Virus record (IMG/VR): IMGVR_UViG_3300045988_039715
Location: 1 to 44,378 of that record
Strand: one strand, 5' to 3'
DNA: 44,378 nt
From: a virus
Shown here: piece after piece, positions 1 through 44,378 of the stretch
How the letters are laid out: each line of letters begins with the position of its first letter
How positions within the stretch are numbered: the stretch's first letter is position 1
Notes under the pieces: generated by a model
What the model was told of the DNA's origin: nothing
What the model saw: the letters and a program-made list of their open reading frames with translations, nothing else
Databases searched by the model: none
Translations under genes and position numbers: made by a program

Positions 1-55
1 CACAGGAAGATTTCAGTGAGCCTCGGCCACCGGACAGGTCGTAGTGTGTATGTCC
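1..55. repeat. terminal overlap identical to 44324..44378 (circular assembly junction)
   Basis: Exact 55-nt identity between the two window ends, read directly. The terL reading frame continues across the join. Confidence 0.95.
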
Positions 56-127
56 GTGCTGAAATACATCACGGGCCAGCAAATGAAATGCGGGGCCAAG
101 TACAGTAGATAAGCGCACCTCAGACAT
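1..127 (-). CDS. terL: terminase large subunit, N-terminal segment (continues into 43212..44378 across the circular junction)
   Basis: The ATG at 125..127 overlaps the terS stop. Translation MSEVRLSTVLGPAFHLLARDVFQHGHTHYDLSGGRGSLKSSCV runs in frame into VSLLVPLLLINN... at 44324. GGRGSLKS resembles the PBSX-type terminase Walker A (GGRGSGKS). Confidence 0.85.
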   Translation of the reverse strand, partial: MSEVRLSTVLGPAFHLLARDVFQHGHTHYDLSGGRGSLKSSC

Positions 128-587
128 CTATGACCACCTTGACTTCCATATCCTCACTTGTTTTTTCGATGGGCTTGTCCCTCCACTTGTCAGGTCTGCG
201 GTTTTTGAGCCAGAAGATCTGAGCGGTGGTATCAGCTGGGATGTGGCGGATTGTCTGGATGATCTTCGTACCATCTTTGTCAGATTTTTCGATTCTTTGT
301 TCCTGATAGTCATACCCAAGCGCACGCTTCAATAGAGCATTTTCTACTTGTATGTCCACAACTTCCTTACCCTTTTTTAAGGCCTCGGAAATCTTAGGGT
401 ATTTGTTCTTCCAGTCGTACAAAGTTGCTGGGTTTATCCCCATCTTCCCGGCTAATTGCTCGTCAGTCAGCCCATCCCGTGCCCATCCTTCAAGTAGCAA
501 GAGCCCATCCGGCTCCAGCCACCGTTGATATTTGCCTTTCGCCACAATGGGCTCACCACCTTCCGGTCCCGCCCCCGTCTCCCGCAA
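120..587 (-). CDS. terS: terminase small subunit (HTH-containing)
   Basis: Lies immediately upstream of and overlapping terL. Has an HTH-like segment LTDEQLAGKMGINPATLYDWKNKYP. The track start at 587 is TTG; a GTG at 545 with a GGTGGTGAG RBS is an alternative start. Confidence 0.7.
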   Translation of the reverse strand: MRETGAGPEGGEPIVAKGKYQRWLEPDGLLLLEGWARDGLTDEQLAGKMGINPATLYDWKNKYPKISEALKKGKEVVDIQVENALLKRALGYDYQEQRIEKSDKDGTKIIQTIRHIPADTTAQIFWLKNRRPDKWRDKPIEKTSEDMEVKVVIDV

Positions 588-1282
588 CGAGGCACGGCAT
601 ATATACCCCTTCCGGGGTATGCTCCGGGTTTGGTCAGGCTTTCCGGGGGCCTGTATGTAATCCGCTGTGCGGTATCACATCAAAAGTCCATTTTCCTCTC
701 GTCTGCGCTTGACGATACAAACGGCATTTTGGCTTTAATGGTAAGTTCCTGTCTGGTGCCACCGCCCGCCTCATGCGGCGAGGAGCGGCGTATGTGCGCT
801 TCCCGCTTAGATTGTCACACCACAACATGCAGTTTTCAGCGAGCATTGTCATTCTCTCTGAGGTGTTGCGCTACGCTCAGATCATCCGGGAGCGACCCGG
901 CCTCTGGTGAAACCTGCAAGATTCGAACTTGCGACCTCTACCCCTTTCGGTTAAGTGACGGATTCCGCCCCGTCCCAGATTCCGCATGCCCCCGTCTTTC
1001 CGGGGTGTCAGCTCCTTGGCCTTTGGAGCACATTGTCTAATGCCCGTAAAGGGCGATGTTGCCGCAGGGAGGGCGCGACCCTCCGGCCCGGATGTGTGGG
1101 CTGATGCGCTCGTGCGGCGTATGTACCCCGGCAAGCGCCGGGGTTGAGGAGGAAATAGAAGAAGCGAATGGGAGCGCAGGGGCATACGCTCCCACACTCC
1201 CATTGTCGCATACATATTTCTGCTCACTCATAAAACTTTATGAATTTGCAATATTTTCTATGAGATTATGAAAGTTTAGGGC
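588..1282 (-). ncRNA. large ORF-free, GC-rich, hairpin-dense region; candidate large structured ncRNA
   Basis: Only overlapping ORFs of implausible composition on both strands. Many GC hairpins with GNRA-like loops on the minus strand, internal direct repeats and an embedded tRNA-like element. Confidence 0.5.
905..983 (-). tRNA. tRNA-like element with degenerate anticodon arm (pseudo-tRNA or tRNA-like structure), encoded CCA
   Basis: On the minus strand: acceptor GGAAUCU/AGGUUUC (7 bp, 2 G-U), D arm GACGG-GGCGGAAU-CCGUC, variable loop AGGUC, T arm GCAAG-UUCGAAU-CUUGC, then discriminator A and CCA. The anticodon stem has a mismatch and its loop CGAAAGG lacks U33. Confidence 0.45.
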
Positions 1283-1495
1283 TTACTCTTCCTCCATTTT
1301 GCAGAGTTCATCGAGGCTAATGTGATAATATGCCGCAATCAGCTTTAGGGCTGTCATTTTTGGCTCCACTTCCCCTCTCTCATATTTTCGTAATGCATCA
1401 GGGCTTAACCCCATTAGCTGTGATGTAACCGTCATGCTCCTGACCGGCCTCATAGACTCCCTTAACCTTCTTAGCCGCTCTGGAAACTCGTCCAT
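1283..1495 (-). CDS. XRE-family HTH protein
   Basis: HTH pattern MTVTSQLMGLSPDALRKYERGEVEP...LIAAYYHISLDEL. ATG at 1495 with an upstream AAGGA/GGTGA RBS; the longer track start is TTG. Confidence 0.7.
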   Translation of the reverse strand: MDEFPERLRRLRESMRPVRSMTVTSQLMGLSPDALRKYERGEVEPKMTALKLIAAYYHISLDELCKMEEE

Positions 1496-1508
1496 CCTAT
1501 CACCATCC

Positions 1509-1709
1509 TTATAATCCCTGCTGTTCCAGAGGGCAGTCAAAGGATACTCTTTTTCTCCGCTTTCCTATTTCCTTGGATTCACAGTGGTCCACGTCTCCCA
1601 CTCTACGGCATCCGGTATCTAATAGATGGTTGCAAAAGGGCGCATCCTTGGAATTATTGATACCTCGCCAGTAGACGCAAGTTTTCTCCTTGTTACAGAT
1701 TTCGACCAT
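1509..1709 (-). CDS. small Cys-rich hypothetical protein
   Basis: ATG at 1709 preceded by GGAGGAGAG. Multiple Cys/His residues (CNKEKTC...CNH...C...HC). Confidence 0.55.
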   Translation of the reverse strand: MVEICNKEKTCVYWRGINNSKDAPFCNHLLDTGCRRVGDVDHCESKEIGKRRKRVSFDCPLEQQGL

Positions 1710-2031
1710 ATCTCTCCTCCCAGGGTTTAAACAGGTCATCTCCAACAATGGCCCTGATCTGCTCGTCAATCTTTGCTTTGGCATAGACGAACTCGCTATC
1801 GTCCTGCTGATCCTCACAGACCATCCGTGCCATACCGTTCATAGCCTCTATGTATGCGGTGCGGAAAGCCTCAGACCTGCCGGGGCCAAGCTGGAGGACT
1901 TCGTGAGCGGCGATCATAGCAGCATCCTGCCCCATCTGCATCAGCATGTCCATTTTCAAATGGAAAAGGGCGTTGTACTTGGTCTCCGCTTCTGCCTTGA
2001 TACGGGCGAGTGTTGCGCTTGGTTTAGGCAT
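1693..2031 (-). CDS. hypothetical protein
   Basis: 112-aa ORF in operon register with protein-like helical composition. Confidence 0.65.
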   Translation of the reverse strand: MPKPSATLARIKAEAETKYNALFHLKMDMLMQMGQDAAMIAAHEVLQLGPGRSEAFRTAYIEAMNGMARMVCEDQQDDSEFVYAKAKIDEQIRAIVGDDLFKPWEERYGRNL

Positions 2032-2389
2032 TGCTATCCCTCCTCACCCTCGGCGTGTAAATCCGGTTCTCAGTGCTCTTCTCAGTTTTCCGCACATCAC
2101 CCAGGAGTCGTTCAAGGTTTTTGATTGTTGTGCGGTTTTGGTCTATCCAATCAAGCACCGGGGCCGCCTCACTCATAGTGTCCTTTGCGGCCCGTCGTTT
2201 CTGGCGTACTCCTCTCAGCTCCTTTGATAGACGAGCAAAATCGTGATAGTCATGATCCTGAAGCTCCAAGCTATGTAGGATATCCTGAGTCTCATTATTT
2301 GCTTCCTGCTCGTCCGCTTCAGCCATATGGTATCTTTGCTCGGTCTCTCGTAGATAGGAGAGGAAGGTTTCTATTCCTTGGCTGGTCAA
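2024..2389 (-). CDS. hypothetical protein (coiled-coil, acidic)
   Basis: 121-aa ORF. TTG start coupled to an AAGGAGGGA RBS formed by the upstream gene's C-terminal codons. Confidence 0.6.
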   Translation of the reverse strand: MTSQGIETFLSYLRETEQRYHMAEADEQEANNETQDILHSLELQDHDYHDFARLSKELRGVRQKRRAAKDTMSEAAPVLDWIDQNRTTIKNLERLLGDVRKTEKSTENRIYTPRVRRDSNA

Positions 2390-2392
2390 AGG

Positions 2393-2641
2393 CTATCCCT
2401 CCTTCGGCGGGTCTGGGAGGGGCATCCAGTGGGTGACTCTTTGTGCTCCAATCCTGCTCCACTCCCATCCAACAAAAGAACCGTCATAATATGGAATCCA
2501 CTGTCTCTGCCTTTTCTGAATCGTAGCCTTTCCTTTGGGATAACAGGACTTTAATGCTACTAAACAAGAGATTGTCTTTCTTCCTTTATTTTCGGGAAGT
2601 TCCTCCGGCAGCCTCTCCTTGACGCTAATCCATTCTATCAT
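2393..2641 (-). CDS. DUF551-like protein
   Basis: WISVKERLPEE ... VTHWMPLPDPPKEG pattern typical of DUF551. ATG at 2641 with a GGGGAGGG RBS. Confidence 0.65.
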   Translation of the reverse strand: MIEWISVKERLPEELPENKGRKTISCLVALKSCYPKGKATIQKRQRQWIPYYDGSFVGWEWSRIGAQRVTHWMPLPDPPKEG

Positions 2642-3062
2642 GCTGTCCGCCCTCCCCGTCGTGGACGTTGCCGATGATCTCAATTCCGCCAGTTGAAAGA
2701 TGCTTATTTACGCCCATACTTTCAGCGCCATTCAGCCAAACGCAAAATCTATTCCACTCTGGGTCATAGCATACAGGGGCTTCTTTTTGTTCGCCCCTCC
2801 AGTTCGTCCAGCGGATGATGTCTCCCTCAAAAATTTTCTTCCCGTTCTTGTCGGTCAGACCCGCGTACTGACAAACCGTGAAGGGGTCAACCTCAATTGG
2901 AACAATATCATCTCCCATTTTAATTTCGCCAGTTCTTGCGTTCCTGCGCCTGTAAGCCTTGTTTTGAAGGATAAATGCTCCGCTGTATTCTCCCCAGTAC
3001 GGGAATCCCTCCACCCATGCTCCATCACTCAGCCGCTTGGCTTTGAAAAGGATTTCTCTCAT
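2625..3062 (-). CDS. YopX family protein
   Basis: MREILFKAKR..., QYAGLTDKNGKKIFEGDII and IIGNVHD motifs. Confidence 0.75.
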   Translation of the reverse strand: MREILFKAKRLSDGAWVEGFPYWGEYSGAFILQNKAYRRRNARTGEIKMGDDIVPIEVDPFTVCQYAGLTDKNGKKIFEGDIIRWTNWRGEQKEAPVCYDPEWNRFCVWLNGAESMGVNKHLSTGGIEIIGNVHDGEGGQHDRMD

Positions 3063-3700
3063 TGGGCACCTCCGATAATCTCGTCAAGGGTAACGTGAAC
3101 ACCCGGCTTTATTCCAAGCGCTTTTTCAATGGGTAAACCATCTGCAAGTCGCCTGTAAACCGTTGCACGACTAACTCCATAAATCCCCGCCGCTTGTGTC
3201 AAAGTCATTTTTACCCCTGCAATTTCTAAAATCCGATTATTTCTTCGGTTGTTGTTTTGTTCCTCCCATGATGCCCAGCAACAATTTTCCGGGCAATAAT
3301 CGCCATTTCCATTTTTCCTTTCAATGGTTAGATAATCTTCATATCCGTTTTCAAGGGCCCACATTTGAAACTTACTAAAGTCGTGCCATTCTGGGCAAAC
3401 TTTGATTCCTCGTCCCCCATAATATTTATAGCTTTCTCTGTTCGGTTTTTCGCATCGCCTAATCATTCCTTCCCAGATGTGATATAGTCTTGATTCAGAC
3501 ATATTTTCAAATTTTTTTGTCCCAGCAGAAAAGCAGCCACAGCTTTTTGTTTTTCCACTTGTGAGGTTATACCCCTCTACAGTACATGTATTCCCACAAT
3601 CGCACATGCAACTCCAATATGTATGTTTGTTTTTTGATGGCGCTCTGGATACAACCGTTAACCTTCCAAATTTTTCTCCAGTTAAGTCAATGAGTTTCAT
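3059..3700 (-). CDS. DNA-binding protein (N-terminal Cys cluster, AP2-like core, C-terminal HTH)
   Basis: GRLTVV..YWSCMCDCGN..SCGC; RLYHIWEGMIRRC..YKYYGGRGIKVCPEW; C-terminal LTQAAGIYGVSRATVYRRL. Confidence 0.6.
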   Translation of the reverse strand: MKLIDLTGEKFGRLTVVSRAPSKNKHTYWSCMCDCGNTCTVEGYNLTSGKTKSCGCFSAGTKKFENMSESRLYHIWEGMIRRCEKPNRESYKYYGGRGIKVCPEWHDFSKFQMWALENGYEDYLTIERKNGNGDYCPENCCWASWEEQNNNRRNNRILEIAGVKMTLTQAAGIYGVSRATVYRRLADGLPIEKALGIKPGVHVTLDEIIGGAQ

Positions 3701-4358
3701 TTATAACCTCCGTTAAGGTCACGCTTTCTCCGGGGTGGAGGGAGGGGAAATGGTCTGCACTTAACTCCATCGGTGCACTAACAACAGAGATGGCTCCAGA
3801 TTCTGCCTTCACGACCGCCTTTGCACACGGCCACAGCACCTTAATAGCCTTCGCCCTCTCCACCTCCTGCTGGGTGAAGCGGGGCTTGCGGATGATGCGG
3901 TCGGGGTGGTTGATGGCTTCGTAAATTGCATCATCACTCGTTTGGCCGCCCCATTTTAGGACACCGCAATAATTGATGTGATATTCGCCTTTGTATCCTT
4001 CGATCTTGAAGTGCTCTCCCACCTCAACCCCCAGCACCTCGCAAATTCTCGGCTTGTCCACTTTCTTTTTCGCCTCCCACGCTTTTAATCGTTCACATTC
4101 GTCTCTACAAGACATGCTCCCGGCGGATGATATGCTTCCCCATCCTACATCACACCCAATGCATGGATTGTCCATGTTGGCCTCCTTCATCATTTTCGTG
4201 ACCTCACGAAATTGTTCATCCTCCACCACCTCATAGCCCATCAGTCGGGCGGCTTCGTGGGGATGATCGACAGCCCATTCACTGCAAAAATCGTTAGGGC
4301 ATCTGTTGTACATGGGGAAGGAAAGCCCAAGCCTCCTAATGACTGTCCAATCAACCAT
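3687..4358 (-). CDS. hypothetical protein
   Basis: Long ORF. ATG at 4358 overlaps the upstream stop (ATGGTTGA) behind a GGAGGGAG RBS. Confidence 0.65.
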   Translation of the reverse strand: MVDWTVIRRLGLSFPMYNRCPNDFCSEWAVDHPHEAARLMGYEVVEDEQFREVTKMMKEANMDNPCIGCDVGWGSISSAGSMSCRDECERLKAWEAKKKVDKPRICEVLGVEVGEHFKIEGYKGEYHINYCGVLKWGGQTSDDAIYEAINHPDRIIRKPRFTQQEVERAKAIKVLWPCAKAVVKAESGAISVVSAPMELSADHFPSLHPGESVTLTEVINETH

Positions 4359-4833
4359 CCCGCTCCCTCCGTAGTGCGGCCTCAGCAGCTTCACGGGTCA
4401 AAAAGACAGATTTTCCGATACAATCCGCATGAATTAGCCCGAACTTTTGGCTTACAATACGCATCTCAGTATGGAAACTCATTCTATAGTCATCGTCAGG
4501 AACTCGTTCATGCCGAATACTGTAAACTGTGTCCCCAATCTTACACGGCAGCACCACGCACCGCCCCTCCCTGTCCGCCTGGGCCAACTCGTGGAGGCGG
4601 TCATAATCAACCTTCCCTTCATCGTAGATATCATCTACTGCATCCTCGATTGTGTTCCTTTTACCTACGAAATTCAAATAATAGCTCCATTCTTTGTATA
4701 TTTCTTCGATTATTTCTGGCTCCAACCCCGTGTCCTCGTAGGCTGCAAGGCGGTCAATGGCTTTTCCGCTGTATTCGGTGTCGCCAATTTTGAGCCGCCA
4801 TTTCCCGCCGTCAAAGTATGTCAGCCGTTCCAT
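4351..4833 (-). CDS. hypothetical phage protein
   Basis: ATG at 4833 behind an AAGGAGGA RBS. N-terminus MERLTYFDGGKWRLKIGD...AIDRLAAYEDTGLEPEEI is a recurrent phage pattern. Confidence 0.7.
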   Translation of the reverse strand: MERLTYFDGGKWRLKIGDTEYSGKAIDRLAAYEDTGLEPEIIEEIYKEWSYYLNFVGKRNTIEDAVDDIYDEGKVDYDRLHELAQADREGRCVVLPCKIGDTVYSIRHERVPDDDYRMSFHTEMRIVSQKFGLIHADCIGKSVFLTREAAEAALRRERDG

Positions 4834-4834
4834 G

Positions 4835-5194
4835 TCAGTCCTCCTTATGGCCGCGCCATTTTTCAATCATAGGCCGTAAGTGAAAATATTGTCCGGTATA
4901 AACCGCCCCTTCAAGTTCTCCTAAAAACCTCTCTAACTTTTCCATCTCCCGCTTCACCTGCTCCAGTTCGGCCCGCAGCTTCTCGTTTTCGGCCTCTAAG
5001 CGGTCCGCCCGCTGGTTCTCCTTGCTCCATAGGTCTTGCCCGCTTTCACCCAGCAGAGATTTCAGTCTCTTGTTTTCGGCCCAGAGCGTGGAGAGGGCGG
5101 TGGCAGCGTCCATCAACATATTTTGAGCAAAACTATTTGGTTCAAAAGTTCCAGCTTCAATTTTCAACCGCTCAATCAGCTTCTCAATGTCCAT
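4835..5194 (-). CDS. coiled-coil hypothetical protein
   Basis: ATG at 5194 behind an AAGGAGG RBS. Heptad-rich sequence (LEAENEKLRAELEQVKREMEKLE). Confidence 0.7.
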   Translation of the reverse strand: MDIEKLIERLKIEAGTFEPNSFAQNMLMDAATALSTLWAENKRLKSLLGESGQDLWSKENQRADRLEAENEKLRAELEQVKREMEKLERFLGELEGAVYTGQYFHLRPMIEKWRGHKED

Positions 5195-5207
5195 CTTGTC
5201 CTCCTTA

Positions 5208-5216
5208 TGGTATAAT
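5208..5216 (+). promoter_or_regulatory. extended -10 promoter (TGgTATAAT) for the plus-strand gene 5235..5594
   Basis: TG at 5208-5209 and TATAAT at 5211-5216, 19 nt upstream of the ATG with its GTGAGGTGA RBS. Confidence 0.55.
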
Positions 5217-5234
5217 CGGCGTGAGGTGATAACC

Positions 5235-5594
5235 ATGCTGTCAGAAAAGAATTATTACGCTTTGCTGGAATATCGCAGAGAAAAATACACCGGGCCAAAA
5301 ATAACCGAACAAATCAGGTATTTCAAAGAGTGCGGCTACATTCGCCCTGTAAGCCACGAACTCAAAGAAACAGCCGGCGAATTTTGCATGAACCCAACAG
5401 TGTGGATCATCACCCCACGCGGTGAAGATTCTTTAGCAGAGTTTGAATATCGCGCCGAACAAGATACCAAGAGCAACGCCGAAAAGAAACAGGAGCGTAT
5501 ATTTCAAGTGCTTTTGGTTTTTCTTGGTGCGATTATCGGTCTTCTTATTGAACACTTCGCCGGAATTGCCGATTGGATTAGTTCTTTCTTTTGA
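5235..5594 (+). CDS. opposite-strand moron: small protein with C-terminal transmembrane helix
   Basis: 119 aa of protein-like composition with a C-terminal FQVLLVFLGAIIGLLIEHFAGI helix. Has its own promoter and RBS. Confidence 0.6.
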   Translation: MLSEKNYYALLEYRREKYTGPKITEQIRYFKECGYIRPVSHELKETAGEFCMNPTVWIITPRGEDSLAEFEYRAEQDTKSNAEKKQERIFQVLLVFLGAIIGLLIEHFAGIADWISSFF

Positions 5595-5596
5595 AG

Positions 5597-5806
5597 TCAT
5601 GTGCCCTCCTCTCCCTCCGGCGGGCAACTCCTCAAGATAATCTTTTCTTGGATGTTTTCGATCTTACAAATCAGTCTGCACAATAGTCTAATGCGCCTGT
5701 CGCATTTCTCGCAGCAACTATGTAAATCGCAAAATGCTTTTTTATAGCCGTATACTCGGCATCCCCTCCGTCGGCTATCCTCCAGTTGTCTTCTCGTAAT
5801 TTTCAT
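5597..5806 (-). CDS. small Cys-rich hypothetical protein
   Basis: ATG at 5806 behind a GGAGGGAGA RBS, with an ATGA start/stop overlap to the upstream ORF. Cys cluster CDLHSCCEKCDRR. Confidence 0.55.
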   Translation of the reverse strand: MKITRRQLEDSRRRGCRVYGYKKAFCDLHSCCEKCDRRIRLLCRLICKIENIQEKIILRSCPPEGEEGT

Positions 5807-5955
5807 GCTTCTCCCTCCGGCGGGCGGCGGTATAGGTTGAACTCCAATCTCTTGCACACAGCCCGCTCACAGTCGGACAATAGTAACCTCTCGAATAGCC
5901 ACCACGGCGTAATGGTCAGAAGAATAATCCACGCTATGTCACTCAGTAATCTCAT
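5803..5955 (-). CDS. 50-aa membrane peptide (not in the ORF track)
   Basis: Translated by hand: MRLLSDIAWIILLTITPWWLFERLLLSDCERAVCKRLEFNLYRRPPEGEA. Fills the gap between neighbouring genes and is stop/start coupled. Confidence 0.4.
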   Translation of the reverse strand: MRLLSDIAWIILLTITPWWLFERLLLSDCERAVCKRLEFNLYRRPPEGEA

Positions 5956-5972
5956 GCAGCGCCTCCATCCTC

Positions 5973-6164
5973 TCACAAATATCCATTATTTTTCCGCTTT
6001 GCTGCAATGTTTGCTATTACATCCCGCAAAACAAACGCATCTATATGGCATTTCCAATGATCCGCTCCATGCATCCGAAAAATACAGTTCTGGCAGGATG
6101 TTTGTCCTTTGCAGTAGTCAACAATGGTCTGCGCGGCATCAAGCGCTTTTTTGTTATTTATCAT
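5973..6164 (-). CDS. small hypothetical protein
   Basis: 63-aa ORF in operon register. Confidence 0.5.
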   Translation of the reverse strand: MINNKKALDAAQTIVDYCKGQTSCQNCIFRMHGADHWKCHIDAFVLRDVIANIAAKRKNNGYL

Positions 6165-6183
6165 TCCCCTCCAGCATCTCCAT

Positions 6184-7086
6184 TTACCCTATTTTCGGGT
6201 TGTATTTATAAAAATCAGGCTCCGACCTAAATATCAGCCTATTGTTACACCATCTTTGGAGCATGCGGACAGCCTTTGGTGCATTTGGCTTGTCGTAGAT
6301 CATCACATACGGGTCATATCCCATATCCCGCAACGTATAGATGCGATACAGGTTTTCCTCCATGGTTGTGTCATAGTTTGTCAAGCAGTAAACTGTGGCA
6401 TACTGCCCATGCGGCTTTCGTCCAGCAAGCCCAGCGTATAGTTCCAGCCCACGCAGTACAGCCTTGCTTTCTTTCATGTAGTCCCATGCAAAGTGAATTT
6501 CCCGCAGCTTGACCCGGTTGATCGTCTCAATGTTTTGCTTCGTCAGCAGGCGGCAATCCAGCCCCTGGTTGATGTCCACCCACGCTTTGCTGTCTGCCAA
6601 TTGTCCCAACAGTTCCATATGCTGCGGGCAGGCCAGGATATTGGGGTCCATCAGCACGATGTTTTTCTGTCCGTTCCACCACTCTGACAGGTCGGCCACT
6701 TTGACGGACTTCCGGCCCTCTTTGGCAGCCACGATACAGAAATGACATCCGCGTGGGCATCCCCGCGTGAGAAATCCATAGGCTGTATCTTTGGTCAGAC
6801 TTGGGTACAGGGAATAGTCCGGGTAGATATGCTCTATCTCGTCAGGGAGTTTGCTGTCCAGTCCGTACCCCGTCCCTCCCTTAATGATCTCTGCTGCGTT
6901 GACCGGCTCCGGGATGTCCGGGCTGTATGTCTCGTCGAAAACCTTGCTCATGTAAACCCGGTCATATTGACCCCAGCCCCACCACCACTCCACTTCATCA
7001 CCTTGCGCCTTGTGCCAAGCTGACAGTTTCATCAGGGCCAGGTTGGGGTAATGGTGGCCGTCTACGTCAATCAGGCCGATTTTCAT
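6184..7086 (-). CDS. radical SAM protein
   Basis: CxxxCxxC motif in GFLTRGCPRGCHFC. ATG at 7086 (MKIGLIDVDGHHYPNLALMKLSAWHK); the longer track ORF overlaps the clamp-like gene. Confidence 0.75.
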   Translation of the reverse strand: MKIGLIDVDGHHYPNLALMKLSAWHKAQGDEVEWWWGWGQYDRVYMSKVFDETYSPDIPEPVNAAEIIKGGTGYGLDSKLPDEIEHIYPDYSLYPSLTKDTAYGFLTRGCPRGCHFCIVAAKEGRKSVKVADLSEWWNGQKNIVLMDPNILACPQHMELLGQLADSKAWVDINQGLDCRLLTKQNIETINRVKLREIHFAWDYMKESKAVLRGLELYAGLAGRKPHGQYATVYCLTNYDTTMEENLYRIYTLRDMGYDPYVMIYDKPNAPKAVRMLQRWCNNRLIFRSEPDFYKYNPKIG

Positions 7087-7108
7087 CCAGCATCTCCATC
7101 TCCGCCGC

Positions 7109-7672
7109 TCAACCTTCTTTGAGGCGAACAGGCAGAACCATCTTAATGTCCTCTTTGTTGGTACGGAGAAGAATAGGTTCCGTGTTCCCGCGGAACTCCA
7201 AAATAACAGGCTGTCTAAAACTATCTCCAGCCGATACCTTTGCCGCTTGCAAGGCAGATAGAAGGTAATTCCCGTTGAATCCAATCCGGTATTTGACCTC
7301 ACTTGTCGGAATTGCTTTTTCCCACTCAAATCCGTTGTCCTGCGGCTGGGTGTATCCGAACGAGAACCCACCGCACCGGATTACAGCTTCTTTCCCGTCC
7401 TCGGTCAGAGAGATGGTTGCATACTGCTTATTGGGGAGTTTGGTATTGCTCTTAATGAACGCCACAAAGTCCTCATCGCAATCACTGATAACGGAATGTT
7501 CTACAGACATCCGATATCCGTCAACGGCCATTGCCACGACCTGATTGTCTGCCGCATGAAACTCCAATTTGATGTACTGATTGCAGGGTCGATGGTCACT
7601 ATCACTCACAAAAGACTTGGTAGCCGCAATTAGCCGGTTCAAGTCATTGGTGTAAATCCTTGCAGATTTCAT
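7109..7672 (-). CDS. DNA polymerase III beta (sliding clamp)-like protein, half-length
   Basis: IGFNGNYLLSALQA ... PVILEF ... LPVRL resembles a DnaN C-terminal domain. At 187 aa it is about half a bacterial clamp. Confidence 0.55.
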   Translation of the reverse strand: MKSARIYTNDLNRLIAATKSFVSDSDHRPCNQYIKLEFHAADNQVVAMAVDGYRMSVEHSVISDCDEDFVAFIKSNTKLPNKQYATISLTEDGKEAVIRCGGFSFGYTQPQDNGFEWEKAIPTSEVKYRIGFNGNYLLSALQAAKVSAGDSFRQPVILEFRGNTEPILLRTNKEDIKMVLPVRLKEG

Positions 7673-7944
7673 GTGTTCTCCTCCAATTTCTTCAATTCAC
7701 TTTCGCTCAGAATCGGCGCGCGGGTGTTCCATTGTGCTTCTGCTTCTTTTTCTGTCTCAAACGGGCCAAGAATGAGTCCACATTTAAGACATTCAACCGC
7801 CCACTTGAAACTTCCGCCTTGCATCAAGCCATTACAGTTGCAATCAGCCTCACCGCCGCACATACACGCCAGCAGCACCCCCGCCTCCGTCAGCCGTCTG
7901 GCCGCCTCGTGGTTGCCGAGCAGGGCTAATTTAACGTCATCCAT
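7669..7944 (-). CDS. Lar-family restriction-alleviation-like protein
   Basis: C.CGGEA ... ECLKCG ... EKEAEAQWNTRAP signature. ATG at 7944 behind a GGGGAGG RBS. Confidence 0.65.
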   Translation of the reverse strand: MDDVKLALLGNHEAARRLTEAGVLLACMCGGEADCNCNGLMQGGSFKWAVECLKCGLILGPFETEKEAEAQWNTRAPILSESELKKLEENT

Positions 7945-8536
7945 CACAAATTCCTCCCCATTGTTCAGCCATAGCCAATGCAAGCCCCGGAAAGGTTTTA
8001 GCGCGATTTTTCTGTCTGTCCTTCCCGCCTTTCATAAACCACGTCCCGGCCTCATGGCAACCACATTTAGGATCTACGATATTAGTTGGTTCCAGCGGCG
8101 GCAGTCCTCTCAGCCATAGGCGGGTTTTCTTCTGTACCGGGTGCCCGAACATCCAGGGCTGAACCTCCTGAGTATGCGGCGGCATTTCATAAATTCTGCT
8201 GGATACCGGGTTCTCTACGCAGATGTGAGGGCAGTCAGCGTTCAGGAATTTTAGAAAAAACTTCTTTGCTTCCAGTCCCTTTTGATAACGTTCTTGATTC
8301 AGCACACCGCCCCGAAACAGGTGCTTTGCTCCGGCGTTTGACAGGTATGTACAAGGAGGGAATGCAAGAATCATATCCCACCGCATTTTCAGCAGTTCCA
8401 GCGCGTCACATTGGATGTGCCATTCAGGTTTTCCCCCAGAGCACGGCTCAATATCACAGCTGTACGCCTCGTGCCCCAGCGCCCGGAACGCTTTGCATAC
8501 CTCCTGAGACTCTTCACAGGCTACCAGAACTCTCAT
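7937..8536 (-). CDS. short DNA (cytosine-5) methyltransferase-like protein
   Basis: FPPCTYLS (PC motif IV), VENPV (ENV motif VI), QKKTRLW, and a C-terminal FPGLALAMAEQW. Confidence 0.6.
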   Translation of the reverse strand: MRVLVACEESQEVCKAFRALGHEAYSCDIEPCSGGKPEWHIQCDALELLKMRWDMILAFPPCTYLSNAGAKHLFRGGVLNQERYQKGLEAKKFFLKFLNADCPHICVENPVSSRIYEMPPHTQEVQPWMFGHPVQKKTRLWLRGLPPLEPTNIVDPKCGCHEAGTWFMKGGKDRQKNRAKTFPGLALAMAEQWGGICDG

Positions 8537-8586
8537 AGCTTCACCGCCTCTTTGTCGCCCAGCAGGGCACGCTTAATATCGTCCAT
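8533..8586 (-). pseudogene. 17-codon remnant resembling the N-terminus of the Lar-like gene
   Basis: MDDIKRALLGDKEAVKL compared with the Lar-like N-terminus MDDVKLALLGNHEAARRL. Its stop overlaps the methyltransferase ATG. Confidence 0.4.
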
Positions 8587-8613
8587 ATGGTTCGTAATGT
8601 ATGTATTCATTCA

Positions 8614-8943
8614 TCACAGCCTCCCATCCAGCGCCGCACTCAACCTGTCGGCGTTTTCCAACGTGCGGTTTTTCAGATAGGCGTTTTGGGCGGCTTCAAC
8701 TGCTTTATATTTGTCGGTCCAATACCTCCCCATTTTTGACCAACTCCCCATCTCTTTCTTAGCTTTTTCGTAAGAATAAGTCATCTGTCCCTTTTCCAAA
8801 ACTGCCTGTTCCACAGATAAAACTCCAGTTCTTATATCACGATACATAGATCGCAAAAATTGAAAGGCAAGACAATTTGGAAGGGTTAATCCGTCTGGCA
8901 TTGGACCACCCTGTTGGGCTTCCCGTTCGTATGGAAAAACCAT
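8614..8943 (-). CDS. hypothetical protein
   Basis: 109-aa ORF with an AAAGGAGAG RBS. Confidence 0.65.
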   Translation of the reverse strand: MVFPYEREAQQGGPMPDGLTLPNCLAFQFLRSMYRDIRTGVLSVEQAVLEKGQMTYSYEKAKKEMGSWSKMGRYWTDKYKAVEAAQNAYLKNRTLENADRLSAALDGRL

Positions 8944-8977
8944 AATAATCTCTCCTTTGTTACCGCTGAAACCGTTT

Positions 8978-9144
8978 GTAACCAGTGTGCGGTTACGCCT
9001 TTAAGCATACTCCCACAATGGTTTCCGAGTTTTGTAACCGCGTAACCAAACTTTTTTTCTTTCAAAAAATAAAAATTATGTGTACGCAATTTTTTTATTT
9101 TATAGAAAGTATTAAAAATGCGGTTACAGCGGTTACAAGGTTAC
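8978..9144. repeat. GGTTAC/GTAACC iterons flanking a ~70-nt AT-rich core (origin or operator array candidate)
   Basis: GCGGTTAC at 8989, 9120 and 9129, and inverted at 9034. GGTTAC/GTAACC also at 8978, 9042 and 9139. AT-rich core at 9048..9119. Confidence 0.6.
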
Positions 9145-9149
9145 ACCTA

Positions 9150-10994
9150 CTAAGGAAGTAGGAAATCTTCAATGCTGTCCAATTCATCATCAAAATTAGA
9201 CATTTTGAGCCAAACACACCTTAAAACTCGTCCATTTATTCGTTTTGGCTTTGTTGGTCTGCCATCGCTTGCACAGACGATGTTACCAGTATTCTTGGCC
9301 CAGCCAAGAAAAGCTGAGGCATTGTAACCCTCGTCGGCCAAAATTTGATCGAACTTGGACCGGATAATATAGGCGTAGTCATCGTCCAGATCACCCCACA
9401 CCTCACCCTGGTGAGCATCTGCGTCTAACCCAAATCGCGCCTGGTTGATGTTGATAAAATCATAAAGGTATTGAAGTGCCCGCCCATTCTGGTTGACTGT
9501 CTCCTTAGAGACAAGATAGGGGCGAATATCCTCCGGGCGGAGTAGAACACCATCCTGGAAAATCCATTCCTCGGTAAGTCTGTCAGCCGCCAAAATGAGA
9601 GCTGCTGAAGCCGTCTGCTTGTCCATCGTATCTCCGGTCTTCAATGCGTCCTGCATGGTCTCCTGTATGCTCTGAACGCGCTCGAAAGCTCCGTCTTCCA
9701 TGAGGTGCGCTACAAACTCTTTTCCAGCAAATCCATAGTTGCTGTAAAGTGTGGTCGCCACCAGCTTAGGGTCATCAAACAGATGCTCCGCATGGCAATC
9801 AATCTCAATTGTTCGGTTAACTGCCCCCGCTCCGCTGTTAGGAGATATAATAGGGAACTCACCTGTTGTGATGATGCAGTTGCGCCAAGTCGGGGTTTTC
9901 TGGAGTCCTCCTTGTTTCCGTCCCCTGGCACGGCCCACACCCTCAGACAACTGGTAAATCATCCTGTCGAAGTCCTTGCGGTTGTCCTTGATTAGTTGGA
10001 GTTCATCAATGATAAGTGGAAGAGAATTACAGAACGCAGCGCCAAGCTCTTTACCAACCTCCGTGGCGTTAAATGTCTGGATGTACTTACCTATCTCTGG
10101 GTCGGCCCATACGCTGGCGGCAAGAAGAAGGCCTACGGTTTTACCTGTTTCCGTCCCGCCCCACAGGTGAACGAAAAATGGTAAACAATTACACGGCTTG
10201 ACCAGAACTGAGGCAAAGGACGCAGCCAGAACAATACGGGCAATTACATTACCGGGAGTGTTCCCTGCCCTTACTGCCTTGACGGTATCCAGCCACACGT
10301 CACGTCTTCCATGTTCCTGGATACTTTCAAAGCGGGTCCTGTACTCTTCCTCTCCGTCAAAAACTAAATCTTCTACATACGGAGAAAAGCCATAGTCGTC
10401 AATCCAGCCCAGCCGCCCAACGCTGGACACCTCCGGGATCTGATCGTAATTAAGTTGTTCCACGTCAGCCAAATATCGGATCAGTGGCTTGCTCGTCTCA
10501 CTATTGACCATAATTCCATATTTTGAAAGCCCAATTATAGACCGACTGTCTGAAATAACGTTACGATCCTCTATGATGGTATTCCACCGTTTTCCAAGGC
10601 TGAACGCCAGTTTGACTTTGTGGATTCCTGTATCGATATTGACTAATCTCTGCACCGGCATAATCGGATGATAACAAGCTACGACCTCAAACCCAACCTT
10701 GTCTGTTCCGTATATTCCGGTGTCTGTGGCCGTCCAGCCTCCACAGTCTAGTTCTAAGGCCTGTCCTGTGAAGTCTGTCCGGTTAAAGCCGGGAGTCACA
10801 GTTCCGCTGACAGTCTCAACATAAGCTTTAAATAGGGCTGCCAGATTTCTGATTCCGACTGTTTGAGCCTGGACAGACATGAGCCCTAAAAGCTGCTTCA
10901 TCTCAAACTTGTTTTCTTTGTGCGCATACAGGTATTCAAATGGCTTTGTGGTCGTTAAATAGTCATCCCGTGTGTAAGAGGGGATTTCATCCAA
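9150..10994 (-). CDS. SF3-type replicative helicase (DUF927-like)
   Basis: Walker A WGGTETGKT and Walker B LPLIIDELQ. 614 aa, immediately downstream of the CHC2 zinc-finger gene. Confidence 0.7.
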   Translation of the reverse strand: MDEIPSYTRDDYLTTTKPFEYLYAHKENKFEMKQLLGLMSVQAQTVGIRNLAALFKAYVETVSGTVTPGFNRTDFTGQALELDCGGWTATDTGIYGTDKVGFEVVACYHPIMPVQRLVNIDTGIHKVKLAFSLGKRWNTIIEDRNVISDSRSIIGLSKYGIMVNSETSKPLIRYLADVEQLNYDQIPEVSSVGRLGWIDDYGFSPYVEDLVFDGEEEYRTRFESIQEHGRRDVWLDTVKAVRAGNTPGNVIARIVLAASFASVLVKPCNCLPFFVHLWGGTETGKTVGLLLAASVWADPEIGKYIQTFNATEVGKELGAAFCNSLPLIIDELQLIKDNRKDFDRMIYQLSEGVGRARGRKQGGLQKTPTWRNCIITTGEFPIISPNSGAGAVNRTIEIDCHAEHLFDDPKLVATTLYSNYGFAGKEFVAHLMEDGAFERVQSIQETMQDALKTGDTMDKQTASAALILAADRLTEEWIFQDGVLLRPEDIRPYLVSKETVNQNGRALQYLYDFININQARFGLDADAHQGEVWGDLDDDYAYIIRSKFDQILADEGYNASAFLGWAKNTGNIVCASDGRPTKPKRINGRVLRCVWLKMSNFDDELDSIEDFLLP

Positions 10995-11527
10995 TGCTCT
11001 TTGCCTCCCTTCTCAATAAAGTCGTCAAGCCAGTATTCGATATACGGGAGGCGCTTGACGGCCTCGACATATAACGGGTGGTAATAGGCATCATCGCCCT
11101 GGCGGACAGGGGGGAAAACCTCCAGAACATCCCTCCAGTAATGCAACTCAGAGGCCATATACCGGAAGTTTTCCTCGGCCTGCTCCTTTCTCCGCTGTTC
11201 CTCCCGGCGGGCCTCCAGAGCCGCGGAGCGGACGGCGCGGTCCGGTTTATTGGATGTGAGGCCTAAGCGGAAGTCTGCGTTTAGTCTGAGTATTGCTTGT
11301 TTAAAATTTAGGTCGAATAACTTCATTGTAAAGTCGATGACAGAGCCATGTGCCCCGCATGCAAAACAATGAAATCCGCCTTGTCCATCGTACAATTTCA
11401 GGCTTGCTGTATTATCTCCTTGATGGAATGGACATTTAATAAATCCGGAGCGGTTGGCCAGAAATCCATAGTGCTCTGCCACTTGCCGGGCAGTGAGCAT
11501 CCGGCGAATATCGGATGCTATATCCAT
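10955..11527 (-). CDS. CHC2 (DnaG-type) zinc-finger protein
   Basis: CPFHQGDNTASLKLY...FHCFACGAHGSVIDF. Confidence 0.75.
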   Translation of the reverse strand: MDIASDIRRMLTARQVAEHYGFLANRSGFIKCPFHQGDNTASLKLYDGQGGFHCFACGAHGSVIDFTMKLFDLNFKQAILRLNADFRLGLTSNKPDRAVRSAALEARREEQRRKEQAEENFRYMASELHYWRDVLEVFPPVRQGDDAYYHPLYVEAVKRLPYIEYWLDDFIEKGGKEHWMKSPLTHGMTI

Positions 11528-11531
11528 GGCT

Positions 11532-12041
11532 TCACCCCCGCTTCAACCGGTCTCTGACCCAGTAATAGAGGGTACTGTAAAGGATTTGCGCCGTTTCTGA
11601 TGGTTTGCAGAAGATCACGGTCAGGTTGTATTCCGCTTGCCAGGACATAAGAGATGCGAACAGGCTTTTCGGCTCCAGCCGGGAGCGGTAGTTGTGGAGG
11701 AAGATGTCCGACCAAGTAGCGTTTTCCACCACAAGAAATAGCTTCATCCCTCTGGCCTTTGCCCGGATCATTTCTCGCTCGAACCGTTCCCGGCCCACAG
11801 TAAAATTGCCTGCAATCTCATCCAGATTTGCTTTGCGCTCAAAGGCAATCTCGTCTTCAAAGGTGGTATTGCCCAGCATGACAGAGTAGTCGCCGGTTTC
11901 CAAAGCACGGCTCTTGTGCTGGATGTGGTTCTTGTCCAACCACGAAATCAGGTGACCATTGACTTGCTCTCTGCTATCTGCTATTACCACCAGTTCTTTC
12001 AACTTCTGCTTGATCTCCGCGTCTGTATAGTGGGTAAGCAT
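11532..12041 (-). CDS. ERCC4-domain nuclease (structure-specific endonuclease/resolvase candidate)
   Basis: DSREQ, GDYSV and the FERKANLDE (ERKx3D) signature. Confidence 0.7.
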   Translation of the reverse strand: MLTHYTDAEIKQKLKELVVIADSREQVNGHLISWLDKNHIQHKSRALETGDYSVMLGNTTFEDEIAFERKANLDEIAGNFTVGRERFEREMIRAKARGMKLFLVVENATWSDIFLHNYRSRLEPKSLFASLMSWQAEYNLTVIFCKPSETAQILYSTLYYWVRDRLKRG

Positions 12042-12050
12042 TCGCCCACC

Positions 12051-12485
12051 TCAGTTCCATGGGAGGTCTCCGTCATCTTCGATGTCCTCCAGCTTTGTCA
12101 GCTCCTGCCGCTCTGGCATTTTACCTTCCCAGGGAGGCAGCTTCTCTGCCCGGCACTGATCGAGAAAATATTGGACTTTCAGATAACCACGATCATCCTC
12201 TTTTAACCGTGCAGCACCTACAGCGCCAATCCAGGTTGGAAGAGTAAAATCTCCATCGTCAATGTTGAAAGAGTCAAAGAAATCGGTCATATTTTGATTG
12301 AAATATTCATTCTTGACAATGTAGTGGTTGATGGTGATATTGCTTCCGTTTGGCCGAATCCCGATCACCAACATGGGATTTCCTGCTTTGCTTTCTTTTT
12401 CTTCTACACTAACAATTTCCACCCGATAATTACCAGGGAAGAGGCGGGGGCGTTTTTCCCTCTGATAGCTGTCCCAGTTACTCAT
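12051..12485 (-). CDS. DUF669-type phage single-stranded DNA-binding protein
   Basis: Acidic C-terminal tip EDIEDDGDLPWN. Positioned beside the Sak4-type ATPase and nuclease. Confidence 0.6.
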   Translation of the reverse strand: MSNWDSYQREKRPRLFPGNYRVEIVSVEEKESKAGNPMLVIGIRPNGSNITINHYIVKNEYFNQNMTDFFDSFNIDDGDFTLPTWIGAVGAARLKEDDRGYLKVQYFLDQCRAEKLPPWEGKMPERQELTKLEDIEDDGDLPWN

Positions 12486-12577
12486 TCTTCAAATCCTCCT
12501 TGCAGATTTTATAATGTTTGCAGGTAAGGCAAAACCCATTACAGGTCTTGCGGCTCTTGATAAAATGAATCCACCAC

Positions 12578-13180
12578 TTAGGCATATTTGCTCCTCCAGT
12601 TCTGGCAGTACAGGTCCACCAGATTTGCTTTATCCAGCCATTTCATGAACTGCCGGACGATGGTTTCAATGGGCTCGGTGTCCTCCGGCAGATATGCCTC
12701 CCGATATACATAGCTGCCGTCGCTGATGATGTACTCAAATTCCCGGACCTCCGGGCATAGGTAGAAGTACATGGGGTGCTGGGGACTGTCAAGGTATTTT
12801 CCTACACGGTATTTTGTGCTGAATTTTGTATCGTAGATAACCCCAGCTTTCAGAAAGTCAAGGATTCCGTAGCACACAAATTCTACGCCATCCACCACTA
12901 AAGGCCTGGATGCCTTGACCTGATACTGGCTCTGGGTGATGATTTTGCAAATCTCCACCACCGGCCTGTACCATTCCTGATCTTGGGTAATATCTGCCCC
13001 TTCACTGACCGCGTGGACCATATTCTCAAACCGGATACCGTCCAGCATGGCCTTTGACTGGGGCTTTTTCTCCCGGCGCAGGGCAGAGAGAAATTCCTCA
13101 CCATCCCCACCTTTGAGGGCGTATTGCCAGGAAGACAAAAGGCTCTGCGTCAGCAGAAACTTATTGCTTTGCCCACTCAT
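12578..13180 (-). CDS. PD-(D/E)XK (Cas4/RecB-like) nuclease
   Basis: GILDFL ... IYDTKFS (D...DxK) core within the recombination module. Confidence 0.6.
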   Translation of the reverse strand: MSGQSNKFLLTQSLLSSWQYALKGGDGEEFLSALRREKKPQSKAMLDGIRFENMVHAVSEGADITQDQEWYRPVVEICKIITQSQYQVKASRPLVVDGVEFVCYGILDFLKAGVIYDTKFSTKYRVGKYLDSPQHPMYFYLCPEVREFEYIISDGSYVYREAYLPEDTEPIETIVRQFMKWLDKANLVDLYCQNWRSKYA

Positions 13181-14090
13181 AGGCTTTCGTCTCCTTGTTG
13201 TAGACGATCCCCAGTTCTTTGATTCGCTCCGTTAGCGCCGCTTTCAGCTCCCGCTCACTGGTCAAGGCATGGGTCAGTCCTTTGATTGCACTCATGGCCT
13301 CGACTACATTTTCCGGCTTCTCGATGGTCTCAATGGCCAGCTTCCCAGCCGCCATCGTTTCCTCATACTGCTCCTGATGAGGCTTAAGAGCCTCTTTTTC
13401 GGCGGCGATATTTTCCTTGACCTTGGCAAACAGCTTCGTCAGAAAATCGTTCGGCTCTCCATCCTTCAGTTCCGGGACCTTGACCAATCCCTTGATACCG
13501 TAGGCGCTCTTAGCGTTATAGTTCATGGTTGGGGTAAAGCCCAGATACCGTTCGCCGTTGACGATATGTAGATAGGCCCCCAGGTCGGCAGGCTGCCAAA
13601 CCAGAGTCTTGGTAGAACCCTCACACACGATGTCATAGAACACGTCATCGCCCTGCCGATCCTTGGAAGCGTGGAACAGGAACACTACATTGAATTTCTT
13701 GCGCAGCTCGGCGGATAGGCGGAGGAACTCGGTCTTGACGAATCCGTAGCCCTGCTGGCTGAACCCGCCGCTTTTCTTGCTGGCGGATGGCTCATTCCGC
13801 ATGGCCCAATCCTTCATCAGATCGATCAAGGCCCCGCAGGTATCGATGACTACCGTCTTATAGTGCCCCTCAAAGCTCTTAATGTCAGACAGCAGTTCCT
13901 CATAGGTTTTGACCATGGAACTGTCTTTTCGATGCTCTGGCTTGACACGGGCCATACCCTCATCAGCGTCTACCAGAACCACATCCGGTGCGGACAGAGA
14001 CAGTGTAGTTTTGCCAACGCCCGGAAGGCCGCTGATAATCATGATGATGTTTTTGTTGGAAAAATCCATGTTTTCAGGCTTGACGATCAT
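13161..14090 (-). CDS. Sak4-like (AAA_24/RecA-fold) recombination ATPase
   Basis: Walker A GLPGVGKTT and Walker B VVIDTCG. Confidence 0.7.
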   Translation of the reverse strand: MIVKPENMDFSNKNIIMIISGLPGVGKTTLSLSAPDVVLVDADEGMARVKPEHRKDSSMVKTYEELLSDIKSFEGHYKTVVIDTCGALIDLMKDWAMRNEPSASKKSGGFSQQGYGFVKTEFLRLSAELRKKFNVVFLFHASKDRQGDDVFYDIVCEGSTKTLVWQPADLGAYLHIVNGERYLGFTPTMNYNAKSAYGIKGLVKVPELKDGEPNDFLTKLFAKVKENIAAEKEALKPHQEQYEETMAAGKLAIETIEKPENVVEAMSAIKGLTHALTSERELKAALTERIKELGIVYNKETKAYEWAKQ

Positions 14091-14281
14091 TGATCTTTAT
14101 CCTCCTTAATTTCTACCAGGTCAAATCCCTGGATTATAATTTGGGAAACGATGTATTTTGCTGTCATCCCGGTCTCTCGCTGGAGCTGCTTCACCAATAC
14201 CTCCGCATCTCTGTCCAACTTGACTACTCCGCAAAATGACGGCTCTGGCCGGTGGACGGTCAAAATAATCTTCTTATCCAT
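14087..14281 (-). CDS. small protein, possible ribbon-helix-helix
   Basis: ATG at 14281. VKLDRDAEVLVKQLQRETGMTAKYIVSQII resembles a CopG/Arc-type fold. Confidence 0.45.
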   Translation of the reverse strand: MDKKIILTVHRPEPSFCGVVKLDRDAEVLVKQLQRETGMTAKYIVSQIIIQGFDLVEIKEDKDQ

Positions 14282-14419
14282 CTGGCATCCTATCTCCCCA
14301 TTTTTCTTCTTCGATATATTCTTTTTGCTCGTCACATCTGTCAGCCTCGTATGATATGGCCCATGTAGGATATCCGTACCGCTGAATCGCTGTAACGTCT
14401 GGATGTTCAATGTCACACA

Positions 14420-14662
14420 TCACAGCGCCCACCCTACCAGCAGAGAGCACATAAAGATCATGCTAGACACCACCAGGCACCGCCTCACAATGCGGTTCAT
14501 GCGTGCCTCACGCTCCCGGCGGCACTGATAGCAATATTCTCTAGCGTCGTGGTTTCGCTCCACCAGAGAGCGTCCGTCCTCAATGTACTTCACTTTTTCC
14601 GCCTCTTTTCTATAAATTCCGCCACAGCGAGGGCGGTACAGATCACGATGCACACCATGCAC
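14420..14662 (-). CDS. hypothetical protein with C-terminal transmembrane helix
   Basis: 80-aa ORF with a C-terminal LVVSSMIFMCSLLVGWAL helix. Confidence 0.5.
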   Translation of the reverse strand: MHGVHRDLYRPRCGGIYRKEAEKVKYIEDGRSLVERNHDAREYCYQCRREREARMNRIVRRCLVVSSMIFMCSLLVGWAL

Positions 14663-14677
14663 ACCACGGATAAAAAT

Positions 14678-14875
14678 TCAAACAATTCTGATTCCTCCCA
14701 GTGTCATCAAATAGAACCACTGCTCCTGAGTAAGGCGTACCTCCTGCTCGTCCAGGAGCTTTGAAATAGAGCCATCGCCGCATCCGATCTCATGGGCAAG
14801 GCCCCTTTGCGACAGCCGGTGCCGCTCCATAGCCCGCTGGGTGATACGACGGATGACCTCATTCGGTGTCATCAT
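14678..14875 (-). CDS. small HTH protein
   Basis: LSQRGLAHEIGCGDGSISKLL HTH pattern. Confidence 0.55.
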   Translation of the reverse strand: MMTPNEVIRRITQRAMERHRLSQRGLAHEIGCGDGSISKLLDEQEVRLTQEQWFYLMTLGGIRIV

Positions 14876-15029
14876 CTGTCCGCCTCCCCATGTATCGAAT
14901 TAAATCCTCAAATGTCATCCCATAAACCTGTTTGTTGAGCCAATCCATTTGGTTTTTGACTGACTCGCCGAGTTTTCCCAGTTCCTCAATGGTGTTGCGG
15001 CGTCCAATTTTTGTCTCTTTCTCTGCCAT
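14859..15029 (-). CDS. 56-aa hypothetical protein (not in the ORF track)
   Basis: Hand translation MAEKETKIGRRNTIEELGKLGESVKNQMDWLNKQVYGMTFEDLIRYMGRRTDDDTE. Overlaps the next start. Confidence 0.4.
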   Translation of the reverse strand: MAEKETKIGRRNTIEELGKLGESVKNQMDWLNKQVYGMTFEDLIRYMGRRTDDDTE

Positions 15030-15047
15030 ATTTTTTTCCTTTCCGGC

Positions 15048-15076
15048 TTGACAGAGAACAGATGTTCTAGTATGAT
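15048..15076 (+). promoter_or_regulatory. near-consensus sigma-70-type promoter TTGACA-N17-TATGAT
   Basis: TTGACA at 15048-15053 and TATGAT at 15071-15076, with an exact 17-nt spacer. Confidence 0.7.
15055..15068. promoter_or_regulatory. LexA (Cheo-type) box AGAACAGATGTTCT inside the promoter spacer
   Basis: Perfect GAAC-N4-GTTC palindrome. Compare the Bacillus LexA/DinR consensus CGAACRNRYGTTYC. Confidence 0.6.
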
Positions 15077-15082
15077 ATATCC

Positions 15083-15157
15083 ATCAAGCCTAATTGGTCT
15101 GGTCAGTTAGGTTTGCCAGCCTCGTCAGGTGTGCCACCACCTGGCGGGGCGATTTTT
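15083..15157 (+). ncRNA. candidate ~75-nt SOS-controlled small RNA
   Basis: Lies between the promoter above and an intrinsic terminator. Has stem-loop 1 at 15086-15093/15107-15114, and no ATG or RBS. Confidence 0.5.
15120..15157 (+). terminator. intrinsic terminator, plus-strand specific
   Basis: 12-bp stem at 15120-15131/15138-15149. Its two G-U pairs become C-A mismatches on the other strand. Followed by CGATTTTT. Confidence 0.65.
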
Positions 15158-15944
15158 ATAACAGGTTTGGTAATCGGTTTTCTTCTCTCTGCCCATAGTT
15201 ATATGCCAGCAGAATTTGTACAGCGTACTTTCTGGAACCGGATGATCTGTCCACCTGTGCGTCTCTAATTAAGTCATTTGGATGCTTCCTGCTTAGTTTT
15301 TGGATCAATATATCCTCTTTCGCCTGTTCTTTGTACGTCCGAAGGAAAAGGCCAAGCCCCTTCAAAATTTGCGCCTGTGCGCCAGCCGGGTCCCCGTTCC
15401 ACGCGCCTTTTATAACGCGGATATACATCGCATACAGTTCGTTATCGTTAATTGCAAGAAACTCGTTCCATAGAGTGCTGACTGCTACAACAGCGTTTTT
15501 AGCCTTGTTTCCGGTCCACGAAATTTCGAGGCCGTTAGCCTCTGTAATCCTCTGGAAATCGATTGACTGTTTATCCCCATAGTTTCCAAGGACCCGTATT
15601 TTGTCGGTCAGTGTGACGCGGCTCGTTGTCCCTCTCTGATTAATGAACATATTTGCTGCGTCCATCTTTGTCATTCCGTTATAGACCCGGCACTTTACGC
15701 AGAGATCACGACCGGCGTTTCTGGCCTTTAAAACCTTCATGGTCATCTGACCGTCGAAGCAGTAATACTTTCCATCGATCAGAGCAACGCTGATAGGCTG
15801 GATGAGATTCGGATCGAATGTACGCATAATTTTATTGAACTGTGCCCGTCTCCGATTTACGTCTCTCTGGCCGAGGTCGTCAATCAGAATATCCTTTGTG
15901 TTGAGGTCTAAAAGCTGAACTTCAATCTTCTGTGCCATTCTCAT
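15156..15944 (-). CDS. ParB/Srx-fold protein of the DGQ (DndB-like) type
   Basis: PISVALIDGKYYCFDGQMTMKVL resembles the DGQHR/DndB-like core. 262 aa. Confidence 0.5.
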   Translation of the reverse strand: MRMAQKIEVQLLDLNTKDILIDDLGQRDVNRRRAQFNKIMRTFDPNLIQPISVALIDGKYYCFDGQMTMKVLKARNAGRDLCVKCRVYNGMTKMDAANMFINQRGTTSRVTLTDKIRVLGNYGDKQSIDFQRITEANGLEISWTGNKAKNAVVAVSTLWNEFLAINDNELYAMYIRVIKGAWNGDPAGAQAQILKGLGLFLRTYKEQAKEDILIQKLSRKHPNDLIRDAQVDRSSGSRKYAVQILLAYNYGQREENRLPNLL

Positions 15945-16896
15945 TCACCATCCTTACCATGTCCTTATATTTAGTAATGACCTCAACGCCTCTGTCCAAC
16001 TCTCTCATAGCAGCATCACGCCCAGCAGGGATATCAAGCATTTCCCGATGGACAAGAACCATGTGCTGCTTTAGGGACGCATCCAACGCTTTGATAGCCG
16101 TGTGGATTAGCTCTTGAAATTCTGCCACAGTGAAGGGTGGAGTCGGCTCCACCGGCGCTACCTTTGGGATTGGGCGAAGGATCGCCCTCACTGTGTCCGT
16201 ATCGCCTTTTTTGATAGCTTCCACAACCTCGCGTTTCTTTTCCTCTGGAGCATTGCGGATTTCAGAGATAACGGACTTGGGGGCTTTCACAGAACCGGAT
16301 AGGACGGCCTCTTTGATACCAGGAGAAACCTTTTCGGCCTCATCAAGTCCGCGCCCAAACTCTACAGCTCTTCTTACTTCGCTTTCTTTAATTCCGTGTT
16401 CTTTCGCTACAACTTTTCTGGCCTGAAACATCTCTCCCGAACTGTTTGGTAATTGGTCGTTTTGGCCATTTACCACTTTCACATACTGATTTCCCCGAAA
16501 TCCATCGGCGGCTCCATGCGTTTTGACAAGCGCATCATGTTCTTCTTTGAGAAGGTAATCGCGTTGCGCCAGTGTCACATTCCTTCTCCCCAACTGGTTC
16601 CGGCACATCCAAACAATAGCGGCCCACTTATCAGAGAAGTCCATCTGCTTCACTTTGAAAGGGATTTCAGGATGCTTCTGGACAATTTTGTAACGGTGGT
16701 GGCCGTCAATGATAGTGTTGTGCCATACCACCAGCGGTTCCCGAACTTCTCCATCCGCAACAATATTCTCTTCCAGTTTGGAGAACTCGTCTGCTGACAA
16801 AGGCGGTATTTTGTCCCGAAATTCAGGGTCAATTGTTAACTGCCTCAATTTTAAATTTCCTCCTTGTATTCCGTCCCGCACCATGCTAAAATACAA
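15922..16896 (-). CDS. ParB N-terminal-domain (ParB-like nuclease) protein
   Basis: IDPEFRDKIPPLSADEFSKLEENIVADGEVREPLVVWHNTIIDGHHRY. A TTG at 16848 behind an AAGGAGG RBS is the likelier start. Confidence 0.7.
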   Translation of the reverse strand: MYFSMVRDGIQGGNLKLRQLTIDPEFRDKIPPLSADEFSKLEENIVADGEVREPLVVWHNTIIDGHHRYKIVQKHPEIPFKVKQMDFSDKWAAIVWMCRNQLGRRNVTLAQRDYLLKEEHDALVKTHGAADGFRGNQYVKVVNGQNDQLPNSSGEMFQARKVVAKEHGIKESEVRRAVEFGRGLDEAEKVSPGIKEAVLSGSVKAPKSVISEIRNAPEEKKREVVEAIKKGDTDTVRAILRPIPKVAPVEPTPPFTVAEFQELIHTAIKALDASLKQHMVLVHREMLDIPAGRDAAMRELDRGVEVITKYKDMVRMVNENGTED

Positions 16897-16956
16897 GGTG
16901 CTAGGACGTGTCCTGTTCTTCCGCCCTCATCCGTGCGCTACCACGGGTGGGGGCAA

Positions 16957-17346
16957 TTATTTTGTTGCTGACAAAGCCACACTCAAAATAGTCTGTAAGC
17001 CGGATAGTCTTTCGTTTACGATTCGCTCAATCCCATCCGCTGCCAGCTCCTCAACCTCCCGCAGCTTGTAAGTAGGCAGGTCTCCCCGTTTGTACTTCAC
17101 CAGTAGCCCCGGCGAGATGTTATAGGCCCAGCTTCCAGTTTCCTGATTCTGTACCCCAAATCCAAAGGGTGCCCTCTGCTCCTGGAGTGCTCGGTACAAT
17201 GTAGCCGTAGACCACCCGATGAACTGGGCCGCCAGATAGGCCGGAACATTGGCGTGTGATAAAATCTCCTCCTCGCTGATTGGTGAGGTTTCTCGTTTCT
17301 TCATGGTATCCTCCTTTCTGGTCATTTTATTGGCCGCTTCCTTCAT
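16957..17346 (-). CDS. excisionase-like/MerR-type HTH DNA-binding protein
   Basis: VPAYLAAQFIGWSTATLYRALQEQRAPFGF. ATG at 17346 (GGAGG RBS), or at 17304 (AAGGAGGA RBS). Confidence 0.5.
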   Translation of the reverse strand: MKEAANKMTRKEDTMKKRETSPISEEEILSHANVPAYLAAQFIGWSTATLYRALQEQRAPFGFGVQNQETGSWAYNISPGLLVKYKRGDLPTYKLREVEELAADGIERIVNERLSGLQTILSVALSATK

Positions 17347-17347
17347 A

Positions 17348-17376
17348 TTTACCTCCGTTCCCTGTCGTGGTATACT
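17348..17376 (+). promoter_or_regulatory. promoter TTTACC-N17-TATACT with extended TG
   Basis: TGgTATACT at 17368-17376, upstream of the GTG-initiated plus-strand gene. Confidence 0.45.
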
Positions 17377-17398
17377 GGTGGAGAAGGGAGGTAAAGTC

Positions 17399-17710
17399 GT
17401 GGATATTTTAAGTACAATCGTAGTTCTCGTCCCAAGCGTTCTGTCTTTGTGCATATCTGGAATTTATGCTTATATCGCCCTAAAGAAAGTGAAAGAGCCG
17501 CCGAAAGACGAGATATGGGAGACAGCTACTCGCATCATGTGTTCGTCAGGGCAAAGTACATATGCCGACGAGTTCATAGAACTTTATGTTCAACTGAAAT
17601 TTTTCAAAGAACATCAGGATTTATTCCCCAATATCAAGCCGATCTCTGGCCTGATGGAAGAATACGAAGAACAGAAGAAGGCCATTAGTAGGGCCGTCGG
17701 CCCTCGTTGA
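17399..17710 (+). CDS. opposite-strand moron: small N-terminally membrane-anchored protein
   Basis: GTG at 17399 behind a GGGAGG RBS. N-terminal ILSTIVVLVPSVLSLCISGIYAYIAL helix. Confidence 0.5.
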   Translation: MDILSTIVVLVPSVLSLCISGIYAYIALKKVKEPPKDEIWETATRIMCSSGQSTYADEFIELYVQLKFFKEHQDLFPNIKPISGLMEEYEEQKKAISRAVGPR

Positions 17711-17849
17711 TTTTCCAGAGATTTAATGCAATATCCAACATGACCTTTGAGATTTCTGCCAGATTATCTTCAGGCAATATCCCTGTGGACCGCTCGGAAA
17801 GTAGTTGCAGCTGCTTTTCGAGCGTTTCTTTTATCTGTTGGTTATCCAT
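17685..17849 (-). CDS. 54-aa hypothetical protein (not in the ORF track)
   Basis: Hand translation MDNQQIKETLEKQLQLLSERSTGILPEDNLAEISKVMLDIALNLWKINEGRRPY. RBS GGGTGAGAGGG. Confidence 0.45.
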   Translation of the reverse strand: MDNQQIKETLEKQLQLLSERSTGILPEDNLAEISKVMLDIALNLWKINEGRRPY

Positions 17850-17884
17850 CCCTCTCACCCCCTTCCCCTATTCACTGTCCCGTT

Positions 17885-18118
17885 TTATTGGACAGGTTCC
17901 GTGCTATCATGATCGCACTTCTGGATTTCCAAAATTTCCCGGATAGCCTGAACAACCTTGGGGGTGGAGAGCTGGCCGGTCTTGATCTTGTACATATAAG
18001 AATCATCAAAATACAAGCCAGTCCTGTTTCGAACTTCCTCAATTAACCAGGTCTGCGGTTTGTCTAAGTCAATCAGCCGCTTCCCGATGTCCTTGCCGAA
18101 CGCCGTAAGTTGTGCCAT
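17885..18118 (-). CDS. Cro-like HTH regulator (first gene of the early leftward operon)
   Basis: FGKDIGKRLIDLDKPQTWLIEEV. Oriented opposite to the CI-like repressor gene across the switch region. Confidence 0.6.
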   Translation of the reverse strand: MAQLTAFGKDIGKRLIDLDKPQTWLIEEVRNRTGLYFDDSYMYKIKTGQLSTPKVVQAIREILEIQKCDHDSTEPVQ

Positions 18119-18147
18119 TCCATTGCTCACCTCCCTATATCGTGTTG

Positions 18148-18176
18148 TTGACAATTACGGAAAGTTGTAATATACT
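18148..18176 (+). promoter_or_regulatory. rightward promoter TTGACA-N17-TATACT (repressor/lysogeny operon)
   Basis: TTGACA at 18148-18153 and TATACT at 18171-18176. Confidence 0.55.
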
Positions 18177-18223
18177 TATCTTGCCACAGATAATAAATAC
18201 AGCCGTCCGTACTTCATGTGACT

Positions 18224-18252
18224 ATAATATTACTGTTCGCTGTAAAAGTCAA
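18224..18252 (-). promoter_or_regulatory. leftward promoter TTGACT-N17-TATTAT (early operon)
   Basis: Reverse complement of 18247-18252 gives TTGACT and of 18224-18229 gives TATTAT. It faces the rightward promoter. Confidence 0.45.
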
Positions 18253-18308
18253 GTAAAAAGTACGGTCATCTGTAATTTTGCCTTTTTGCACAAATGCCGG
18301 GAGGAATT

Positions 18309-18683
18309 ATGGAAGATTTGTACAAGCATATAGAAGGACTTGGAAGGGAACACGGTTATAAGAACATGACTGTTCTCTGTAAGGCTGCCGGGGTTCCCCG
18401 TTCCACGATGTCGGAATTAAATAATGGGAGAAGCAAAGACCTTTCCAAACCAAACGCCCAAAAATTCGCAGATATTCTGGGAATTACTCTGGATGAGGTA
18501 TATGGAGAAGAAACAAAAAAAGCGCCCACCCAAGAGGATGAGCGCGAGATAACTTTTGATGATTTTACTTTTGCGATGCAAAACGAAAGCAAAGACTTGA
18601 CCGAGGCAGATAAGCAAATCCTTCTATCAATGGCAAAACAGCTTAATGATGCAAGGAAGAAGAGAAATGGAGAATCTAAATAG
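18309..18683 (+). CDS. CI-like XRE-family repressor
   Basis: MTVLCKAAGVPRSTMSELNNGR HTH. ATG at 18309 behind a GGGAGG RBS. Followed by an ImmA-type protease. Confidence 0.75.
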   Translation: MEDLYKHIEGLGREHGYKNMTVLCKAAGVPRSTMSELNNGRSKDLSKPNAQKFADILGITLDEVYGEETKKAPTQEDEREITFDDFTFAMQNESKDLTEADKQILLSMAKQLNDARKKRNGESK

Positions 18684-19116
18684 CCTATATAAATGGTTAG
18701 ACCTAGAGGGAGTCTTTGTATTTGATAGGAGGCTCCCGTTCAGCAAAAAGGATTCTAAAGCGACCACTCTAAAGCTAAAGCCTCCTTATGAAACTTGGGG
18801 CATATTTCTTGACAAGAAAAGGTTGAAAACAAAGGCAGAGGAAAAATCCGCTGTGCTTCATGAGTGTGGGCACTATGCAACGGGAGCCACCCATGAAGTA
18901 AACAGTCCGTTCGATCTTGTTGCGAAGCATGAATACAAAGCAGACAAATGGGCTGTCGAACGGGCGCTGTCAGTCGATGAACTAGACGATGCTGTGGCAG
19001 AAGGTCATACAGAAATTTGGGATCTAGCTGAGTATTTTGGAGTAACTGAGGACTTCATGCGAAAGGCCGTCTGTTGGTATACCTACGGGAATTTGGCGAC
19101 GGAGTTGTATTTTTAG
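18667..19116 (+). CDS. ImmA/IrrE-family metallopeptidase (anti-repressor protease)
   Basis: HExxH motif in VLHECGHYATG. Overlaps the repressor stop. Confidence 0.75.
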   Translation: MENLNSLYKWLDLEGVFVFDRRLPFSKKDSKATTLKLKPPYETWGIFLDKKRLKTKAEEKSAVLHECGHYATGATHEVNSPFDLVAKHEYKADKWAVERALSVDELDDAVAEGHTEIWDLAEYFGVTEDFMRKAVCWYTYGNLATELYF

Positions 19117-19141
19117 GTATAAGAGCAAGGGAGAGTTCCTC

Positions 19142-19324
19142 GTGAAAAATATTCTCGGTCGTTTTCGTTCTTATTTGCATGAAACGAAAGAGTTAAATCG
19201 GATATATTATGAGCAAGAAGCTTTTAGTGATGACATAAAAGAAATACAACAAGATAAAGAAAGAACATCAGAGATTGAAAAATACGGAAAAGAAAGGAAA
19301 GCTTTACTATGCTATAAATGGTGA
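19142..19324 (+). CDS. small hypothetical protein (AT-rich segment)
   Basis: GTG-initiated 60-aa ORF. Overlaps the next ORF by 50 nt, so only one of the two may be real. Confidence 0.3.
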   Translation: MKNILGRFRSYLHETKELNRIYYEQEAFSDDIKEIQQDKERTSEIEKYGKERKALLCYKW

Positions 19325-19499
19325 TTTATCTAAAGCAACTGTTCACTGCCACAAACACGGAAAATTTGCAGAGCTCATATTCTCCGTTGTAGGAAGAACC
19401 TTTTTAATTTCAAAAATTAATACTTTAGGGCAGGATAGAAAGCTGTTTACTTTATACGATTGTAGTTGGCATTTTACAGACTATGCAGATTTTTCTTAA
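19275..19499 (+). CDS. small hypothetical protein (AT-rich segment)
   Basis: 74-aa ORF followed by a hairpin. Confidence 0.4.
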   Translation: MKNTEKKGKLYYAINGDLSKATVHCHKHGKFAELIFSVVGRTFLISKINTLGQDRKLFTLYDCSWHFTDYADFS

Positions 19500-19535
19500 A
19501 AAATAAAAGCCCCCGGTGCTACCAACACCGAGGGC
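19498..19535 (-). terminator. intrinsic terminator oriented for the minus strand
   Basis: 10-bp stem at 19509-19518/19526-19535 with one mismatch. The U-tract exists only on the minus strand (plus AAAAAATAAAA at 19498-19508). Confidence 0.45.
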
Positions 19536-19662
19536 GGGCCGTAGATGCTACCAACATCAACGGGAAGCAAAGCACCCCAAACCGATAAATCCAAGGCACC
19601 TTTGCGCCCTTTTATTGTATCATACTGGGACCACGGGTGCAACCATAAAAAGGAGGAGCACC

Positions 19663-20712
19663 ATGAAGCGAGCAAATGGGACCGGAACTGTGGTCAAACT
19701 ATCCGGTAACCGGAGCCGTCCATACTGTGTCAGAATATCCCAGCGAGATAAGCGTGGATATGTAATCCAAACAGCCGTCAGTTACCACGCAAAGGCCGCC
19801 GAGGCACAGGCCGCCCTGGATGAATTAGTCAAGAAAATCCAAGCTGGGAATCATATCAGCGCCGATACAATCAATACGACATGGGGGCAGGCTTATGAGA
19901 TATGGTCCGCTCGAAAGTACAGGATAGCTGGACCTGCCTCCGTGGCATCCTATAAAGCCTCCTGGAGCCGTGTAGGGGCTCTAGCTGACCGGAAGGCCAG
20001 GAGTATTACTATTGATGATCTCCAGGCTATCATTGACCAGGATGCGGCGGATGGTATGTCTAGCTCGTCCATTAATAACGACTGCATCCTTATCAAAGCT
20101 CTGTTTAAATTTTTAATGGAACGTGACATTGTTGCGAAGGACTACTCCGCTTTTATTCAGGTCCCGAAGGTCGGTCCGAAGCATACCAAAGGTGCCTTTG
20201 ACGACCTACAGATGGCAAGACTGGAGAAGTTGGCTAAAGAAGGATTCCCATGGGCTGACACGGTGCTCATGCTCTGCTATACCGGCCTCCGCATCAACGA
20301 GTTTTTGTCCCTCACTCCATTCAACTTTGATCCAGACACAGGATGCTTAACTGGCGGCAGCAAAACTGAAGCTGGGAAGGGTAGGACCGTTCCTGTTCAT
20401 CCAAAAATCCGTCCATACTTTGACCGTTGGATGGCAGATCAGGCAGATACTATTATCCATCAGGACGGAAATCCCGTATCAGACAGATGGTATCGGGCCT
20501 CCGCATTCAAAGGTGTCATGGACGCTCTGGGGGTGCCTGATGCCACACCACACTGGTGCCGCCACACATTCGTAACCAGAGCTAAAATAGCTGGGGTAGA
20601 TGAGATGGCCCTAAAGTTCATTGTCGGACACTCCCAGCGGGGAAATATCACCGCGCAATACACTCACCCGGACCCCGCCTGGCTTGCCACCGAGATGGCA
20701 AAAATTGCGTAA
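19663..20712 (+). CDS. int: tyrosine recombinase (phage integrase)
   Basis: ATG at 19663 behind an AAAGGAGGAG RBS. C-terminal HWCRHTF...GH...Y catalytic pattern. Confidence 0.85.
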   Translation: MKRANGTGTVVKLSGNRSRPYCVRISQRDKRGYVIQTAVSYHAKAAEAQAALDELVKKIQAGNHISADTINTTWGQAYEIWSARKYRIAGPASVASYKASWSRVGALADRKARSITIDDLQAIIDQDAADGMSSSSINNDCILIKALFKFLMERDIVAKDYSAFIQVPKVGPKHTKGAFDDLQMARLEKLAKEGFPWADTVLMLCYTGLRINEFLSLTPFNFDPDTGCLTGGSKTEAGKGRTVPVHPKIRPYFDRWMADQADTIIHQDGNPVSDRWYRASAFKGVMDALGVPDATPHWCRHTFVTRAKIAGVDEMALKFIVGHSQRGNITAQYTHPDPAWLATEMAKIA

Positions 20713-20735
20713 AAAATAATCACCAGAAACCAGGC

Positions 20736-20767
20736 GTTAGTAACGGGTTAGTAACACGGTTAGTAAC
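20736..20767 (+). repeat. three tandem GTTAGTAAC repeats (candidate integrase arm-type sites)
   Basis: Copies at 20736, 20747 and 20759. A fourth copy lies at 20939-20947. Confidence 0.6.
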
Positions 20768-20779
20768 AAAAGTCGGGAA

Positions 20780-20809
20780 AGTGCTGATATACCGGCACTT
20801 TTCTTTTTT
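20780..20809 (+). terminator. intrinsic terminator after int
   Basis: 7-bp stem at 20780-20786/20793-20799, followed by TTTCTTTTTT. Confidence 0.6.
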
Positions 20810-20810
20810 G

Positions 20811-20835
20811 AAAATTTAAGAAGTTCTTAAATTTT
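20811..20835. other. 25-bp perfect AT-rich palindrome (attP core candidate)
   Basis: AAAATTTAAGAA-G-TTCTTAAATTTT, read directly. Lies between the repeat clusters. Confidence 0.4.
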
Positions 20836-20938
20836 TAATCGATTATCTTCATATATCGAGAGCAAAAGTTATCTTCCAGTTTATAAATTCTCATTTTCTT
20901 CAACTTTTTTCTCTATATCATATCACACAAAATCTTGC

Positions 20939-20947
20939 GTTAGTAAC
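20939..20947 (+). repeat. fourth GTTAGTAAC copy (P-prime arm candidate)
   Basis: GCGTTAGTAACAAA matches the left-hand copies. Confidence 0.5.
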
Positions 20948-20950
20948 AAA

Positions 20951-20976
20951 TCCGCCCCCCTTTTATAGGGGGCGGA
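20951..20976 (-). terminator. terminator closing the minus-strand island operon
   Basis: 9-bp GC stem TCCGCCCCC/GGGGGCGGA directly after the stop at 20982. TTTGTT follows on the minus strand. Confidence 0.55.
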
Positions 20977-20981
20977 CTAGT

Positions 20982-21329
20982 TTAGAGGGTCCGAATTTTC
21001 CGCATAACACCTTCGTAGACACGTGGGTTTACTGTGTGGAGCGTGTCCATCAGGTCATCCATGATGGACCACGCCGCGCCTTGATCTTTGCCATAGACAG
21101 TGCGTAGAAAATCACTATCTCCGTAGTCCTCAACCACCGAGGAATACTCGGCATCTGCCGAGGTAGCAGAGTAGGCCGCCTCATAGGGCACTTGGCGCTC
21201 CTGACGGTCCATGCGGTCCCGAATGGTATACAGGTTGGCCAGCTTTGCGTAGGCCGGGTAGCTAGATTCTCCGTACTCCAGACGGGCAATCTCAATGTCT
21301 ATCTCCTTGCGGTCAAGCATGGGGGACAC
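20982..21329 (-). CDS. island protein h: acidic hypothetical protein
   Basis: 115-aa ORF. The C-terminal AAWSIMDDLMDTLHTVNPRVYEGVMRKI pattern recurs in Clostridia prophages (from memory, unverified). Confidence 0.65.
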   Translation of the reverse strand: MSPMLDRKEIDIEIARLEYGESSYPAYAKLANLYTIRDRMDRQERQVPYEAAYSATSADAEYSSVVEDYGDSDFLRTVYGKDQGAAWSIMDDLMDTLHTVNPRVYEGVMRKIRTL

Positions 21330-21335
21330 CCCCTA

Positions 21336-21758
21336 TCAGTCTCGGCCCAGCTCGCTCATAAAACGGCGGATTGCTTCACGCTCTCGGTCAGTGGTGGCAT
21401 TTTCCATCATCTCACGAGCCTGTTCCATCATAGCCTCTTTAGCATCATGGCGGCTATACCCTCCATCTCTGCTATAGTCACCACGGTTGTTATAACCGTC
21501 TCGGCTATAGTGGCCTCGAACATAGTGCTTACCACGATTAGCATAACTGGAGCCACGATTATAGGAGCCGCGTCCCTCCCAGTCGCCCGCCTCAGAGTAG
21601 CCACCGTCCTCCTCCAGAGCGCAGATTTTATCGATGTTCTTGATGGTATCAGTCAGCTTGTGGACGGTCTCCAGATCACCAGCAGACATTTCAGGCTTGC
21701 GGGCAATCTCGTCCAGTTCGTCCTGGAGCTTATCCTTCAGCTCGTATAGTGCTTTCAT
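21336..21758 (-). CDS. island protein g: helical ends with central R/G/Y/S low-complexity core
   Basis: MKALYELKDKL...VHKLTDTIKNIDKI, then GHYSRDGYNNRGDYSRDGGYSRHD. Confidence 0.65.
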   Translation of the reverse strand: MKALYELKDKLQDELDEIARKPEMSAGDLETVHKLTDTIKNIDKICALEEDGGYSEAGDWEGRGSYNRGSSYANRGKHYVRGHYSRDGYNNRGDYSRDGGYSRHDAKEAMMEQAREMMENATTDREREAIRRFMSELGRD

Positions 21759-21772
21759 AGTATCCTCTCCTT

Positions 21773-22213
21773 TCAGGCTACACGCTCAACAATGAAGTTA
21801 CTGTTGGCTACTAAAATAGGCTGTGTACTGGTGTTTTTTGCGGCAACAGTGACACAGCAGCCACGGGGGACATCTACCACAGCGGAGACATAGATATTAA
21901 AGAAATTCTCCACAGCGGCAGGGGTAACAGTGGCGGTGGATGCGGTCAGCGCCTCACCATTGATGGAGATTGCCGCAGTGATGGCCTCCACGGTCCCGCC
22001 GTCAGGGATGGCGATATTGGCGCCAAAGGAGACCTTGAACTTCGCCCGACACTGGTTCGTAAGCCCCCGAAGAGTCACCAGTCCAGCACCCTCCCGATGT
22101 ACGATGCAGGGCTTGCTCGTGTTGGCCTCCTCGGTAAAGGGCACGTTCTGACCAGCGGCAACGGTTACGATTGCGCTATTTGTGTACTCGGCCAAAAAAA
22201 TCATTCCTTTCAA
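21773..22213 (-). CDS. island protein f: C1q/TNF-like (BclA C-terminal-domain-like) beta-sandwich protein
   Basis: YTNSAIVTVAAGQNVPF...FKVSFGANIA...ISINGEAL...CCVTVAAKNTS...ILVANSNFIVERVA. No collagen-like stalk. The start may be 22204 or 22192. Confidence 0.5.
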   Translation of the reverse strand: MKGMIFLAEYTNSAIVTVAAGQNVPFTEEANTSKPCIVHREGAGLVTLRGLTNQCRAKFKVSFGANIAIPDGGTVEAITAAISINGEALTASTATVTPAAVENFFNIYVSAVVDVPRGCCVTVAAKNTSTQPILVANSNFIVERVA

Positions 22214-22245
22214 AAAGATTAGCGGCGAGGCTATTGCCCCGCCGC
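22211..22245 (-). terminator. internal terminator/attenuator between island genes e and f
   Basis: 9-bp stem at 22222-22230/22237-22245 with one G-U pair, followed by a U-tract on the minus strand. Confidence 0.45.
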
Positions 22246-22308
22246 ATAGTTCAAAATCGGCACGGGGCCGAACATTCCGGTCATGCCGGAAAGTTGATGT
22301 ATTGGGTT

Positions 22309-23067
22309 TTAGCAGCAGCCGCCGCAGGGATTACACCCACAACCGGCATAAGGGTTGGGCACCTGATAGGCCGGAACAGGCATGGGGTTGATGCGGCGGA
22401 TCAGTTCAGCGGTCTGGGCCTCCTGATTGGCGGTGAAGAAAGCGTTCTGTGCCGCCTGGGAAGCCTGGAACTTCAGGCTCTGGTTTTCAGCCGTCAGAGT
22501 AGCAATCTTGTCCTGAGTCAAAAAGTCGAGGATCGCACGGCTGTTGGCGTTCTGGTTGTCGATGATGTCCCTGGTGCTGTTCTGGATGGTATTCCGGGTA
22601 TCGCAAGCCTGGGTAGCCATGTCGTAGCGAACGCCCTGGATTGCTGCCTGGGTAGCCGCGCCCTGGGTGGACAGGTTATAATTCACGCCGTCCACTGCCC
22701 GCTGGGTCTGGCAGCAGCAGTCCTGGAGCTGATAGCCGAGATTGCAGATAGCATTATCCACACCATGGAAGCCGTTGGTTACGGCGGAGAGGATACCGCT
22801 CTGGCCGGTCTGGAGACCGTTCAGCGCAAAGCCCTCGTTGATGTCGGCTCTAGTAGCCCAGCCCTGACCGGAGGGAGAGCCCAGGCCATTGCCGGAGTTA
22901 CCACCCCAGCCGCCGCCATAGCCGCCCCAACCGAACATACCGAAGATCAAGAACAGAATAATCCAGGAGGCCCAATCGCCTCCCCAGCCGCCGAAACCGC
23001 CATTCCCGCCCTGATAGGCAGGCTGCACGGGCATGGTCATTACAGCGCCGTCAGAAGAAAGACTCAT
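22309..23067 (-). CDS. island protein e: Gly/Trp-rich membrane-anchored protein with Cys-rich tail
   Basis: GGNGGFGGWGGDW-ASWIILFLIFGMFGW-GGYGGGWGG, then a central CCC motif, an ENQSLK coiled segment and a C-terminal GCGCNPCGGCC. Confidence 0.65.
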   Translation of the reverse strand: MSLSSDGAVMTMPVQPAYQGGNGGFGGWGGDWASWIILFLIFGMFGWGGYGGGWGGNSGNGLGSPSGQGWATRADINEGFALNGLQTGQSGILSAVTNGFHGVDNAICNLGYQLQDCCCQTQRAVDGVNYNLSTQGAATQAAIQGVRYDMATQACDTRNTIQNSTRDIIDNQNANSRAILDFLTQDKIATLTAENQSLKFQASQAAQNAFFTANQEAQTAELIRRINPMPVPAYQVPNPYAGCGCNPCGGCC

Positions 23068-23125
23068 TGTGTTATCTCCTTTTTTGATTTATTTTCAAAA
23101 CCGTGGCCACGGATTTTGATTGAAG

Positions 23126-23347
23126 TTATTTACCAAACATTCCCCTCATCCCCTCAAACATCCCTGACATCTGCTGGGCTTGTTTCTGGACCTGGTTAAG
23201 CTGATCTTGGGAAATGCGGCCAGATGACACCATCTCTTGTATCATGGCGTTGGGGTCCTTCCCCTTCATCTGGTTCATGAACTGCTGGAATTGCTGCATC
23301 ATATTAGGCTGACGATTGCCGCCCATAGCGTTGAAAAACGGATTCAT
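23126..23347 (-). CDS. island protein d: Q/M/N-rich small protein
   Basis: MMQQFQQFMNQMKG...QLNQVQKQAQQMSGMFEGMRGMFGK. Confidence 0.55.
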   Translation of the reverse strand: MNPFFNAMGGNRQPNMMQQFQQFMNQMKGKDPNAMIQEMVSSGRISQDQLNQVQKQAQQMSGMFEGMRGMFGK

Positions 23348-23817
23348 TCAGCATCCTCCTTCACAGATTTCTTTTTTACAGGGGCCGTCTCTTTGGCGCT
23401 CAGAGCGTCCACACGGGCCGCAAGAGCGTCCAGGTCATCCTTGGTGGCATAGCGGATAGAAGGCTCCTGCGTGGCTGCTGGGGCCGTCCTTGTGGCATTG
23501 CTGCGTTCCACCAGATCATAAATTTTGATGCTGGGCTTTCCAGAGGCATCCGCCTGCTTGAGATAAATAGTGGGGCTGTTGCTGTCCCATAAAGCAACGG
23601 CACTGTTTGGGGCCACCAGATATCCCATGGCCTCCTGCTCTCCATTCACCCAAACCATGGACTGCCCATTTTGCTGGGACTGTACGGGCGGCATTTGTGG
23701 TCCTTGCATGGGAGGTTGGAACTGCTGCCCACGGAGCTGGGCCAGTTGGTCCGGCATGGGCGGCTGGTAGTACATGGGCTGATAGCCCGGATAGTAAGGT
23801 GTAGGTGTATAGGCCAT
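23344..23817 (-). CDS. island protein c: P/Q/Y-rich N-terminus plus small globular domain
   Basis: MAYTPTPYYPGYQPMYYQPPMP..., then VWVNGEQEAMGYLVAPNSAVALWDSNSPTIYLKQADASGKPSIKIYDL. Confidence 0.65.
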   Translation of the reverse strand: MAYTPTPYYPGYQPMYYQPPMPDQLAQLRGQQFQPPMQGPQMPPVQSQQNGQSMVWVNGEQEAMGYLVAPNSAVALWDSNSPTIYLKQADASGKPSIKIYDLVERSNATRTAPAATQEPSIRYATKDDLDALAARVDALSAKETAPVKKKSVKEDAE

Positions 23818-23823
23818 ATCACG

Positions 23824-24198
23824 TCATCCTTTCCAGTAATACAAAACTTCCTTTTCCCCAGAATCCCATGTATCCAGAATCGTCCCGTCGATAATACAGA
23901 CCACATGGGAATTCAGGCCGAGAAGGTACACACCGCTTCTATGGGTCCTGGCAAACTCGTTCACCGTTGTGTGAGGCGGGGCCGGTCTTCGCTCTAGACC
24001 ATACTTGCTCAGATAGCTCCTCCATACCTCGTTGGAGCTTGGCATATCTTTCAGGAGATACCCTTCCAGGCACAGGCCTATGTAGGTGGTGTCCCAGGCC
24101 TGGTCCAAAGCGGTGGAAATAGCTCTAACCGTGCAGTCTCCCACATTCCTGTTGTAAGGGTTTTCGTTGTGCCAGGAATACCTCTCCGTTGTTCGCAT
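23824..24198 (-). CDS. island protein b: possible Cys-His-Asp papain-like hydrolase
   Basis: NVGDCTVRAIS ... SHVVCIIDGTILDTWDSG. The ATG at 24198 has an AGGTGG RBS; the track start is 24216. Confidence 0.5.
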   Translation of the reverse strand: MRTTERYSWHNENPYNRNVGDCTVRAISTALDQAWDTTYIGLCLEGYLLKDMPSSNEVWRSYLSKYGLERRPAPPHTTVNEFARTHRSGVYLLGLNSHVVCIIDGTILDTWDSGEKEVLYYWKG

Positions 24199-24328
24199 GG
24201 CGGCTTTCCACCTCATTCAGATACTTTTCCAAACCATAATCATCCCCCTGTGCCCGAAACCACATAATGGTTTCCCTGGCGCAATCGGGCCGGATGCCAG
24301 CGGCAATCAATCTCTCTAACGGGGTCAT
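24125..24328 (-). CDS. island protein a: small helical protein
   Basis: MTPLERLIAAGIRPDCARETIMWFRAQGDDYGLEKYLNEVE. Its 3' third overlaps gene b. Confidence 0.45.
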   Translation of the reverse strand: MTPLERLIAAGIRPDCARETIMWFRAQGDDYGLEKYLNEVESRHANNGEVFLAQRKPLQQECGRLHG

Positions 24329-24427
24329 ATATCACACGTCCTTTGTATAAAAATAAGGAGTCCGTGAGGAGGGCGGCGACGTGTACCAACCCTTGATCCT
24401 CACGTCCTCCATGTCTATATTGTCGCA

Positions 24428-24463
24428 TAAAAATTCCCCGGCTGGGTACGGTCCCAGTCGGGG
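24428..24463 (-). terminator. intrinsic terminator ending the late operon
   Basis: 11-bp stem at 24436-24446/24453-24463 with one mismatch. AAUUUUUA follows on the minus strand. Confidence 0.6.
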
Positions 24464-24474
24464 TTGTGTACGTT

Positions 24475-24726
24475 TTATGTACGGTTTGTGTAGAGCTTGG
24501 CGGATACATTTTTCACCCGTTCCAAAATATGTTTGAGGTGGTCTCCCACAGTAGCCCTGCGCCATCCAAGCTCCGCCGCAATATCTATCTGACACCATTT
24601 GTCAATAAGATATCGTCTGGCGATCAGTTCGTCGTCCCGGTGGAGTGCGGCCTCATGGATGGCCTCCTCTAGTTGAGAGCGCAAGAGCTTGTCAAGCGAT
24701 TCCGGTAGCTTTACTCTTGCGCTCAT
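24475..24726 (-). CDS. sigma-70 region-4-like small HTH regulator
   Basis: DDELIARRYLIDKWCQIDIAAELGWRRATVGDHLKHILERV. Confidence 0.55.
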   Translation of the reverse strand: MSARVKLPESLDKLLRSQLEEAIHEAALHRDDELIARRYLIDKWCQIDIAAELGWRRATVGDHLKHILERVKNVSAKLYTNRT

Positions 24727-24738
24727 TTGTTCACGTCC

Positions 24739-25521
24739 TTATCTTTTGATTGCCGCCGCTACGGTGGCCAGCTCCTGCCTCGTAACAAATCCTTGGGGCC
24801 TTTCAATGGTCCCTCCAACATCGGTCATTACTCCTGTATCAATAGCCTCCTGGATATACGGCTTTGCCCAATCAGAGGCCGGTTGATTGTTCCGTCTAGC
24901 CAGCCAGTTTTCCATCATGGTATCAAACTGATCCTGTGTCATCTCATCCTCTCCTTCCATCCATCGGGCCACATCCGTCCGGAAATCGTCCATGGTTTTG
25001 CCGAATTTAGGGAACCAGTGAAGGACATCCCCGTGGTTACTGGCAATCCCTCTGCGGTAGCCCTCCTGATGGCAGATTACCACTCCGTCAGCCAACGGGT
25101 CCAGGTTATACTCCTTGCAGAGATAGGCTATCAGTTCCACGGCCTCCTGGTACACCGCCTTAAAATAGCTGGCATCCTCCAGGCCGTCCTCGCTGATTTC
25201 AAAGGAAATGTGGGTATCATTTGCACTGCCGTTCTTTCCTCGGCCACAGTGCCAGCCCCTCCAGTTCCAGGGCAGGGTCTGGACCGTACCCACCGATCCG
25301 TCTGCAAAGAGGCCTACAAAGGCGTGGGCGCACTTTTCCAGTCCGGGCCTGTCCCAATCATTCCCGTACTGATTCCGACCAATTACATCATCTCCGGGCA
25401 CATAGCGGGCCACAGAGGGGTTATTAGCCCCAGTCGAGTGTACCATTACCCCCTGTGGCCGGATGGTCCTCCCAGTCCTGTAACAGTCGTTCTTGGTCAA
25501 ATACTGTTTTCGTAATCTCAT
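24739..25521 (-). CDS. endolysin, N-acetylmuramoyl-L-alanine amidase (Amidase_2/PGRP type) with C-terminal binding region
   Basis: GVMVHSTGANNP ... HAFV ... WHCG ... ICHQEG. C-terminal FVTRQELATV is SLH-like. Confidence 0.75.
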   Translation of the reverse strand: MRLRKQYLTKNDCYRTGRTIRPQGVMVHSTGANNPSVARYVPGDDVIGRNQYGNDWDRPGLEKCAHAFVGLFADGSVGTVQTLPWNWRGWHCGRGKNGSANDTHISFEISEDGLEDASYFKAVYQEAVELIAYLCKEYNLDPLADGVVICHQEGYRRGIASNHGDVLHWFPKFGKTMDDFRTDVARWMEGEDEMTQDQFDTMMENWLARRNNQPASDWAKPYIQEAIDTGVMTDVGGTIERPQGFVTRQELATVAAAIKR

Positions 25522-25533
25522 GGTCTTCCTCCA

Positions 25534-25562
25534 TTGACATATCAGGGCGTGTGCTGTAATAT
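25534..25562 (+). promoter_or_regulatory. promoter TTGACA-N17-TAATAT
   Basis: TTGACA at 25534-25539 and TAATAT at 25557-25562. Confidence 0.55.
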
Positions 25563-25583
25563 GCGGATAAGGGAGTGATAAAA

Positions 25584-25853
25584 ATGCATGATTACAAATT
25601 GCTTTGCCACTTTTTGAGGCAGGCAGAAACTGCTTTCAGCCTATCAGTGGACACAAACCAGGAATTTTCTGCACTAGCAGACAAGTTCGAGTCCGGCAAT
25701 GCCACAAACGAAGACCGGGAAATGGCCCTCAGAATCCTGACAAATGCCAGGGAGAACTTTTCCTCCATGCCGGACAGCGAGGAGAAAATGACTGGGATGT
25801 TAGAGACCGCCCTGATTATTCAACAGCTAAATATGGAGCTAAAGGCACCCTGA
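25584..25853 (+). CDS. opposite-strand moron inside the lysis cassette: small helical protein
   Basis: ATG at 25584 behind an AAGGGAG RBS. 89 aa, with its own promoter and terminator. Confidence 0.55.
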   Translation: MHDYKLLCHFLRQAETAFSLSVDTNQEFSALADKFESGNATNEDREMALRILTNARENFSSMPDSEEKMTGMLETALIIQQLNMELKAP

Positions 25854-25868
25854 TTGGGTGCTTTTTTA
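25845..25868 (+). terminator. intrinsic terminator
   Basis: GCACCC-TGATT-GGGTGC followed by TTTTTT. Confidence 0.65.
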
Positions 25869-26129
25869 TTATTCTCTTTCCGCTTCCTCTTTGGCGGCCT
25901 CATCCTCCGCCACGCCAGCAGCCACGGCGGCGGCAAATGCCTCCTTGTCAGGGTAGGCGGCGGCCAGCTCCTGACCGTGACGGCCAGTAAACTCACGCAT
26001 CTCCCTGGCCTCCTCGTGGGTAATCTCAGGGTGCTTCTCCCGGAGCATAGCCATGCCTACGGTAGCCAGATCGGGGGCATCGTTCTTCTCGGTGATTTCG
26101 TACAGTTCATACAGTAGTTCAGTGTTCAT
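25869..26129 (-). CDS. hypothetical acidic protein
   Basis: 86-aa ORF between the holin and the endolysin. Confidence 0.55.
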   Translation of the reverse strand: MNTELLYELYEITEKNDAPDLATVGMAMLREKHPEITHEEAREMREFTGRHGQELAAAYPDKEAFAAAVAAGVAEDEAAKEEAERE

Positions 26130-26162
26130 AGTTCAATCTCCTTTGTAGTCAAAAATATGTTG

Positions 26163-26423
26163 TTATTCCTTCATCTGCTTGATGGCCTGGTTGACACCAG
26201 TTGCCGCCAGACCGCTTACGATGCCCACAGCAACGGCGGTCAGCGGGTCCGTGGCCGGGAAATCCTGGAGGCCGGTATACAGCGCCGCTACGCCCAGAAC
26301 GCCCCCACACAGGCCCACGATAGCCGGGATGTACTTGTTATCCAGACCGGACGATTTGACGATCAGTCCCACCAGATAACAGATGACGGTAATGGCCGCC
26401 ACACTCGCAATGCCAAAATCCAT
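26163..26423 (-). CDS. holin (Hol44/Phage_holin_5_2-like)
   Basis: From the internal ATG: MDFGIASVAAITVICYLVGLIVKSSGLDNKYIPAIVGLCGGVLGVAALY...VGIVSGLAATGVNQAIKQ. RBS GGGAGGTGA. Confidence 0.7.
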   Translation of the reverse strand: MDFGIASVAAITVICYLVGLIVKSSGLDNKYIPAIVGLCGGVLGVAALYTGLQDFPATDPLTAVAVGIVSGLAATGVNQAIKQMKE

Positions 26424-26441
26424 ATTTTCACCTCCCATCCC

Positions 26442-26470
26442 ATTGACTTTTGTCGAAAAAATGATATAGT
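26442..26470 (+). promoter_or_regulatory. promoter TTGACT-N16/17-TGaTATAGT
   Basis: -35 at about 26442-26447, extended -10 TG at 26462-26463 and TATAGT at 26465-26470. Confidence 0.5.
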
Positions 26471-26476
26471 GGATAT

Positions 26477-26570
26477 GTCCTTCGGGACCCGTTGCCCCGC
26501 CTATCATTCACCTCGATTTGGGGCGACGGTTTTTATATTCTTTTATCCTCCCGATTTGGGAGGATTTTTT
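26477..26570 (+). ncRNA. candidate small RNA antisense to the XhlA-holin intergenic leader
   Basis: The promoter is followed by two plus-oriented terminator hairpins (26490-26534 and 26545-26570). Confidence 0.4.
26545..26570 (+). terminator. intrinsic terminator, plus-strand oriented
   Basis: ATCCTCCC-GATTT-GGGAGGAT followed by TTTTT. On the minus strand the stem is followed by A-rich sequence. Confidence 0.6.
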
Positions 26571-26904
26571 ATAGCCCGATTCTCGCCAGCATGAACGCAA
26601 TCACAGCCGCCAGCACCGCCCAAATGGCCTTGTCCACAATGGCATCCCAGCGCTTGGCCGGTTTCAACTCACAGGATTCCTGTTTGGCCAGCACCTTCTT
26701 AATGTTGGCATCCATCCCATTTAACTTTTCGTCCAGCCTTGCGTCCCGCGCAATCTGTTGTCTCTGCCAATCATAAAACTTAGCGTGGAAGTCTTTGGAA
26801 TCCTCCCGCCATTCTTCCAGGGCTTTGATTCTTCCCTCCAGCTTGGCGGCCTCCGCCTTCCCTATACAATCCCGCTGTGGGTCTAAGATACATTTTTCAT
26901 CCAT
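26569..26904 (-). CDS. XhlA-like lysis-associated membrane protein
   Basis: Coiled-coil N-terminal part with a C-terminal AIWAVLAAVIAFMLARIGL helix. Positioned directly before the holin. Confidence 0.5.
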   Translation of the reverse strand: MDEKCILDPQRDCIGKAEAAKLEGRIKALEEWREDSKDFHAKFYDWQRQQIARDARLDEKLNGMDANIKKVLAKQESCELKPAKRWDAIVDKAIWAVLAAVIAFMLARIGL

Positions 26905-27328
26905 CGTACACCTCCCACGCCTGGGCGTACTCCTCTGGTGAAAAGTTGGTGTCTTGTTTGCACCGATATGTCTTGCCGTCAGTATAGATCATGTACTCCC
27001 CGACCCTATACATATCATGGGCACCCTGAACAGGCACAAAGGGGCGGGCCGTCTCAGGGCTTGTCCCATGAAGGGGCCGCCAGAAGGTGAACCAGGCGGA
27101 GTTATCCGGCTTGATGTCAGGGTGGGTCGCATTGTCGTGCGCCTGAAAGCACTCCCAAGTCTGGCCACCGTTATTTCTGATGTCGTCTACCTGATATTTG
27201 CCCTCCGTCCAGTCCTCATACAGACCGGAGGCCCGGATACGCTTGTCGTCGGTGTCAACGGTCGCCCCGGCCAAGGTCTGCCGGGACACATAGATAGCGG
27301 ATGCCAGTGCGTCGTACAAATTGCTCAC
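26897..27328 (-). CDS. carbohydrate-binding (CBM5/12-like) protein
   Basis: YRVGEYMIYTDGKTYRCKQDTNFSPEEYAQAWEV, plus an upstream W/aromatic-rich repeat. Confidence 0.45.
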   Translation of the reverse strand: MSNLYDALASAIYVSRQTLAGATVDTDDKRIRASGLYEDWTEGKYQVDDIRNNGGQTWECFQAHDNATHPDIKPDNSAWFTFWRPLHGTSPETARPFVPVQGAHDMYRVGEYMIYTDGKTYRCKQDTNFSPEEYAQAWEVYDG

Positions 27329-27600
27329 AGTGTAAGCCCCCTCTCAATGGCGGTCTCAATGCTGGATACCCTGTCCTCAAGGGTGGGCTCCGGCTCCGGT
27401 TCAGGCTCCGGCTCAGGGACGATTCCGGCAGTCATGGCGATAACAGTCTGGCCATCCACCTCGATATCCACAAAGGGGAAGGTATCAGGCACTGAGATGC
27501 CAGGAGGGACCTCCGCCCACCCTTTCGGGATGGTATTCAAATTACAGGTTTGGTTGCGGTGCGCCCCATTTTCCAGGGGCTGGATTTCGATGATTAGCAT
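27325..27600 (-). CDS. hypothetical protein with (PE)n linker
   Basis: 91 aa containing the VPEPEPEPEPEPT linker. Confidence 0.55.
   Translation of the reverse strand: MLIIEIQPLENGAHRNQTCNLNTIPKGWAEVPPGISVPDTFPFVDIEVDGQTVIAMTAGIVPEPEPEPEPEPTLEDRVSSIETAIERGLTL
27386..27415. repeat. 5 x 6-bp GGCTCC-type microsatellite encoding (EP)n
   Basis: GGCTCC GGCTCC GGTTCA GGCTCC GGCTCA, read directly. Confidence 0.8.
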
Positions 27601-27612
27601 GGAAACCTCCTT

Positions 27613-28728
27613 TTAGCCGATGGCATAATAGTAATAGGTAGTTCCTGTACCATTTAACTGGTCGCTTCCACTTCCGGTAAAATTTATATACCAAGAAATA
27701 GTGGACCCCTCTCTCTTCATCAGGGTATATTGAGTTGCAGTTGTTCCTCCATATTTCCAGCTTATTTTTTCGTATGTATCGCCTAAAAATATAGGCAATG
27801 CAAAATATAAATAGTTTCCTTTTGTCCCTTTACACCCATCTGTATCGCCGACTATAAATAGTTTAGGCTCAAAAGGGAGTGTCAAACTGCATGGGTTATT
27901 GATCCCGTAGGTGCCGGTCCCCACATAACTGCCAGTCTCTACTCTCAGTGGTAATACGGAGTTTTCAAACGGTATCCCCAAAAACTGATACTCATACCCA
28001 TCATGGATGCCGCTGTCGGGGTAGGCGTTGCGGTTGGAGGAGCGGACGTATTCCCAAGGACCATCATGTAATTCCTTTTTTCCTGTAACGGTTTTAGCAG
28101 GTATAGCCTCTGCTACATAGGTATAGTCCTCGCTATCCGCACTGTTCTGTTTGCCAGTTGGAGCTCCCGATGCATAATAGATAACATTCGCTGGGGTAGT
28201 CTTATAATCTATATTGCCCCAGTTGCCATGCGCTACACTGTTTACTTGTTTCGTTAGATAAAAGTATTTTCCTTGTAGCACTTGAAGATTTGAGCCTATT
28301 CCGTTTGGAGTAAAAGTCAAAACTTGTGGATTATTTAAAGTAACACTTAAATCCTCATGTACAGTTACTGTTGGAGAATACCTAATATGGTTTGTTGGCG
28401 TATATGAACCAGAATTAGGTCTACCCTGCCACTCAACACACTGTATTTGCTCGGCACCAAGATTCGGTACAAGAGCAAAACCAGAAGTTCTTCTCTTCCA
28501 CCAATACTGATTATATTTCCCTAAAAAGACCAGCACATCATCTGGGACATTATCTACGCCCAGCCCAAACAAAGCCGCTGTGGTGTCCTTTAAAAGAGCG
28601 AACTTGTTGATAAAGGTGCCTTCTGTGTACACCTTTCCAGGGGCCGGGATTATCTCGTAAATATCGTCTGTCCCATCTACTTTTGTAAGCTGAAAGCGAT
28701 TTGGGTATTGTACGTTTCTGTCGTCCAT
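27613..28728 (-). CDS. tail fibre/receptor-binding protein candidate
   Basis: N-terminal NVQYPNRFQLTKVDG...PAPG pattern. Its C-terminal ~110 aa are paralogous to 28741..29184. Confidence 0.6.
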   Translation of the reverse strand: MDDRNVQYPNRFQLTKVDGTDDIYEIIPAPGKVYTEGTFINKFALLKDTTAALFGLGVDNVPDDVLVFLGKYNQYWWKRRTSGFALVPNLGAEQIQCVEWQGRPNSGSYTPTNHIRYSPTVTVHEDLSVTLNNPQVLTFTPNGIGSNLQVLQGKYFYLTKQVNSVAHGNWGNIDYKTTPANVIYYASGAPTGKQNSADSEDYTYVAEAIPAKTVTGKKELHDGPWEYVRSSNRNAYPDSGIHDGYEYQFLGIPFENSVLPLRVETGSYVGTGTYGINNPCSLTLPFEPKLFIVGDTDGCKGTKGNYLYFALPIFLGDTYEKISWKYGGTTATQYTLMKREGSTISWYINFTGSGSDQLNGTGTTYYYYAIG

Positions 28729-28740
28729 TTGGTCCTCCTT

Positions 28741-29184
28741 TCAGCCGATGGCAAAGTAGTGATATGTGGTACCATTTGCGTTTAGTTGATGTTCACCGCT
28801 ACTTGATGAATACCATGACACAGAATTTCCGTTGATTGTAACAAACTGTGTGGTCGTGCTATCTGATCTAGTATACATACTAACATTCATATTTTTATAA
28901 TCATTATCCCATAGTATTATATTAGGCAAAGAGAGATCTACACCACCCGTAGAAACCATCCTAAAAACTCCCCAAATTATTGGAGTAAACGGAAATGTTA
29001 ACGTATTTGGGGATGAACTCAAAAACGTCCCCGTTCCAATGTAGCTGCCCGTCATAATCTTCGGCGATCCTGCAATTCCACCTGCAATTCCACCTGCAAT
29101 CGCATCCGATATTGCATCCTGAAACTTCTCGTTAAACTTCGCCATCGTTGGTTGGTCCGTTTCAACAAACGGTGTAAAAGCCAT
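28741..29184 (-). CDS. small tail fibre-tip paralogue
   Basis: GSYIGTGT...LTFPF...SWY...QLNANGTTYHYFAIG matches the C-terminus of 27613..28728. Confidence 0.6.
   Translation of the reverse strand: MAFTPFVETDQPTMAKFNEKFQDAISDAIAGGIAGGIAGSPKIMTGSYIGTGTFLSSSPNTLTFPFTPIIWGVFRMVSTGGVDLSLPNIILWDNDYKNMNVSMYTRSDSTTTQFVTINGNSVSWYSSSSGEHQLNANGTTYHYFAIG
29069..29100. repeat. 12-bp tandem repeat x2.7 (CCTGCAATTCCA) encoding GGIAGGIAG
   Basis: Read directly. The repeat is in frame. Confidence 0.8.
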
Positions 29185-30407
29185 CAGCTAATCACTCCTT
29201 CCGCTTTCATATTTCCATATAGTAGCAGATACCATGTGGCTACCTGCCAATTCTTCCATTCAGTATTCATGGCATCCAGTTCCGCCCAGTTTCTTCCTAG
29301 ATTACTACCCGCACTTGGCAAGGGGTTATATCCACTCCAAAAGGTGTACGCATTGGACCGCTTGAAGGCACGAACCACCTGCTCGATGGTCAACCGAATA
29401 TCTATTAGTATCTGCTCAATATTGTTGGCCTCGATATACGTCAACAGTTCCATGCTCTCCGGTGCCTCTGGCGTAGTGGACAGCAAGTCAATGGTAGAAC
29501 GTAGAGCGGAAACATTCGCAAGATATCTCTCCATCAGATCAACGGTTGGAATATCATCTTCATACCAGGTGTAAGGGTCTTTTTCCTCGCCGGGTTCGGG
29601 TTCTAGTTGTGGACCTGCAACAAATGAGCCTGTCCCGGAATTTCGATAGAACGTCTTACTGACTTCATCCCATAAACAGGCTATTCCTTCTCCATCCAGG
29701 GCTGGCCGAAAATCATGGATTAGCGTGTCGTTATCATAAATCTGACAACGATAAAGTTTTGCGGACAGTTTTCTCTCGTCTACCTCTCCCCCTGAATCAA
29801 GCGCCAAAAGGCAGAGGTTATACGGACAGTTAAACGTTGCCGCTCCATTGGTAATGGTCGTATCTCCAAATTTGCAGACATTTTTGTTTTTGTCTATAAC
29901 AACGTGGGACAAAACTTTTGATACCGTAGTTTCTGTTCCAGTCGTATTAAAATCAGACCGAATTGAACTAGCAGACATCTCCCACAACACAAAGCTACCT
30001 ACTCCATTTGCTGTACGCGCGCCAAAGAAAGGGTAAACGCCGCCTTTTAATGCCTCAATATCCATAATGACCCGGCTGTTATTCGTTGGTTTATGCCCTG
30101 TATCGATATACTGTGTCCCGCTGCTTTCAATGTACTCTAAGTAGGTGATACCCTGATTCCCACCATGGGGTATCTCTATCCTCTGATAGCCCGTGCTGTA
30201 ACCGTACTGACGGAACTGCTGGTCCAATTCCTCCATCGCCGCCGTTACTCGGTTCAGGTCGGAGGCGTTGTAGGTGCCCTTCAGACCGGAAGACCACTCC
30301 ACTTTTTCTTCTGGTGACATTCTGGACCAGCCTTTGTCATGGAGGGTTTTCCAGCGGATTACATCCGCCTGAGTGCGGTCAGTGATTAACGTATCAAGAA
30401 TGCTCAC
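29184..30407 (-). CDS. tail fibre/baseplate structural protein
   Basis: 407 aa in the tail-tip gene block, with translationally coupled boundaries. Confidence 0.55.
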   Translation of the reverse strand: MSILDTLITDRTQADVIRWKTLHDKGWSRMSPEEKVEWSSGLKGTYNASDLNRVTAAMEELDQQFRQYGYSTGYQRIEIPHGGNQGITYLEYIESSGTQYIDTGHKPTNNSRVIMDIEALKGGVYPFFGARTANGVGSFVLWEMSASSIRSDFNTTGTETTVSKVLSHVVIDKNKNVCKFGDTTITNGAATFNCPYNLCLLALDSGGEVDERKLSAKLYRCQIYDNDTLIHDFRPALDGEGIACLWDEVSKTFYRNSGTGSFVAGPQLEPEPGEEKDPYTWYEDDIPTVDLMERYLANVSALRSTIDLLSTTPEAPESMELLTYIEANNIEQILIDIRLTIEQVVRAFKRSNAYTFWSGYNPLPSAGSNLGRNWAELDAMNTEWKNWQVATWYLLLYGNMKAEGVIS

Positions 30408-31864
30408 GTTCCTATCGCCTCCACGTTTGCCGCAACAGTATTAGAAAGCCTGATCTCCATCTTTGCGACATTTCCTGTGTTGGTCCCGTCCCAAGCATTT
30501 GGCATAGTCAGCACATCTCCAAGTTTCTCACCGGCCCATACGATTTTTGCCTTGTTGGTGCTACGCCTTAGGTAGTAGTCATAAACACGTTGCGCCACTT
30601 TCTGACCGATAGATGGAGAGACTAACGTCGCATCTGTGATTTCTATCACATTTTGCTTGTCCGATGCCGTTATGTTTGGATTAGACACGCTGTATTCCGC
30701 CTTTGTATCGCTGTATTTGGACCCGTTGATTTCTATTGACCCATTTGTGTTTTGGATGTATGTATGTGCGGTCACCACCACTTTCGTCACAATGGCTGCT
30801 GTATCCACCGTTACGCCCGTATAGGTCCTATTTTTACCGACCTCTTTGGCTGTAGATGGTAGATGAAACACATAGAGGCGCTCCCTACCATCTGTAGAGG
30901 CACATACACCCCAGGCAAACAACACCTGTTGTATGGCCTCGCGCTTGGATGTCGCCAGCAAAACTCCGGTTAGCGTTGCATCGGTTATAGCGGAATCGTA
31001 CTCAATCTCAAAGTCTCCATCTACTATTTCAGACAAAAGCTCCTTTGCCGATTTGTTGGTATACACACCACCTGAAAATGGCGTTTCATCTAACACGCCT
31101 AATGCGTCGTAGCATTCAATATCATAGACCGTATCCGCTGATCTGGAATAGGCATCGATATAGTAGACACCAATCAAATTATCGTTATTCCGCACCTCCA
31201 CTGGCTGCTTCAACTGGAACATAAAGTCCACGTCATCTTTGCTGTCCAGCGTCCATTTCATGGTCGAGATAGGAAGCTCCGTCGCAATCAGGCTCATTTC
31301 GTTTATGATAGATGCAGACCGCAACTCAGACATTCCGAAATGCCGGAATATTCCGAATATAATACGCTCCAGTTTTGCCCTTCGGCCCGGCAGATTCGTA
31401 CTATTCAGCGTGATTACGATTTTGTTATAGCTCTCTACCCTCTGTTGACAAAAAAATGTGGCAGCATTGGGGAAAAAATCGGTGTTCGCCTTCTGTGTGT
31501 CTCCCTGATACCACTTGATGTTGACGGAATTACAATAGTCTCCAGAGGCGCTGTCAAATACAAGGGTCAAACCGACAGAGGAATACTGCTGATCAAAGTC
31601 TACGGTAATGACAGGTTTATTTTGGAAGATGCAGTCATCTCCGCTCATTTCAGCAGACCAGAAGGCAATCGGCTCATTTTCCATAAGTTTGTACTTACCG
31701 TCTAAGCCCCAATGATTCAACTCACATGTGATAGTAGGTGCCGGGGTAACCCCAGATGGCAGTAAAGATGGATTTGAAAAGCTCTCAACTGCTGTGGTGC
31801 TGACAGAAGCATCCTCCTCCGCTCCAGGGGCTATATCCTTATACAGAATCGTGGTCCTGCTCAT
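30404..31864 (-). CDS. tail-tip/baseplate hub protein (Tal-like)
   Basis: 486 aa, second gene after the tape measure. Confidence 0.5.
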   Translation of the reverse strand: MSRTTILYKDIAPGAEEDASVSTTAVESFSNPSLLPSGVTPAPTITCELNHWGLDGKYKLMENEPIAFWSAEMSGDDCIFQNKPVITVDFDQQYSSVGLTLVFDSASGDYCNSVNIKWYQGDTQKANTDFFPNAATFFCQQRVESYNKIVITLNSTNLPGRRAKLERIIFGIFRHFGMSELRSASIINEMSLIATELPISTMKWTLDSKDDVDFMFQLKQPVEVRNNDNLIGVYYIDAYSRSADTVYDIECYDALGVLDETPFSGGVYTNKSAKELLSEIVDGDFEIEYDSAITDATLTGVLLATSKREAIQQVLFAWGVCASTDGRERLYVFHLPSTAKEVGKNRTYTGVTVDTAAIVTKVVVTAHTYIQNTNGSIEINGSKYSDTKAEYSVSNPNITASDKQNVIEITDATLVSPSIGQKVAQRVYDYYLRRSTNKAKIVWAGEKLGDVLTMPNAWDGTNTGNVAKMEIRLSNTVAANVEAIGT

Positions 31865-32274
31865 GCGGGTGTCACCTGCGCCTCCATTGGGATAAAATTG
31901 ACTTCAATCTCGCCCCAGTAATTCACGCCTCTTTCCACCTTTTCTATGTCCTGAGATGCACTTGTATAATAAGCTTCATAGGAGATGGTGGTTTGTCCAT
32001 CAGCAGCCTCCAGCATAACCGAATCATCCACGGAGTGCTCTACAAGGTAATCCCAAAATTCGTCCAGTCCGTTGTAGTTATCACCCCGGCGGAATACTGT
32101 CAGTTTGTGGCCGATATATGTACCGATAATATCCCGTACCATGCGGCCAGTCATGACCCGTCCGGCGTTCTCACCGTCCAGGACATTGAAGTTTCGGTTA
32201 TATTTAGAGATTGCCACATCTGCATCGAACTCTATCCCATTTAACTTAATGTAGCTCATAGTGGACACCCTCAT
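31861..32274 (-). CDS. distal tail protein candidate (short)
   Basis: 137 aa, immediately after the tape measure. Confidence 0.45.
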   Translation of the reverse strand: MRVSTMSYIKLNGIEFDADVAISKYNRNFNVLDGENAGRVMTGRMVRDIIGTYIGHKLTVFRRGDNYNGLDEFWDYLVEHSVDDSVMLEAADGQTTISYEAYYTSASQDIEKVERGVNYWGEIEVNFIPMEAQVTPA

Positions 32275-32276
32275 TT

Positions 32277-34961
32277 CTATCTGTTCGTCAGAGACATCCC
32301 GTGTCTACGGGCTACCTTCTTCTGGTTGCGGTAGATCACTTCCCCGTCCAGGTTAATAACGTTTTCAATAAGCTGACCATCTGCATTCATCCCGCTCCTG
32401 GCTAGGGCCATCATCACAGCCTGAACGATGGTATCAAGAGGTGCCTCCACATTGGTCCCACTCTTCTGGTCGCCCAAAACCGCCAAAAACTCACGATTCG
32501 GAGGAATTACCGCACCACGGGCCAGCGCCGGAATATTTTGCATGGGCAACGAAACTGACCTTGCAGAAGCTCGTCCACTTCGGCTGGATGAGCTAGAACC
32601 GGAGGACGATTTACCAACAGTCTTATAAACCGTTGTAATTGTGATGGTTATATTCCGCTCAATAGATGCCAGCTTTGCGTTAAGGGCATTGATCTCCGCA
32701 ATTACTCCCTGAATGTTTTGTGATGCCTTGTTGTAGCAGTCTGTCCAAGTCTTGTTCCAAGCAGGAGCAAATTCGCCCGTCATATACAGGAGGAAGGCAA
32801 CCAACGATGCTTTCATAAGCTCTGTATTGTTGGTACAAAGGGCTAATACCGCATTAAACATGATGCTAAAGGCGGATACGACCATTGTGGAATTGTCGTT
32901 TACACCGTTTTCCAGTCCGGACATCATGTATCCGCCCAGGTCCTCGAATTCAGTAGATGGGGAATGGATGCCAAAGAAATCCTTTACTCCATCAATAAAG
33001 TTTCCGCCCCATTCAGTAATTTTTTTCCCAATGGAAGATAAGCCGTTAAACAAACCGTCCAGCATATCTTGACCGAGGCCAAGCCAATAATCCAAAGTGA
33101 AGAATTTAGACGGGCCAGCATCCCACCATGAAGTAAAATTACTCCATGCTCCAGATATGGCATCCAGAATAAAATTCCAGTTTGGAACAATTGCAACAAC
33201 TAGACCGGCCGCCCCAGTAGCAATAAGTCCAAGCCCAAGAGGGATTCCGGCACCAGTGAACAGAAGTATCACACCAAGAACCAACAAAGCGCCGCTAACG
33301 ATTGCTGTAACTGCTCCTATCGGCCCTTGCAAAGCAGTTTGTATAATGTCCCAGTTTATCGCTGCCGCTGTCGCTAAACTGACCGCCCCAGCCAACATCA
33401 TACCAATGCCAAGTGGCAGATTTGCACCAGAGAAGGTAAGGACAGCGCCCAGCGCAAGAAGGGATACACCAAGCAGACTCATAATCTCAGTAATCACCTG
33501 TTTCACACTGATTGTTGCGCTACCCCAGTTAAGCGAAACTGCAGCCGCCATGGCTGACGCACCAGCAATCATCATACCAATGCCAAGTGGAATGTTTGCG
33601 CCTGAAAACGCTAGAAGCGAACCGATTACCAAAAGAGATACGGATAACAGCTCCAGCATTCCGGTGATAACTTTTTGCATCTCCGTTGGCATACTGTCCC
33701 AATTAATCGCAACTACCGTTCCTAATGCCAGCGCACCTGCTACCATTAATCCAATGCCGAGTGGAATGTTCACTCCTGAAAAAGCCAAGATAGCTCCAAT
33801 CACTAAAGCAGAATCCCCAAGTATCACTAAGACCCTAGTAATCGCATTGAGCAGAGGACCATCGAGAGATCCCCAGTTCTCCGAAACAACAGATACTAGT
33901 CCGACCGCTCCCGCCGCCATGAGCGCAAGGCCAAGGGGGATATTTACTCCTGAAAACGCAAGGAGCGCACCAAGTGCTAGAAGGGCACCACTCACATACG
34001 CCGTTAATTCATCAATCTTTCGCTTGTATTCCGCAGTTGAGAAATCATCAAAGACAGGCTTTATTCCTTCTGATGCTCCTGCACCTGTACCACCAGAAGC
34101 CGCCCCTCCCCCAGATAGTTTGTTGATCTCATCGAAAGAGGCAAGTGACTTACCGGCTTCCTTTGCCGCATCTCCAACTCCCTCTACGGCGTTTGCCTCG
34201 TTATATAGATTTTCTGCGGCATCCGCTGCTTGATCCGCCGTCATTCCAAATAGTGCCGCGACAAGGCTGGCAACCGCAGAAACAATGCGGGTAAGCACAT
34301 TTACAAATGCCGTAAAAGCTGGTATAATCACTTCAATCAAAGGCTGTGCCAACGTCAGCAGAGCGCCCTTCAGACGGCCTATTGCTCTCACCGTCTCGTC
34401 ATTAGTTTTAATGACCTTTCCAAGCCATTCACGGAGCGCCGCCGCCCCTTGGGAGATGATTGTGAAGATGAGAGCGCTTCTTAGAACCTCACGGAGCCGC
34501 ATGGAAAACCGCTGGGTGCTTTTCTGTGCCCGGTCCACCGCTCTTGCCATCGCCTCTGCGGCTGGTCCTGTTCTGGCCATGGACTGATAGACTTCTCCAG
34601 CCCGTTCCTTTGCCAGATTGAGCCGAGTTGTGGTTTCTTGAATGCCGCGATCCATTCGTTCAATTTGGACAACCACTCCATCCCATTCTTTCTGGAGGTT
34701 GGAAACAATGGTCCTTTGCTCGTCTACATGCGCAGAGGTAAAAAACCTCCCGCTGTTTTCCATGTTGTCCAATTTCGCCTTTGCGGCATCCAGTTCAGCG
34801 CCTAATCTCTGGGCCTGCTCTACAAGGGGCATTTTCTGCTGTTGCTTCACATAGATTTGCTCATTCAGCGTTTCGATTTTCCTATTTAGCCGACTAAGCT
34901 CCTGCTGGGCCTTCTTATCGTCAATTTCGGCTTCAATGATGATAGAACCATCAGCCGCCAT
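32277..34961 (-). CDS. tail tape measure protein
   Basis: 894 aa with a coiled-coil N-terminus and repeated hydrophobic Gly-rich segments. Lies after the chaperone genes. Confidence 0.85.
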   Translation of the reverse strand: MAADGSIIIEAEIDDKKAQQELSRLNRKIETLNEQIYVKQQQKMPLVEQAQRLGAELDAAKAKLDNMENSGRFFTSAHVDEQRTIVSNLQKEWDGVVVQIERMDRGIQETTTRLNLAKERAGEVYQSMARTGPAAEAMARAVDRAQKSTQRFSMRLREVLRSALIFTIISQGAAALREWLGKVIKTNDETVRAIGRLKGALLTLAQPLIEVIIPAFTAFVNVLTRIVSAVASLVAALFGMTADQAADAAENLYNEANAVEGVGDAAKEAGKSLASFDEINKLSGGGAASGGTGAGASEGIKPVFDDFSTAEYKRKIDELTAYVSGALLALGALLAFSGVNIPLGLALMAAGAVGLVSVVSENWGSLDGPLLNAITRVLVILGDSALVIGAILAFSGVNIPLGIGLMVAGALALGTVVAINWDSMPTEMQKVITGMLELLSVSLLVIGSLLAFSGANIPLGIGMMIAGASAMAAAVSLNWGSATISVKQVITEIMSLLGVSLLALGAVLTFSGANLPLGIGMMLAGAVSLATAAAINWDIIQTALQGPIGAVTAIVSGALLVLGVILLFTGAGIPLGLGLIATGAAGLVVAIVPNWNFILDAISGAWSNFTSWWDAGPSKFFTLDYWLGLGQDMLDGLFNGLSSIGKKITEWGGNFIDGVKDFFGIHSPSTEFEDLGGYMMSGLENGVNDNSTMVVSAFSIMFNAVLALCTNNTELMKASLVAFLLYMTGEFAPAWNKTWTDCYNKASQNIQGVIAEINALNAKLASIERNITITITTVYKTVGKSSSGSSSSSRSGRASARSVSLPMQNIPALARGAVIPPNREFLAVLGDQKSGTNVEAPLDTIVQAVMMALARSGMNADGQLIENVINLDGEVIYRNQKKVARRHGMSLTNR
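33174..34010 (-). repeat. five tandem ~58-aa (~174-nt) repeats inside the tape measure
   Basis: The L(A/T/L)F(S/T)G(V/A)N(I/L)PLG(I/L)G(L/M)M.AGA......A..NW unit recurs, with AFSG at about aa 335, 393, 451, 509 and 568. Confidence 0.8.
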
Positions 34962-34987
34962 AAAATCACCACCTAGGGGGTATCAGA

Positions 34988-35173
34988 ATGAAAGGGAAAA
35001 TGGTTAAGTGTAAAACATGTGGAGCCGAGATTGCTAAAACCGCAAATCGGTGCCCAAAGTGTGGTGCCCGTCAGCACCAGGTCGCACTTTCAATTTGTGC
35101 CATTATTGTTGTTCTTACAATTTTTGCATGTGGACTTATATTTTTTGATTTTTTTAGAGAGGTCTTAGCGTAA
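34988..35173 (+). CDS. opposite-strand moron in the tail module: zinc-ribbon plus transmembrane peptide
   Basis: CKTCGAEIAKTANRCPKCGA, then ALSICAIIVVLTIFACGLIFF. RBS AGGGGG. Confidence 0.55.
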   Translation: MKGKMVKCKTCGAEIAKTANRCPKCGARQHQVALSICAIIVVLTIFACGLIFFDFFREVLA

Positions 35174-35177
35174 TCAC

Positions 35178-35200
35178 CCGCCCCTTTTGGGGCGGATTTT
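35178..35200 (+). terminator. intrinsic terminator
   Basis: CCGCCCC-TTTT-GGGGCGG followed by ATTTTT. There is no U-tract on the minus strand. Confidence 0.65.
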
Positions 35201-35773
35201 TCATCCCCCTGTCCACATCTTCACAAGGTCATTTTCAGCCTCGGAGTAATGCCGTTTGATATCCACCAAGTCCCGATTCTTTCGGTAGAACTCCCGGTCC
35301 GATTTGTCCAAGGGCTTACCAGATGCTTTTTTCTGCCGGATACGGACTATTTGAGCAAAGAGGCAGTCCCCAATCTCATAGTAGGCCGCCAGGAAAGTCC
35401 ACCAATGTAAACCACCCGAATTTTCATTTGGGTCGTAATCTACCGCTCTTGCCTCATAACCTAACACTCTGTTGATGGGAGCGACTATATACGGATAATC
35501 TTGTTCCCAGTCCACCAGATTGGGAGCTTTTCGCCCCTCTGGCTGGTCCTTTCCCCCGTTGATGAAGATCATGCACTCATGGATGGCCTCGTCAAAGTCA
35601 GAAAGGGCTTCCCATTCTGGATAGAACATCTGGAGCACGGCAAGAGCCCTATCTTCCTCTGATAGATCCGGGTCATTCATCGCCTCGAAAATATCCAGAA
35701 TCACCCGGTAATCATAGCGGATGTGAAACTCCTCTCCGCCAACCATTACACTTTTTGGCAATCCATAGCCCAT
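35201..35773 (-). CDS. Gp15-like tail assembly protein
   Basis: 190 aa between the chaperone and the tape measure, with its own GAAGGAG RBS. Confidence 0.55.
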   Translation of the reverse strand: MGYGLPKSVMVGGEEFHIRYDYRVILDIFEAMNDPDLSEEDRALAVLQMFYPEWEALSDFDEAIHECMIFINGGKDQPEGRKAPNLVDWEQDYPYIVAPINRVLGYEARAVDYDPNENSGGLHWWTFLAAYYEIGDCLFAQIVRIRQKKASGKPLDKSDREFYRKNRDLVDIKRHYSEAENDLVKMWTGG

Positions 35774-35788
35774 GCCGTGCTCCTTCTG

Positions 35789-36220
35789 TTACTTCTTCTG
35801 GTATTTCTGATATTTGGCCGTATACTTGGCAATCCTGGGGTTTGTGGCCTTTTGCTCTCTGGCATAGGTGCTGTCCACCTCGTCCATCACTGCCAGCATC
35901 AGGTTACACCACACAGGCAGCCCGTTTGCCACGGCATAAACATTCATCCCACCAAACAAGGCTTCACTGACAGGAACCCCAAACAGGCCGTCAATGATTT
36001 CCCGCATCTCGGTATCCCGTTCTCTGGCAAACTCGAAAATTTCCTTCTTATCTGCCATCTTTTCAATACTGGACTTGTATCCATCTTGCTTCTTATCCAG
36101 GTCCTCGAACGCAGAGTACAAACGCTCCACAAAGTTCGAATCGGAAGGGTTGAAGGTAACTTCCGCTTTTCCGTTCAGGTCATACGTAACAAGGCCAGTA
36201 TCAAAATTGAGCTCTTTCAT
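35789..36220 (-). CDS. tail assembly chaperone
   Basis: 143 aa, acidic, directly after the major tail protein. Confidence 0.6.
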   Translation of the reverse strand: MKELNFDTGLVTYDLNGKAEVTFNPSDSNFVERLYSAFEDLDKKQDGYKSSIEKMADKKEIFEFARERDTEMREIIDGLFGVPVSEALFGGMNVYAVANGLPVWCNLMLAVMDEVDSTYAREQKATNPRIAKYTAKYQKYQKK

Positions 36221-36223
36221 GGA

Positions 36224-36754
36224 TTACTCCTCTCCATCTGCTTTAAAGGTCACAGTGGCTCCCGAAATGGATGCCGTTCCGGTTGTGCGGGTGCCGCCGT
36301 AGGTTACCTCAATGGGCATCCCAATGGAGCCGCCACCCTCGCCGCCAAGGCCAGTGGGCAATACCGAGCAGGCAGAATACCTCTCCGCAAATACTGCCGT
36401 GTTTGCCGTACCTGCATACAGGTGGACAATAAGCATATCCTGATTCAGCAAGGCATTGACATTGTTCTCTTTGATAGCAAGATTCCAAATCTTTTGCTGG
36501 GCCTTGTCAGCGCCGTCCAACTCACAGGGGTCAAAGGTCTGTGTCTTGGTGGCCTTCTTTCCGGTGGTATAAGTATCACCAAAGATATCTACCTTGGTCT
36601 CCGTCTGCCAGTCAAACTCAATGGAGCTGTCCTCCACGCGCTTGCCGATGGGGGACCAAGTGGGGGTCCCGCTCTCTCCAGTATTTAGATAGGCAATCAG
36701 CATTTCCCGGCCTACAGTCTGGCCTGGGGTGGTGTTAAACTCTAAATCAGCCAT
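36224..36754 (-). CDS. major tail protein
   Basis: ATG at 36754 behind an AAAGGAG RBS. Size, position and Thr/Gly-rich beta-type composition fit TP901-1/phi13-like tail tube proteins. Confidence 0.7.
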   Translation of the reverse strand: MADLEFNTTPGQTVGREMLIAYLNTGESGTPTWSPIGKRVEDSSIEFDWQTETKVDIFGDTYTTGKKATKTQTFDPCELDGADKAQQKIWNLAIKENNVNALLNQDMLIVHLYAGTANTAVFAERYSACSVLPTGLGGEGGGSIGMPIEVTYGGTRTTGTASISGATVTFKADGEE

Positions 36755-36768
36755 TGTGCTGTCTCCTT

Positions 36769-37239
36769 TCACACGCCGACCTCATAGGTCAGCTTCATCA
36801 AAATTTGGTAGTCCTCTATTCCTCCTTCATAGGAGGCGAATTTTGATGCCTGGGTAGTCGGCTCGACTCTAAGGGCCCGTACTCCATCTCCCAGGCTAGG
36901 CAGATTCTTCCTGGCCCAGTCCCCAAAGTGGTTCAGCAGCTCGTCGGCCTCCAGGCGGCGGTCATTGCTACTCCCAGGCTTGATGCGGTAGATCAGTTTG
37001 AATTGATACTCCGCCTGGTATCCTCCCAAAATGTATTGCCTCGTAATATAGGTCCCCTGGATGGTTGACAGCGCCATGGCCACCTCTTCTCCGATGGCAA
37101 TATCCAGCGATTCGTACTTGATCATTGTGACCGGCTTTTCGGGGAAGGTGTTCACCCACACATTCATTGAGCGGGAAATCTTGTCTACCTCTTCCGCCGC
37201 CGCCAGCATCCGGGGCTTTTCCCGTTTTTCATAGATCAT
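36769..37239 (-). CDS. tail terminator/neck protein
   Basis: 156 aa; called from its position in the head-tail joining block. Confidence 0.5.
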   Translation of the reverse strand: MIYEKREKPRMLAAAEEVDKISRSMNVWVNTFPEKPVTMIKYESLDIAIGEEVAMALSTIQGTYITRQYILGGYQAEYQFKLIYRIKPGSSNDRRLEADELLNHFGDWARKNLPSLGDGVRALRVEPTTQASKFASYEGGIEDYQILMKLTYEVGV

Positions 37240-37639
37240 GTTTCACCGCCTTATCCGACACACGGACCCACTTCTCCAGGTTTTCCGCCTTGCTGGCCTC
37301 GAACCAATGGGATTGTGCCTGTCCGTGTACTGCTTTGCTAAAAACCAGGTCCTTGTCCGTCAGGACCTTTGTGCCACCCTTTGGGGCGTAACTGCTTCCG
37401 GTCTCAGGATCAACCATCAGTTTCCCATAGTACAAATAGCGAGACTTTGGTCCAGGATAAATAACTTTAGAGCCATCAACCCTTGTCCTCCGGTCCAGGT
37501 CACCTGTCAAGGCTGGGACATAAGGAGAAGTATCCTTCCGCACTTGGAGCGCCACAGTGTGCTCCGCCTTAGTGCATCCTTCGGCCAGCTTGTCCTTGAT
37601 TGCGTCTAGCCCCTCAGTGTGGACACTGAACTTCAACAT
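37229..37639 (-). CDS. HK97 gp10-like/minor capsid neck protein
   Basis: 136 aa. DTSPYVPALTGDL pattern resembles the gp10-family VPVDTGxL motif. Confidence 0.5.
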   Translation of the reverse strand: MLKFSVHTEGLDAIKDKLAEGCTKAEHTVALQVRKDTSPYVPALTGDLDRRTRVDGSKVIYPGPKSRYLYYGKLMVDPETGSSYAPKGGTKVLTDKDLVFSKAVHGQAQSHWFEASKAENLEKWVRVSDKAVKHDL

Positions 37640-38094
37640 CAGGCTCCACCTACTTCCCAGTGGGACATCTCCCCCCCGAAGTCCTTGAAGTCAACCGTTT
37701 TCACGTCGTAGACGTAGTCGTATGCGGCGGATATTTTCTGATTGCTCCAGTCCGGGTGGACAGCCTTTCCCTTGACAAAAAAGGTGTTTTGTCCGGGGGA
37801 GAGCGTCCACAGACCGTCCCGGCTCTCACCGTTCCAGAACTCCACGGGGCCAACGTACCGCTTTTTTTCCCCGGTTACGCCATCAGTGGCTGACACGTTG
37901 GCTGGTATGTAGAGCGTCACGGAATCGGCATCTACAAGCCCACTTTCGTTGACATTCTTCCCCTTCACGGCATCCAGAAGAACCCCCTCCAGCACCGTGA
38001 TGTGATTGATTGTTCTCTCCTCCAGAGTAGCCGGATCAGTCTCCACCGACACATTGTAGAGCGTCACAGTATGGGGGAACATATCCATATCCAC
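37639..38094 (-). CDS. head closure/head-tail adaptor protein
   Basis: 151 aa; called from position. The start may be any of the three ATGs at 38094, 38088 or 38082. Confidence 0.5.
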   Translation of the reverse strand: MDMDMFPHTVTLYNVSVETDPATLEERTINHITVLEGVLLDAVKGKNVNESGLVDADSVTLYIPANVSATDGVTGEKKRYVGPVEFWNGESRDGLWTLSPGQNTFFVKGKAVHPDWSNQKISAAYDYVYDVKTVDFKDFGGEMSHWEVGGA

Positions 38095-38509
38095 ACCCCC
38101 TCCCTCTGTACAGGAGGCCGGTAACCCCTAAATATTGCTGGGCGATAGCCCCAAGGGAGGCTTTCGCCGCCTGGGCGGAGGACAGGGCCTGTTGTGCGCT
38201 GTCCCCGCCGCTTCGGTAGGTCTTGGACCAGCTTCCAACGCTCTGACTTTGCAGTTCTCCCTCGGATGTCACGGAGGCGGACAGAGCCTTTTGCGCCAGC
38301 GCCTGGGCGGCATCAATGGCCTGATACTGCTCCGCAATGGCGCAGCAGGCCATTTTCAGCGCATCAAGGCCATCATTACGGGCCGCTCGGCCCTGCGTGT
38401 AGTAATCCAGGAAGGAGCTTGCGCGCAGGGACAGGCGGGGAAAGTCGGCCTCCTGAATGGCTGTCCCCAGGTATGTAGTTATGTAATACCTATAGTCTGC
38501 GTAAGCCAT
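38036..38509 (-). CDS. gp6-like head-tail connector
   Basis: N-terminus MAYADYRYYITTYLG...EADFPRLSLRASSFLD is typical of connector proteins. Directly follows the capsid gene. Confidence 0.55.
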   Translation of the reverse strand: MAYADYRYYITTYLGTAIQEADFPRLSLRASSFLDYYTQGRAARNDGLDALKMACCAIAEQYQAIDAAQALAQKALSASVTSEGELQSQSVGSWSKTYRSGGDSAQQALSSAQAAKASLGAIAQQYLGVTGLLYRGRGCGYGYVPPYCDALQCVGGD

Positions 38510-38523
38510 TACAGAGCCTTCTT

Positions 38524-38811
38524 TCAGGTTGATTTCGTGACGGTAGCGGTGTAAACCTTCTGCGCCGCCCCGTTTTTCACCGTGATAGTAACTGTGTTTG
38601 CCCCCTCCGCCCAGGTAGCCGCCGCGCCATTGCTTACGGGCGTTTCGCCATTCAAGATGGTTACTGTCGCCTCGTCATCCTCTGGCGTTGCGGTGATGGT
38701 GTTGGTGGCGTTTGTCGTGTTGGCTGTATATTCCGTCGCATCTGGGTCAAACGACGGAGTGAGTGTCAGCGCGCCAATCGTCAGCCCCGAGAGGCGCGCG
38801 CTTAACCCCCC
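38524..38811 (-). CDS. -1 frame extension of the capsid gene encoding a cadherin-like/Ig-like domain (no start codon of its own)
   Basis: Hand translation from the slippery site: GG-LSARLSGLTIGALTLTPSFDPDATEYTANTTNATNTITATPEDDEATVTILNGETPVSNGAAATWAEGANTVTITVKNGAAQKVYTATVTKST. Confidence 0.6.
   Translation of the reverse strand, partial: GGLSARLSGLTIGALTLTPSFDPDATEYTANTTNATNTITATPEDDEATVTILNGETPVSNGAAATWAEGANTVTITVKNGAAQKVYTATVTKST
38769..38811 (-). promoter_or_regulatory. slippery heptamer G GGG GGT (38805..38811) plus downstream 7-bp GC hairpin
   Basis: The heptamer is in X XXY YYZ phase ending at the TAA. A 5-nt spacer separates it from the stem at 38793-38799/38769-38775. Confidence 0.55.
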
Positions 38812-39773
38812 GCTGGCTCGTAGACAGCAAAAGGGAAGGCGTTCTCCAGCCCCGCATTATAGGCGTTGATGGGATTGGGGATCTCCCAGCCCAGCCGCAT
38901 GACGGCACGGAGAGCCACCATGTCATTCTGCATCAGGTTATAAAGGATGTTTCCGGTAGTGGGGTCCTGCACCACACCGCTGTCAAAGATCTTGAAGGTC
39001 ATATCCTGCCGGATGGCATAGACCAACTGGCTCCAGTCGCCCACAATGGCCAGGGATTCCTCCGGGTCAAATGCGCCGTTGACAGGGAAGTACATGGACA
39101 TACCATCCAGCGCGTAGCGGGTATCACCCTGCATATCGGTCTTGAAAATGGGCTGACCGTTCTTGTCCACCAGGCCGCGCAGCTTGGCCCGCATCTGGAT
39201 AGCAGCCATCACACCGTTGGGGATATAGCCGCTCTCCTCCACTTTGGCGATCACGCCGCCCTCACCCATGATGTCCTTGAAAATATCGCTGGTAGCGGTC
39301 ACAACAGCGTTTGCAGTAGTAGCCGAAGGAACCAAGCCCTCACGCCAGGATGTGGGCTTGTCCGTACCATACAGGATGGCGGCGTCGATGACCTTGCCGA
39401 ATGCTTCCTGGAGACGGGGGCGTACTTCACCCCAGATGTCGTAGTTGCTGTCATCCAGCACTGCCTCTGGGATGGGGACGATGACAGCGATCTCCTCGGC
39501 GTAGATTTTCTTCTTGTCCCACGCCATGTTGGTGGTCTTTTTCAGAGACGCCTTGGAGTCGGTCGCCCCGGTGGTCGCCTCTCCGTTGACAAAGTAGGCG
39601 GTGGGCAGTGCGTCCAGCACGTTAAGGGTCTGGGTCTTACTGGTCATGTTGGGCAGCCGACGGGCCATCCGCAGCACGGCGGACTCTGTTACGGCTCCCT
39701 GGATGATCTCACGGGTCACAGGTTCAGGGATAAGCCCGGAAAGTTTACTTCTATCAACAATATCAACAGCCAT
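38802..39773 (-). CDS. major capsid protein (HK97 fold, Phage_capsid family)
   Basis: 323 aa after the scaffold gene. Sequence pattern (for example LNVLDALPTAYFVNGEA, AIVGDWSQLVYAIRQDM) fits HK97-type capsids. Confidence 0.8.
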   Translation of the reverse strand: MAVDIVDRSKLSGLIPEPVTREIIQGAVTESAVLRMARRLPNMTSKTQTLNVLDALPTAYFVNGEATTGATDSKASLKKTTNMAWDKKKIYAEEIAVIVPIPEAVLDDSNYDIWGEVRPRLQEAFGKVIDAAILYGTDKPTSWREGLVPSATTANAVVTATSDIFKDIMGEGGVIAKVEESGYIPNGVMAAIQMRAKLRGLVDKNGQPIFKTDMQGDTRYALDGMSMYFPVNGAFDPEESLAIVGDWSQLVYAIRQDMTFKIFDSGVVQDPTTGNILYNLMQNDMVALRAVMRLGWEIPNPINAYNAGLENAFPFAVYEPAGG

Positions 39774-39786
39774 TTAGGTTCTCCTT

Positions 39787-40287
39787 TCATTTCAGTGCGC
39801 CCCGAATCAGGGCATTCATCAGGTCGTTTTCTCCTGTTTTGGAGCTTCCGCCACCCACAGGAGCGGCCCAGTCAAAAGTGATCTTTTGGCGGTCAGCGGT
39901 CAGGGAATCCACAGCCTGCTCAAAGGTGGTCTTTTCATCCACCATCTTCCCAGCCTTGAAGGCGATAAACTCTGCTTCCTCGCCGGTCAGGCCCTTCTTC
40001 AGAACGTACAGTTCCCGTTTCAACTGGTCCCGCTCGCTTTCTGCGGCGGTCAGTTTGCCGGAGAGGGTGTCCCGCTCGCCGGTCAGCTTATCCCAGCGTT
40101 CTTTCTCACCAGCCTGTCCAGTTTGCCAAGTACGGTAGGCAGTCAGTTCTTCCTCGCTGGGCATCCCCTTCATGGCTTTTGCAAGCCGCTTGCCAATCAT
40201 GGCATCCACTTCCGCCTGAGTGAAGGTTTTCTCAGGGGCGGGCTCCGGCGCAGGGGCCGGGGTAGGGTTATTGATAGGTTCGCTCAT
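39787..40287 (-). CDS. scaffolding protein
   Basis: 166 aa, coiled-coil and acidic with a Pro/Ala-rich N-terminus. Lies immediately before the capsid gene. Confidence 0.7.
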   Translation of the reverse strand: MSEPINNPTPAPAPEPAPEKTFTQAEVDAMIGKRLAKAMKGMPSEEELTAYRTWQTGQAGEKERWDKLTGERDTLSGKLTAAESERDQLKRELYVLKKGLTGEEAEFIAFKAGKMVDEKTTFEQAVDSLTADRQKITFDWAAPVGGGSSKTGENDLMNALIRGALK

Positions 40288-40352
40288 GGTTTTAACCTCC
40301 GTTTATTCGTCACCCCGTCGGGTGCCGTTTAAGGCCCGTCGGCCATGGTTTA

Positions 40353-40400
40353 CAAAAGAAAAAGGGGCCAGCCACCGAGAAATCCTCGGTAGTTGACCCC
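40353..40400 (-). terminator. terminator/attenuator between head-morphogenesis genes and scaffold-capsid genes
   Basis: Outer stem at 40364-40370/40394-40400 encloses the hairpin ACCGAG/CUCGGU, followed by UUUUUCUUUU on the minus strand. Confidence 0.4.
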
Positions 40401-40448
40401 GTTCGGTCCTTCCCGGCAACCGTTTATGCCGTGGGAACAATTTTCACT

Positions 40449-40634
40449 TTATAAGTCTTTTCTCCAGACGGTTCTTACTTTCACATTCCCATCTCTCTGT
40501 GGAGAAATTTCTATACGAGCGCCTTTTTCGAGTGCTTTTTCCATTTTTTTGATTGTAACTCCGTCGAACAATTTCCCTTTAAGCCCTTTTGCGTCTTGGG
40601 GCGTTACAATCATTTCTTCCCCAATTTCCATCAA
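40449..40634 (-). CDS. small hypothetical protein
   Basis: 61-aa ORF coupled to the upstream gene. Confidence 0.5.
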   Translation of the reverse strand: MMEIGEEMIVTPQDAKGLKGKLFDGVTIKKMEKALEKGARIEISPQRDGNVKVRTVWRKDL

Positions 40635-41797
40635 TACTCCACCTTCATCCTTTCCCGCTGCAACGGCAGCCCCGCCGCCTTGCTGAATGCCTTGTATTCC
40701 TGATTCAGCCGCCGGATGCGAGCCGTTACCGCCTGAGCATCTTCTTCCAGCCCTGCGGCCTTGTATGCCGCCTGTTCCCGTTTCAGCTTGCGGACAGTCC
40801 GCTCGATCTGCCGCTGCTTCTGGGTGGCCTCATAGGCTGTATAGTGCTTTCCTTCAAAGTCAACGTCGTGGCCATCGTCGATGTGGGCCAGCTCCTCATC
40901 GGTGTATGTGCGCTCCATCACACCATCCACAAATGCAGTCCTGATATGACGGCAGTTTGCTCCTTCCAGTCCATCCACATAACCAAGGCCGCACACCTCG
41001 TAGATGTTCGGATACTTGTCCCCGGCTCTGACAGAGTACACACGGCCCTGCCATAGCTTGTGGTTCTGCCATCCGACACCCTTATCCCGTGCCCCGATGT
41101 GGGCGGACGCTTCAAAATAAGGTGTTTCCAGATACTCTGCGCTCTGCTCCGTGTACTTGGCACAGAGCTGGGATATGCCTGTCATCACTGCACGACGGGC
41201 AGCCACGTCAATTTGGTCTCGGTGCCCGCTCTCGTAATCCACAATCTTGATACCGCTGTCCGCAAGCTGTTTGACGGCGCTTTTGATGGCTTGATTGTAA
41301 GAGATAGCCCCGCTCGTGATCTGCATTTCAGCGTTATCCAGCGCCCATTGATAGGCTTTTGCAGGCTTCAGCATCGTCCGCCCATTGTCCACCAGAAATC
41401 CCATGGAGCGGGTTAGGTTTCCAACCTCCCGCTGTGCCTGTGCCATGATGGCGGCAATCTCGGTGACACTCACAAGCATTTCAGGTGCCGTCACCCCCGC
41501 AAGGTCTATGACCTCTCGGTAGTACCGCTGGTTACGCTCTACTACGTCGTCCAGCAGCTTTTTAAGGTCCCGCTGGCTGATGTTGGCGGTGCGTTGGATG
41601 GCCTTTTCGATTTCCTCCAGGCTGATGCCGTGGGAGCGAAGCGCCCGGATGTCCTGCACCGTGACCTCGTTCAACTCGCCAGTCAGTTTCAGCCGGGAGC
41701 ATATCTCGTTAAGGAGGGTCGCTTCCAGACTGCGGTACAGCTCGGCCATCTCTTCCGGGAGGGCATCGAGAAGTTCCGGGGTGAATGGATATCTCAT
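40631..41797 (-). CDS. minor capsid/head morphogenesis protein (minor capsid protein 2 / SPP1 gp7-like)
   Basis: 388 aa directly after the portal. Contains a GANCRH motif. Confidence 0.65.
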   Translation of the reverse strand: MRYPFTPELLDALPEEMAELYRSLEATLLNEICSRLKLTGELNEVTVQDIRALRSHGISLEEIEKAIQRTANISQRDLKKLLDDVVERNQRYYREVIDLAGVTAPEMLVSVTEIAAIMAQAQREVGNLTRSMGFLVDNGRTMLKPAKAYQWALDNAEMQITSGAISYNQAIKSAVKQLADSGIKIVDYESGHRDQIDVAARRAVMTGISQLCAKYTEQSAEYLETPYFEASAHIGARDKGVGWQNHKLWQGRVYSVRAGDKYPNIYEVCGLGYVDGLEGANCRHIRTAFVDGVMERTYTDEELAHIDDGHDVDFEGKHYTAYEATQKQRQIERTVRKLKREQAAYKAAGLEEDAQAVTARIRRLNQEYKAFSKAAGLPLQRERMKVEY

Positions 41798-43215
41798 TCA
41801 ATCTCCTCTTCCTCCTCGTCTGTCATATCCTCCATCTTCGGCAGCATCTTCTTTGCCGTAGCCTCGTCCTCATTCATCCACTTAGATCGGAACTCCCAGT
41901 CATTCATGATACCGGCGTTCAGAAGTTGCATATCCCTGGCGAAATCAGACTGCTTGTCCTCGATGATAGAGTCATCAAAGTCAATGGAAATCTCCACGTC
42001 CTCATTTAGTCCGGCATTCATGGCCGTGTTTCCCAGGCGGAGAATGATCCGGCACAGCTCGGTCAATACCTGCTCCAGAATGATTTCATGTTTCTTGATC
42101 GTACGGAACATGGTGCTGTTTTCGCTGATGACCTGCGTCGCTGTGGCCACGCTACCCTGGTCGAATCTGTAATGATTCTCTCCGAAGCCGCACTTGCTGG
42201 ACAGCAAATTGAGCTGGTCCTGGATTCCTGTATTGTGCTCCTGCGTCCGAAGGGTCATATCGATGGGGGTGATGATCCCGTTATTGTCCGTATCCTCCGG
42301 GAGCACATAATATGTCAGGTCGTCTGGGTCGAAAAAGGGCTCTCCATCCATGTCCTTTGTAGCTGATGGCTTTACCATGATACGCTTTTTCCCCAGGATG
42401 AACTCGTTTACATAGCTGTCATAAGCCACGTCCACGCCCTTGAGCACGTCGATGGCGTTGGCAAACACAGAGATGCCAAGAGGAATATTATCGTCGTAGT
42501 TGTTGGCGATGTTGGGCCGGTCAATGACAAACTGCCGACGGTCCGACCCAGTATGTACCACCTGTGGAACCCGCTCAAAGCCTGACACATCAGCCAGTAA
42601 AACTTCCGCATCCACATTGTTGTTCCGGTATCTGTAGAGCCGGTTCTCAATGTCGTACAGGCCGTCGACCTTGTGGTGGATCTGGAGGTAGCAGTAATCC
42701 TCTCCGTTGATGGTAACGATGCTGTCAAAAGCGCACTCCGTAATGATTCCATTCCGCCATGCCAGCGGCCAAATGTGCTCTACGGTCACATAGTCCATCA
42801 CAATTCCGTCGGCGCTTCCGGGGACAGGCCCTTCTTCCGTGGCCTCCATGCCTACAACCCTGGGGATAAAGGCTACTGTTCCAAGGGCAAACGCCTTTTC
42901 CTGCATCTCGTTTGCTTTGACCAGGAAATTGTTTTCGGTGAACACACGGTCAATGAAGTCCTGCTCCCGCTGGCCCTCCAGGGTGATTTCAACCCGCTCG
43001 TTCATAAGTAGGTTCGCCCAATCCTCCGGGATTTTCTTGCCCATATTGAGAGTGTACCGCTTGCACCGAACCACACTAGTCCCGTTGTGGACCTTGTACC
43101 TGTGGAATCCCTTCACGTCGCCCACATACCAAGACTTCCACTCCTGCACTTTTGTGTAAAACTCCTCCGGCACCGTGGAGTAACCAAGCTCTTTCAGTTT
43201 TTCTGTAATATTCAT
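41794..43215 (-). CDS. portal protein (SPP1 gp6-like)
   Basis: 473 aa directly after terL, with an acidic C-terminus. Confidence 0.8.
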   Translation of the reverse strand: MNITEKLKELGYSTVPEEFYTKVQEWKSWYVGDVKGFHRYKVHNGTSVVRCKRYTLNMGKKIPEDWANLLMNERVEITLEGQREQDFIDRVFTENNFLVKANEMQEKAFALGTVAFIPRVVGMEATEEGPVPGSADGIVMDYVTVEHIWPLAWRNGIITECAFDSIVTINGEDYCYLQIHHKVDGLYDIENRLYRYRNNNVDAEVLLADVSGFERVPQVVHTGSDRRQFVIDRPNIANNYDDNIPLGISVFANAIDVLKGVDVAYDSYVNEFILGKKRIMVKPSATKDMDGEPFFDPDDLTYYVLPEDTDNNGIITPIDMTLRTQEHNTGIQDQLNLLSSKCGFGENHYRFDQGSVATATQVISENSTMFRTIKKHEIILEQVLTELCRIILRLGNTAMNAGLNEDVEISIDFDDSIIEDKQSDFARDMQLLNAGIMNDWEFRSKWMNEDEATAKKMLPKMEDMTDEEEEEIE

Positions 43216-44378
43216 GCCGTTATTCCCATCCTTCGGAATACTCTCTCCAGGGCATATCTAGTAGCGTCAATCAGGTGATTGTTCTCATCAGGATAACCGC
43301 TGATAATTTCTCCGTCCTTATTTCGCTCATACTCATAATTCACAAACTCGTTGTATGCATTTGGCGTTCTTCTGCGGTCAATGACAATCTTCCGCCTCTG
43401 GAGCCACTTCATGCCGTACTCTACACTCCCAGAGCCTTTAATTGCTTCTTTGGCTGGGAGCCCCATCGCCCGATAGTCTGCTGATGATTTAGGCTCTGCG
43501 CTGTCGCAGGTAATGTAAGCGTCCTTGTACCCTTTGGAAAGAATCAACTTCCCGCTCGCCTCGTTGGTCAGCTTATTTTGGTATATCTCGTCCATCAGAT
43601 AAATCGTCTCTCTGGCCCGATCATAGTGGAGGCGGATAAAGGCGAAGGGGTCTGGAAACCAACCCCAGTCCACACCTTGGTAAATACGGTCAAAGGAAGC
43701 GAACTCTTCGTCCGTAATTTCCCTCAACTCCAGATTCTCAAATACGTTGCCGCCAGTACCGACCGCTTCGCCCAAGTATTCATGGCGATAGGCTCTCTCG
43801 TCCGTGGTCTTCAGGTGCTCGGCTTCTGCCAGAAACTGCGCTCCCAGCCACTCTGGCGGGGCCTCAAGGTATGTACTCTTGTGGCACAGCCTGTCCACCC
43901 GCTCCTCCAAACTGTCCTTGTTGGCCCAGTTATCCCGGCTGATTGGTGGATTGTAGCTCTCAAAATTCCAGAACTTCGACCCACCTCGCATGGTAGATTG
44001 CAGTATAGTTCGGATCTCAGCCCGACCAGCGAACTGATCTTTCTCCTCAAAATGGGTGACGGCGATATAGCCAAAGGGAACCTTGATAGACTTGATTTTC
44101 ATGGGATCATCCGCGCCCCGGAACATAATTTTCTGGCCGGTTGGCCTATAAATCAGTTCCATAGGCTGCACCTTTGCATCCCAGTATGCTGCCATTCCAA
44201 GCTCTCCAATACCCCAGAGATATTGTGCGTATACACTGTCTCGAATCGTATTAGCTACCTTTCGGAGCACAAGGGCGTGAGTCCCTGGGTTGTTTATCAG
44301 CAGCAACGGAACTAGTAAGGACACACAGGAAGATTTCAGTGAGCCTCGGCCACCGGACAGGTCGTAGTGTGTATGTCC
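43212..44378 (-). CDS. terL: terminase large subunit, main body (N-terminus at 1..127 across the junction)
   Basis: The ORF is open to the window end. Motifs FRGADDP, ITCDSAEPKS and NHLIDATRYA fit the ATPase and nuclease parts of PBSX-type large terminases. Confidence 0.85.
   Translation of the reverse strand, partial: GHTHYDLSGGRGSLKSSCVSLLVPLLLINNPGTHALVLRKVANTIRDSVYAQYLWGIGELGMAAYWDAKVQPMELIYRPTGQKIMFRGADDPMKIKSIKVPFGYIAVTHFEEKDQFAGRAEIRTILQSTMRGGSKFWNFESYNPPISRDNWANKDSLEERVDRLCHKSTYLEAPPEWLGAQFLAEAEHLKTTDERAYRHEYLGEAVGTGGNVFENLELREITDEEFASFDRIYQGVDWGWFPDPFAFIRLHYDRARETIYLMDEIYQNKLTNEASGKLILSKGYKDAYITCDSAEPKSSADYRAMGLPAKEAIKGSGSVEYGMKWLQRRKIVIDRRRTPNAYNEFVNYEYERNKDGEIISGYPDENNHLIDATRYALERVFRRMGITA
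44324..44378. repeat. terminal overlap identical to 1..55
   Basis: Same 55-mer as the window start. Confidence 0.95.

What the first reader, a model, noticed from the sequence alone, without database searches (positions are those of the whole stretch)
588..1282. ~700-nt ORF-free, hairpin-dense region upstream of the terminase genes: candidate large ornate ncRNA (ROOL/GOLLD-like or new)
Elsewhere in the genome genes abut or overlap. Between the stop of the HTH gene (1283) and terS (587 or 545) the only ORFs overlap one another on both strands and have R/S/P/C-rich, nonsense-like composition.

On the minus strand, which is the coding strand of both neighbours, the region is packed with GC-rich hairpins:
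- 1126-1132/1137-1143 (7 bp)
- 1068-1073/1079-1084 (6 bp), nested inside a long-range helix 1061-1066/1113-1118
- 1170-1176/1187-1193 (GGGAGCG/CGCUCCC)
- 603-620 (AUACCCC-GGAA-GGGGUAU)
- 635-639/649-653
- 886-890/896-900

Several loops are GNRA-like or contain GAAA. The 11-nt repeat ACAUACGCCGC occurs once in each half (plus-strand coordinates 1114-1124 and 785-795). GACAAUG occurs three times. A tRNA-like element sits in the middle.

It is established that the very large ROOL and GOLLD RNAs are enriched in Firmicutes prophages and often lie next to tRNAs. I cannot align this region to their consensus from memory, so class membership is inference only.
Basis: partly seen in the sequence, partly recalled or inferred. 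Interest (0 to 1): 0.8.

Follow-up and report, generated by a model that had tools for sequence, protein, structure and literature searches.

The report
Degenerate tRNA island in phage leader
The gene-free stretch in front of this gut phage's DNA-packaging genes is a patchwork of tRNA-derived and other small folded RNA units, not one giant ROOL/GOLLD-type RNA: an unusual variant of the tRNA islands many phages carry.

Summary
Window 546-1282 (minus strand) has no conserved ORF, every listed hairpin exists, and the sense strand folds far better than shuffles (z -4.3, against -1.2 for the antisense strand).

It is not ROOL or GOLLD: no Rfam match even at E<=10. It is also not one conserved large fold. 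In more than 130 related gut-phage contigs (Flavonifractor, Intestinimonas, Muriventricola) the stretch is a mosaic of independently shuffling modules.

Relatives carry genuine tRNAs (Thr, Ile, Met, Gln) at this position, all on the sense strand. The window keeps only degenerate derivatives:
- an Arg(CCG)-like cloverleaf with A33 (905-983);
- a three-helix tRNA-like element (1057-1118);
- a 36-nt acceptor/T-type minihelix ending in ACCA (754-789), near-invariant in 132 loci with about 30 different flanks on each side.

Each GCC-type unit follows an AYAY leader, as the real tRNAs do. Between them lie motifs absent from Rfam. One has a variable-length, covarying stem (794-843). Another is a pseudoknot plus GNRA hairpin just before terS.

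The array starts at TATGCGACAAT, an extended -10-like motif that also precedes RAGATH-31 elsewhere in this genome, followed by a hairpin with a U-rich tail.

Best reading: a late-operon leader carrying a degenerate tRNA island, probably cut up by tRNA-processing enzymes. The processing and the function are inferred, not shown.

The parts
1229..1242 (-). Inverted repeat CATAAAGTTTTATG between the HTH stop codon and the promoter-like motif. Candidate operator or small hairpin.
   Evidence: Each family of the upstream HTH gene has a different inverted repeat at this place: TTCCTCCttttGGAGGAA, TTGTCCttttttGGACA, TCTCCCACaaaaGTGGGAG, TTCACAtatcTGTGAA. Its function is not tested.
1202..1212 (-). TATGCGACAAT: an extended -10-like promoter motif (TG-n-GACAAT) abutting the first hairpin.
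   Evidence: There are two exact copies in the window, the other at 24419-24429(-), 8 nt upstream of RAGATH-31. In the RAGATH-31 loci of this phage group the motif T(T/A)TGCGA(C/T/A)AAT sits 8-9 nt before the RNA in nearly all cases. Other array loci have TAGAAT or TAAAAT at the same position. The transcription start is inferred.
1167..1204 (-). M1: a long hairpin (14+2 bp, -25 kcal/mol).
   Evidence: The structure is conserved in 16 sequence variants with one doubly changed pair and three G.U pairs, so it is strand-specific.
1146..1166 (-). Pyrimidine/U-rich tail with a conserved UUCCUCCU (anti-Shine-Dalgarno-like) motif.
   Evidence: 33 of 38 distinct tails have at least 5 U in the first 10 nt. 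The mean is 4 purines in the first 25 nt. Some relatives have a U7 run. Weak RsaE-like matches in relatives score 29-32 bits, well below the 79-bit threshold.
1126..1143 (-). Hairpin CCCCGGC-GCUU-GCCGGGG, directly upstream of the UACAUAC leader of the next unit.
   Evidence: -14.9 kcal/mol. Conserved in the alignment.
1057..1124 (-). TL1: ACAUAC leader plus a 62-nt tRNA-like three-helix unit. It has a 6-bp GCC... acceptor stem with a C.C mismatch at position 7:66, a GCCC/GGGC arm, a GGAGGG/CCCUCC T-type arm, and a 3' tail AACA.
   Evidence: In 33 distinct homologues 95% of cells are paired. There are 19 doubly changed cells in 3 pairs, 0 of 500 shuffles reach this, and slid controls give 36-55% paired.
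990..1054 (-). M4 and start of M5: three small hairpins (1042-1054, 1011-1029, 990-1005 with a GAAAGA loop).
   Evidence: The M4 block is present in 38 of 94 loci. Covariation was not tested.
905..983 (-). Degenerate tRNA, Arg(CCG)-like. It has a 7-bp acceptor stem, a canonical T arm (GCAAG-UUCGAAU-CUUGC) and an encoded ACCA. It also has A33 instead of U33, an A.G mismatch in the anticodon stem and a 3-bp D stem.
   Evidence: Rfam tRNA 22.0 bits against a threshold of 29. ARAGORN calls it at relaxed settings and calls close relatives at default settings. A strict acceptor + T arm + NCCA scan gives 1 hit here against 2 in the rest of both strands.
858..900 (-). M6: two hairpins (886-900 CCGGG-UCGCU-CCCGG; 858-880 CUGAG...CUCAG).
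   Evidence: In relatives the block follows different CCA-ended units.
794..843 (-). M7 motif: an outer helix CUCGCU/AGCGGG enclosing the conserved strands CUGAAAACUG and GUGACAAUCUAAG, plus a variable stem P3 (minimal, 11 nt, in the window).
   Evidence: 30 variants. The P3 insert is 11-52 nt, nearly always closed by CC...GG, with compensatory changes between variants. Present in 75 of 94 loci. No Rfam match.
754..793 (-). M8: AUAC leader plus a 36-nt minihelix GCCGCUCCUCGCC-GCAU-GAGGCGGGCGGUGGC-ACCA. It has 12 bp plus a C.C mismatch, a 6-nt loop and an encoded ACCA. Its 3' acceptor strand CGGUGGC equals that of the phage tRNA-Thr.
   Evidence: Conservation runs exactly from AYAY to CCA. 132 loci hold 21 distinct cores against 32 and 31 distinct 12-nt flanks. 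Folds at -22.8 kcal/mol.
654..753 (-). M9: a variable spacer with local hairpins. Poorly conserved.
   Evidence: Present in 3 of 94 loci. Fold.
622..653 (-). Candidate H-type pseudoknot: S1 CAGGC/GCCUG and S2 CCCCGG/CCGGAG.
   Evidence: One S2 pair switches C-G to G-C in many loci, and another switches C.A to U-A. A few loci break S2. Few independent events, so support is weak.
602..621 (-). Hairpin AUACCCC-GGAA-GGGGUAU with a GNRA-type loop.
   Evidence: The loop varies (GGAA, GAAA, GCAA, AGAA) while the stem is kept.
569..601 (-). UAU leader (599-601; the full AUAU begins at 602, inside the hairpin listed above) plus a last GCC... stem-loop without CCA. It lies 10-25 nt before the start codon of whatever gene comes next.
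   Evidence: Found upstream of at least five different downstream genes, including several terS families. Folds at -14.4 kcal/mol.
543..564 (-). Ribosome-binding site GGAAGGUGGUG and the probable GTG start (545) of terS.
   Evidence: The translation from 545 matches phrog_309 from residue 1. The sequence upstream of 569 is shared with loci that have other first genes.

Best explanation
The stretch is the leader of the phage's late (packaging) operon, and it carries a degenerate tRNA island.

Proposed course of events:
1. Transcription probably starts at an extended -10-type promoter (TGcGACAAT, 1202-1210) just downstream of a small XRE-type regulator gene.
2. It runs at once into a stable hairpin with a U/pyrimidine-rich tail. 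This could act as an attenuator or as a protective 5' hairpin.
3. It then passes through a chain of small, independently folding RNA modules before reaching terS.

Several modules are tRNA genes that have lost decoding ability but keep the parts recognised by tRNA-maturation enzymes: an AYAY leader, a GCC... acceptor stem, a T-type arm and, in two of them, an encoded ACCA end. The others are short conserved motifs of unknown function (M7, and a pseudoknot plus GNRA hairpin).

The most likely mechanism is tRNA-type punctuation. RNase P, together with 3' trimming enzymes, cuts at each tRNA-like unit. This would release small stable RNAs (a 5' hairpin/anti-SD-like RNA, TL1, the Arg-like element, the 36-nt minihelix) and a terS mRNA that begins at or near a stem-loop.

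Shown: the anatomy, modularity, strand specificity, covariation, kinship with real tRNAs, and non-membership of ROOL/GOLLD.
Inferred: the transcription start, the attenuation, the RNase P cleavage, and any function of the released RNAs.
For: 1. Real tRNAs occupy the same position in relatives. ARAGORN at default settings makes 74 tRNA calls (Thr-UGU, Ile-GAU, Met-CAU, Gln-UUG, Arg-CCG-like) in 333 kb of oriented loci, and none on the antisense strand. Rfam tRNA scores 55-58 bits in L015 and L035.
2. The real tRNA-Thr and tRNA-Ile share the AAUAU|GCC junction with the window's GCC-type units. M8 shares the acceptor 3' strand CGGUGGC with tRNA-Thr. Phage Chenonceau carries that tRNA-Thr with a 26-nt internal deletion, which shows the decay route directly.
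3. RNA-level structure is supported by TL1 covariation, the M1 hairpin with G.U pairs, the M7 variable-length covarying stem, the strand-asymmetric folding z-scores and the absence of a conserved ORF.
4. M8 is kept near-invariant from AYAY to CCA in 132 loci, amid about 30 different flanks on each side.
5. The promoter motif is shared with RAGATH-31 in this genome and across the RAGATH-31 loci of the group.
6. The last stem-loop lies directly before the first late gene, whichever gene that is.
7. From the literature: bacterial RNase P accepts acceptor/T-stem hairpin substrates, uses the 3' RCCA and the 5' leader, and processes phage regulatory RNAs (PMC4919922).
Against: - No transcript data are available, so the start site, read-through of the first hairpin and all cleavage sites are inferred.
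- The full M1 hairpin starts at the last bases of the putative -10 element. A start 7 nt downstream would therefore exclude its covarying 5' arm, and this conflict is unresolved.
- The promoter scan, which requires a -35 element, found no promoter here.
- TL1 and M8 are not detected by the Rfam tRNA model. Calling them tRNA-like rests on manual anatomy.
- Covariation comes from few independent events among closely related, recombining phages.
- M8's 3' half was fixed by the search pattern, so no compensatory changes could be seen there. A common variant (G4 to U) creates a U.U mismatch.
- Some decay is clearly neutral: the Chenonceau deletion is seen in only 2 loci.
Confidence: 0.55

Rival explanations
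1. Neutral debris. The region is a graveyard of decaying tRNA genes plus short 'linker' sequences at which related phages recombine. The hairpins are leftovers of tRNA stems, and the conservation reflects recent common ancestry and recombination, not RNA function.
For: The mosaic structure has sharp module boundaries. There is a one-off internal deletion of tRNA-Thr in Chenonceau. The Arg-like element has lost U33. The repeated ACATACGCCGC could serve as microhomology for recombination. Most loci come from one gut data set of closely related phages.
Against: M8 stays near-invariant in 132 loci across about 30 different contexts on each side, while its loop varies. M7's stem changes length and sequence but always pairs. 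TL1 and M1 keep their pairing through double changes and G.U pairs. All units and all real tRNAs share one orientation.
Confidence: 0.2
2. One large ornate RNA of a new class, functionally like ROOL or GOLLD. The whole ~650-nt transcript folds, and perhaps multimerises, as a unit with tRNA-like elements embedded in a variable linker, as in GOLLD.
For: The setting matches: a phage, a tRNA island, and tRNAs inside a variable middle part flanked by better conserved ends (M1; M7-M8-M10). GOLLD has tRNAs in its linker and a less conserved 5' half (PMC12286853). The folding z-score is strong.
Against: No ROOL or GOLLD model match at E<=10. No module is universal apart from the one used as the search anchor. 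Length varies fourfold, and protein genes are inserted between modules in some phages. The only long-range helix found is a tRNA-type acceptor stem. No covarying contact between modules was found.
Confidence: 0.07
3. A purely transcriptional control region. The first hairpin plus U-rich tail is a terminator that insulates the late operon, and it is overcome by antitermination. The rest of the leader has no role of its own.
For: A hairpin of -21 to -34 kcal/mol is followed by a U-rich tail in 33 of 38 variants, with U7 runs in some. The same promoter-hairpin-U-run layout is seen at RAGATH-31. A regulator gene always sits directly upstream.
Against: This does not explain the conservation and covariation of M7, M8, TL1 and M10, which lie hundreds of nucleotides downstream. 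The terminator scan did not call the window's copy, whose tail is CGCUUCUUCU. This reading is compatible with the first part of the best explanation and could simply be that part.
Confidence: 0.1
4. A DNA-level site: the packaging site (cos/pac) or the attachment site (attP) of the phage.
For: Packaging sites often lie just upstream of terS. attP sites often copy the 3' end of a tRNA gene, CCA region included.
Against: The integrase is 18 kb away, at 19516-20712(+). The block next to terS is shared by phages with different terS families and with other first genes. The helices contain G.U pairs and fold only on one strand. In Chenonceau the deposited linear record does not end here.
Confidence: 0.03

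Closest known systems
Phage tRNA islands or arrays, for example the T4 tRNA cluster, which also encodes two small stable RNAs of unknown function (the T4 detail is from memory and was not checked here)
   Same: A cluster of co-oriented tRNA genes between the early/regulatory genes and the late genes. Relatives of this phage carry real tRNA-Thr, Ile, Met and Gln at exactly this place. Non-tRNA structured RNAs are interspersed.
   Different: In the window no unit is a canonical tRNA. The best conserved unit is a 36-nt minihelix without D or anticodon arms, and the island lies inside the leader of terS.
GOLLD (RF01998) and ROOL (RF03087), large phage RNAs
   Same: Both are phage or prophage encoded and are often found near tRNA islands. 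tRNAs are sometimes embedded in the GOLLD linker (PMC12286853, PMC5737381).
   Different: There is no covariance-model match. There is no invariant multi-junction core. The modules shuffle independently and can be separated by protein genes.
tRNA-like RNase P substrates outside tRNA genes: the C4 antisense RNA of phages P1/P7, mascRNA from MALAT1, and tRNA-like elements in polycistronic mRNAs
   Same: An acceptor/T-type helix with a single-stranded 5' leader and a 3' RCCA, embedded in a longer transcript. These are the features RNase P uses (PMC4919922).
   Different: Cleavage is not shown here. Several such units are chained together, and they are visibly derived from tRNA genes of the same island.
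Promoter-proximal hairpin leaders of phage late operons (lambda PR'-tR' with Q antitermination, from memory) and RAGATH-31 (RF03101)
   Same: A promoter is followed almost at once by a stable hairpin and a U-rich run. The same TATGCGACAAT motif precedes RAGATH-31 at 24419-24429 in this genome.
   Different: The M1 hairpin does not match the RAGATH-31 model. No Q-like protein was identified, and termination is untested.

Membership tests
ROOL RNA (RF03087) | Match to the family covariance model (about 580 nt, six multistem junctions, three pseudoknots). | tested here: not met
   No match at the gathering score in the whole window, and none at E<=10 on 400-1500, either strand.
ROOL RNA (RF03087) | Typical context: a phage or prophage, near tRNA genes. 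| tested here: met
   The window is a phage genome. Relatives carry real tRNAs at the same place. Context alone does not define membership.
GOLLD RNA (RF01998) | Match to the family covariance model, in particular the universally conserved 3' domain. | tested here: not met
   No match at the gathering score or at E<=10.
GOLLD RNA (RF01998) | tRNAs embedded in a variable linker between conserved parts. | tested here: inconclusive
   tRNAs and tRNA-like units do lie between the better conserved M1 and M7-M8-M10. No evidence ties these ends into one fold.
tRNA (RF00005) | Covariance-model score at or above the gathering score of 29 bits. | tested here: not met
   908-965(-) scores 22.0 bits. TL1 and M8 give no match at all.
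tRNA (RF00005) | A cloverleaf with a 7-nt anticodon loop carrying U33. | tested here: not met
   The ARAGORN drawing shows loop AACCGAA (A33), an A.G mismatch in the anticodon stem and a 3-bp D stem.
tRNA (RF00005) | A 7-bp acceptor stem stacked on a 5-bp T stem with a UUCGAAU-type loop and a 3' NCCA. | tested here: met
   905-983: GGAAUCU/AGGUUUC, GCAAG-UUCGAAU-CUUGC, ACCA.
tmRNA (including two-piece forms) | Detection by ARAGORN, with a tag reading frame. | tested here: not met
   No tmRNA in the window or in L001.
Model RNase P substrate (acceptor/T minihelix) | A coaxial helix of about 12 bp, a single-stranded 5' leader and a 3' RCCA. | tested here: met
   M8 has 12 pairs plus one C.C mismatch, an AUAC leader and ACCA. 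Criteria are from PMC4919922.
Model RNase P substrate (acceptor/T minihelix) | Actual cleavage by RNase P at the predicted junction. | not testable with these tools
   This needs an in vitro cleavage assay or in vivo 5'-end mapping.
Intrinsic terminator (M1 hairpin) | A G+C-rich hairpin followed directly by a run of U. | tested here: inconclusive
   The scan called nothing here, and the window's tail is CGCUUCUUCU. However, 33 of 38 variant tails have at least 5 U in 10 nt, and some have a U7 run.
Extended -10 sigma-70-type promoter | TG, one base, then a hexamer with A at position 2 and T at position 6. Recurs upstream of independent transcription units. | tested here: met
   TGCGACAAT at 1202-1210 and at 24419-24427. 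The variants GATAAT and GAAAAT lie 8-9 nt before RAGATH-31 in nearly all of the 84 matches to the RAGATH-31 pattern. The start site itself was not determined.
RsaE/RoxS sRNA (RF01820) | Covariance-model score at or above 79 bits. | tested here: not met
   No match in the window. Relatives score 29-32 bits over the M1 hairpin, C-rich tract and next hairpin.
Protein-coding gene | An ORF kept open and in frame across homologues. | tested here: not met
   No ORF of at least 40 aa is kept in more than about a third of the loci sharing the DNA. Overlapping frames score alike.

The most novel reading that the evidence does not exclude
The CCA-ended minihelix (M8), and perhaps TL1, are not debris. They may be purpose-built tRNA acceptor-end mimics, mass-produced late in infection by tRNA-type processing. 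They could act as decoys or sponges for factors that read tRNA 3' ends, such as defence toxins that modify or cut the acceptor end, RNase P, the CCA-adding enzyme or EF-Tu. Alongside them, the M7 and pseudoknot motifs would be new functional RNA classes specific to phages of gut Oscillospiraceae.
Probability: 0.15. Interest if true: 0.8.

Novelty: new variant of a known kind. Interest (0 to 1): 0.5.

Why it matters
If the reading is right, this family of gut phages uses tRNA-derived stubs as punctuation marks and possibly as small functional RNAs in the leader of its packaging operon.

- It gives a concrete, testable example of what becomes of phage tRNA genes once decoding is lost.
- It yields at least three candidate RNA motifs absent from Rfam 15: M7, the M8 minihelix, and the pseudoknot/GNRA block. 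They occur in more than 130 viral contigs.
- It links them, through a shared promoter motif, to the orphan RAGATH-31 RNA.
- It flags spurious 'hypothetical protein' calls over such arrays in deposited phage genomes.
- It removes a false lead: this is not a ROOL/GOLLD relative.

Tried and rejected
- ROOL, GOLLD and other large RNAs: Rfam at the gathering score on the whole window and at E<=10 on 400-1500 gave nothing relevant.
- tmRNA or two-piece tmRNA (suggested by a T arm plus CCA in mid-region): ARAGORN found none.
- Protein-coding region: no conserved ORF.
- attP: the integrase is 18 kb away.
- cos/pac site: the block nearest terS is shared across different terS families and other first genes.
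- Hammerhead-like CUGAUGAG in the L008 version of M7: no Rfam support, so treated as coincidence.
- TATGCGACAAT plus hairpin as a nut-like boxA/boxB antitermination site: the RAGATH-31 comparison fits a -10 element better, with hexamer variants GACAAT, GATAAT and GAAAAT and an RNA start 8-9 nt downstream. It is not excluded.
- M1 as a RAGATH-31 homologue: no model match.
- Wasted scans: the 14-mer CCGCTGAAAACTGC is unspecific, so L140-L243 are mostly unrelated. Only 5 true hits were recovered.
- Two regular-expression attempts to collect TL1 failed before a BLAST-based collection worked.
- The literature searches that looked for tRNA-like units, truncated tRNAs or related motifs in phages found no paper describing these motifs.
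Full report
**Setting**

The window is a complete circular phage genome. Its first and last 55 bases are identical, and the large terminase gene reads across that junction. On the minus strand the order is:
- small early genes;
- an XRE-type HTH gene (1283-1495);
- the region in question;
- terS (120-545, phrog_309, E 3e-60);
- terL.

The integrase lies 18 kb away.

**Checking the observation**

- The 11-mer ACATACGCCGC occurs exactly twice, against none in 100 shuffles.
- GACAAT occurs four times in 737 nt, although the window as a whole holds no more copies than chance predicts.
- The sense strand folds with z = -4.26 and the antisense strand with z = -1.21.
- ORFs in the stretch overlap on both strands. 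None is conserved in relatives. The 171-aa and 116-aa ORFs stay open in 3 and 14 of more than 110 loci that share the DNA, and overlapping frames look equally 'conserved', which is what nucleotide-level constraint produces.

**Known RNA families**

Rfam 15 gives one match at the gathering score in the whole window, RAGATH-31 at 24357-24410. On 400-1500 at E<=10 it gives only a sub-threshold tRNA match at 908-965(-), 22.0 bits against a threshold of 29, plus obvious noise. ROOL, GOLLD, OLE, raiA, HEARO and the self-cleaving ribozyme families are all absent. ARAGORN finds no tRNA or tmRNA at default settings.

**Relatives**

The only deposited phage with similarity is Flavonifractor phage Chenonceau. 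It shares two short blocks at 98.8% identity, lying after a small regulator gene and before its terminase genes. There the array is annotated as two 'hypothetical proteins'.

- The 24-nt core of the first hairpin occurs exactly in 38 IMG/VR contigs.
- True copies in bacterial genomes come from an Oscillospiraceae MAG, Intestinimonas, Muriventricola aceti, Flavonifractor plautii ATCC 29863 and one Gastranaerophilales-labelled MAG.
- In every hairpin-anchored locus with upstream sequence, a 70-91-aa ORF ends 36-89 nt before the hairpin. terS, terL and portal genes follow 520-2200 nt downstream.

**Mosaic structure**

Pairwise comparison shows blocks of 80-100% identity separated by unrelated sequence. 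Among 94 minihelix-anchored loci with full flanks, the window's modules are present as follows:

| Module | Loci (of 94) |
|---|---|
| M7 | 75 |
| M1 | 63 |
| M10 | 51 |
| M4 | 38 |
| TL1 | 29 |
| M0 (AT-rich stretch just upstream of M1) | 12 |
| Arg-like element | 10 |
| M6 | 8 |
| M9 | 3 |

In some phages real small protein genes sit between modules. Their third codon positions differ between loci, as expected of coding sequence. This argues against one obligate 700-nt fold.

**It is a tRNA island**

ARAGORN at default settings, run on 173 oriented extracts (333 kb), makes 74 tRNA calls, all on the sense strand and none on the antisense strand. They are Thr(UGU), Ile(GAU), Met(CAU), Gln(UUG) and an odd Arg(CCG). 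Rfam confirms tRNAs at 55-58 bits in L015 and L035.

The real tRNA-Thr and tRNA-Ile are preceded by AAUAU|GCC. The same junction precedes the window's GCC-type units:
- UACAUAC|GCCGCAC at 1118;
- CACAUAC|GCCGCUCC at 789;
- UAUAUAU|GCCGUGCC at 598.

The window's central element (905-983) is the Arg(CCG)-like unit. It differs by one base from the copy ARAGORN accepts in L011 (C to U, turning pair 2:71 into G.U). It has A33, a mismatched anticodon stem and a 3-bp D stem, so it is unlikely to decode.

Chenonceau carries the tRNA-Thr with a 26-nt internal deletion that removes the anticodon arm. The full-length gene is present in 16 loci and the deleted form in 2. This shows one route from tRNA to tRNA-like stub.

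**The tRNA-derived units in the window**

*TL1 (1057-1118)* has a 6-bp acceptor stem with a C.C mismatch at 7:66, a GCCC/GGGC arm and a GGAGGG/CCCUCC arm. Across 33 distinct homologues:
- 95% of cells pair, against 36-55% when the partners are slid;
- three pairs show double changes, in 19 cells;
- no shuffle of 500 reaches the observed score.

*M8 (754-789)* is a 12-bp helix interrupted by the same pyrimidine mismatch. It has a 6-nt loop and a 3' ACCA, and its 3' strand CGGUGGC is that of the phage tRNA-Thr. Conservation runs exactly from the AYAY leader to the final A of CCA, and the flanks diverge at once. Across 132 loci there are 21 distinct cores, against 32 and 31 distinct 12-nt flanks. 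The loop varies more than the stem. Because the search pattern fixed the 3' strand, compensatory change could not be assessed, and one common variant creates a U.U pair. This is a weakness.

A strict scan for acceptor + T arm + NCCA finds one hit in the region and two in the remaining 88 kb of both strands, but many in the related arrays.

**The other modules**

*M1 (1167-1204)* is a 12-17-bp hairpin of -21 to -34 kcal/mol, kept in 16 variants with one doubly changed pair and three G.U pairs. Its tail is U-rich and purine-poor and contains a conserved UUCCUCCU. 33 of 38 tails have at least 5 U in the first 10 nt, and some have a U7 run.

*M7 (794-843)* has two conserved strands, CUGAAAACUG and GUGACAAUYUAAG, around a stem whose insert ranges from 11 to 52 nt. 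The insert is nearly always closed by CC...GG and shows compensatory changes. That is the signature of an RNA motif.

*M10* comprises three parts:
- a candidate pseudoknot (622-653), in which one pair switches C-G to G-C;
- a hairpin with GNRA-type loops (602-621);
- a last GCC... stem-loop (569-598), which lies 10-25 nt before the start codon of at least five different downstream genes.

**The 5' boundary**

TATGCGACAAT abuts M1. The same 11-mer occurs once more in the window, 8 nt upstream of RAGATH-31. That RNA follows an amidase endolysin gene and an 83-aa ORF.

In nearly all of the 84 matches to the RAGATH-31 pattern in this phage group the layout is the same:
1. a terminator hairpin with a T-run;
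2. T(T/A)TGCGA(C/T/A)AAT;
3. 8-9 nt;
4. RAGATH-31;
5. a U-run;
6. a ribosome-binding site.

The variable third hexamer base (GACAAT, GATAAT, GAAAAT), the TG one base upstream and the spacing to the RNA all fit an extended -10 promoter. Other array loci have TAGAAT or TAAAAT at the same place. I therefore infer that the array is transcribed from this promoter.

One conflict remains. A start about 7 nt downstream would cut off the 5' arm of the long M1 hairpin, yet that arm covaries with the 3' arm. Three explanations are possible: the start is unusually close, read-through transcripts from the HTH gene matter, or the shorter inner hairpin (1170-1193) is the form present in the promoter-derived RNA.

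Between the HTH stop and this motif lies an inverted repeat that differs with each HTH family. It could be the regulator's operator. This was not tested.

**Mechanism**

Bacterial RNase P recognises the acceptor/T-stem stack, the 5' leader and the 3' RCCA. It accepts hairpin substrates that mimic those stems, and it processes phage regulatory RNAs and tRNA-like elements in long transcripts (PMC4919922).

The window's units carry exactly those features and share their leader with real tRNAs of the same island. The most economical reading is that the leader is punctuated by tRNA-type processing. That would release several small RNAs and a terS mRNA headed by, or starting near, a stem-loop. The A at -4 and U/C at -1 in the leader match what I recall of Firmicute RNase P preferences; this is from memory and was not checked here.

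What the released RNAs do is unknown. The anti-SD-like tract after M1 and the CCA-ended minihelix are the most suggestive features.

**Comparison with known systems**

ROOL and GOLLD are phage RNAs often found near tRNA islands, and tRNAs are sometimes embedded in the GOLLD linker (PMC12286853, PMC5737381). The present region shares that setting and loosely that layout. It fails the model test and lacks any invariant multi-junction core. It is best filed as a phage tRNA island of an unusual, degenerate kind that holds several unclassified small RNA motifs.

**Verdict**

- Observation: confirmed.
- Interpretation: partly supported. The region is structured RNA, but it is not ROOL or GOLLD and not a single large RNA.
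- Novelty: a new variant of a known kind.
- Interest: moderate. The near-invariant CCA-ended minihelix in more than 130 contigs, and the promoter link to RAGATH-31, are the parts worth an experiment.

Noticed in passing
window 24357-24429 (-): A RAGATH-31 RNA (84.4 bits against a threshold of 71.8) lies after the amidase endolysin gene and an 83-aa ORF with no family match. It is preceded by a terminator hairpin and T-run, then the same TATGCGACAAT motif that heads the tRNA-like array, and it is followed by a U-run and a ribosome-binding site. This layout holds in nearly all of the 84 matches to the RAGATH-31 pattern in the same phage group.
   Followed up: partly
L001 3429-3498; L035 4518-4585: An int-alpA RNA (RF02996; 49.6 and 57.5 bits against a threshold of 35.8) lies just downstream of the array in phage Chenonceau and in one IMG/VR contig. 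It is absent from the window.
   Followed up: no
window 1-55 and 44324-44378: The first and last 55 bases are identical, so the window is a circularly closed assembly of about 44.3 kb. The large terminase gene reads across the junction (413 codons once the repeat is removed).
   Followed up: yes
L001 3002-3485 (Chenonceau, proteins WAK79791 and WAK79792): Two annotated 'hypothetical proteins' in the deposited Chenonceau genome lie over the hairpin and tRNA-like array. They are probably spurious ORF calls.
   Followed up: partly
L003, L008, L035, L039: between the first hairpin and the M7/M8 modules: A cassette of small genes is inserted among the RNA modules. It includes a 65-aa Cys-rich protein (MGKAKRKPRPSMPDWYWWGQDGCWFCKNKNNCNQCK...), and differences between loci fall mainly in third codon positions. 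The array is therefore also a hot spot for accessory genes.
   Followed up: no
window 1229-1242 (-) and the same position in L003, L005, L010, L016, L023: The inverted repeat between the HTH gene and the promoter-like motif has a different sequence for each family of the adjacent HTH protein. It is a candidate cognate operator. On the opposite strand it would read as a hairpin followed by a T-run.
   Followed up: partly
window 1146-1160 (-): UUCCUCCU, which resembles the anti-Shine-Dalgarno end of 16S rRNA, is conserved 15-25 nt after the first hairpin in almost all variants. In relatives this segment gives weak RsaE/RoxS-like matches (29-32 bits, far below threshold).
   Followed up: partly
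L001 about 3130-3205 and L032: Phage Chenonceau carries the island's tRNA-Thr(UGU) with a 26-nt internal deletion that removes the anticodon arm. The leader, acceptor stem, T arm and CCA remain intact. 16 other loci have the full-length gene.
   Followed up: yes

Follow-up and report, generated by a model that had tools for sequence, protein, structure and literature searches.

The window, as we call the whole 44,378-nt stretch of viral DNA analysed here, contains a promoter-like element on the plus strand that points against the genes on either side of it. This arrangement raises the question of whether the element drives a transcript of its own, which signal would control that transcript, and what the product would do. 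The first-pass annotation had answered with a promoter that holds a LexA box and reads into a ~75-nt plus-strand unit, terminated, non-coding, and antisense to the early operon; this proposal passes all the computational tests that we ran. A real, independently transcribed plus-strand small RNA (sRNA) gene is, in our judgment, very probable. The best combined explanation as a whole, an SOS-gated cis-antisense sRNA gene similar to OOP of phage lambda, has in our view a somewhat better than even chance of being right.

Locus layout, promoter and partner genes

The genes around the sRNA lie on the minus strand and are read from a divergent promoter region at ~18150–18250, with the early operon promoter at 18252–18224 reading leftward. 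Beyond this region, on the plus strand, follow a repressor and an ImmA-type metalloprotease (Table 1), the pair that had been proposed to accompany the unit. The sRNA unit runs against its neighbors, as first described, and TTGACA (15048–53), a 17-nt spacer, and TATGAT (15071–76) are all present as claimed. This TTGACA-17-TATGAT arrangement scores 11/12 against the consensus, with a spacer within the 16–18 nt range, and is a predicted sigma-A promoter, near-consensus, strong, and conserved. Matches of at least 11/12 occur four times in the 44-kb window, versus 0.68 expected from shuffles. Among promoters of the window type (type A, 10 distinct sequences), both hexamers are constant except for position 4 of the −10 hexamer, and the −35 hexamer, the 17-nt spacer, and the −10 hexamer are retained in all variant classes, even where the sequence is otherwise unrelated. 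The candidate LexA box lies wholly inside the 17-nt spacer and thus overlaps the core promoter, where bound LexA would exclude RNA polymerase. The predicted start of the sRNA is 7 nt past the −10 hexamer, and its predicted end is the U-tract.

Table 1 Coordinates of the sRNA unit, its partner genes, and the immunity genes in the window. Type A denotes the promoter type of the window.
Feature	Position	Strand	Remark
−35 hexamer TTGACA, sRNA promoter	15048..15053	+	invariant in 10/10 distinct type-A promoters
Cheo-type LexA box AGAAC-AGAT-GTTCT (predicted operator)	15055..15068	.	inside promoter spacer
−10 hexamer TATGAT	15071..15076	+	among type-A homologues only position 4 varies (G/C/T)
Predicted ~75-nt non-coding sRNA	15083..15157	+	fold, covariance model
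5′ hairpin, 15085–97 with 15103–15	15085..15115	+	near-invariant stem sequence, variable loop
Intrinsic terminator: 13-bp G+C-rich stem, 6-nt loop, TTTTT	15119..15157	+	stem 15119–31/15138–50
Inverted repeat GGCTTGA (15045–51) / TCAAGCC (15084–90)	15045..15090	−	brackets whole promoter
56-aa small protein gene	14859..15029	−	SD GGAAAGG (minus strand) at 15038–44
65-aa HTH-like gene	14678..14875	−	overlaps end of small gene
262-aa DUF6551 (ParB-like) gene	15156..15944	−	Pfam PF20188, E = 2.8e-42
HTH_26/HTH_3 repressor	18294–18683	+	domain match
Peptidase_M78 (ImmA-type metalloprotease)	18646–19116	+	domain match

The two sides of the unit differ in what they adjoin. On the terminator side, the 3′ end overlaps the stop codon of the ParB-like DUF6551 gene (15156–58, beneath the terminator T-tract), as the first-pass annotation had stated, but this overlap is incidental. 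In different phages the gene ending at the terminator, 73–80 nt from the RNA start, encodes at least 10 unrelated proteins, which makes the terminator a mosaic junction. On the promoter side, the −35 hexamer directly abuts the Shine–Dalgarno (SD) sequence of the small gene, and a family of small proteins of 48–70 aa is found there in every instance that could be read. The 65-aa HTH-like gene nearly always follows the small gene, alike for promoter types A, B, and C, and we saw no correlation between the promoter type and the adjacent HTH-like protein. From the constant small and HTH-like genes and the variable gene at the terminator, we delimit the conserved module as these two partner genes together with the sRNA and its promoter.

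The products of the two partner genes are sparsely annotated. The HTH-like gene has weak PHROG matches, and one of these is a family of transcriptional regulators. The small protein has 16 database homologues, all hypothetical or unnamed, and no match in Pfam, PHROG, NCBIfam, or the PDB; it is charged, and its AlphaFold model is a two-helix hairpin with a pLDDT of 70. A promoter scan complemented by inspection by eye gave no minus-strand promoter from which the small gene could be read as a divergent unit of its own, and a tRNA/tmRNA search of the window returned none. In a second unit, at 16864–16964, the −35 hexamer likewise adjoins the SD of the early gene that follows.

Structure and distribution of the RNA

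The 75-nt plus-strand RNA folds with a minimum free energy (MFE) of −39.7 kcal/mol (z = −6.1), equaled by 0 of 200 shuffles, compared with −25 kcal/mol (z = −2.3) for its reverse complement. RNAalifold applied to 41 distinct RNA versions returns the 5′ hairpin and the terminator. The 5′ stem-loop reported at 15086–93/15107–14 is present, and the MFE structure lengthens it to 15085–97/15103–15. The terminator stem placed at 15120–31/15138–49 is also there with its U-tract, extending to 13 bp (15119–31/15138–50, nine G-C pairs) and followed by TTTTT at 15153–57. On the minus strand, no T-run follows the stem, and C·A mismatches weaken it. The transcript had been described as lacking an ATG and a ribosome-binding site, and we found neither an SD nor an ATG in the unit; the plus-strand open reading frames have no SD, and 1-nt indels that change the loop length among homologues disrupt every reading frame.

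Of 820 pair cells in the 41 distinct versions, 99.8% hold standard pairs when read as plus strand and 83.5% when read as minus strand, so that selection acts on the plus-strand RNA. Each of the 134 G·U cells on the plus strand is a C·A cell on the minus strand, and the strand argument first drawn from the two G-U pairs of the window's terminator therefore holds for this terminator and extends to the whole family. Compensatory change is seen in seven pairs of these 41 versions, giving a covariation score matched by 0 of 500 shuffles, and pairing falls to 27–48% once the 3′ partners are slid. The terminator has compensatory changes in six pairs together with many U·G pairs that are C·A on the other strand; the 5′ hairpin has a single A-U/G-C swap among close relatives (31:10). 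Including divergent members yields 10 covarying pairs, four of them in the 5′ hairpin, in an alignment that was fitted to the covariance model and is hence biased towards the structure. In sequence, the 5′ hairpin stem, the single-stranded 5′ AUCAA, and the linker are almost invariant, the hairpin loop is the most variable part, and the terminator stem drifts freely among homologues. The near-invariant 5′ hairpin exceeds what a pure cis-antisense RNA needs and hints at an extra constraint, be it a protein partner, a trans target, or mRNA structure.

The same intergenic unit is present in viral contigs that encode relatives of the ParB-like protein, and a DNA pattern derived from the 5′ hairpin then brought up many more copies. 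The total comes to ~160, spread over viral and metagenomic contigs of the human gut and two genomes of Oscillospiraceae/Ruminococcaceae. The pattern matched 52 stretches of viral and 86 of metagenomic sequence, for the most part labeled as human gut; copies also occur in the species-representative genomes of Muriventricola aceti H5_61, where the copy is of type A, and of an uncultured Ruminococcaceae bacterium. In the genome scan, run with a loosened DNA pattern, most matches were due to chance, and the covariance model upheld two of 44 stretches. The model scores 92.8 bits at the window locus and 79–95 bits in 65 related loci. A divergent copy of 63.7 bits (BLAST and covariance model) lies in phage Chenonceau of Flavonifractor plautii YL31, one of 13 induced prophages of the OMM12 consortium (PMC10197239). 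The copies in Muriventricola aceti, the Ruminococcaceae bacterium, and phage Chenonceau place the host clade in the Oscillospiraceae/Ruminococcaceae, class Clostridia. A search of Rfam 15 gave no match at the locus at either the gathering or a permissive threshold, the noise there consisting of mir-184 (23 bits) and Spot_42 (13 bits). The sRNA is an undescribed RNA family, without an Rfam match, of temperate phages of gut Oscillospiraceae/Ruminococcaceae.

The box in the promoter spacer and its variants

The promoter spacer carries the palindrome AGAACAGATGTTCT at 15055–68, with arms AGAACA/TGTTCT around a GA centre, so that the GAAC-N4-GTTC motif is present where it had been reported. It is also, as had been noticed on first reading, the single copy in the window, though 0.57 copies are expected and the presence of the box alone therefore means little. 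Its conservation was followed in the type-A promoters, which account for 108 of 162 pattern matches (a few of the 162 being chance hits) and, once duplicates are removed, give 10 distinct sequences of 29 nt. Variation is confined to N4 positions 1–3, two spacer positions 3′ of the box, and position 4 of the −10 hexamer; the GAAC and GTTC arms and the −35 hexamer are constant in all 108 instances. Six versions of N4 occur (AGAT, GGAT, GAAT, AAGT, GTTT, and AATT), all with a purine first and a T last. Fixed arms around a variable spacer are the pattern expected of a dimer operator.

The Gram-positive LexA consensus is CGAACRNRYGTTYC, with which the first and last N4 letters of all six versions agree. 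A footprinting study detected the core of this consensus in all but one of 40 Firmicutes lexA promoters (PMC2248561), and the Clostridium LexA motif is GAAC-N4-GTT[TC] (PMC4234289). Compared with CGAACRNRYGTTYC, a Firmicutes consensus from which the Oscillospiraceae motif may differ, the box has a perfect core and an RNRY spacer, and its outer flanks are A/T, versus C/G in the consensus. In 1.27 Mb of related phage loci we count 136 boxes against ~19 expected from base composition, and 103 of the 136 are located in the sRNA promoter.

Most boxes outside the sRNA promoter belong to a second promoter class, built of TTGCAA or TTGAAA, 17 nt, and TATAAT, with the spacer TAGAAC-N4-GTTCTA, in which the arms are again fixed and N4 varies. 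This second promoter leads into a 44-aa open reading frame that is convergent with a 122-aa HTH repressor without an adjoining ImmA gene. The promoter of a small open reading frame beside a repressor is the classical position of a LexA-controlled antirepressor, and by analogy the 44-aa frame beside the short repressor resembles an SOS antirepressor module. Seven loci have both box-bearing promoters. The type of the sRNA promoter shows no correlation with the type of immunity module (ImmA-type versus LexA-box small-ORF). In the window, the immunity operators are TACRG...YGTA repeats at 18153–18277, unlike the box. Because the arms are invariant and N4 is variable, a second promoter class carries the same box, and the immunity operators differ, we infer that LexA control is well supported. 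Host LexA is the best candidate for the factor that would bind the box, and we consider it likely, from these sequence patterns, that the sRNA promoter is LexA-repressed.

Other members of the family carry an altered box or none. Types B and C retain the RNA behind a TTGACA-17-TACAKT promoter; they lack the canonical box and carry GTAC-N4-GTTC instead, which overlaps the −10 hexamer. This motif fits the cyanobacterial LexA consensus (PMC2248561), which may not be that of a clostridial host. Types D–H and phage Chenonceau keep the promoter geometry, the 5′ hairpin, and the terminator without a box. Since the box-less relatives keep both promoter and RNA, LexA control is an optional, variant-specific addition and not essential to the function of the RNA. 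In these box-less members, the spacer contains GGAGG, the inverted-repeat partner of the CCTCC from which the small gene's SD is transcribed. The predicted minus-strand mRNA fold would hide the SD in four of the five sequences folded. Inspection by eye of a handful of sequences indicates that the anti-SD element could alternatively pair with the complement of the sRNA 5′ end, and through this alternative pairing the sRNA could, hypothetically, flip a translational switch.

The type-A leader is organized differently. There, GGCUUGA (15045–51) can form a helix with UCAAGCC (15084–90) around the promoter, without an anti-SD element; in the early mRNA this helix stands directly 5′ of the SD of the small gene, and it is seen in the predicted minus-strand fold. 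Relatives have analogous leader helices in other registers. In a simple fold of the window's mRNA, masking the sRNA target leaves the accessibility of the SD unchanged (0.77 versus 0.78), and on this ground we do not propose SD occlusion as the mechanism in the window's variant.

Proposed mode of action, alternatives and known systems

We propose that the near-consensus sigma-A promoter (15048–76) fires against the early lytic operon and that its transcript would form the 5′ hairpin and end at the intrinsic terminator (15119–57). In an undamaged cell, host LexA bound to the spacer operator would keep the RNA off. DNA damage would turn it on through RecA-triggered LexA cleavage, alongside the ImmA-dependent derepression of the early operon, and the RNA would be made in prophage induction and be absent in the infection of an undamaged cell. 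The predicted sRNA is fully complementary to a 75-nt stretch of the polycistronic early mRNA that lies shortly upstream of the small gene's ribosome-binding site, and it leaves the SD and the start codon of that gene uncovered. The duplex may alter the expression of the small and HTH-like cassette and of the replication genes behind it, possibly as OOP acts on cII, by RNase III cleavage and/or remodeling of the mRNA leader, and head-on transcriptional interference might contribute; here we infer both the target and the direction of the effect on the early mRNA. An SOS-induced antisense RNA against the phage's own early operon is counter-intuitive. We put the chance that the sRNA acts in cis on the adjacent early mRNA at about even.

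Several other readings compete with this proposal. A real sRNA might act in trans, on host or phage mRNA or on a protein, with its antisense position secondary. The near-invariance of the 5′ hairpin stem, AUCAA, and linker, which exceeds the needs of cis complementarity, and the movement of the unit as a cassette between different upstream genes would suit such a role. Elsewhere in the window, however, exact complementarity does not exceed 10 nt, which is the chance level, and a sliding duplex-energy scan of the phage gave no outlier except the cis site; the hairpin loop, the usual seed of trans-acting sRNAs, is the most variable part, and local action accounts better for the strict physical linkage of the unit to the small gene's SD. 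We consider trans action unlikely. It is likewise unlikely that the main role lies at the level of DNA or transcription, as head-on interference or a LexA roadblock with the short RNA as a by-product. In every variant, and at 16864–16964 as well, the −35 hexamer is set right beside the SD of the early gene that follows, the promoter is near-consensus, and the terminator confines the antisense transcript to the intergenic gap, all in keeping with such a role. In a by-product, however, selection on the 5′ hairpin and on plus-strand wobble pairs would be unexpected, as a terminator alone would be enough, and a LexA roadblock cannot account for the box-less relatives.

Other readings concern what the palindrome and the spacer are for. 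A phage regulator, for instance the neighboring 65-aa HTH-like protein or the CI-like repressor, might bind the palindrome, in which case the sRNA would report the state of the phage and not SOS. The box does lie in phage DNA beside an HTH-like gene that is a constant companion of the cassette, and both box-bearing promoter classes were seen in phage loci only. We nevertheless hold this to be very unlikely: types A, B, and C have different operators yet share this HTH-like protein, the TACRG...YGTA immunity operators do not resemble AGAACA..TGTTCT, the motif with its RNRY spacer bias fits the Firmicutes LexA consensus exactly, and the second box promoter occupies a classical place of LexA control, beside a short repressor without an ImmA gene. 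That the arms and spacer owe their conservation to an RNA hairpin in the leader of the early (minus-strand) mRNA, and not to a DNA operator, is extremely improbable, although fixed arms with a variable centre would also suit a stem-loop and a small hairpin does appear in the predicted minus-strand fold. The arms show no compensatory changes, the 5-bp A/U-rich stem would be very weak, and the same motif is found in the non-transcribed spacer of an unrelated promoter.

A broader interpretation, which we rate as tentative and rather doubtful, takes the unit as one member of a modular riboregulatory cassette with an exchangeable sensor slot in the promoter spacer and an sRNA-driven translational switch. 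Gut Oscillospiraceae phages would place such cassettes in front of early genes, and the slot would hold the LexA box here and the anti-SD element in the box-less relatives (types D–H and Chenonceau). The sRNA would come from a back-to-back antisense promoter, its 5′ end (UCAAGCC...) would be identical to one arm of the sense-leader helix, and strand displacement by the sRNA could switch translation of the small protein and HTH pair. If true, such a cassette would represent a new design principle for phage early-gene timing that goes past mRNA destabilization of the OOP type.

The SOS-gated cis-antisense sRNA gene that we favor would itself have consequences for how these phages are understood. 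To our knowledge, regulatory RNAs of phages infecting the dominant gut Clostridia are almost unknown, and the present family is abundant, with ~160 copies in human-gut assemblies, yet absent from Rfam. If the proposal is true, a temperate phage of an obligate anaerobe uses host LexA besides its ImmR/ImmA switch, which would be a concrete and testable case, and the phage would be able to discern whether it is being induced as a prophage in a damaged cell or has newly infected a healthy one. The naturally occurring promoters with a LexA box, an altered box, or no box offer a ready comparison of what an SOS input adds, and the member in phage Chenonceau, an inducible phage of a cultivable OMM12 strain, makes experiments feasible.

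Among known systems, OOP RNA of phage lambda, 77 nt long and transcribed from the promoter pO, offers the closest parallel to our proposal. Like OOP, the predicted sRNA is short, terminator-ended, and non-coding, is directed against the early operon of a temperate phage (rightward in lambda), starts in an intergenic gap, and ends at the 3′ end of the upstream gene. Lambda pO, too, has a LexA site (PMC5869508, citing Lewis 1994), and OOP brings about RNase III-dependent cleavage of cII mRNA (PMC2327240, citing Krinke and Wulff 1990); the role of OOP after SOS induction in lambda is minor at most (PMC2327240). The differences are equally clear. The sRNA has no sequence or structural homology to OOP and no Rfam match to it; the host phylum is another one, with a Cheo box here in place of the CTG-N10-CAG LexA motif; OOP covers ~50 nt of cII coding sequence, whereas the sRNA covers only the stop codon of an interchangeable gene; and the sRNA is linked to a downstream small gene and has LexA control in one promoter variant only.

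Chromosomal parallels are found in the LexA-regulated pairs IstR-2/tisB and SymR/symE of E. coli, where SOS control goes together with short antisense RNAs that act on an adjacent mRNA (PMC2577331, PMC1891008). The window unit, with its proposed SOS control, shares this pairing; unlike it, the E. coli loci are chromosomal type I toxin-antitoxin systems whose toxin is a peptide or protein. For the window, a type I toxin-antitoxin locus was considered and rejected, because there is no hydrophobic toxin open reading frame opposite or beside the RNA, and the partner is a charged two-helix protein.

Phages themselves supply two further comparisons. In the antirepressor modules of the 186 Tum, Gifsy, and N15 types, a LexA-controlled phage promoter serves as a DNA-damage sensor. 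The box-bearing promoter that relatives carry before the 44-aa open reading frame beside a repressor is similar to these modules; the window differs from them in that its predicted product is a non-coding RNA in the early operon and not an antirepressor protein, and in that its immunity switch is of the ImmR/ImmA type. In phage P22, sar RNA extends over the ribosome-binding site of ant. With sar and other phage countertranscripts, the window unit shares a small antisense RNA, constitutive or regulated, arising from within the operon that it modulates; unlike sar, the window sRNA leaves a gap of ~40 nt to the small gene's SD. By analogy with these systems, the sRNA would work like OOP while standing outside the OOP family, as a new family of phage antisense sRNAs.

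A further antisense unit and an embedded gene in the window

Another antisense promoter–hairpin–terminator unit lies on the plus strand of the window, with its -35 abutting the SD of a 308-aa ParB-N-like gene that starts at TTG 16848. This unit scores 24.5 bits with the covariance model built from homologues of the predicted ~75-nt plus-strand sRNA, and its terminator supplies most of that score. Three related phage loci (L118, L100 and L076) also keep it. The minus-strand early operon contains a plus-strand gene, present as a 103-aa call in identical metagenome contigs. Possibly this gene is a 'moron' that lysogens express from a promoter of its own, with a terminator of its own behind it. 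Elsewhere, the window carries a full-length match to RAGATH-31 RNA, its sole Rfam hit, at 84.4 bits versus a gathering score of 71.8.

Additional features of the window
Feature	Position	Strand	Detail
Second antisense unit	16864-16964	+	
Its -35	16864-69	+	TTGTAT, then 17-nt spacer
Its -10	16887-92	+	TGcTAAAAT
Its stretch past -10		+	~65 nt, includes palindrome AGGAC-GT-GTCCT
Its terminator	16923-54	+	
Embedded gene	~17400-17710	+	
Its promoter-like site	17348-17376		
Its terminators	17690-17704 and 17791-17824	+	
Immunity-region repeats	18153-18277		TACRG-N-YGTA type
Divergent promoters flanking the repeats	18148-76 and 18252-24	+ and -	
RAGATH-31 RNA	24357-24410	-	

Anti-SD spacers in box-less relatives

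Some relatives lack the Cheo box (GAAC-N4-GTTC, the Firmicutes LexA motif) in the sRNA promoter, among them L124 3960-4012 (Flavonifractor phage Chenonceau), L011, L014, L015 and L018. Read on the early mRNA strand, the promoter spacer of these phages contains an anti-SD (CCUCC). Of the five box-less sequences folded, four have this element base-paired, in the predicted structure, to the SD belonging to the small gene next to the sRNA promoter. By eye, an alternative partner for the anti-SD is a stretch complementary to the 5' end of the sRNA. The arrangement may be a three-part translational switch. The GenBank record of Chenonceau leaves the sRNA without annotation and places short plus-strand ORFs over the small gene and the sRNA promoter (L124 3160-4023), which are probably wrong-strand calls.

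Altered boxes, immunity repeats and a second Cheo-box promoter

In promoter types B and C (for example L004, L006 and L045), GGTAC-ATT-TGTTCT or AGTAC-AGT-TGTTCT over the -10 replaces the canonical box. The GTAC half of these putative sites is similar to the phage immunity half-site. The immunity region of the window has three or four copies of an inverted repeat, which are probably operators for the HTH repressor. The type B and C sites as a whole match the cyanobacterial LexA consensus RGTACNNNDGTWCB.

Related phages also carry a Cheo box within the spacer of a different promoter, at L045 3679-3878 and also in L022, L025, L030, L041, L053, L066, L068 and others. This promoter reads TTGCAA/TTGAAA-17-TATAAT, encloses TAGAAC-N4-GTTCTA, and drives a 44-aa ORF (MEQKNENVDILKKEIELVLDRNKDENYLKSLL...) and a terminator. 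Convergent with this ORF is a 122-aa HTH repressor with no adjoining ImmA gene. Together, the 44-aa ORF and its box promoter look like a small antirepressor module under LexA control.

Follow-up and report, generated by a model that had tools for sequence, protein, structure and literature searches.

The seven genes b to h, near the att site of this phage genome, form one mobile, terminator-insulated phage cassette rather than a set of unrelated morons. The cassette probably acts at the cell membrane as a device of general use to phages rather than as an addition to the spore coat. Its core consists of five slots in the fixed order c-d-e-f-g, whereas b and h (or a DUF7841 protein) are accessory. 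The window, which is the whole stretch of 44,378 nucleotides analyzed (IMG/VR record IMGVR_UViG_3300045988_039715), also carries two structured RNA elements in this region. The features are collected in Table 1.

Table 1. Features of the cassette and its surroundings (positions in the window)
Feature	Position	Strand	Remarks
s83	24475-24726	-	83-aa HTH protein, weakly sigma-70 region 4-like; weak matches only
Late-operon terminator	24428-24463	-	Hairpin and U-run, read from sequence; fold -20 kcal/mol, z -3.74
RAGATH-31 motif (Rfam RF03101)	24357-24410	-	84.4 bits (gathering score 71.8), E 1.9e-17
Gene a	24125-24328	-	67 aa; first ~44 aa conserved, tail overlaps b
Gene b	23824-24198	-	124 aa from corrected likely start (24198); phrog_3754; minimal papain-like protein
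Gene c	23344-23817	-	157 aa; phrog_21718; alignment A6
Gene d	23126-23347	-	73 aa; phrog_22984; Q/M/N-rich, helical
Gene e	22309-23067	-	252 aa; phrog_16490; hallmark protein; alignment A2
Three-hairpin RNA, 3' end of e	22197-22307	-	Covariation; ribosome-binding site of f directly after
Gene f	21773-22195	-	140 aa from corrected likely start (22195), ribosome-binding site GAAAGGA; phrog_20016; stand-alone TNF/C1q-like jelly roll, conserved GCC motif
Gene g	21336-21758	-	140 aa; phrog_28802; helical ends around R/G/Y/S/D low-complexity core
Gene h	20982-21329	-	112-115 aa (112 from corrected likely start, ~21320); acidic, helical; accessory
Terminator closing the unit	20944-20978	-	Hairpin; fold -26.3 kcal/mol, z -6.05
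attP region	20736-20947		Phage form compared with integrated form
Tyrosine integrase (context)	19516-20712	+	PF00589 in relatives

An earlier note on this DNA had described an eight-gene island between the late-operon terminator and attP. All eight minus-strand ORFs are present where it placed them, and its three terminators (the two in Table 1 and an internal one at 22222-22245) fold as stable hairpins with U-rich tails behind them. The attP site beside the unit is likewise real: when the phage sequence is set against that of an integrated copy, the two part near position 20813. Downstream of h in the prophage lie the host genes proC and proB, on the same strand, and integrated copies of this separate, terminator-bounded unit are read outward to the host flank. 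Four copies of GTTAGTAAC (at 20736, 20747, 20759, and 20939; 0.12 expected) are found around the crossover and are candidate arm-type integrase sites.

The island is nevertheless not a single unit of eight genes, since only b to h belong to the cassette. Gene a travels instead with s83, the final gene of the late/lysis operon, and both co-occur with the RAGATH-31 RNA motif. Conservation of gene a is limited to its first ~44 codons (dN/dS of 0.05 relative to locus L007), and this part resembles a small helical domain with the pattern LIAAG..A....GD..GLE.Y. The RAGATH-31 copy, which the earlier note had missed, matches the full Rfam model above its gathering score and folds at -31.2 kcal/mol (z -4.1). 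It lies upstream of gene a, and between the two come UUAUUUUUAU and the ribosome-binding site of that gene; further copies are present in loci L002-L004, L007, L008, and L018. Rfam types this family as a candidate sRNA, and our literature search found no paper on it. What is new is its fixed place ahead of gene a in the present clade, in the order late terminator, RAGATH-31, gene a.

The cassette recurs in more than 80 loci of many Clostridia phages, where some slots hold alternative versions. Among the genome loci found by searching with e (40-60% identity to e), about 70 of 80 have the order b-c-d-e-f-g(-h) or c'-d'-e-f'-g'. Of the variants, c' is a homolog of c (jackhmmer merges the two), f' is a Cys-rich protein with no detectable relationship to f, and g' comprises an R/Y/D-rich stretch plus DUF7841. 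In some relatives a DUF7841 protein occupies the h slot, and b can stand first or last. Purifying selection acts on all genes; dN/dS values are 0.03-0.41 where these could be estimated (0.05-0.14 for h). In 52 of 76 loci, compared with 11 of 76 controls, a terminator-like hairpin is located no more than 300 nt ahead of the cassette, and terminators are also found inside and after the cassette.

The placement of the cassette varies between phage genomes. Among the 62 assessable loci, an endolysin gene lies upstream in 22 and a gene for MuF, a minor head protein, in 12. A scaffold gene follows in 9 of these 12, accompanied by the major head gene in 8, which gives the order portal, MuF, cassette, scaffold, capsid. 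Elsewhere the cassette borders tRNA/tmRNA genes or host genes, and it is found in MAGs with labels such as Subdoligranulum. The e family reaches beyond Clostridia phages to Bacteroides phages and to viruses assigned to archaea, and it gave at least 8000 matches and 1394 clusters at 50% identity. It is common in Crassvirales (at least 594 IMG/VR loci), where cr1_1 carries a DUF7841 protein and then e, and it also occurs in viruses recorded with Methanomassiliicoccales as the host; archaeal-virus records carry phrog_16490, the family of e. Furthermore, Bacteroides uniformis phage C3_41T2LP, which was isolated from a plaque, carries e among recombination and replication genes. The four genes after e in this phage look like cassette partners when read by eye: their products are a CC-motif protein rich in beta structure, a coiled-coil protein carrying a small beta domain, an RDY low-complexity protein, and one that is DUF7841-like. 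In contrast to this by-eye reading, jackhmmer did not recover them as cassette homologs.

Protein e opens with a short acidic tail bearing MPVQPAY. Its single hydrophobic stretch, the membrane helix at residue 33, then lies between a Gly/Trp-rich flank and another Gly-rich one. Next come a long helical region rich in N, Q, and A, which contains a CCC motif, the segment PxPVPAYxVPNP, and a Cys-rich C-terminus. The CCC motif is kept in 89 of 90 family members, and 86 of the 90 have at least two Cys within the last 25 residues. The acidic N-terminal flank (D+E 141 vs K+R 38) suggests an N-out/C-in orientation. The versions from Bacteroides phages and archaeal viruses carry N-terminal extensions of 50-70 residues, which point to N-in/C-out. 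A motif resembling the KGxDPNAM of core protein d precedes the membrane helix in these versions; the similarity between d and the extension of Bacteroides-type e is not statistically significant.

Family searches returned no match to a standard phage function for any product, as the earlier note had stated, and no homolog of known function for any cassette member. Its composition claims were also correct: d contains 19% Q and 16% M, e contains 15% G and 10 Cys, the core protein g is R/D/G-rich, and c is A/P/Q-rich. In c, another core protein, a P/Q/Y-rich head is followed by a conserved beta domain of ~50 residues and a C-terminal helix. Gene b, which had been read as a Cys-His-Asp hydrolase-like protein, bears out that description, with Cys22, His98, and Asp109 invariant (alignments A4 and A5) on a papain-like AF2 model (pLDDT 93.5). 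Because of this triad on a papain-like protein, b is a putative peptidase, isopeptidase, or transglutaminase-like enzyme. Its top Foldseek matches are Josephin, staphopain, UfSP, C39, PeiR, and Tae4, with which it shares the triad and the papain-like core, a fold common among phages. It differs from these enzymes in having only 124 residues, in E-values of 0.06-2 against the PDB, and in giving no family HMM match. For f, the TNF/C1q-like fold of the BclA C-terminal type was confirmed by an AF2 model (pLDDT 88.6), whose best Foldseek matches are the C-terminal domains of F-BclA and BclA, and ExsF/BxpB (TM 0.70-0.75).

The internal terminator reported between e and f is a genuine hairpin with a U-run, and it is the last hairpin of a larger conserved three-hairpin RNA, a previously unreported element with no match in Rfam. 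The earlier note had overlooked the larger element. P1 is variable, P2 has the form UGUUCGG..CCGAU, and P3 is the G+C-rich terminator hairpin. Covariation is evident from 91.5% of cells being paired, compared with 75% in shuffles, and from 75 double-change cells compared with 22 (0 of 500 shuffles were as high). RNA model R1 gives a single match directly downstream of e in strongly matched loci, including loci outside its training set.

Because the cassette is also found in phages of unrelated gut microbes, a general membrane device is probable. More specifically, we tentatively favor, at less than even confidence, an assembly of several proteins that is produced in the infected cell and anchored in its membrane. 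Protein e would hold this assembly of cassette products in the cytoplasmic membrane of the cell, be it infected or lysogenic, and the partners of e would assemble on the cytoplasmic side because all of them lack signal peptides. By analogy of fold and composition, trimeric f would dock on the two Pro/Tyr-rich motifs near the ends of e, d would pair with the N-terminal side of e, and b would act on the Gln-rich and low-complexity partners by cleavage or cross-linking. The docking is modeled on the ExsF trimer, which binds a Pro-rich leader peptide in the clefts between its subunits (PMC12357932). It may not hold for f', given that f and f' have no detectable kinship. The Cys clusters would form disulfide or metal bridges, and the three-hairpin RNA, acting as a partial terminator, would hold c, d, and e above f, g, and h in abundance. 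A host-independent function in the productive cycle is favored over host conversion since the cytoplasmic membrane is the sole envelope layer common to all hosts. Counting against this view, the post-terminator place at the prophage end would also fit a moron expressed in the lysogen.

Unlikely, though the foremost of the alternatives, is that the products are virion cargo, ejection, or decoration proteins, packaged like MuF-linked effectors or P1 Dar proteins. They would then act on DNA entry at the membrane of the next host, into which e would insert by its Gly-rich hydrophobic segment. The loci in which the cassette directly follows MuF speak for this, as do the location behind a 2237-aa polyvalent protein in one locus (L016), the TNF-like knobs of phage fibers and spikes (ranks 17, 22, and 23 in the Foldseek list of f), and the presence of a cytoplasmic membrane in every host, which fits the cross-phylum spread. 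However, the cassette of the window follows the lysis genes behind a terminator, that of C3_41T2LP lies among recombination genes, the cassette is dispensable and mobile, and a classical membrane helix such as that of e would normally enter the membrane of the producing cell.

It is rather more doubtful that the cassette serves superinfection exclusion or another membrane-level defense. Expression would then come from the prophage or at an early stage of infection; e would keep other phages from entering, with its cytoplasmic partners as regulators. The moron-like, att-adjacent, and terminator-bounded position, the -10-like boxes after the upstream terminator (15 of the 52 loci having that terminator), the single-pass membrane protein as key member, and the movement between phages would all suit such a role. 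Yet PADLOC gave one weak partial match (to c) and nothing else, known systems are unlike a fixed 5-7-gene low-complexity set, and the cassette is also found within head operons and among crAss-like genomes of virulent type. Moreover, its conservation over unrelated host envelopes is hard to square with receptor- or injection-specific blocking.

We consider it improbable that e is a spanin-like or fusogenic lysis accessory that completes envelope disruption or times release, with its membrane helix, coiled coil, conserved Cys, and Pro-rich tail arranged as in an Rz fused to Rz1. The cassette does adjoin holin/endolysin genes here and in the endolysin-flanked loci; in cr1_1 its neighbors are a putative holin on one side and a DUF5675/YkuD-like protein on the other, and in cr116_1 it lies ~1.2 kb after holin and L,D-carboxypeptidase genes. 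In addition, e-like genes are annotated in GenBank as 'spike protein/glycoprotein', a label that reflects the heptad-repeat character of e. Against this, the model leaves no place for cytoplasmic partners, and the head-operon and replication-region positions do not fit.

Least of all do we credit the lysogenic-conversion module proposed in the earlier note, which would remodel the spore coat, exosporium, or cell surface: the exosporium relatives of f, the Cys-, Gly/Tyr-, and Gln-rich compositions with a papain-/transglutaminase-like enzyme that recall coat cross-linking, the coat-like absence of signal peptides, the att-proximal location, and the many Clostridia among the hosts agree with it, but the e family in Bacteroides phage, crAss-like phages, and methanogen-assigned viruses argues against a spore-specific role (neither Bacteroides nor archaea sporulate, and Subdoligranulum is not known to), as do the 12 of 62 loci within head-morphogenesis operons, the YjcZ/TIGR01732 models, which gave no match and thus no HMM support for the YjcZ resemblance suggested for e, and upstream regions that, in an informal reading by eye, had no sigma-E or sigma-K consensus match. 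The fallback offered in that note, an unknown assembly system, is still the best description.

Comparison with known systems places the membrane-anchored assembly that we favor among several partial likenesses. The f protein shares the jelly-roll fold of the BclA C-terminal domain and of ExsF/BxpB/ExsFA in the Bacillus cereus group exosporium. Both f and ExsF are small stand-alone domains without a signal peptide, and the Pro/Tyr-rich motifs of e recall the Pro-rich leader peptides that ExsF trimers take. However, f is only 10-19% identical to these proteins, matches no Pfam or NCBIfam model, is phage-encoded without a collagen stalk or exosporium leader, and belongs to a cassette also carried by phages of non-sporulating hosts. 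Protein e resembles spanins (Rz/Rz1) and class I fusion proteins in its membrane helix near the N-terminus, its long helical region of heptad-like character, its conserved Cys residues, and its Pro-rich segment near the C-terminus, and it is often found near lysis genes. The likeness is one of architecture only; e has no lipobox or lipoprotein partner, and the hosts are mostly monoderm Clostridia without an outer membrane.

Capsid cargo systems, such as the P1 Dar proteins and MuF-linked effectors, are likewise multi-gene accessory sets, and the cassette adjoins MuF in some phages. They differ in that they have no homology to the cassette, whose e protein has a true membrane helix. Finally, the cassette resembles the morons of temperate phages in being terminator-bounded, in having several insertion points, in being present or absent among related phages, and in its att-proximal location here. 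A moron usually comprises one or two genes, whereas the cassette is a collinear set of 5-7 genes that is kept across phyla and is also carried by virulent-type genomes.

Genes b to h, which with gene a make up the eight minus-strand genes between the late-operon terminator and attP, form a cassette that recurs in many other genomes. We scanned one genome per species with alignment A3 of e, the membrane protein that is the hallmark of the cassette, and obtained 221 loci, mainly in Oscillospiraceae, Acutalibacteraceae, Lachnospiraceae and other Clostridia (several of the counts given here depend on our ORF extraction and HMM thresholds). When the window proteins were compared with the ORFs of these loci, the order b-c-d-e-f-g(-h) was found repeatedly, at an e identity of only 40-60%. 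Loci that apparently hold e alone carry a second version of the cassette, c'-d'-e-f'-g', and mixed versions occur too. Iterative jackhmmer searches established that c and c' are homologous. The possibility that f and f' are diverged homologues was rejected (hhalign probability 0.3%), and the comparison of d with d' was likewise negative. The f' protein (131 aa) has an N-terminal CX3CX2C motif and a CC pair near its C-terminus, and g' ends in a Pfam DUF7841 domain. The cassette is thus a fixed series of five core slots; b can occupy either end, and h or DUF7841 is accessory.

Scans of all products against Pfam, NCBIfam and PADLOC gave no match above threshold, and Pfam scans of b, e and f' family members gave scattered weak matches only. 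Sequence and profile searches of the PDB with f, b, e, c and f' returned chance-level matches, and the PHROGs families that contain b, c, d, e, f and g have no assigned function.

All eight ORFs of the island were found in the window, and the unusual compositions attributed to their products in the earlier note are accurate. In pairwise comparisons involving six relatives, the dN/dS values of a to h range from 0.03 to 0.41 where they could be estimated, and we therefore consider them real genes. Gene calls in relatives and ribosome-binding sites favor starts that shorten b to 124 aa, f to 140 aa and h to 112 aa. The cassette of the window is also a mosaic. Compared with locus L007, d and e are almost identical (dS ~0.1) whereas b, g and h have reached saturation (dS 1.5-2.1), which implies recent recombination inside the cassette.

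The window comprises the entire genome of a temperate phage in its phage (attP) form. Its minus strand encodes, in order, terminase, head and tail proteins, a holin (PF16079 in relatives), an Amidase_2 endolysin, an 83-aa helix-turn-helix (HTH) protein and the island a to h, followed by attP. The plus strand carries the integrase and repressor-type genes, and the early genes are again on the minus strand. Comparison of the window with integrated copies located the phage/host crossover, around which lie four exact repeats of GTTAGTAAC (0.12 expected) that are candidate arm-type integrase-binding sites. Because proC, proB and other host genes follow h on the same strand in the prophage, the island is the last unit before attR and would be transcribed outward, as the earlier note had proposed. 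The three hairpins it had read as terminators are all stable folds (z -3.7 to -6.1) followed by U-rich tracts.

Positions of features in the window and in compared loci
Feature	Sequence	Positions	Strand	Remark
Amidase_2 endolysin	window	24739-25521	-	
83-aa HTH gene	window	24475-24726	-	
Hairpin at end of late operon	window	24428-24463		
RAGATH-31 (RF03101)	window	24357-24410	-	
Gene a	window	24125-24328	-	
Mosaic cassette	window	21336-24198		compared with L007
Three-hairpin RNA	window	22197-22307	-	3' end of e and e-f spacer; covariation; directly after e in L001-L086
Internal hairpin	window	22222-22245		
Hairpin beside attP	window	20944-20978		
GTTAGTAAC repeats	window	20736-20767 and 20939-20947	+	
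Phage/host crossover	window	~20813		
Prophage with version-2 cassette	L020	5692-11434		
Split e and g' fragment	L061	7980-9096		
Endonuclease gene	L001	9750-10301		
Endonuclease gene	L172	5270-5890		
M23 lysin	L024	5413-6018		

Gene a and the HTH gene are linked to each other and to the RAGATH-31 RNA described below, and they travel with the phage backbone ahead of either cassette version. It is possible that their products regulate the downstream unit. The HTH protein is weakly similar to sigma-70 region 4, and the product of gene a resembles a small UBA-type helical domain. The cultured isolate Muriventricola aceti H5_61 (L020) carries a prophage that closely resembles the window phage in its endolysin, HTH gene, gene a and integrase, the last being nearly identical, but its cassette is version 2. 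This pair is a natural swap experiment, and the isolate may serve as a host system. In Anaerotruncus colihominis JM4-15 (L061), an in-frame stop splits e, and of g' only a fragment is left, beside a tRNA-Val. This locus looks like a decaying prophage remnant, and the host therefore seems not to keep the cassette on its own.

In closer relatives that have other tail and lysin modules, the cassette remains between the lysis genes and the att site, and at several loci it adjoins tRNA or tmRNA genes. Elsewhere its surroundings differ. Among 62 genome loci with enough upstream sequence, an endolysin gene lies within 3 kb upstream in 22, and a gene for a MuF-type minor head protein is directly upstream in 12. 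Nine of these 12 have a scaffold gene downstream, and eight also have the major head gene; L021, for example, has the order terminase, portal, MuF, b-g, tRNA, scaffold, major head. At one of the 62 loci (L016), the cassette comes after a gene for a 2237-aa polyvalent protein. Ahead of the cassette, 52 of 76 distinct loci have a terminator-like hairpin, versus 11 of 76 controls. Like a moron, the cassette has a terminator at its flank and variable insertion sites between conserved modules, and it behaves as an insulated, mobile unit. By pattern reading, 15 of the 52 loci with an upstream terminator have -10-like boxes after it, and the same kind of reading revealed no convincing sigma-70-type promoter upstream of gene a in the window.

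Several neighboring genes were recorded along with these contexts. Four low-GC loci (L041, L053, L079 and L083) have a complete tRNA-Cys(GCA) on the same strand, ~15-270 nt past the cassette and just after b, and L083 has an integrase gene beyond it. This could be a phage-borne tRNA beside a Cys-rich cassette or an att-site tRNA. Endonuclease genes lie between d and e in Dulem virus 33 (L001) and upstream of e in phage C3_41T2LP (L172; annotated I-HmuI), which suggests homing into or beside a conserved target. The window endolysin has a weak match to the S-layer-homology (SLH) domain (E 7e-4), and an M23 lysin at L024 has a strong one. Such domains suggest hosts whose wall polymers bind SLH domains.

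Two structured RNAs accompany the genes. The first is RAGATH-31, a candidate RNA family; the match spans the full model and scores 84.4 bits (gathering score 71.8). It fits precisely into the gap separating the late-operon terminator from gene a, with a U-run and a ribosome-binding site after it, and near-identical or variant copies hold the same place in relatives. Our literature search on RAGATH-31 found no paper, and RAGATH goes unmentioned in the main text of a paper introducing many RNA motifs. No hammerhead or twister ribozymes were found near the cassette at 20 loci.

The second RNA is formed by three hairpins at the 3' end of e. What the earlier note had called an internal terminator is indeed a stable hairpin with a U-rich tract, but it is just the last hairpin of this larger element. 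In an alignment of 35 sequences, 11 of 14 pairs have compensatory changes. Paired cells make up 91.5% of the total, versus 75% in shuffles and 41-60% when partners are slid, and there are 75 double-change cells versus 22 expected; none of 500 shuffles was as high as the observation. A covariance model gave a single match right after e in loci outside the training set, including loci with extra ORFs between e and f. The matches adjoin e even where f is separated, and therefore the RNA is a 3' element of e. It matches nothing in Rfam 15 at E values up to 10 and could be a new cis-regulatory, attenuator or stabilizer motif. Version-2 loci (L012-L014, L020, L026-L030, L045, L047, L078, L081 and others) have another, shorter conserved spacer after e that ends in a G+C-rich hairpin beside the ribosome-binding site (ttCCCCGAAAGGGtga...TTCGGGGCGG..CCGCCCCtGATTTT-AGGAGG ahead of f'). 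This spacer may be a second conserved RNA element.

The e family is large: a large protein collection holds at least 8000 matches, and clustering at 50% identity leaves 1394 representatives. The window protein has 252 aa and one membrane helix. Its CCC motif is present in 89 of 90 family members, and 86 of the 90 have at least two Cys among the last 25 residues; the Gly/Trp-rich helix flanks and the motifs TRDIIxxQNA, ASQxAQN and PxPxPAYxVxNP are conserved as well. Cues to its topology conflict. The 20 residues ahead of the helix are acidic (141 D+E versus 38 K+R in 75 sequences) and the 20 after it are neutral, which hints at an N-out/C-in orientation. The Bacteroides and archaeal versions have 50-70 extra N-terminal residues without a signal peptide, which hints at N-in. 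These extensions hold KG(V/I/F)DP..(M/L), similar to KGKDPNAM of d, but the similarity is not significant. A test of whether the crAss-type extension is a fused d likewise gave no significant result, which leaves the shared KGxDP-type motif alone. The loose resemblance of the e N-terminus to YjcZ sporulation peptides gained no support, as TIGR01732/YjcZ in NCBIfam was unmatched by e and 28 diverse homologs at E values up to 1. Pfam matches of family members to Baculo_PEP_C and HAP1_N look like coiled-coil noise. The Cys-rich tail, the GG motifs and a C39-like b might suggest a RiPP or bacteriocin, a reading we rejected because e is a 252-aa protein carrying a membrane helix and neither a transporter nor a maturase accompanies it.

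The family extends well beyond Clostridia phages. Two Crassvirales genomes have clear e-family genes annotated "spike protein/glycoprotein". In one of them, cr1_1, the protein matches the e family profile with an E value of 8.6e-34, and its gene is preceded by a DUF7841 protein gene two genes past a putative holin. Crass-type e occurs at no fewer than 594 IMG/VR loci, mostly on ~100 kb contigs. A search with the protein of cr116_1, another crAss-like genome, found many further crAss-like genomes, the Bacteroides phage C3_41T2LP and two viruses whose records list Methanomassiliicoccales as host and phrog_16490 as the protein family; hosts of metagenomic bins and archaeal viruses are as given in the records. 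Phage C3_41T2LP is a plaque isolate on Bacteroides uniformis in which e follows genes for SSB, RecT, a resolvase and a homing endonuclease. On visual inspection, the products of the next four genes recall those of the cassette. One is beta-rich with a CC..FRLMG motif, as in f'; another, c-like, joins a small beta domain to a C-terminal coiled coil; a g-like one is a 77-aa helix containing RDY repeats; and the last resembles DUF7841 proteins. Jackhmmer detected none of the four, so this is likeness and not demonstrated homology. Crassvirales have been described as infecting Bacteroidetes (PMC10136315).

Structure prediction was informative for f and b. The AF2 monomer model of f, built with 32 aligned homologs, is confidently all-beta (pLDDT 88.6, pTM 0.82), and its Foldseek matches include 9h38, 3twi, 9h3d, 8d02 and 7r1m (E 4.5e-7 to 1e-5, TM 0.67-0.75). 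The nearest PDB neighbors are F-BclA and BclA C-terminal domains and ExsF/BxpB/ExsFA (TM 0.70-0.75), followed by TNF ligands and phage fiber knobs. This predicted jelly-roll agrees with the earlier assignment of f to the TNF/C1q-like, BclA C-terminal type. At the sequence level, f matched neither Pfam (BclA_C) nor NCBIfam, and a PDB phmmer search gave chance-level matches only. The model of b (57 homologs aligned, pLDDT 93.5) has an alpha+beta papain core, and C22, H98 and D109 are invariant in sets of 35 and 58 sequences and in the right order, which bears out its description as a Cys-His-Asp hydrolase-like protein. Its PDB matches are weak (Foldseek E 0.06 or worse, probability up to 0.89), yet every top-ranked one is papain-like (Josephin, staphopain, UfSP, a C39 domain, PeiR and Tae4). 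Pfam and NCBIfam assign b to no named family (C39, CHAP, NlpC/P60, Josephin or Transglut_core), and a PDB profile search was empty. The same small fold is common among uncharacterized proteins of many phages. A b-seeded jackhmmer search for a relationship with the C39-like lysin of bajarodcaudo virus 5 (L090) gave no match there.

The cassette is mobile, insulated, collinear and under selection; e is its anchor, and two RNA elements belong to it. We know of no phage function that accounts for it. The fixed gene order despite moves among lysis, head and replication regions implies a selected, probably physical partnership, and we infer that the products form a membrane-anchored assembly. The carriers of e comprise temperate Clostridia phages, Bacteroides phages (crAss-like ones among them) and viruses assigned to gut methanogens, groups that have very few genes in common. 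Among possible roles we rank first one that is played in the productive cycle at the cytoplasmic membrane and does not depend on the host. Virion cargo is placed second, and exclusion or defense third. An accessory role in lysis comes next; e, with its membrane helix and helical region, might be arranged like a spanin, but no lipobox or signal peptide is present in the translated cassette products to indicate a lipoprotein partner, and spanins need a diderm host whereas most cassette hosts are Clostridia. Ranked last is spore or surface conversion, as proposed in the earlier note. The main argument against a spore-layer role is that the Bacteroides-type and archaeal hosts form no spores and differ greatly in their envelopes; in addition, f has neither an exosporium leader nor a collagen stalk. 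Some loci have TATAAT-like boxes, and upstream regions inspected by eye for sigma-E or sigma-K promoters show no clear CATA---TA box. Our literature searches on prophage-encoded exosporium proteins, DUF7841 and phage C3_41T2LP found nothing relevant.

Determining what the cassette does could add a new functional module to phage biology. It would assign roles to the orphan RAGATH-31 and the new structured RNA, and would account for the presence in viruses of exosporium-type TNF folds and of keratin-like proteins rich in Gly and Cys. Culturable systems are available in phage C3_41T2LP and in the prophages of A. colihominis DSM 17241 and M. aceti H5_61.

The best mechanistic lead is an analogy with ExsF, which as a trimer holds a Pro-rich leader peptide in its intersubunit cleft (PMC12357932). 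By this analogy, f with its ExsF-type fold might engage the Pro/Tyr-rich motifs at both ends of e. The b protein could process or cross-link Gln-rich partners, and the terminator-containing RNA after e could set product stoichiometry. We consider it possible, if rather doubtful, that viruses of gut Clostridia, Bacteroides and perhaps methanogens share one membrane-anchored protein machine that has gone unrecognized so far. In such a machine, e would provide a stalk resembling keratin or a fusion protein, a trimeric beta-sandwich would serve as adaptor, a papain-like enzyme would covalently mature the adaptor and its low-complexity partners, and two dedicated structured RNAs would tune expression. 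If so, its role would be common to hosts with unrelated envelopes, and the cassette would be a new functional module of tailed viruses with a status comparable to that of the lysis and head-assembly modules.
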